In this document: positions 1-32,000 of the stretch, piece after piece | How the letters are laid out: each line of letters begins with the position of its first letter | Numbering within the stretch: position 1 is the stretch's first letter | NCBI RefSeq assembly: GCF_000400465.1 | Contig: NW_008806281.1 | Location: 450,637 to 482,636, forward strand | From: Wallemia ichthyophaga EXF-994 | Taxonomy: Eukaryota > Fungi > Basidiomycota | Length of the DNA: 32,000 bases | Direction of reading: 5' to 3' | Made by a program: the position numbers and the translations under genes | Notes under the pieces: model-generated | The model's input: the letters and a program-made list of their open reading frames with translations, nothing else | Told to the model about the DNA's origin: nothing | The model's database searches: none

Positions 1-1164
1 AGCCGCACCAGGCCGGGCAATAGCTTGTTCAATCTCCCCGTGGTCAGCCAGAGTATGCGACAGGCTATCCATAGTATCTTCCACTCTGTCCTTATCCAGC
101 TCGGGTGCCTTGAGAAGTGTCTTAAGAGTGTTATCTGACATTTCATAAGCCTTCATAATCTGCAGAGTCTTGTGTTAGACGGTACTCCATAGTAACACCA
201 CACCCACCTCAATATCCCCAACGCTCTGCTCAATTTTGAGTAAAACATGCTGCAAATTCTCCCTGCTGTCGAGGCGTTTCTGCAGCACATCTTGCAACGT
301 CTTGCGTGATCTCAAGGAGCGTTTAGCGCGGTCTGTATCTTTACTGCGGAGGTGGCTAGCGATAGTGTCGCTACAACTGCCTATCTCCACATCCAGCTCA
401 CCGATCTGTGCATCAACCGAGTTGAGAGCGTCGACCATGGCGATGATACCGGCTTCAATTTGAGTGATTTGATTCGAGTGTGTAGTGCACCCACCCCCAA
501 CGACCTTCACAGCCTCCCCCTCCACCACCGCATATCCATCGTTAGTCAGCCACTTCAACACCACATCCGCGTCGAGCGGTGCAAGAGAGTATTTAGCCGC
601 GAACAGCCGCCGCGTGTAGAGACACTTGGTGGGTGGGCAGCTGAGGTGATGATCGACGACCTGCGCAGCGAGACTTTGCACGCGCGCTACGACAACGTAC
701 TTGCCGCACGCCCTCTCGAACGCTTCAAAGGGAGTAGAGGGGGACTCATAATCTCCTCCTCCGCTCCCGCCCAAGCCCAGACTCGCGAACAGCCATTCGA
801 GGGTGGTTTGTGTGGTGCGTGCGCTACGTGTGTTGTGCGTATGCGAATTAGACTTGCCCCCCATGAACCCTTCGAGCGGGTAAAGTGCACCGTCGTGCAC
901 CATCCCTTCAACCACCACACCCAGACAGCGCGGCTGACCAGCAACGGGATGCTGCCACTGCCTCGGCGTGTCGTCGTCGACCGTGAACGTGTACTCCATT
1001 ATCCCACTTAACGCCCCTCGCCACCAATCCATATTGGCCTGATAACCGCGTTGATTCGTCTGGCGCAATCGCGTGAAATCCGAGTAAAGCGATTGCAAAC
1101 GCTGTATTCTGTCACTGTTGGTGTATTCGGGTATACTCGCTTTGTATTTCTCCAGCTTATTCAT
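1..1164 (-). CDS. CHM7: CHMP7/Chm7-like ESCRT-II/III hybrid protein (Snf7 family); 3' end runs off the window
   Basis: N-terminus resembles CHMP7 (RLQSLYSDF...YQANMDWWR; GQPRCLGVVV), followed by a Snf7 coiled coil (KRSLRSRKTLQDVLQKRLDSRENLQHVLLKIEQS). Intron 207-160 (48 nt, GTGGGT...CTGCAG) continues as IMKAYEMSDNTLKTLL...VEDTMDSL. ATG 1164 chosen as the likely start. Confidence 0.85.
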
Positions 1165-1193
1165 CCTCGCTGTGCGGTTGGAAGGGAACGACC

Positions 1194-1630
1194 ATGATAT
1201 CAACGAGGTGTCTAAGGAAGAGTGCTACTGGTAGTGATAAATGGGGATTAAGTTTAGAGCACGTAAGTGGGTCTATCATGTACTCATGTTCACAGTCACT
1301 TTCACTTCTTACGCTTCCCAGTTCCTCCTAAAATCTAAATCTATTTCTCTCTACAGAAAGGCTATACGCGGGACAAGAGGTGGGTTGGATAGTAATGGCG
1401 ATGATGGCGATACACTCACTCACCCATTCTACCCAGGTATTCCATATCAACAGGCTCGCTCCGAAACGTTGCAATGGCTGAGAAGTGATTTTCAGAGAAA
1501 CGCCATGGAAAGCGATGTAGAACGGATAAAACATCGGCTAGAATGTATGCAGAGGGAAATCAAGAATAATCTGCCTAATTATGATTGGTCTATGTGTCCA
1601 GAAGGTGGTTTTCCTAGGTTTTGGAGGTAG
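1194..1630 (+). CDS. LYR-motif (Complex1_LYR, LYRM2-like) mitochondrial protein, about 106 aa
   Basis: Spliced model: 1194-1262, 1322-1379, 1437-1630 (introns 59 and 57 nt) gives MISTRCLRKSATGSDKWGLSLEH-FLLKSKSISLYRKAIRGTR-GIPYQQARSETLQWLRSDFQRN. It has the LYR tripeptide and the downstream W..R..F..N typical of LYRM2-like proteins. The track ORF at 1241 uses the wrong first-exon frame. Confidence 0.75.
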
Positions 1631-1650
1631 TGTGAGGGTGTAGGGGTGTA

Positions 1651-1720
1651 TTTCAAGTATTTCCAATTACTTTCCATTGTATTCAAGTGTTTTCAAATGT
1701 ATTTAACTGTTTTCAAGTGC
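1651..1720. repeat. Degenerate 10-bp tandem array (about 7 units, consensus TTTCAAGTGT) in the LYR/ATG101 convergent gap
   Basis: Units in register: tttcaagtat ttccaattac tttccattgt attcaagtgt tttcaaatgt atttaactgt tttcaagtgc. Confidence 0.6.
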
Positions 1721-1726
1721 TCATCA

Positions 1727-2401
1727 CTACGTCATTCTCCTAGCTATAGCTGTGAAATACGAGTTCTGCGATGAGCCATTTGAATTGCTTGGATTGCCCT
1801 GTATCGTATTCGTCATGGCATTCCCAGCAGCTGCTACTGCCAGTGAGTGTGGACTTGTGCTTCTATTGTAAGATGACGTCATAGGATTGACTAGGACATG
1901 GAATGGGAATGGGGCTAAATCGGCAGTGGTAATAGGTGGTATATGATCTTTGTTGGTGTCTGTGAATTGAATTATCTGGTTAAGTGCCTTATTCAAATCA
2001 TTCTGCGTGTTGTGATATATTATCTGTCTGTGGTTCTCCGTTTTGCTTGTGAGTATATTGAACTGGAGTATCCAACACTCCCAAGGTATCTGCTGCGTGT
2101 GGTGTTGCTCCCCAAATCCAAACCAATGGTTAACCTTTCTACTTTGATTTTCACTCAGCACCAACGCCAGTACTCCGCGATCTCCACTAGTAGCTGACAG
2201 CTCCCTCACCTTTTTCACAACCATCTCCTCTATCATCCCACTATCTATTCCAGCTACAACGACATCCAACACTGTTATCTCTTTCGGCTGTAAATTTCCA
2301 AGTGTCCGCTGGAATAAAACAGCGTGGAGTAGTGCCCCGCTAACCTCCTCCAGATGTTCCTTATCTACTGTTATTGAGATGGTTTTGTTGAGCTGGCTCA
2401 T
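1727..2401 (-). CDS. ATG101: Autophagy-related protein 101 (HORMA domain)
   Basis: Motifs LLHAVLFQR.LG...P, IPWECWILQF and KDHIPPIT...PFPF match the Atg101 family. Start placed at MSQLNKTISITVD (2401). No intron. Confidence 0.85.
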   Translation of the reverse strand: MSQLNKTISITVDKEHLEEVSGALLHAVLFQRTLGNLQPKEITVLDVVVAGIDSGMIEEMVVKKVRELSATSGDRGVLALVLSENQSRKVNHWFGFGEQHHTQQIPWECWILQFNILTSKTENHRQIIYHNTQNDLNKALNQIIQFTDTNKDHIPPITTADLAPFPFHVLVNPMTSSYNRSTSPHSLAVAAAGNAMTNTIQGNPSNSNGSSQNSYFTAIARRMT

Positions 2402-2623
2402 GGGTGTCGGGAGATAAGAGGGTGATGGCGTAGGAGATAACCCGGAGATTAACGACAGACACGCAACAGAAACGCAACAAATACGCATGAATCACCAATA
2501 ATACTTGCAATTTTCACATCTCATCCACCACTCATACGCGTCCACTCCTCTAACTCCAACCAACAAGAGCAGCAGCGAGGATAATTGGATAATTGGATAA
2601 ATTTAATTTCTTTATTAAATCCA

Positions 2624-5600
2624 ATGCCAAACAACAACAATATCCAAGTCGCTGTGCGCTGTCGGCCACTTAAACCCGGCGAATCGCAGATCCTATCTAC
2701 AGACGGGCTACGCGGGAATACGGTGACTATAGACAGCACACACTCCACCTCTCAGCAGAAGGCGTACACATTCGACCACGTCTTCGGTGACCAATCAGAC
2801 CAGGCCATGCTTTACGCGGACGTCGGTGCTCCCATCGTAGATGAAATGCTGCAGGGCTTCAATTGCACCATCTTCGCGTACGGTATGACTGGCACTGGCA
2901 AAACCTACACCATGTCGATGGACGAGAAGGACACCGCTGCTCTCAACCCCTCTGACAGATCTGATATAAGCAACGGTGCAGGTATCATCCCTCGCGCGCT
3001 GCACAGCATATTCAACAAACTCGAGTCCCAGCACGCTGAATGCTCCGTACGCGTATCCTATATTGAGCTATACAATGAAGAGTTGCGCGATCTTCTCAGC
3101 CTCAACTATAAACCACCCCAGACCACATCCTCCACCAACTCAGGCGACGGGCTTAAAATGTTCGGCGATCCTAAAGGCAGAGGCGGCGTCATTATACAGG
3201 GTCTCGAAGAAACACTCGTAAATTCCGCTGAAATGGCTTTCGAGGCGTTCGAGAGAGGTAGTCGTCGGCGGAGGATAGCCTCGACGAACTGCAACGAGTA
3301 CTCGAGCAGATCACACTCAGTCTTCACCATCACCGTGCACATTAAAGACTACACGGACCGTGGCGACGAGATTGTCAAGGTGGGCAAACTCAACCTGGTT
3401 GATTTGGCAGGGAGTGAAAACATTGGCAGGAGTGGTGCTGTTGATCTGCGAGCGCGTGAGGCTGGCAATATCAACGCCAGTCTGCTCGCATTAGGCAGGG
3501 TGATCAACGGGCTCGTCGAGCGCAGCGACAGGAACAGAAACAAAAAATTGTCCGACAAGGCCGCTGATAAGTCCTACATTCCGTACAGGTAAGTGGTCTG
3601 TCTCTTCTATCGCTCTTGACTCACCCAACTTTCCAGAGACTCAAAACTCACCCGCCTTCTCCAAGACTCACTTGGCGGTGAAACCAAGACATTCATTATT
3701 GCAACCATCTCCCCAAGCAAGACAAGCATCGAAGAGACGCTCTCGACACTTGACTACGCCTTACGAGCCAAATCTATTGAGAATAAGCCACAGGTGCAGC
3801 AGAAAACGAGCAAAAATACCTACATCAATGACCTAGTAGCGGAGAATGTGCGCGTCAAGGCGGAATTCCGCGCGAGCATTGAGCACAATAACGGCATGTG
3901 GTTCAGTAAAGAGAAAGTAGCGCAGTACGACCACCTCGTCGACAACAAAGAAAAATGCGAAAAGGATCGTGAGGGGTTTGTAGCAGCAGAGAAGGAGCAC
4001 CTTCACACACTTCAGAAACTAGATCTCGCCGACAACGAGATTATCATCAAACGCAACACTATTGCTAAGCTCGAGAAGCAAGTGGAGGGGTTGACGAGGG
4101 AGGTGGATGAGGAGCGGGTGGTTAACGGTGTGCGCGAGAAAGGTGAGCAGGTGAATTGGAGTGCAGCGCAGAAGTGGCTGGAACACGCGCGCGACGAGCA
4201 CAGCGATGTGGATATCATGCATGGGATGCTGGAGAAGAAGCAGACAGAGCACGTCAGTGATGCGAGCACACTCTCCAAATACCATTCGGAAACTGCGCAA
4301 GTGATACGTGAATGCAGCGAAAAATCCACCAACCACTCCCGTCTCATAGACGAGGCGATGGGAGAGATGGACAGCAGGAAGAGGGAGCTTGCCACATCTC
4401 TCAACTCCATCCCTCAGCTAGCCGAGAGCGTTATGGGGGAGTCTGCACATAGGCTGCACGACCTCATCGCTCACCTGGCTACAATGGAAGACGAGAGCAG
4501 CGTAGCGAGCCAGCTGTCGTGCGACTCTATTGTTAACTCAGGCGGACGAGTGAGCGAGATGCTGGCGACGGTTGTGCGCAAACTCGAGGAGAGCAGTGCA
4601 GAATTTGCTACCACGCTCACACAACTCCTGGAGAGAGAATTGCATGGAGTGAGTTGGGTTGCTCATCATACCTTGCCTATTACTAATCATGCACACTTGC
4701 TCAGATGGACGACAGACTAGATAAGCTTTTCTACGAATACACGCAACGCTCCACCGCCAAAGTGACGGCGATGGAGAAAGATGTGGATCAGCTGACGCGC
4801 CTGTGCGCGCACATGGAGGGGCATTCTGTGCGCGTGGAGGGATGGCTAAGCGAGGCACAGACGCGACTGCAAGCGTACGCTACGACCAGTGAGGCGAGTA
4901 GCAGTGAGCGTACGCGCGCACTAGTGGCTGAGGTAACGCGCGCAATGCGTTCGTACGAGGAGGAAGAAGCGGGTGAACGGCACAAGCACCTGGAAGCAGT
5001 ACGCGACCACATGTGCAGTACACAGCAAGACACGGCCGCGCACGCCTCGCACACCCTCCACACGCTCGAACGGCTCACTCAGTCCACGCGCCACCATGCC
5101 TCCTCGCAGAACGACGAGTGCACGCACCAGAGCGATGTATGGGCCAGTGTGCGGCGTGCGACGCGCGAGATGCAGCAGGGTGTACAGGCCGCCTTGCGCG
5201 ATAATGGAGCCAGTGCGGGAGAGATGCACAGACAGATGGAGCAAGATGGCTTACTGCAAGCGCGCGAGATAGTTGAGCGCGGTGAGGAGCTGCGCAGACA
5301 GGCGAAGAGCGCACACGAAAATTACTCTTCCCTCTCCCAACACACTCAGTCGGATGCACGCACAGTGTGCGAAGGCGTCGCGCAGCATGTCGCACAGGTG
5401 CACTTGCGCGTGCAGGGAGATGTCGATACTTTGTCCTCTCTCACTGCCTCCGCGGCGGGCGATAGCAGGGCGCATGCGGACGATGTTGGCAGGGCTGTCG
5501 CTTCGCTGGAACTCTCTCTCGATGCTCTCATGCAGACGCTCAGTGTGGGCGGCAGTAGCAACACCAACATTCCTCGCAAGAGGGAGTGGGTCGGCGATGG

Positions 5601-6354
5601 GGCATATGACATGCAGGCCGTACAGAGCAGAGGCGATGTGCTGCGAGCTGTAACGGGTGGTCCGCCGAAGCGGGCTAAGAGTTTTGGAGGGGGTGCGGGA
5701 GGTGCTGATGGAGTTGAAGTTGGTGATGGTGAAAGTAATAATGCTCACAATCAGCCTCACGCTCACCCCCACTCCCACGCAGACTCCGACAGACAGGGCT
5801 CGGCTCCGCCTGAGATGTCGCCACGCAAAGAGGGCGCATACACGGTCGATGCGCGTGTGTTAAAGGAGAGCAAGGAAGAAGATGCGGGAGAGATGTTTAG
5901 GAAGACGCTAAGTAGTCTGAAAGGGGATAGTGGGGAGGTTGAGAGGGAGGTTGAGAGGGTGCCAGAGAAGGTATCAGCGGAGGAGAGTGTGGATATCGAA
6001 GGTGTAGAAGGCGGGGAAGGCGTAGTTGACGCAGAACTTCCTCATTCCTATCAACCCCCTCAACCCCCACCCTCGCATTCAACAAATGGCCGTCGCGCTC
6101 CGCAGCCAAGTCGTCGACCTACATCAAATTCAAATTACACCTCCACTTCCGCCTCTGCACAGGGAAACCCACGCGTGACGCGTAATAGAGCACCTCTGCG
6201 CACTACATCAACGAATACCACCAATAATGCTCCTGATGTCCCTGGAACAGCGCGCACGAGAAGCAGTAACAGTAGTAATAATGCTGGCAACGCAAACAGC
6301 GCGAATGGAAAAGCGCCACCTGCCAAGAGACGCACAGTTCGACATATGCAGTAG
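2624..6354 (+). CDS. bimC: Kinesin-5 (BimC/Eg5/Cin8 family) spindle motor, about 1208 aa
   Basis: N-terminal motor: [61 protein letters not shown]|[23 protein letters not shown]. Introns 3589-3636 (48 nt) and 4649-4704 (56 nt) join three track ORFs in frame. Long coiled coil, BimC-box-like IPRKREW and basic tail follow. Confidence 0.93.
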
Positions 6355-6501
6355 ATGCGTTAGATGCGGCACCTTCTCCTATTTATAGAAACGAACAACT
6401 TGATAATCACACTTAGTAATATAATATACTGTGTTGTATAATATATATAATTTAAACAATGCAAATTTTCAATGTTTTCTAATGTTTTCAGTGTTTAATG
6501 T

Positions 6502-9013
6502 TTAAAATCCGCCAACTCTCTTCTTCTTCTTCTTGGTAGCGACAGGCCGACCGCCAAACCTGCCCGGCTCGACCTGGGTGCTAGGATTGGGTTGCGAAGG
6601 TGGTTGGGAAGGCTGAGTGAGGGCTGGAGAATGAAGGTGTGCGTGTGATTGTGGCTGAGATTGCGGAGCAGGTGTGAGCGAACCATTCATTGCATTCGAT
6701 GCACTCGTTGCATGTGCGCCAGGCGCAGCAGTTGACAAGACGACGGGAGGTCTGCGCATTATCTTCTGCGAGGGAGGCGGAGGGACATCGGTCTGCATTT
6801 GCGTCTGCCCCTCTATTCCCATCTCTCCCTCCTCAGAATCCGCATAGGGGTCTCTGTACCTGTAGGCATCCACACTGCCACTCCACTCAGCGAGAAGCAG
6901 GTTAGTGGCAGTGTTGAGTGGGGGTTTGGTATCAGCGTCAGTAGCGTCAATGGCATCATTGCGTGCGAGTGCAAGTGCTTCGTCCCCTTGGCTTCTGCGC
7001 GTCACCATCGGCCGCAGTGCGCCGAAAGTGTAGGGGCGCACGGGGGTGCTGTTGTGTATATTCATAGCAGAGGCTGCGCGTGTGAGCTCCTGTACGAGTC
7101 CGCCAGTAGAAGCAGTGGCATCAGTAGGGGTATTGGCAGCACCAACACCGCCAGCATCACCTACAGCGACTCCCCCATCAAAATTGCGTTTGCCCTCGCT
7201 CTTGCCCTCCGCTGGCACGTCATGTGGCCGTCTATTGCTGCATACGTTGTATGCACCCTGCAGCTGACGCTGAACAATCTCCCCCGCCGCGTCGCCCGCA
7301 TATGGGAAGCTGGGAGGTGGGGGTAGAAGAGATTGTGGGATAGAGTAAGACCAAGCTGCATGTGCGTCGTTACTCCTATTCCTGTCCCATTCCCTCTGCC
7401 CTATCTCCACCTCGCTGGCTAGACGCACCTGTAGACCCGCACTTGCGAATGGTTGCAGTGGGAGCTTGTCGCGTAGTGCGAGTGTTGCACCCCCACTACC
7501 ACCCCCACTTATCAGCCCCCATTGCTTGGTCATGTCGCGTAGCGTATATTCGCGCATAGAGGCTAGCCCGTCGCCGAAATAGCCATCTACCTCTTGCGAC
7601 CAGACAGCAGGATCGGTGCGAATGTCGAGAGGGGGTGCGTTGGCGTCCGCGTCAGCGGTGAAGAGTGTGGCGTAGGATAATGAGCCGCCTTGGCTGCGTA
7701 GATACATGTCATACACGGCGTCGGTGTTTTGGGAGAGTGTGTCTGGGTTTTGGTGCGGTGTGGGTTGTCGTGAGGGTGTGGGTGGTTGAGAAGGCTGCAA
7801 GATTTGGGAATGCTCACGGGGGGGATGCTGAGGTGTGGGTGCACGGGAAGAGGCTCGAGAAAGTCGACGAGATTGGTTGCGCGTGTGCTGACGCGTTTGA
7901 TGTCGGGTGGGTTCCCTGTCGTGCTCTTCAGACTGACGCCCTCGCTCATGCACAGCCCAGCCTCCAATCGGAGGAAAAGGCAGTTTGTGGGCGTATGGAG
8001 CGTGTAGAGAGCGGGGAAAGGAGGGAGTGCCACCAATAGTCCATATGGAGAGGAGGGGGTGGATGGCCGAGAAGAGGAGTACAGAGATGGTATTGTGAGG
8101 GCCATTGATAGTATGAATAGAGAGCGTTCTATCGTAGTCTCTGTTGTGGGGTATAGAGAGGAGAGATTGGGAGAAGTTGCGTATGTCGAAGAAAAGGATG
8201 TGGTCGGTTGTGGTGAGAGCAGTGAGAGGTATGTTGGATGCAGTGGAGGACAGTAAGTGAGTGATAGTTGAGGGTGATTGGTAGATGATAGTCGAAATGG
8301 ATGACTGTGGGTGATGAGTGGATAGCAATAGTAAGACATCCACTCACTCTAAAATCAATCACGCTTAGAGAGTGAGAATTCGCAGTTAAACAAGAGTACT
8401 CAGCTGCCTCATCATAGGGATTGAAATCAATCAACCTAAATCTGTTATCGTAGGATTGATGGTAGTATGGATGATGACGTAATTGAGATATCGATGCGGG
8501 TGATTTGAGGCGGGGATTGAAGTTGAACTTGAAAATGTTATCGTATGGGTCGATTAGCAGGCAATTTAGGTCTTTAAAAGAGAGATCAGAGATTGGGTGA
8601 GTGTGGGTGAAGGTGTGAATGTGATCGAGGTGCTTATTGGAAGAGTTGTAAAATATGACACCCAACCTAGTCTTAACAGCTATCAGATGACCCAAATACC
8701 TCGATCTAGATAAGGTATTTGAGTTTGAAGAAGAAATTTGCAGAATCGGGGAATTGAGGTTTATCGACGAGTTGTTGAGGGAATTGATCAGATTAATGTT
8801 AAGACACTGATCATTCTCATTGGTTGGTGATATTAACAAGTTAATTCCATTTCTACTGCTTGTATTTAGTAATTGCCTTGAATATGGATTGAATGTTTGA
8901 ACCCTGTCAAGTGAATTGGTTGATGGGAATACATTTATAGCCTTGGAGAGTTGAAATTTAATAGGACATTTCCTATTATTCAATTTATACTCCAAATCCC
9001 CGTTAAACTCCAT
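6502..9013 (-). CDS. RRN6: Probable RNA polymerase I core-factor subunit Rrn6-like protein, about 822 aa
   Basis: Exons 9013-8348 and 8304-6502, intron 43 nt (GTGAGT...CACAG), joined in frame (VIDFR|SSISTIIY). Beta-propeller-like N-half; C-terminal LLAEW.G..D.Y.Y.DPY and TQVEPGRFGGRP...KKKKRVGGF, which I recall from basidiomycete Rrn6-like proteins. Assignment from memory only. Confidence 0.55.
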
Positions 9014-9030
9014 CGATACTCTCAACCACC

Positions 9031-10071
9031 ATGTCCACCCCACTCCTCCAATTGAAAGACAGGATAAATAAAAATAACAAAATTAATTATAAATCTGATA
9101 ACGGCGATTACACTGATGACATCACTAAAGCTATCTCCATCGAATTAGACACTCTCTACCCTCGCAACACCCCCGTTAAACTTACCGGTTACAAGGACGA
9201 CGAGGAGTACCCACTCGACACGCTTATCATTGCCATCTCGCTCAAGCACCTTCCATTCATCGAATACATGAAGCAATCAAAGCACCTCGCTGTCGGTTTC
9301 ATTAGTGCTTTGGATAGAAAGTCTGTAATTGACTTCTTACTCTCTAAATCTGATAAGAAAAGGTACACAACAAATAACCAGGATAAGGAGAAGGTTAAGC
9401 GTATTAAGTTGAAGGAGATTGAGCTGGATGATAGGTTGAGCAGCTTGAGGGGTCATAAGCCTGCCTTATTTACCAATCTACAACAGTCTATAGCACAGAA
9501 GCTACAATCCTATAACAAGCCATCCAAACCCGTCTCAAAACCCCAGCTCAAACCAAAGAACTTGTCTCCAATCATCATTCTCAGTTCCTCACCAACCTCC
9601 CTCCTCACCATGTACAACGTCAAGCCTTTCTTATCCCAAGCCACCTTTATCCCTTCAAATATCGCCAAAGATATGGCCAAAGATAACCAACAGAGTGTAG
9701 ATGATTTGATTACCATTTACAGGTCAAAACCCAATGAGCAGACCAGCAAATGGTACATTATCAACTCTGTAGAGACTCTCAACAAATTTGGTCCTGATGC
9801 CTGGCAGAGGGTCGTTTGCGTCGTAACCACAGGTCAATTATGGCAATTCAAGCTATACAAGTGGTCAAACCCCCGTGATTTGTTCAGGAATGTTAAAGGT
9901 GTCTACCTCCATTACAGCAATGAATCTATAAACTCAAATATAAAGGATTGGAATGTTTCTACCTTTGCTGTCGACAAGGACAAGCGACACACAGACAAAT
10001 CTCTCGTCTCCAACTTCTGGAGGCAGCTAGACAGCTGGATAGCAACCAATAAGCCTTTCCTAACCGTGTAG
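9031..10071 (+). CDS. CDC73: PAF1 complex subunit Cdc73 (parafibromin)
   Basis: C-terminal Ras-like domain motifs PIIILSSSPTSLLTMYNVK.FL, WQRVVCVVTTGQ.WQFK.YKW, KDWNV and KRH.DK..V..FW. Single exon. Confidence 0.93.
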   Translation: MSTPLLQLKDRINKNNKINYKSDNGDYTDDITKAISIELDTLYPRNTPVKLTGYKDDEEYPLDTLIIAISLKHLPFIEYMKQSKHLAVGFISALDRKSVIDFLLSKSDKKRYTTNNQDKEKVKRIKLKEIELDDRLSSLRGHKPALFTNLQQSIAQKLQSYNKPSKPVSKPQLKPKNLSPIIILSSSPTSLLTMYNVKPFLSQATFIPSNIAKDMAKDNQQSVDDLITIYRSKPNEQTSKWYIINSVETLNKFGPDAWQRVVCVVTTGQLWQFKLYKWSNPRDLFRNVKGVYLHYSNESINSNIKDWNVSTFAVDKDKRHTDKSLVSNFWRQLDSWIATNKPFLTV

Positions 10072-10155
10072 CCTGTGTATTGATGTATTTTTTATTATTT
10101 GCCTGGATTCCCTCTTTATCACTGACGTCGACCATCTCAAAACACGTCGGCAGCG

Positions 10156-13012
10156 ATGGAGGTGTGTTGAGCGTGTGTGAGTTTGAAAGCGTTACTCACA
10201 GTACTCTAGAATATTCAAATCATCTGTAACAACAATCCTGCTACTGCGCATCTCTCCAACGGATCTCTGTGTATACGTATAGCCCACCAAATCATAGAGA
10301 TATCTCCGCCACTAATACAGCACGCTCTTCTCGATAACATAATTCTCGCTGTTCGGCTTCGTGATCTCTCTGCGTTACATCTCTCTTTCAACGACGCACA
10401 CACAGCTGAAGAGTACTACAATGCTCTAAAATCAGCCTGTATAGCTCTGAAAAGACCGTCCATATACAATCTTCCCGCTTTCCATCGCAGCTCGCCACCA
10501 AATCCATCCAGCTGGTCCATTTACGACCCAATCGACGAATTCAACAGGCAGGGATTGGCAGATAACAAATTGTGGCGCATAACACACATGAACAAAGCTT
10601 ACTCCCTCTGTCCGACTTACCCAGCCATACTCGTCGTGCCTGCCAAAATATCTGACAGCGTCCTCAACTACGCATCGAGGTATAGATCCCGCCAGCGCAT
10701 ACCAACATTGACATACATGCATTGGAACAACAACGCCACCATCACTCGCTCTGCGCAGCCACTCGTTGGACTCAAGAATGCGCGCTCAATCCAAGACGAG
10801 AAGCTGATAGAGACGATATTCACGTCGCATGTACATGTCGAGAGTGCGAGTGCATATGGCAGTACACCTACCAATCTCATTATGGATGCTCGTCCAACCA
10901 CCAATGCCATGGCGCAACTCGCTAACGGTGCCGGAACCGAGAACATGGATCACTATAAACAGTGTAAGAAAGTTTATTTGGGGATTGAAAATATACACAT
11001 AATCCGCGATTCCCTGGGGAGGGTGCTGGATGCGCTTGGCCTGAGTGATCCAGCTGGTTTGCGGGGTGGCGGTGGTAGTAGCAGCAGCAATAGCAGCAGT
11101 AGCACCACCATCGACCACCACCTACTTCGCAACACACTGCAGAAATCCGGTTACATGAAACACATCCATGCAATTCTTGCAGGCACACTCACCACAGTGA
11201 AGAACATTCACGTGCATTCCTCCCATGTCCTCGTGCATTGCTCGGATGTAAGTAGTGATTCCTTCTCATCTACACAACGCACCCGCTGACAAAGCAAACA
11301 AGGGCTGGGATCGCACATCACAAGTTGTATCACTTGCGCAGATCTGTCTCGATCCATTTTACCGCACCAAGCGAGGATTGGCAGTGCTAATAGAGAAAGA
11401 CTTCGTGTCATTCGGGCATAAATTCGCCGAGCGCAGTGGCCACCACACGCATCGACCATTCTACCGCACGGACGAAGTGAGCGGGGAGATAGCGCGTGAT
11501 CGTGAAGGGGAGGCGGCGAACATGCATGACAAGTTCTCCCTCTTTCCAGGACAATCGCAGAGTCAATCCCACAAAGAAATCAGTCCAGTGTTTCTGCAAT
11601 TCCTCGACTGTTTATGGCAGATACAGCGACAGCATCCGGAGCGTTTTGAGTATAATGACAGGTTTTTGCTGGCGCTGCTGCGCGAAGTGTACAGCTGCAC
11701 AAGCGGGTCTTTTCTTGCAGATAGCGAACGTGCACGTCGCGTTCCAGATCCACTCGATGGCATGCACCGCGCTCCTGTCGTCGAGAGCACTTCTGCAGTT
11801 TGGGATTACATACTAGATGATAGCACGCGAGAGGAGTTCTCTAATTCCTCCTACAACCCTACCCTCGATGAGCGCTCTAAGGGGGATATGGGCGTGCTGC
11901 TTCCTTCTCCCGCTCAAATACGGTGGTGGACTGGCCTGTTTGGGATGCAGGCCGACTGCGATACTTCTACTACTCAGGATGCTGCCGAGACTGTCGAGAA
12001 GGCGGCTGACGATCCTGTCTTGAATGCGAGTGCGAATGTCGGTAAAGGTGGACTGGGACTTAAGGGCGATAACGGGCCATCGTCAGGACGGAAAAGCAGC
12101 ACGGGTCAACTCGCTTCCTACTTTGACAGCTGGTCGAAGAGTGGAGTGAGTGGGGTGAGTGCGGCGGCAGCAGCAGCATCAGCTACAGCTCCAGCATCGT
12201 CTTCAAAAACCAATTCCACTTCCACTTCCACCCCTTCATCAAACATCTCTACACAATCAACGCACTCCACACCGTCCACATCCACACATCGTTTTCTCTC
12301 CAACCCTTCCAAATCCCCTTCGCTTTCCTCTCACACAACCAGCAACACGAGCATGTTCTCTAAATTCACTAAGCCGATGTCGGGCAACATGAATGTGAAC
12401 ATGAACATGGCAGGCGTTGCCAATATGGCTCGTGGACTGGGTACGCACGTGCACACGCACGTTAGCAATCTCGGTCATTTCGGCGCTGGTCTTGCAAGCG
12501 AATATGCCAATATGGAGAGTCGGTTCGGTGGGCTGCGCGTAGGTGAGAGTGACGATGGGAGTGGGAGTGAGAGCAAGAGCAAAACCAAGCAAGACGACAG
12601 CTTGCCACCGCGGCTGCGAGCTGGTGGCAGTAGGAGTGGCAGCACAAGTGCGAGTGGCAGAAGCACCCCCACCTACACCACCAACAATACTAACGTAGAT
12701 ACCCTGTTCGATCAAGATGATCAAGATGGTCCAGAAAATCAAGACGAGAGCGCTGCTATACCGCACAAGCTGAAAGAGTCATTGAGTGTTGAGAATGTGC
12801 TTGGTTTGGGAAAGGAACATGATGCACACACTCAACCTCAACTTCAAAAAGCATCACAGTCACTGTCTCACTTGCAAAATCACCCTCCCAGCCGCATACA
12901 GGCTCCACGACAAGCTAAACAGACGCAATCTCAACAAAAGCAAAAGCTTGAAAATGTACAGTACACTGACTCCCAACAAAAGCAAGACCCATTAGGCGTG
13001 AAGTACATGTGA
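10156..13012 (+). CDS. YMR1: Myotubularin-family phosphoinositide 3-phosphatase (Ymr1-like), about 917 aa
   Basis: Intron 11248-11302 (55 nt) restores the catalytic loop VHCSD|GWDRTSQ. Also W.IYDP..EF.RQG, LCPTYP, SRYRSRQRIPTL, DARP..NA, SPVFLQFLDC..Q. The frame is open upstream to TAG 10207-9; putative 6-nt first exon ATGGAG with a 48-nt intron 10162-10209 (start less certain). Confidence 0.9.
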
Positions 13013-13110
13013 AGTGCATGTGAATGCATGTCTATTACATATACTTGCTTATACACTATGCATTGCTCTCTTCATAAAGTAAATTCAAGCGCTCCATAAA
13101 CAACAAATGA

Positions 13111-13133
13111 TACACTATACACTATACACTATA
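13111..13133. repeat. (TACACTA)3 microrepeat in the YMR1/ligase convergent gap
   Basis: tacacta tacacta tacacta ta is directly visible. Confidence 0.7.
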
Positions 13134-13156
13134 TGCTATACAAATAATACAACCTC

Positions 13157-15763
13157 TCACTCTGCCTGCAACTGATACATACGTGCGAGATCGCTCGCCG
13201 TATTCGCCTGCTCGACATGCTTATCCTCCCGACAACGGATGAAGCGCGGGAAGCGTATGCTAAGACCCTTCTCCCCCACCATACCTTTTGCGGCGGGATA
13301 TACGGGTGACTGTGTGATACTGGAGTGTGTAAGAAGACAATGAGAAGGATGTAAAAGCAGGTGTAGATACAGATGCAGATGCGAATGGGCACTACAAGCT
13401 ACACACTGCATATACTGCACACGCTACTTACTCAGCACCTCTACATTCCCACACTTGGAAAGGGTTGAAGTGAATATCCGGATTGAGGTCTGTAGTGTGT
13501 GAGAAACGGCAGCAACCAACGAAACAAACAAACCAACCTCCGACTTGCACACCCGCAAAAGGTGTGCTGCTAGTATTAGGGCCGTCTTCTGCATAAACCC
13601 GATTGAGACTATCGTAGAAAGCATCGCTGAAGCCTGACATGCATTTGCACACAGCAGTGAAAGCACCCTCATCGTCATCGTACACAGCGAGTAGAATCGG
13701 TGACCAGAATTTGTTCTTGCGCCCCATACCGTGCCAAGCACCAATCGGGACAAGATCCATGCTGTCGCCTATCTCGGCTATGTAATCTTTCTTCACTTTC
13801 AGCCAGCTGTCTGCGCGTTTGTCTAGTGTATTTTGTTAGGTTTAAGATGATTTCTATATCCATGCATTATGCTCCCCACTCACCAGGCTCGTATGTAGCT
13901 GGCAGGGCTTTCTGTTTTGAAGGCGATTTCTTTTTCGTGTCTTCGTCTGCATCGTGGTCCCCTCCGTAATCTCCTTCCGCCTCCTCGTAGTAGTCCAGCA
14001 ACTGATTGTGTGAGACGGGTGAAGAAACAACGCGCAAAACCCACCTTCACCATTATTCCCTCGGCCTTCATCGACATGCACTGGTGGAAGAAAGCAGTGA
14101 TAGCATCGAGATGCGTGTCATCAGTAGAGGGCACATGGTCCCACCTTGCACAGTTCCCGAAAGTGAAGGGGGCGAGGTTGGTGCGCAGGGTTTGTCTGCG
14201 CTCTCTGAACGACTTGTCGAGGAGCGGCTCACCATTGTAAAGCATACAGTCGAAGGCGTACACGGCGACTTTGACATGCACATCGTCCATCTGCACCGCT
14301 TTTCTGCTCCTGTTTGCCAGCTCTTGGAATGGCCTCACCCTGCCTGTGTCGTCGACAGCTGCGATTTCTGCATCCACTACAAACGACGTGATGGAGGGGT
14401 TTGTTTTGAACATCTCCAACACACTCAGGCATATATCGGGGTACTTTTCTGTCATGTCTTCCAGTCGTCTTGAGAATAGTCGTATCCACACCATGCACTG
14501 TTCGCCAATTCTATCGAATGGCGATGATTTCCAACCTTTACACACGTATTCTTCCGAAAGAGTATCACTAGCGCTGAGAACACGCGCATGCAATTGACAT
14601 CTCTGCCCATCCAGTTTAGCCTCGCTTGTGAAAGGTCTGTGACGAAGACGAGTGAGAACGTCATCAAAGGAGCGGGTGATGGCGCCGAGCATGGGCTGTA
14701 CGGGTGTGCCAACACTAACAGGCACGGAATCTTCCAACCCATCCAGTCCACTCTCCCTCAGTGCTTTCACAAGGGTGTTGTAATTAGGATGGCGAGCGTA
14801 GACCCTCCTCACCACCTTCTCAGCACCAGTGAGCTTCTCTTCAACACGCCGCGTGTGCTCGCCATCTCGCGCGCGCTTTCCTGTCGCTTCCACCACCTCT
14901 GCCATCTCGCTCTCCTCAATGCTGACGTGGTAGTGCATCGCGAACGCCCTCGCTAATGCTGTCGAAAGCGTCGTGCGTACAGCGCCAATGCGCAAATTCT
15001 GCACTAGCGACCTGAACAGATAGCGTGCTTGCTCACCCTTGGCTGAGACAAGGAGCTTTTTGACAAGATTGGTCTTGGTTTCCTGGGACCGGGGTCCTTT
15101 CTGCTGCGAAATGGAGAGAAAAGTGGAGTACACGGCGTCGACAGTGAGGGGCTTTGGCTCGATGACGGAGATGCGGTTGCGGGTGGCTTCGAAGGCAACG
15201 TCGCCGATATCGCCGAGTTTGTGGTGCAGCTGGCGAAGTTTGGAGGGGGAAATAGAGGTGACATCCTTGAGAGAGCGGTTGAGAACGTGGCCGCCAATGC
15301 CGAGTTCGTTGGGCTCATACGGAGGGCCGAGTTGATGAGAGAAGAGCCAGAGAGAGGGTAGGAGGGAATCAACATCACTGCGAATAAGAATGCGGAAGTA
15401 GTTAGTGAGTATGTTGGTGATTTCAATGCGTGAGCGAGTGGAAGAGCATTGAACACACGCATCAGTCCACAGATCGAATCTGATGGGGGGAGAAAGGAAG
15501 GGTGGGTGGAAAGAATACGGAGATGCTTTGAAAGTGATTGGTTGGGTGATACGTAGGTTGTGTGCTGTGTGTGCGTCATCGTGGCTGCTATCGATGACGG
15601 AATCATGATCATGAGCATGAGCGCCACCGCGACGAAGCATCTGCTGGCTATCGAGCTTGACACGCTTGAGATCCCTCTCATAATCCTCTCTCTCTCTTTT
15701 CTCGTCGTTGTAGGAATCGAGACTGAGTCTTATAGCCTCATCGAAATCATCAGCTGGGGGCAT
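13157..15763 (-). CDS. ATP-dependent DNA ligase, Lig1-family paralogue (fungal lig3 / plant LIG6-like clade), about 780 aa
   Basis: Motif I EAKLDGQRCQLH, VDAEI, VYAFDCML, EGIMVK, TYEPDKRADSWLKVKKDY, DLVPIGAWHG.GRK..FWSPILLA, GLSIRFPRFIR. Introns 14044-14002, 13883-13823, 13537-13490 and 13431-13320 give one open frame. WSP.LLA rather than YG.FLLA marks the second Lig1-like clade. Confidence 0.9.
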
Positions 15764-15798
15764 TGAGGGAATTGAAGGAAAACAATAAAATTACTAGT

Positions 15799-15827
15799 CA
15801 CTTGATAAACACTTGAAGGCACTTGAA
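15799..15827. promoter_or_regulatory. Three phased CACTTGA motifs in the ligase/PRE9 divergent promoter
   Basis: CACTTGA at 15799, 15810 and 15820 (11 and 10 nt spacing). Function is inferred only. Confidence 0.35.
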
Positions 15828-15920
15828 ATATAATAGACTTTAATTGAAGATTAGAAGATTACGTGTTGCTCGCTCACAGCAACCACCAACAGCCAGTGAA
15901 ATCCCTCTAAATAAATTAAA

Positions 15921-16784
15921 ATGGCTCGCAGATACGACTCACGCACCACCATCTTCTCTCCAGAAGGCAGACTCTACCAGATCGAGTATGCAATGGAAGC
16001 CATCAGCCACGCCGGCACCTGTATAGGCATTCTCGCCAGCGATGGCGTTGTCCTTGCCGCAGAGAAGCGCGTAACTTCAAAGCTTCTCGACAAAGCTGAA
16101 GCTAGCAACGAAAAGATATTCGAACTCAACGCCAACATACTCGCAGGTGTAGCTGGTATTACCGCAGACGCCAACTCGCTGGTAAACTACTCGAGGATGC
16201 AGGCGCAGAAGTACTTGTACACGTACGACGACAACATCCCCGTTGAACAACTCACACAGAGGCTATGCGATTTGAAGCAGGGATACACTCAATACGGCGG
16301 TCTTAGACCTTTCGGTGTTTCTTTGCTCTATGCTGGACACGATATGCACCATGGCTTCCAACTATACCATAGCGATCCGTCAGGTAACTACTCTGGCTGG
16401 AAGGCTACCTGTGTAGGCGCAAACAATGGTACCGCCCAGTCTCTCCTTAAACAGGACTACAGAGACGGCGTTAGTCTTTGGTCACCTGCCCCTGACCAAC
16501 ATGATGAAACTGAAGGCTCGAAATGTGGTGCTGTGGAATTGGCTTGCAAAGTTCTCGGTAAAACTTTGGACGCAACAACAATAGATTCTGATAAAGGTTT
16601 GTAGTGTGTTTAAAGCCATTCACTCACCCACTCACGCTTCTCAGTCGAATTCGCTATCCTCAAACTCGACCCAAAAACTGGAAAACCAAAAGGTCAGATT
16701 CTCAAAGCACCCGAAATTGACAATCTTCTAGTAAAAGTCGGCCTCTCAAACAAGAAAGACCAAGAAGGAATGGACGTTTCATGA
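15921..16784 (+). CDS. PRE9: 20S proteasome subunit alpha-3 (PSMA4), about 271 aa
   Basis: [64 protein letters not shown]. Intron 16597-16644 (48 nt) gives DK|VEFAIL...; stop TGA 16782-4. Confidence 0.96.
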
Positions 16785-16928
16785 TGTTTTACTTAATTAT
16801 TAAAGATACGTAAATTGCGTGACATGATGTGAAATTTTTATTTGTTTGATTATCTTGTTTTTATAAAGCAACTCAGTTGGGCCAAGTTATCATTTGATAT
16901 TTATTGAAATCCAGCAGTAATATTTTAC

Positions 16929-18888
16929 TTAATCAATTGGAAATCTTTGACTTTGACGGTTGATAATTCGAAAGTTCTCCTTCTCAGCGCTATTCTTGGA
17001 CATTGATACTTCTGATAGCGGTGAAGACTGGATATTCAACTGTTTAGAAGAGCTGTTTGGCGTAGCCACCTCATTCGTAGAAACCGAATTGTCATTGAAT
17101 GAGCTTTCGCCTGTCTCAGGTGAGTGTGGCTGGCGTCTCTTCGCGTCATCGAGGTTTGCACGCTCTAACAACGACTCCAATGATGAGTTGGAAGAGTTCC
17201 TTTCCTCACCAATAGCACCCTTAGTTTGTGGTACTGGTGCGAAGTTAAAGCGGTCATGAGGAGCACTGAAAAAGCGTGGTGATTCTCCGATAGCTGGTAC
17301 TTTTAATGGTTGTTGCTCTGAGAAGAATCTACGTTGCTTAGTATTATTGTCGTGTGCTTGAAGTGGGCCACAACCCCAACCGACATCTTGAAGCTTGTTC
17401 GGACTGTTGGTGGTGTGTGTGACTTCTATCTTGTTACCTCCAATATACTTACCATTAATGGCATGCATCACTAACGCTGCATCTGAAGGTGAAACAAATT
17501 TCACAATAGCTGAAGCTACCAATGAATCTGGAAGAGCGAACATGTTTCCTGTAAACGGTTCGACTGGTCCAAGAGATTGAATGAATGAGCGAAGACCTGA
17601 ATCTGACTTCACTATTGTGATTGGCAGATTCTTGATCACTAAGCATATGTGGTTGGTCTGAATTGAGTCATCTACATAGTCAAGTTTCTCTAAAACTTCA
17701 TGACTTACTACTTGACTAGCATATGGTGCTGAGTTGCTTGGCGCATGTGGAGCAAAGGCTGATACATATGGATTGAAACCGTGATTAACATCAGCTTGTG
17801 GCTGGGAGTATGAGCGAGACATAAAGTCAGAAGCAAGACCACCGTCCATCAAAGACTTGCGAGTATTGAGCGGGAAAACATTTGCGTTTGAAGGAACGCT
17901 GGTAGGTTCCTTGGCAGCACGGCTTGAGAGTACAGGGACGCGGTGCTTGAGTGAACGACTAGCTTTGACACGATCGTCAACTGAGATTGAGTGAGAAGGC
18001 GTAGAGGAAGCTGAGTAAGATACTTACATCCTGAGCGTTGAATGAGTGCGTACGAGACTTCGATAGTGTAAGTCCTGCGAGGAATGTGAGGTGTGATAGA
18101 TTTTGGCTAGCTAACAGACCTGATTGCAGCTCCATTCAGGTGGTTTAGAGCGTCAGCAGCCTCCTGAGGAGTTGACATGTCACTGTTGTGTGAGTGTGAG
18201 TGAGTGAGTCTTGATAGCTGCATGAAATCTCACACAAAACCACGTCTGCGAGACGAGGTATCCAGCATGCTAATGAGATGAGTAAGCAAACTGAGACAGA
18301 GGCATACTCCTTCCAACTCACGCGAGTATAACGGCATGGGTGACAACACCGTATGGAATGAAGAGCTCTCTAAACTCGTCCGAAGTCATATCCAGTGGAA
18401 TGTTGAGCACGTAGAGGTTCTTTCGATCATTAGAGTCAGACTCTATCATCTTTTGAGAAGCATCAAAAGTTGCAAGATCTCCTTCATACTTTATTTGACT
18501 GAGCGTGTCAGTTGTGTCACAAAGGTGCAAATCTTCATCCTCAAACCCACAACTTACAGGGTAGCGTTACAACGCACGGCACCATTCATTGCAGACGCTC
18601 TCATTGCATCACAGTTTCTGTTAAAGACAACAAGAGCATATCCGGATTTCGCTCCTCTGGAGAAGTGCATCGAGACGGAGTCAACTAGGCCTGATGAGGG
18701 GATTATGAGTGGAGATATATTAAATAAACAACACACTCACCAACTTTGCTAAAAAGCTCATAAAAAGTCTCGTCGCTGACTAGAAGCGGGTGTGTTAGTG
18801 GGGTATGTGCGTAGCAGACGTACTTACTAAGCCTATTGATGCCCTCGACGCGGATTGTTCTGTCAGCCTCAATGTTCTGATACGCCAT
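16929..18888 (-). CDS. Three-RRM RNA-binding protein, about 535 aa, 8 exons
   Basis: Seven introns (18827-18780, 18740-18691, 18557-18499, 18321-18270, 18233-18183, 18119-18075, 18027-17981) give one open frame: RTIRVEGI...SGYALVVF; KNLYVLNIPLD...HAVILAMLDTSSRRRGFV...IEVSYALIQRS; LVIKNLP...AIVKF...GNKIEV. Start codon uncertain. Confidence 0.8.
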
Positions 18889-19643
18889 GATAGTAGGGAT
18901 GAAGGAGTAATTGCGCGATATGGCATGGGATTATGCCTGCGCATTTGGACATGCCAATTTGGGGTGCTCGACAAATTAAGGCTGCTGATGAGAGCGTGGG
19001 TGCGTAAAAGTCCACTTGTGGTCTAGCGACGTCTTTACGCGCGCTTAAAGCTTTCTTAAGAGCGCTCGAACGGCATATCTGATGATAGGGAGGCGTAAAA
19101 TTTTCTCAACGAAAGAAACATACGCTATTTTCGAATGAGTTGATGGGTGTAGCTTCTGTTAGCAAATATGAGAGGGCTATGCTTAGTTTCTTGGGAGCAT
19201 ACACGTAAATCCCGAATTTGGAAGCCCTGGGAGGTGAATGTGACAGTGCCATCGAGCGCAATCTGGGAACGTGGAGCTCTGAAGAGAATTGTAAAATGTT
19301 GCTGTGGCGCATTTGCATGCTGAAACTTCCGATAAGCCTCTGGATCACCAATAGGCCGGCCGACGTCATTGCATCTGCCAGACTGAGCGGTGCAGATGTT
19401 AACGAGCAGCTAGAGGCGTGCACGAACATCGACAAGGACTCAGGGCGAAATAGAGATAGAAAATACAGGAAAAAAGAGAGATGAAAAATCTTAGCGAGGA
19501 AGGTGTAAAGGGGAGTGATAGAACAGCGAGTGATACCAAACAGCCCAATTACTCCACATAAATTTCAATTTCATCAGCCACGCGAGCCGACTCGTCGTCG
19601 TGGACGTCTTCTCAAACGGTGAAGACGGTGAAGACGCAGAAAG

Positions 19644-20158
19644 ATGGTGTATCTGCTAGGCGTGAATTTACCAGATCAGAAACTAGTAAAAATAGCGCTG
19701 ACGAGGTTCTATGGAATTGGGCTCACGACGAGCGAGCGTATCTGTGCATATCTCTCCATCCACGACAAGGCGAAGATTGGGCAGCTACCAGAGCACACAG
19801 TCACGGAGCTTTCATCGTTCCTGTCTGCACCCCCAGCGCTGCCACAGACGCACTACCTCTCCAATTTCAAAATGGAGGCTGATTTGAGAAGAGACGTGCG
19901 GGCGAACATCGACCACCACCGCCAGATTGGCAGTTACAAGGGCAGGAGACATGGCCAAGGCTTGCCGGTCAGAGGTCAAAATACTCACAGTAACGCACGC
20001 ACAGCGAGACGCGTGAATAGGCTGTCCATGCGTGGATACGCTACGTGGGTTGTAGCTTTCTATCCAGTCCATCTAACATCCCAATCAGCTCCGCTAGACA
20101 AAGCACTCCTATCACTCTCCCCTCTCTCTTCAATAGACTCCTCAGATTGGTCAAATGA
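19644..20158 (+). CDS. SWS2: Mitochondrial ribosomal protein uS13m (Sws2), about 156 aa
   Basis: MVYLLGVNLP, ALTRFYGIG, EADLRR...IGSYKGRRH..GLPVRGQNTHSNARTA. Intron 20045-20088 (44 nt, GTGGGT...CTAAC...CAG) gives the tail SARQSTPITLPSLFNRLLRLVK*. Confidence 0.92.
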
Positions 20159-20172
20159 ATGTATTATCCCTT

Positions 20173-22163
20173 TTACAAACCAAGCTCAGATGTCTTGACC
20201 CAGTCGCTAGCCAGTGCGTTCTCGGCTTCTGTCAGCTTCACGTCGATCGTAGTTTGGTCCTTGCTGCTGACTTCCAAATAATACTTGATTTTCGGCTCTG
20301 TGCCAGATGTCCTGATTGTCATCACGAATGCCTCTCCGCTCTGTGCCTTGCCGTAAAAGGTTATCATGTTCCCAGCAGACACGGGCAGCACTGGCTTTTT
20401 GTCTGGCTGATTAGAGTCAAACGCATGTCCTTCCGTGAGATCCCTGACGTTTTCCACCTCGAATGGTCCCAATTGAGCTGGGTAGCCGGTGGCACTATCA
20501 TTCTCCCTCAGTCCCCGGAATATCTTTTCTTTCAAATCATTTGCGCCGCACTTGAAATAACTATTACGTGTACCGAAAAACCCATACTTCTTATAAAGCA
20601 GCTGTAACTGAGCGAAGACGGACGTATTTCTCCTGTTTAATCTCGCAGCAAGACGAACGAAAGCAATAGCAGCAGTAATGCCATCCTTATCTCTAATAAA
20701 CGGCGACAAACCGAACCCGATAGCCTCTTCATAGAGCAATTCTACCGCGTAACCCCTCTTCTCCAATTCGAGAGCCTTGTTGCCTATGTATTTGAAACCG
20801 GTTAGCGTATCCTCGAAGTGGAAGCCCTCAGCTGTGGCCATAGCACCGAGCATCTTAGATGAGACTGTCGAAGCTACCATTGCCATTTTGTCTGCGACGT
20901 TGTCTTTGTCAGTAGAAAGCAGTATCTACACTGCCTGTCTCACCCATTGGACGGTTCGTCCTCTTGTACTCTTCAATAATATACGATGCAAAGATAGCGC
21001 CCAACTCGTCGCCTGTGTATATATGCCACTGGTTGAGACTATTTCTGTCAGTAGGGTGTTGAGCTTGCAAGACACACCACTCACTCTATCTTCTCAGCAG
21101 CGAGGAAACGATCAGAATCAGGATCGTTAGCGAGAATATACTGGCTGCCATTCTTGTTTGCTGTATCTATAGCAAGCGACTGTGAAAAATGAGCGTCTGT
21201 ACACTATCCGCACAATCCACTCACCAAAGCACCCTTTTCCTCTGGGTTAGGGAATGGGAGTGTAGGGAAATCTGGATCTGGATCCCGTTGCTGTCTGACG
21301 GTCATAATTGGTGGCAGTCCCGTTACGGCGAAAGCGCGCGCAATGGACAGATCGGCACTGCCGTGGAACGAAGTATGCGTGATGGCCAAATCGGCCGCTT
21401 CTTCTGGTGGGAAGAGAGCTGCGACGTGATTGTGATACTCGTAGCGCATGTTGTTTGTCTTATCTTCGCAAAGAGGATGTTCACGCACAGTATCACAATC
21501 CCAGGCCTCATCCTCCGGCTCGAGGTTTTCGAGAATAGCGTCAGCGATAGCAGAGTCTACAGGGGGGATAATCTGGACAGCATTCTCGTAGTAGACCTTC
21601 CAACCATTATCTTGAGCGGGGTTGTGGGAGGCAGTAACCATCACACCGCCAACGGCACCGAGCTTCTTAACGCCAAAGGGAACGAGTGGCGTGTGTACTA
21701 CACCCCTATATGAATACACCTTGAAACCACGGTTAAGAAAAGCACGGGTGGTGAGACCAGCCCAGCGCTTCGAGTTGTGGCGGTGGTCGTGGCCTACAAC
21801 GACACCTCTCTTGAGAGCATCTGGTAGAGTGGAAAGATGGGCAGCCAGCCCCTGTGCAGCTTGTATGACGATCAGATCGTTCATAGACGAGTAACCGGCT
21901 TGCATTTTAGCTCTCAGGCCTGGATAGAGAGTAAGAGAAGCCGGTAAAGCTGCCGAGACGAACCAGCCGTGCCGAATTCAATACGCTGCCCTAATCTTGC
22001 GTCGAGCTCATCCCACTCGCCGTCATCCCAGAGATGCTCAATCTCGGAGCGAGTTTCTGGGTTCTGAAGGAGGTTGGCGGGATAAAAGTAATTTTATAAG
22101 ACTCACTTTATCATATCTGAGCCATTCTGCGACTAATTCGTCTATACGTGAGCTTTGTGGCAT
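20173..22163 (-). CDS. PRM15: Phosphoglucomutase-2 / phosphoribomutase (alpha-D-phosphohexomutase family), about 592 aa
   Basis: FGTAG|LR, MVTASHNP (phosphoserine loop), ANDPDSDRF (metal loop), YEEAIG, DKDGI, RTSGTEPKIKYY. Five introns: 22106-22064, 21963-21920, 21224-21180, 21084-21045, 20943-20904. Confidence 0.9.
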
Positions 22164-22480
22164 TTCGATGGTGAGCGTGGTAGGTCTCAATAAGTCCCAG
22201 CAACATTGGCTTAAATATTTCAAACATGTTCTAATGGTTAGTAATTGCTTGTTGTCTATGCTAATCTCCTTGGAACGCAGCGCGTATCGTACACAGGGGT
22301 TTACAGGATATCAAAATATAAATGTCATTATTCACACACAATAAAGCTAGAATCAACACCTAGTCACCCCGTTCATCTGTAGCATTCTATTATCGCGATC
22401 TTCAATCACATGAAAATTTAGTGTCTCGTAGACGATAAGTGAGACAGTAAATGTATCTTGTTTCTGAGAATGTATACTCG

Positions 22481-23731
22481 CTAATACTCGCTGAAGGATG
22501 AATGTCCAGTGCTTTTTGCGTGCGCTGTTGCCATTTTCTCGCCTTCAAGTGCTTGACCACAATCGCCGCACTTGAGAGTGAAAGATGACCGTATGTGGGG
22601 TGAGTGTGGGTAATAAAAACACAACGCACTCACAGTATCCGTATAATAGCGCTTCTGGCGCAACTCCGAGGCCAATTGCTTACATGCTTCTAGTAGCGGA
22701 TCTGGAAGGTCAGGAGGAGCGGTGAAAGATGGTAAAACGGTGGTGTGGAATTCGACAGACGCGTCTGGGGATGGTGCTATAGATAGGGCGTCATAGTGAA
22801 TACCTCTGTTCGATGTGTGAGGGTTATACGCAGCACTAAACACTCAACTTACGAATACATAACAAAGATTCTGTTCTCATATTCCTCATTGTAGACGTCG
22901 TTACGGAGGGTGGCAATGTCTACAGAGATTATGCAAGTCTTGAATGCGTGGGAGAGAATTGATAGTTCAATTGCACCGCCCCAGTTCTCTGGTCTGGTGA
23001 TAGCTTCGACATATTCGGCTGGATTGTGGCTGTGAGGGAAAATAGAGTTGTTGTTAGACGGTGTATTTGAATGAAACTGAGATTTGTAGACCAAAACTCA
23101 CCCTAAAAAGGACTCATTATAAGTTTCTGGATCGCTTTGAATGGTGTTTGCAACAACTTTGTGGATTGATTAGAGTTAATAGGGTTTAAAACTTCACTCA
23201 CTCCCCCGCATCATGTAATTCTCGTCTATAGACCCAAGCAGAGCCAGCGAAATGGCGGAAAATAGACAGCTGTTATCATCAGGGACTACTCTGAGTATTA
23301 GATAGCCATCTCCCGTGTTTAGTTCGACGGAGTGACCATCGGGTGAGCGAGTGGGGGGAGTCACGGGTGTCTTAGATATTGAATTTCCAGTCTCTATATG
23401 AGCTCGCACATCACTACCTGCACTATCGCCGCCTTTATCATTCAAAATAATTTGTTCGCCACTGCTTAAACCGAAATCCAACGCGTTTTTAGTGAAATCG
23501 TTCGAATCGAATTGGAGTAAGCGTGGGGGATATCCGATGCGTACTAGGATCGCATAAGATACGAATAAAATATCAACGGCTAGCCATCCACTCACAATCC
23601 TGTCTACCAATGGCCACACCGCTGATTCCCTCAATAACCCCCAGCAACTCAATCAAACTGGATTTACTGGGAATACTAAAAATTCTCATTCCATCGGCAA
23701 ATCTCAATCGCAGCTTTATCTCGCTATCCAT
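22481..23731 (-). CDS. OTU1: OTU-family deubiquitinase Otu1/YOD1 (UBX-like, OTU and C2H2 zinc finger), about 329 aa
   Basis: IKLRLR...LRIGYPPR; VPDDNSCLF (catalytic Cys); WGGAIELSIL; SGIHYD (His/Asp); CGDC...H...GH finger. Introns 23595-23544, 23201-23157, 23101-23030, 22852-22806 and an atypical 22633-22589. Confidence 0.93.
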
Positions 23732-23750
23732 CTCTATCTCCTCGACGGTG

Positions 23751-26393
23751 ATGATCAGGAAATCATTTACACCGATTCGCCGGTGCACGCGTATGAGAAA
23801 TATTACAAACACGGCAATCAATAGGAATATCAGCTTCAGTAGTCTTCCTCGCTTCGTTGGCAGAGCTCTTCGTGTACCCATCGCAGGCGTCACTGTAGGC
23901 GGTGGCTCGTTTGCATACGCCAATTATAAATTTGAAGGTGGTTACACACTCTCCCACTATTCTCCTCTCATTTGTCCCCCAGAATTTCGCAGCAAAACTG
24001 CTAATCTTGTCGATGACGTCTCTTCTGGTTTCACTGACGCTTATCTAGCCCTGCGTGGTACCCTGCCTTCCGCCGATGGCTTCCATGAGCGCCGTGAGAG
24101 GCTCAATGAGTGGCTCAGTGGGTTTCGCGGTGGTGGTCGAGGTGGTGGTGATGATGGCAGTCCTAGTGGCAGTCGCAGTCGCAACGACAAGGGCGACCCC
24201 AACGGCAACCCTGATACTCCTCCAAACCCAGCGCTCCTCGCTGCTCTCGCTCTATCGCCAGACGACAGCAACAAGGTCAGCAACGACGACTCACAAGACT
24301 CGCAGCCAAACCTATTAATGAATCTCACACGCAAGCTCATCGAAATACGGTCCATTCTCGTCTCTATTGACCAGAGCGACAACCTCAACCTCCCCAGCAT
24401 CGTCGTCATTGGCTCGCAATCCAGCGGAAAGAGCAGCGTCCTCGAGGCAATCGTCGGCCACGAGTTCCTCCCCAAAGGCAACAACATGGTAACTCGACGT
24501 CCAATCGAGCTTACTCTAGTACATACACCCCACTCTTCCGAGGAATATGGTGAATTCCCCAGTCTGCCTTCTTTCGGCAAAGTGCAGGATTTTGCAGCCA
24601 TACAGAAAATACTTACTGACCAAAACCTCTCTGTTCCAGCCAGCCAATGTGTTTCTGACAAACCCATCGATTTGCGCATATACAGCCCACACGTGCCCGA
24701 CCTCACGCTGATTGACTTGCCGGGCTATGTACAGCTAAGTGGGATGGATCAGCCGGACGACCTTCGCGAGAGCATCAGCAGTCTCTGCGACAAGTACATT
24801 GCCCCTCCCAACGTCATTCTGGCTGTCTGCGCTGCGGACGTAGATCTCGCCAACTCGCCAGCTCTGCGTGCCAGTCGGCGTGTAGATGCACTTGGCATGC
24901 GCACTGTCGGCGTTGTCACCAAACTCGACATGGTGACACCAGACGAGGGCACTGCTATACTCACCAACCGCAAGTATCCGCTCCAGCTGGGCTACGTCGG
25001 CGTCGTGTGCAAGGCGCCCAAACGCGGCATCATCGACGTGCTCGCCGCGGACAGTAATGGGAATATGAGTGGGGCTATTATGCAGCGCGAGGAAAATTAC
25101 TTTCATAACCACTCTCAGTCATTTAGTAAACCAGGCGTACTCGTCGGCACAAACACTTTGCGTAAAAAACTTATGGAGGTGCTCGAACGTAGCATGAGTG
25201 ATAATCTCCAAGATGTTAGCACGGCTGTACAAAATGAACTCACTGACGCTTCCTACCAATTCAAAGTGGAGTACAACGACAGAAGAATGAGTCCGGAATC
25301 TTACGTCGCTCAAGTCGTAGATGGACTCAAGGTGGGATTGAGAGATGGCCAACTAAGCTTCAGTAAACCTCAAGTGAGGGAGAAACTCGAGGGCATGCTC
25401 AGCGATCGCGTCATGTATATCCTCGAACAGCTGTACTGGAATGACAAGCGACTAGCTGAGTTGAACAAACTGTCTCAAGGAGAAGTAGATCAGTATTGGA
25501 CGCAGAAAGCAGACGCTGCACGCTCACTATTAACTAAAAGCGGAATAGGCAGGGATTCGTCTACACTCGTAGCTGATGGTTTGAGGGGGTTGGTTGAGGT
25601 GTTGACGACTGACTCGCCCTACTCATACCACTCGGAGGCAGCACAACGAATCAGAGAATTCTCATACGAGATTCTGCGATCTCGCTTGAGCGCGACTAGT
25701 GACCAGGTCGAGAACGCACTGAAGCCGTTCAAATTCGAGGTGGAGACGGAAGACAAAGAGTGGAACATGGGACGGCGGCATGCGATATCCGCATTGGATA
25801 AAGAGCATGAAGCATGTAATGCGAAACTGAGTGAGATACGCCAGAGGGTGGGTGGATATCGCAAGCTGAAAAGCATCATCAGTTATATTGAGCAAGTGGA
25901 GGATGGCAGTATGACCCAAAAGAGTGGGAAAGAGGGAGAACCTGCGTGGAAGTTGGCCTACAACCCCGCACACCTAGTAGAAGCACGACAAGCAATGTTG
26001 TTAGGGGAAAGACTCGCAATACTCAAGCTGAGAAAGTCAACCCTTCAATCATCGCAGTGTAAGTATGGAAAGGGAGTAGAGACACGCTGTCCCGAGGCTT
26101 TCTTGACGGTAGTTAGTGAGAAACTGGCATATACCTCATCGTTATTCCTGCAAATTGAGCTCCTGCAGACGTTTTTTGACCAGTTCCCACGAGAGATTGA
26201 TTCGCGACTGATGTATGACCTGGATAGACAGGCTATCAGTAATTTCGCGCGGGAAAACCCATCTGTGCGCGCGCACCTCGACCTGCAAGAGAAAAAGGAT
26301 AAACTGGAGGATGTGATGCGAAGGTTAGAGACATTAATGCACGCGAAAGAGGCACAAGCACCCTCGAGTAGGCGTAAATATAGTTTGTTTTGA
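23751..26393 (+). CDS. MGM1: Mitochondrial dynamin-like GTPase Mgm1 (OPA1 counterpart), about 865 aa
   Basis: Arg-rich presequence; ISFSSLPRFVGRALRVP.AG...GGGSFAYANYKFE|EF; second hydrophobic patch; G1 GSQSSGKSS, G2 VTRRP, G3 DLPGY, G4 TKLD; C-terminal FARENP.VR.HLDLQEKK. In-frame 45-nt intron 23938-23982. Track ORF sequence upstream of 23751 is OTU1 antisense. Confidence 0.93.
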   Translation: MIRKSFTPIRRCTRMRNITNTAINRNISFSSLPRFVGRALRVPIAGVTVGGGSFAYANYKFEGGYTLSHYSPLICPPEFRSKTANLVDDVSSGFTDAYLALRGTLPSADGFHERRERLNEWLSGFRGGGRGGGDDGSPSGSRSRNDKGDPNGNPDTPPNPALLAALALSPDDSNKVSNDDSQDSQPNLLMNLTRKLIEIRSILVSIDQSDNLNLPSIVVIGSQSSGKSSVLEAIVGHEFLPKGNNMVTRRPIELTLVHTPHSSEEYGEFPSLPSFGKVQDFAAIQKILTDQNLSVPASQCVSDKPIDLRIYSPHVPDLTLIDLPGYVQLSGMDQPDDLRESISSLCDKYIAPPNVILAVCAADVDLANSPALRASRRVDALGMRTVGVVTKLDMVTPDEGTAILTNRKYPLQLGYVGVVCKAPKRGIIDVLAADSNGNMSGAIMQREENYFHNHSQSFSKPGVLVGTNTLRKKLMEVLERSMSDNLQDVSTAVQNELTDASYQFKVEYNDRRMSPESYVAQVVDGLKVGLRDGQLSFSKPQVREKLEGMLSDRVMYILEQLYWNDKRLAELNKLSQGEVDQYWTQKADAARSLLTKSGIGRDSSTLVADGLRGLVEVLTTDSPYSYHSEAAQRIREFSYEILRSRLSATSDQVENALKPFKFEVETEDKEWNMGRRHAISALDKEHEACNAKLSEIRQRVGGYRKLKSIISYIEQVEDGSMTQKSGKEGEPAWKLAYNPAHLVEARQAMLLGERLAILKLRKSTLQSSQCKYGKGVETRCPEAFLTVVSEKLAYTSSLFLQIELLQTFFDQFPREIDSRLMYDLDRQAISNFARENPSVRAHLDLQEKKDKLEDVMRRLETLMHAKEAQAPSSRRKYSLF

Positions 26394-26464
26394 ATGTTAC
26401 CTAATAGATATCCCCAATCCGTTCTTGGCAGATTACGGTCATCACAACGGTCATCATATAAGAA

Positions 26465-27542
26465 ATGTCGTGGAATGGATTTAAAAAGTCTATGAACAGG
26501 GCGTGAGTGTGGGAGTATAAGCTCTGTGCTGATTACTAATGCTGAGCGTTTAGTGGCACAACAATGATGCAGAAGGTATTCAGGGGAAGTGGCACGGAGA
26601 ACATACGACTAAGAAAGCGCACAGGTTGGCCAAATAGAGAGAACCAATGACAGCGAGTGGTCAGAGCTCGAAGCCAGATTCAAAGTGTGAGTTGGTGGGC
26701 TGTGATAGCTAGGGCACTCACCTGACGCACTACAGATACGAGAAAGAGTCTACGGGACTTCAAAAAGAGGCAAAAGGCTACTTGGATAGCATGAGAGGTG
26801 GGCTGGTTGCATAAAGTAAGCTGCACGCTCACACCACCTCCAGCAATGACGGCGGCTCAGGCTAGAATCGCCGAAACAGTAGAATCATTCTACACAGACT
26901 CAAACGAGGAGGCTATGGCTGGGCACGCGTACAAGAGAGCTGTTGAAGACCTCGATACAAAGACAGGAAGGGAGCTGGATGCTCCGTACAGAACAACCGT
27001 CCTCGAGCCAATACAGAAGCTGTGTGCATACTTCCCCAACACGAATCAAGCTATTAGCAAGAGACATAAGAAGGTGGCTGTTGATGATATTAAGTGGTTT
27101 ATCATGCTGACAAGTTTACCAGCTCCTCGACTACGATGCAGCCAGAACTAAAGTACGGAAATTAACAGAGAAGCCTTCAAATGACGCAAGCGCATTACCA
27201 AGAGCACAACGGGAAATGGATATGTGCGAGAACGCGTACATAGCCCTGAATGACGAATTGAAGGACATAATGCCACAGATGCTCGACCTGAGAATACCAT
27301 ACCTCGACCCATCATTCGAGGCGATGGTGAGGTTGCAATCCAAGTTCAGTCAGGAGGGTTACGAAAAGCTCGGTGGTGTACAGAGGTACTTTACAGACAA
27401 CGTCAGAGACGATTACGCAAATGGAAGTTTGGATGCGGAGGTTAGTGTGTTTAGCATGGGGATAACAAATTCTAATACATAAACGCAGGTGGAGAACAGC
27501 CTACAAGAAATGAAGGATTTGACTATCGTTGGATTGAGCTGA
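26465..27542 (+). CDS. RVS161: N-BAR protein Rvs161/Hob3 (amphiphysin), about 261 aa, 7 exons
   Basis: MSWNGFKKSMNRA|GTTMMQK|VGQIERTND...AKGYLDSMR|AMTAAQ...KK|LLDYDA...YLDPSFEAMVRLQ. Introns 26503-26553, 26576-26624, 26687-26735, 26798-26843, 27074-27122, 27441-27488. No SH3 domain. Confidence 0.94.
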
Positions 27543-27565
27543 GTGTCTTCTCACTTCAACTCCCA

Positions 27566-28246
27566 ATGCTTAAATTACGAAAATTTAAATCTTTAAAGAA
27601 ATCTTTCAATTATATAAAGCAGATTGATAAATCAAATAAACATTTCTTATTGGTTGAGTTGCTCAGGCTCGCTAGGATTTCCGGGCAGCTCAACCTGCTT
27701 CATGATATAAGCACGGAGTACTTGAGCAATTACAGCCACTCAAACGCGTACTATCACGCTCTCCACGGCTACAGGCCACGGCAATCACCAATCAGCCTTT
27801 TCAATATGAAATTCAACCGCCTCCTGCAGGAATCCAAGTTGCGAGGCAATGATCATATCAACTACAGTCTGTCTCTCCTCAATACGCATTCAGAATACGA
27901 TAGGGTGACGCTTAATATATTCATTAAACACACACTTCGCTGGTCGTTGCCTTCTCGCTCGCTTTGGGAGCTCTACTACCTCGTTATGGTCCGGGAAGGC
28001 CACAGAAACGCAACATTACCGCCTGGGATACACATGCAATTTAATACACGCCACCACACCAATAAATCCAAGCTAGAATACCTCCTCCACTCATCCTCCA
28101 AGCATCCACTCAACTACACAAGGCATACGCACATATTATACAAGTATTTCATACGATCGTTCAAGTTTAATAAGGATACTGTCGGCTATAATCATTTGCT
28201 GGCTTGTTCATCGACGGCCTTGAAGTCTATGCATACGGGGACGTGA
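27566..28246 (+). CDS. Hypothetical basic helical protein, possibly mitochondrial and PPR-like, 226 aa
   Basis: Intact 681-nt ORF filling the gap between two conserved genes. Lys-rich N-terminus without acidic residues; YDRVTLNIFIK and LYKYFIRSF resemble degenerate PPR helices (inference). Confidence 0.55.
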   Translation: MLKLRKFKSLKKSFNYIKQIDKSNKHFLLVELLRLARISGQLNLLHDISTEYLSNYSHSNAYYHALHGYRPRQSPISLFNMKFNRLLQESKLRGNDHINYSLSLLNTHSEYDRVTLNIFIKHTLRWSLPSRSLWELYYLVMVREGHRNATLPPGIHMQFNTRHHTNKSKLEYLLHSSSKHPLNYTRHTHILYKYFIRSFKFNKDTVGYNHLLACSSTALKSMHTGT

Positions 28247-29247
28247 TCCGACGCGCCATACACCTCCATCCTGATCACCACATCCTCCACACGCCCCATC
28301 AAACCTCTCGAGACCACACAACTGTCGATACGCCAGCCAATACCTTTAGACCTAGCATCGAATCTATATCCAAAATATGTATATTGCCCGACGTTATCGG
28401 GGTGCTTATAGAATCAATTTCAGCATGTGCATTATCTTATAAGAAACATTACTCACCAGCTCCTTCCACGCATCGACAAACTTATCTGAAAGCTGCTCTT
28501 TGTAGCCATTCACCTCAGTCTCTGTCCACCCTGCCGATTTATTCCAATTACTCTCGTCATTGCGGATATCTTTGCTATCGTGGCAGACGTTCAAATCTCC
28601 GAGCCACACCACGCTCTTCTTTTCATTTAGATCGTGAAGATACGTTTTAAACGCAGAGTTCCAAGCTACCTTATCGTCCATCGCCTTCAATCCCTGTCCT
28701 GCATTGGGGACATAAGTGCCTATCACAAACTTATCCTCGAACTCGAGTGTAATGATACGTCCACGAGTGCTGTCCTGATTTGGATGCGTTGGGAGAATTG
28801 TCTCCACATTGCGCGCTTCCTCACCATTCCACAAAACCGCAATCCCCGCGTATCCCTTCTTCGTACTGCCTGTCCAAACCGAATGCTTGTAATTACTCTT
28901 GAGAATTTCGTCGTTCGGTTCTTTGTCAATTTTGGTCTCTGTCAATACGAGTAGATCTGCAGGCTCAGCGTTGATATATCTGTGCATTCCCTGCGCGTCC
29001 CTATGAGCAAACGGCACGCATAGCAGATATTCTTACCTACCTTCTTTACTGACGCGTTGTATCCCGCTATATTCCAGCACGTCATACGCGTCACGCCTTC
29101 GCCTTTCTCATACGCTCCCAACTCTTCCGGCAGCTGCTTATTTACTGGCTGCGTAGGGTCTAGTGGCTTCACTGGCTCTTTCGCCTTACTTTTCTTCGTT
29201 TCTGGTGCTTTCTTATCGTCGCCGTCCGCCTTACGCTTGGGTGGCAT
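28192..29247 (-). CDS. Exonuclease III / APEX1-type AP endonuclease, about 317 aa
   Basis: MPPKRK NLS-like start; CWNIAG, LTETK, YAG.AV, TYVPNAG, WLGDLNVCH, YTYFGYRF.AR.K..GWRID, GASDHVP. Introns 29040-28991 (50 nt) and 28456-28405 (52 nt); stop TGA 28194-2. No Apn2-type C-terminal zinc finger. Confidence 0.92.
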
Positions 29248-29743
29248 TCGGATTGTCAGTCGTTGGAGTTGAAAAGGAAACACGCGTGGGACGTGACAAT
29301 GTAAATGGCGTACAACTCGTCCAATGGCCACACTTATCTTGATCATCACTCTCACTGCCCGCCAACTGACTTGCGCTCTCCACGCCAAGAATATTTCATC
29401 TATTCAAACTCTTTTTGCCCACCTACTAAATTGCTAACCCATGCGATTTCGGCGTCAAGGGCTTGAAGAGTGCTAAGTTTTCGATAAGACGGCATACGAG
29501 GACTCTCTTTGTGGAATCAAAGCGTTTGATGCTGTCCATGCATAATGCAGTCCGAGCGTTTTAGCCGATTACATATTAACGATATAATTTGGTGATATGA
29601 ATTGGTGCTTGAAATGGCTTAGTCGTTGAATCGCTCGGAGTAATCACTGGCAACTTATAAACGCAATGACAATTGGTGATATTAACCTAAAGTCACATAA
29701 AACTTTCATGGCACCGGAGAAATTTCCATGAATCACCTCACTA

Positions 29744-30085
29744 TTTCAAACACTCATGGTAGATTTGAAATTCACAAACGCTATCGGTCAAATAGAAGCA
29801 GCCAATGTCACCCCGTGTGGTGATTGCTGTGTCAAGTACGAGACTGACGATGGTCCTGGAAACCTGGACAACGGAACATACACCGGACCATTAGGAGATC
29901 AGCCGTGTTCGGATGATGCTCCCGAATACGCGAAGATACGCGACGGAATCTTGCTCACTACTGGAAATTGTAATGGAACATTCGTCGCAGACTGTGGCTA
30001 GTATGTTAACTTTCACAGGCTTTCCTATACTAAAGTTTATCAGCATCAGAACAGTTCGAAACTACCTCGGACCAACTTCCTCTGC
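29744..30085 (+). repeat. Direct repeat copy 1 (342 bp, identical to 31185-31526)
   Basis: By-eye comparison shows no mismatch over 342 nt at offset 1441; about 20 nt of partial similarity continues on the right. Confidence 0.92.
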
Positions 30086-30152
30086 CACACGCAAAATACC
30101 CAAAGCCTTATCATTGCTCGTCGTGATGACAATCTCCTTGTCATTGATATAA
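29756..30152 (+). CDS. Small Cys-rich protein (81 aa unspliced to 30001; 117 aa with hydrophobic C-tail if intron 30001-30043 is spliced); may be a gene fragment
   Basis: Six Cys and three N-x-T sequons. The stop TAG overlaps a GTATGT donor; acceptor TATCAG at 30043 restores the frame to YIRTVRNYLGPTSSATRKIPKALSLLVVMTISLSLI*. Confidence 0.45.
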
Positions 30153-31156
30153 AAATGTCGCGATAAATTGTAAGCATCAATTCTAAGTGTCTATATGTAC
30201 CTTCTGATTGCCTTACCCATGATAACCGTCTCGGCTAGCTAGTTTGTTCAAAAGACTGCAAATATACTTACTTTTTTGGGTGTCTTAAATAATTATATTA
30301 TCATACTACAATGTAAGGTGCAAACTCGCTCATTGTGTAGTAGCTTTACGTCAAAATGCCACATCACTCTTTTTGGTAATAGAACTCAGATCTACAAATA
30401 AAGAGGACTAGATATTATGATTGATCATTTCTTCACATTCAGGAAGATCTAGGCATGCGTCTTCACACCTTAACGGCTTTTCAGATAAGCTTGCTAAGTT
30501 GGTCAATTCCCAATTTGCCATTTAGGCAAGTCCTTGCAACTAATACAAAGTAATGGGTGAAAGCATTAACATCAGAACTGTAAGTGTATTTATCCTCATT
30601 AGTCGATTCTTTGATAATGGAGCGTAACACTAAGTTCAATTAAATATTTTGTGCACGTACGATAAAAAAATCTACATCCAGACAAAAAAATAAATTGATT
30701 TTTTTCGGAAATCTTCAAATCAGACATTTTGTCACTCGTGAAAGTGGGTGTTGAGATGGTTGTTTGTATACTGATAGCTTATATTAAGGATTCCATTGGA
30801 CAATTGCCGTCGATCAATAATGCGAAGAAAAACTGTGCCACTTAAAAACTCGATATCTGATATGCATTTAATTAAAAAATTTTAGTTTGCTAGTTGTAAT
30901 AAAAGCTTGTACCTGAACGGTTAAGCCACTTTATTAAATTTTAAAACTGATGATGAATGCTAAAAGATAGCTTTTAAGAGCAACTCGATATACACAGTAA
31001 CTTTGGTAAGCTTTATGATAGAGTGAGACTCTTGGTTGTTTTGATAAGTGACTCCTGGTTGGTTTGCTAAGTGAGTTCAGCGGAGCAAACAGGGGCACTG
31101 TCAGTAATCAAAAGACTCCGCTTTGAAAGATTTCATCGGATAATGCATCGATAGCC

Positions 31157-31163
31157 TATAAAT
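31157..31163 (+). promoter_or_regulatory. Candidate TATA box upstream of repeat copy 2
   Basis: TATAAAT 34 nt before ATG 31197, outside the duplicated segment. Confidence 0.3.
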
Positions 31164-31184
31164 TAGGAATATCTAAGGCATTTC

Positions 31185-31526
31185 TTTCAAACACTCATGG
31201 TAGATTTGAAATTCACAAACGCTATCGGTCAAATAGAAGCAGCCAATGTCACCCCGTGTGGTGATTGCTGTGTCAAGTACGAGACTGACGATGGTCCTGG
31301 AAACCTGGACAACGGAACATACACCGGACCATTAGGAGATCAGCCGTGTTCGGATGATGCTCCCGAATACGCGAAGATACGCGACGGAATCTTGCTCACT
31401 ACTGGAAATTGTAATGGAACATTCGTCGCAGACTGTGGCTAGTATGTTAACTTTCACAGGCTTTCCTATACTAAAGTTTATCAGCATCAGAACAGTTCGA
31501 AACTACCTCGGACCAACTTCCTCTGC
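31185..31526 (+). repeat. Direct repeat copy 2 (342 bp)
   Basis: Identical to 29744-30085. Confidence 0.92.
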
Positions 31527-32000
31527 AACACGTAAAACACCGAAACTTTTCCTTCTACTAGCTCTTGGATTCCTTACAAGCTCAGTTGCAGCATTTGATG
31601 TTCTCGGCATAGTATCTGGCATACTAGGAATCGTTAGCTTTGCGCAACAAAGCGCTCCAGACCCCCTCCCACAACCAGCAATGAAAGTACGCTTGGGTCT
31701 TAACGGTGTGAATGGTGGTTTGAAAAATGCAGGAGGTGGTTTACCAATGGCGAAAGCGTTTGACTACAATGGTCGACAAATCGCTCAAAACTTCCATCAG
31801 ACATGGCCAGGCTTGAACAGAGGCTCAGGAGAAATTTTTGACATTGAGTTTGACGAATCCCCGCAACTTCAAGTTCAGAATTGGGAGCTCCACGCTCAAA
31901 CTGATGGTATATGTATAGCATATATTTCTTATCAAGATTCCAATGGCAGGGACGGCGCTTGGTTAGGAGATGTTGGAAGACTGTTAAGGTTTGGGCTTGT
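31197..32000 (+). CDS. Cys-rich module fused (via intron 31442-31484) to a secreted-type uncharacterised protein; runs off the window end and is absent from the ORF track
   Basis: The frame from ATG 31444 stays open to 32000: ...TPKLFLLLALGFLTSSVAA-FDVLGIVSGILGIVSFAQQ...VRLGLNG..GGLKNAGGGLP...DGICIAYISY....GAWLGDVGR. A signal-peptide-like segment is followed by a globular domain. Confidence 0.7.

Follow-up and report, generated by a model that had tools for sequence, protein, structure and literature searches.

A perfect 342-nt repeat at a chromosome end of Wallemia ichthyophaga, probably a homogenised partial duplicate of an older fused gene

Interlocus (ectopic) gene conversion between paralogous tracts is typical of subtelomeres. 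Yeast chromosome ends of the Y'/X type undergo terminal deletion, telomere healing and re-capping. Separate proteins become joined in read-through or 'Rosetta stone' fusions. These are among the systems closest to a 2.5-kb chromosome end of Wallemia ichthyophaga, a salt-loving fungus whose genome is otherwise extremely compact and repeat-poor, and three ordinary processes appear to have shaped it: partial gene duplication, concerted evolution and terminal erosion with re-capping. The DNA analysed (the window, 32,000 nt) forms the terminal 32 kb of scaffold KE007231.1 in strain EXF-994, base 32000 being the scaffold end. The reference assembly of the window was made with SOAPdenovo at K=21 from short Illumina reads and contains no Ns. 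The locus is subtelomeric. No conserved gene lies closer to the chromosome end than an AP-endonuclease-like gene (Exo_endo_phos; 28192-29246, reverse strand). It is followed by a repeat whose two copies head two different genes, and its transcription diverges from that of the nearer copy, copy 1.

The repeat is direct, exact and free of gaps. Copy 1 lies at 29744-30085 and copy 2 at 31185-31526, both on the forward strand, 342 nt each and offset by 1441 nt; a chance origin of such a match in 32 kb is impossible. Each copy starts 12 nt 5' of an ATG (29756 and 31197) and consists of this leader, a 245-nt exon 1, a 43-nt GTATGT...CAG intron (30001-30043 and 31442-31484) and 42 nt of exon 2. Past the exact match the homology continues for 19 nt (30086-30104, paired with 31527-31545) with four mismatches, at 30086, 30092, 30097 and 30101; three of the four, a small sample, are synonymous changes at third codon positions. 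It ends at 30104|30105, between codons 102 and 103, beyond which the copies are unrelated. The true duplicated unit is 361 nt, 29744-30104, with its breakpoint at 30104|30105, and the flanks of the two copies in the reference are unrelated outside it. The duplication was a DNA-level event because the intron is included, and retained, in both copies. An earlier reading made from the letters of the window alone (the sequence-only reading) had described the length, offset, start and intron of the repeat, its DNA-level origin and a decay of identity over about 20 nt at its edge, and sequence comparison bore all of this out. It had also seen no terminal repeats or target-site duplication; likewise, no terminal inverted repeats, direct repeats or target-site duplication were found here at the unit ends or flanks. 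Transposon-mediated capture of the Pack-MULE or Helitron type was rejected since no such features flank the unit. A processed retrocopy was rejected since the intron is kept in both copies and neither poly(A) nor a target-site duplication occurs at 30104/30105. Two 21-nt inverted matches (I2 and I3) between 27770-27790 and the repeat, identical at only 81%, were taken as chance.

We infer splicing at the 43-nt intron from the reading frame, the SNP pattern and a conserved intron in Wallemia mellicola. All four exon-1 SNPs and three of the four edge differences fall at third codon positions (7/8, P = 0.003). The W. mellicola orthologue (P0187) is a stand-alone protein of 119 aa, 74% identical, and its 45-nt intron has the same codon phase and position as that of W. 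ichthyophaga. Between the two species the Cys-rich module has a dN of 0.16 with saturated synonymous sites (pS 0.74) and is therefore a real coding module. At 43 nt the intron is unusually short for a species whose mean intron is 61-68 nt. The 54-nt intron of the NCBI model E3P84_04182 was rejected: it requires an out-of-frame ATG; it makes copy 2 terminate ahead of the hydrophobic segment when exon 1 is read in the Cys-rich frame; and it conflicts with the third-position SNP pattern and the W. mellicola intron. Two public models are corrected here, the N-terminus of E3P84_04182 being a contig truncation artefact and the 227-aa reference model being cut by a subtelomeric element.

Copy 1 opens a small gene of 117 aa (29756-30152, forward strand; exon 1 29756-30000, intron 30001-30043, exon 2 30044-30152). 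The reference annotation has this gene together with a partial gene from ATG 31197. The 117-aa gene is called in the reference and at least six strain assemblies, and P0186 matches it at 99%. In its protein a Cys-rich N-domain with six Cys is followed by the motif TRKIPK, and 15 new hydrophobic residues, ALSLLVVMTISLSLI*, form the tail. Judged from its sequence, the protein is apparently tail-anchored; it has one hydrophobic segment, predicted to be helical, at the extreme C-terminus after basic residues (...TRKIPK-ALSLLVVMTISLSLI*). The W. mellicola small protein ends in a tail of the same design, ...TRQVPK-LFAILAFGLAATVCL*. Hydropathy of the copy-2 protein showed that the shared module has no hydrophobic N-terminal segment. 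Pfam has nothing for the Cys-rich module, and its AlphaFold model, built from a 2-sequence alignment, is uninformative (pLDDT 35).

Copy 2 opens a long gene, whose 5' part occupies 31197-31981 on the forward strand (exon 1 31197-31441, intron 31442-31484, exon 2 from 31485). A candidate core promoter, TATAAAT at 31157-31163 (read by eye), stands 21 nt before copy 2 in sequence found only there. In EXF-994 the gene is cut after codon 247 (31981); on contig L001, from a separate strain lineage, it is intact at 422 aa, with exon 1, intron, exon 2 and a complete downstream domain. The hydrophobic stretch KLFLLLALGFLTSSVAA which follows the repeat has no Met of its own, as the sequence-only reading had noted; once the 43-nt intron is removed, it shares the reading frame of the Cys-rich ORF. 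That reading took the segment LFLLLALGFLTSSVAA (31546-31593, forward strand) for the signal peptide of a secreted-protein gene. Its homologue is instead the tail at the C-terminus of the small W. mellicola protein. Over the 27 nt that follow the breakpoint, W. mellicola agrees with copy 2 at 20/27 positions and with copy 1 at 9/27, and the two W. ichthyophaga copies agree with each other at 7/27. The hydrophobic segment thus belongs to the Cys-rich gene, and the lost CACC-ATG which the signal-peptide reading called for is unnecessary because the segment is a conserved Cys-rich-protein tail.

The next segment, a glycine-zipper hydrophobic stretch (FDVLGIVSGILGIVSF, 31594-31641, forward strand), is where canonical members of the downstream-domain family begin; the family N-terminus starts 16 codons past the repeat junction. 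In 120 of 135 homologues fewer than 15 residues precede the glycine-zipper segment, compared with about 122 in the long gene. The long gene is chimeric relative to the wider domain family. To this extent the chimera proposed from sequence alone stands; its making by the 342-bp duplication does not. When the fused 253-aa protein was the query of a word-index search, P0001 alone was returned; relatives of the small protein emerge when the small protein is searched by itself. Pfam has no family for the downstream domain, and we found no paper in the literature naming its Pyricularia homologue MGG_03309. An uncharacterised fungal family (~500 clusters) gained a lineage-specific module, by prediction cytosolic, in Wallemia.

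How old is this arrangement? In W. mellicola two collinear, same-strand relics of the downstream domain lie ~0.9 kb behind the small gene. Relic 1 is PDFLSFNERLLC (17/43 in the alignment, E = 2e-5 in a 3.7-kb search space) and relic 2 is NFWW; both are weak, seen only by direct tblastn with the W. ichthyophaga protein, and the family HMM was not significant on the W. mellicola region (E = 0.27). Since W. mellicola keeps these relics behind its small gene, the adjacency of small gene and domain is old. W. ichthyophaga and W. mellicola split after the two parts had become fused, or at least adjacent, the common ancestor having had them either joined or side by side.

These results bear directly on the origin given by the sequence-only reading, in which a recent strain-level duplication put a Cys-rich start, that of copy 1, onto a secreted-protein gene, replaced its ATG and so made a new fusion. 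The identity over 342 nt is perfect even through the intron, the hydrophobic stretch lacks a Met, and canonical family members lack the N-terminal module, all as such an event would leave them. We nevertheless consider it very improbable. First, the hydrophobic stretch is homologous to the W. mellicola small-protein tail and to nothing in the domain family. Second, the fused layout is found in another lineage on a different haplotype, 4-5 SNPs apart inside the repeat. Third, relics of the domain follow the small gene in W. mellicola. Fourth, the repeat edge carries old, mostly synonymous divergence. The event was not recent, and no original gene start was replaced: the ancestral layout appears to survive in copy 2, copy 1 being the derived, partial copy. 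The comparison of strains and sister species proposed there showed the fused ORF intact in L001 and, in W. mellicola, domain relics beyond the small gene. The perfect repeat is real, yet it is no mark of a new fusion gene's birth.

The tail comparison also gives a direction to the duplication. It is improbable, in our judgement, that the ancestral stand-alone gene is copy 1, as an orthologue of the W. mellicola gene whose tail has diverged, and that copy 2 was duplicated from it. Copy 1 does share its size and layout with the W. mellicola gene (117 versus 119 aa) and occurs much more widely among the strains than copy 2 does. The copy-1 tail however stands at background against W. mellicola (9/27 nt), the copy-2 tail at 20/27, and the AP-endonuclease gene of W. 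mellicola has no module copy adjoining it. The wider strain spread of copy 1 can be put down to terminal deletions, in which copy 2, being more distal, is lost first. Both W. ichthyophaga copies lack synteny with the W. mellicola gene, so the parent copy is not identifiable by position, and the non-coding flanks have no detectable homology to W. mellicola. Duplication from copy 2 to copy 1 would be the direction that the tails suggest. The tail homology on which this direction rests spans 27-48 nt of compositionally biased, hydrophobic-coding sequence.

The strain haplotypes showed how the two copies may have become alike. L001 differs from the reference copy 2 at 29872, 29965, 30008, 30038 and 30086 (copy-1 numbering). 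The lineage with the intact long gene is represented by two assemblies, contig accession prefixes SPOK and SPOL, which were counted as one lineage because they have both contigs and both proteins in common. The strain assemblies were built with IDBA at a maximum k of 120. In SPOK/SPOL the copy-1 contig ends at 29883, which is SNP 29764 + 119, and the copy-2 contig starts at 29867, which is SNP 29986 - 119. Contig ends at exactly k-1 from the SNPs mean that this lineage has two non-identical copies, identical over 29765-29985 and different at both ends. The derived T at 29872 is found in SPOK copy 1 and SPOL copy 2 and in no other strain; being common to both copies, it indicates conversion. 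SPOL copy 2 is a mosaic of variants that segregate in the copy 1 of other strains: it shares 29965 C and 30038 C with copy 1 in distinct groups of strains. Compared with the reference, SPOL copy 2 has 4/219 differences inside the repeat versus 2/455, an excess that is not significant (P = 0.09). Conversion between older paralogues, held in reserve by the sequence-only reading as its alternative, is the account which the shared SNP, the mosaic and the two-copy lineage favour, and conversion would then be the homogenising mechanism.

Both copies in EXF-994 are secure. An assembly artefact with one real copy, the outcome that the sequence-only reading had set against itself, is ruled out, since the right flank of copy 1 is present in six strain assemblies and that of copy 2 in L001, all outside the reference. 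The perfect identity of the copies is that of the K=21 short-read assembly. It is possible, though on balance unlikely, that EXF-994 has old paralogues differing by a few SNPs and that their perfect identity is a consensus written twice by K=21 de Bruijn assembly or gap-filling. The reference comes from SOAPdenovo K=21 short reads, copy 2 lies no more than 820 nt from the scaffold end, and the copies differ at 29764 and 29986 in the sole other lineage that has both. The window itself offers no evidence to the contrary, and the stop of identity at the paralogous difference 30086 fits a conversion tract or a collapsed bubble alike.

Distal to copy 1 the strains diverge in another way. The copy-1 tail and an AT-rich spacer (30105-31184, GC ~0.35) contain strain-specific breakpoints at 30305, 30367, 30496 and 30611; the spacer is not repeated anywhere else in the window and contains no convincing ORF. 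Strain contigs all depart from the reference between 29489 and 30611, and strains are truncated at six different points within 2.5 kb. At one breakpoint the sequence passes straight into TTAGG units, at least 17 of them, which fill the contig to its end; at the others, short GGTTA seeds precede a shared element. Contig L009 terminates 1.4 kb beyond the AP-endonuclease gene in an array of at least 17 TTAGG units, with the G-rich strand outward. The motif does not occur inside the window. TTAGG is presumably the Wallemia telomere repeat; it was not found as such in the literature. The last 19 nt of the window (31982-32000, forward strand) are the first 19 nt of the subtelomeric element, TGTTAAGGTTTGGGCTTGT... 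(the TGTTAAGG element), which caps this arm at other positions in other strains. ENA contigs L006 and L007, in which the AP-endonuclease is 83% identical, stop short of the region. The public strain genomes thus form a graded deletion series for this chromosome end. Most strains lack the long gene or have it truncated, and it is therefore dispensable.

The same contigs bear on the layout of the arm. The spacer/copy 2 junction (31184|31185) is present in the reference assembly only; no other assembly bridges from the spacer to copy 2, and elements common to subtelomeres mislead assemblers. The tandem layout might on these grounds be a scaffolding error, with copy 2 and the long gene brought from another chromosome end and joined via the repeat or spacer. 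We regard this as doubtful, because the window is N-free, because SPNX, SPOQ and SPOD track the reference spacer 130-245 nt past the SPOM breakpoint, so that at least 30105-30610 is truly 3' of copy 1, and because the graded truncations fit a single arm with copy 2 distal.

Taken together, copy 1 is probably an older partial duplicate of the start of the copy-2 gene, homogenised by gene conversion. Copy 2 would head the older gene, made of a Wallemia-specific Cys-rich N-domain, a TRK-x-PK motif and a hydrophobic segment that may originally have been the C-terminal membrane tail of a small protein. The ORF then enters the widespread fungal domain family at its normal N-terminal glycine-zipper, and the full protein, from a gene with a single 43-nt intron, has 422 aa. 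Copy 1 would be a partial duplicate of 361 nt, made at the DNA level and inserted 510 nt upstream of the AP-endonuclease gene. Its frame there continues through 15 new hydrophobic codons to a stop, so that a small protein of 117 aa would have been regenerated. This duplication would be older than the divergence of the sampled strains. Later the copies would have exchanged sequence by interlocus gene conversion, and in EXF-994 the tract up to 19 nt from the breakpoint would have become identical, or been made so by the assembler. The arm erodes, strains being truncated and re-capped at different points, with copy 2 lost in most of them and the EXF-994 long gene cut at codon 247.

A bolder version of these events is conceivable, though we hold it to be unlikely. 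Wallemia would have fused an orphan, cytosol-facing, Cys-rich tail-anchored protein to an extracellular domain family, perhaps one with a PLAT-like fold, a subtelomeric partial duplication in W. ichthyophaga would have undone the fusion, and both genes would be functional and kept synchronised by conversion. The membrane topology and any function are here presumed from prediction. If true, it would be a natural fusion-then-fission cycle within one species, with a fresh hydrophobic tail drawn from non-coding DNA.

The locus can be compared with four kinds of known system. The first concerns the downstream domain. Its AlphaFold model (pLDDT 74.5) shows an N-terminal beta-sandwich, and Foldseek pairs ~110 residues of it with PLAT/LH2 domains, as found in the N-terminal domain of lipoxygenases and the C-terminal domain of pancreatic lipase, at a probability of 0.96-0.99 but with weak scores (best E-value 2.5e-3, ~3e-3; TM-scores ~0.2). 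The N-terminal half is possibly PLAT-like on this model; unlike PLAT/LH2 the family has no Pfam sequence match, and its Cys-rich C-terminal half is unmatched. Second, the long gene is like a read-through or 'Rosetta stone' fusion, in which neighbouring genes lose the stop, spacer and start between them: in it a small protein, complete with its membrane tail, is linked to a domain family whose members elsewhere start at the glycine zipper. In contrast to fusion by duplication, the 342-bp repeat made the reverse, a stand-alone short copy split from a fused gene. Third, the locus has just two known copies and a short 361-nt tract, and conversion, deduced here from haplotypes, is in the reference indistinguishable from assembly collapse. 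In other respects it resembles the interlocus conversion typical of subtelomeres: direct-orientation paralogous tracts lie 1.4 kb apart, the identity tract is bordered by older, mostly synonymous divergence, and there are a shared derived SNP and mosaic haplotypes. Fourth, although the Wallemia subtelomeric element has no Pfam-recognisable ORF and TTAGG is a presumed telomere repeat, the arm, with its graded breakpoints, its TTAGG end and its shared element, resembles yeast Y'/X-type ends that have undergone terminal deletion, telomere healing and re-capping.

Positions 29744-30085 and 31185-31526 of the window, which has no N, match exactly over 342 nt, gap-free and at an offset of 1441; the perfect duplication claimed by the sequence-only reading is thus present. 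In agreement with that reading, each copy opens 12 nt ahead of an ATG (29756 and 31197) and includes an intron. The repeat holds an 82-codon Cys-rich exon, a 43-nt GTATGT...CAG intron and 42 nt of exon 2. Beyond the exact run the homology extends for 19 nt with 4 mismatches and ends abruptly at codon 102/103 (between 30104 and 30105). AT-rich DNA (GC ~0.35) with no convincing ORF separates the two copies.

Read with the 43-nt intron, copy 1 gives a product of 117 aa: the Cys-rich domain, TRKIPK and ALSLLVVMTISLSLI, then a stop. Copy 2 shares the first 102 residues apart from one I/T difference and goes on with LFLLLALGFLTSSVAA, FDVLGIVSGILGIVSF and a larger domain. The EXF-994 reference annotation has the 117-aa gene at copy 1 (29756-30152) and a partial gene from the Cys-rich ATG of copy 2. 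The long ORF has a single close relative, W. ichthyophaga E3P84_04182, for which the NCBI model uses a 54-nt intron; this was rejected because it requires an out-of-frame ATG, and it was annotated that way because its contig begins within the repeat. The frame with the 43-nt intron is further supported by the small gene of W. mellicola, whose 45-nt intron has the same codon position and phase, by the third codon positions, which hold 4/4 within-species exon-1 SNPs and 3/4 repeat-edge differences (7/8, P = 0.003), and by a dN of only 0.16 between the two species against saturation at synonymous sites. The public models, E3P84_04182 (107-1201 of L001, a strain contig) and the reference model (window 31197-31966; 227 aa, ending at a frame-shifted TAG just ahead of a subtelomeric element), are probably each wrong at one end.

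The W. mellicola orthologue of the small protein is a stand-alone protein of 119 aa with 74% identity, ending in TRQVPK-LFAILAFGLAATVCL and a stop. In the first 27 nt past the breakpoint it is identical to copy 2 at 20/27 positions and to copy 1 at 9/27, while the two copies share 7/27. The match to copy 2 indicates that the hydrophobic stretch, earlier taken for the beheaded start of a secreted-protein gene, is the ancestral tail of the Cys-rich protein; the lost ATG (CACC-ATG) proposed for it is therefore unneeded. Judged by this tail, copy 2 appears to keep the ancestral layout and copy 1 to have the new tail, favoring the reverse of the proposed direction of duplication.

Measured against the wider family of the downstream domain, the proposed fusion does exist. 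Fewer than 15 residues (median 9) precede the glycine-zipper in 120/135 homologues, against ~122 in the W. ichthyophaga protein, so the long gene carries a lineage-specific N-terminal addition. The fusion is however old and was not made by the repeat. W. mellicola has two collinear domain relics on the same strand ~0.9 kb downstream of the small gene, the first PDFLSFNERLLC, part of a 17/43 alignment (E = 2e-5 in 3.7 kb), and the second NFWW; the family HMM gave no significant match in the relic region. Their position behind the small gene means that the adjacency of the two parts, fused or merely neighboring, is older than the species split. At 11290-11465 of L016 (W. mellicola SPRH01000008), behind the small gene, the domain relic is frame-shifted and unannotated, and the surrounding 3.5 kb hold no called gene.

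IDBA-Hybrid (maximum k 120, reference-guided) was used for the 21 strain genomes and SOAPdenovo (K=21, short reads) for the EXF-994 reference. Contigs of six assemblies (SPOM, SPNZ, SPNX, SPOQ, SPOD, SPOF) extend through copy 1 into the right flank specific to it. L001, from SPOL (E3P84 and a sibling strain), takes up the gene within exon 1 and covers everything from there to the end of the domain, intron and exon 2 included, which gives an intact long gene of one intron and 422 aa. The long gene is annotated in only two assemblies, the only two with contigs breaking inside the repeat. In the E3P84 lineage the contig with copy 1 stops at 29883 (SNP 29764 + 119) and the one with copy 2 begins at 29867 (SNP 29986 - 119; copy-1 numbering), as expected from a k=120 graph if the copies are identical over 29765-29985 and different at both ends. 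Both copies of this lineage have a T at 29872 that is absent from every other strain, and in copy 2 it combines, as a mosaic, variants segregating in copy 1 of other strains. This is the pattern expected if old paralogues have repeatedly exchanged sequence, and it favors the alternative of the sequence-only reading, conversion between older paralogues. The complete identity of the copies in the reference may be a further conversion event, or it may be a collapsed consensus from the K=21 assembler.

The final 13,809 nt of the window coincide exactly with the terminus of the EXF-994 scaffold KE007231.1, which places the scaffold end at base 32000. The neighboring genes, all fungal, are Rrn6, Cdc73, myotubularin, DNA ligase, Mgm1 dynamin and an AP-endonuclease-like gene. 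All assemblies outside the E3P84 lineage depart from the reference ahead of copy 2. The strain-specific truncations across 29489-32000 (contigs L002, L009-L015) begin at 29489 in three SRA-derived assemblies, with copy 1 itself missing at that site, at 30305 in SPOF, 30367 in SPOM, 30496 in SPOD and 30611 in SPNX and SPOQ. A shared subtelomeric element begins at 31982, the exact point where the reference leaves the intact L001 gene, and its start makes up the last 19 nt of the window (31982-32000); the EXF-994 long gene is thus cut after codon 247. The locus is an eroding chromosome end, with copy 2 absent or truncated in most strains.

Past 30611, SPNX has at least 17 tandem TTAGG units to the contig end (L009:1-120, SPNX01000025), G-rich strand outward. 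In the remaining truncated assemblies short GGTTA seeds lead into subtelomeric elements that are shared among them (TGTTAAGGTTTGGGCTTGT... and GGTGAACAAGCATTTAATTATTGTCGATACAATTACC...); the second of these occurs three times in the final 500 nt of L002. The TTAGG array of SPNX suggests a 5-nt TTAGG telomere repeat in Wallemia, versus the usual fungal TTAGGG; no literature statement of TTAGG as the Wallemia repeat was found. Synteny with W. mellicola breaks beside the AP-endonuclease gene (window 29247-29755 vs L003:9031-10000). In W. mellicola the gene has no module beside it and its upstream neighbors are a HAD hydrolase and a transketolase; the W. ichthyophaga arm ends beside it with the duplicated genes. 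A 51-nt, 80% identical copy of the start and leader of this gene (L001:1312-1358 vs window 29231-29281) lies ~110 nt past the long-gene stop, directly abutting the subtelomeric element; it may be a trace of an earlier segmental duplication that took in more of the arm. A 226-aa ORF without Pfam match (27566-28246, plus strand), between a BAR-domain gene and the AP-endonuclease gene and overlapping the 3' end of the latter, counts as a gene in the ENA and Logan contigs, yet the NCBI annotations lack it.

The mechanism at this locus is an ordinary one. A DNA-level partial gene duplication within the subtelomere would have produced the small gene, and gene conversion would keep this partial duplicate similar to its parent. 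The account as a whole, with an old fusion and a reversed direction, is reasonably probable. Its main uncertainties are the direction, which is suggested by a short tail homology, and the biological reality of the perfect identity seen in the reference.

An exhaustive HMMER search found relatives of the downstream domain in 507 clusters, none matched by a Pfam family. The homologues from window 31594 on (P0017-P0165) form an uncharacterized fungal family of ~500 clusters without a Pfam model. Its members combine a glycine-zipper anchor at the N-terminus with a beta-sandwich, and their C-terminal half is Cys-rich and bears the motif H-S-A-x-x-L-C-x-S-x-x-S-x-G-P-D-F. The closest relatives, at ~35% identity, are from ascomycetes (Lecanora, Pyricularia MGG_03309, Physcia), and several of these nearest relatives of a basidiomycete member are lichen-forming. 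The AlphaFold model of the domain (pLDDT 74.5) shows a beta-sandwich. Its predicted fold bears a weak likeness to PLAT/LH2 domains (best Foldseek E-value 2.5e-3, TM-score ~0.2), and a possible kinship with them is only a lead.
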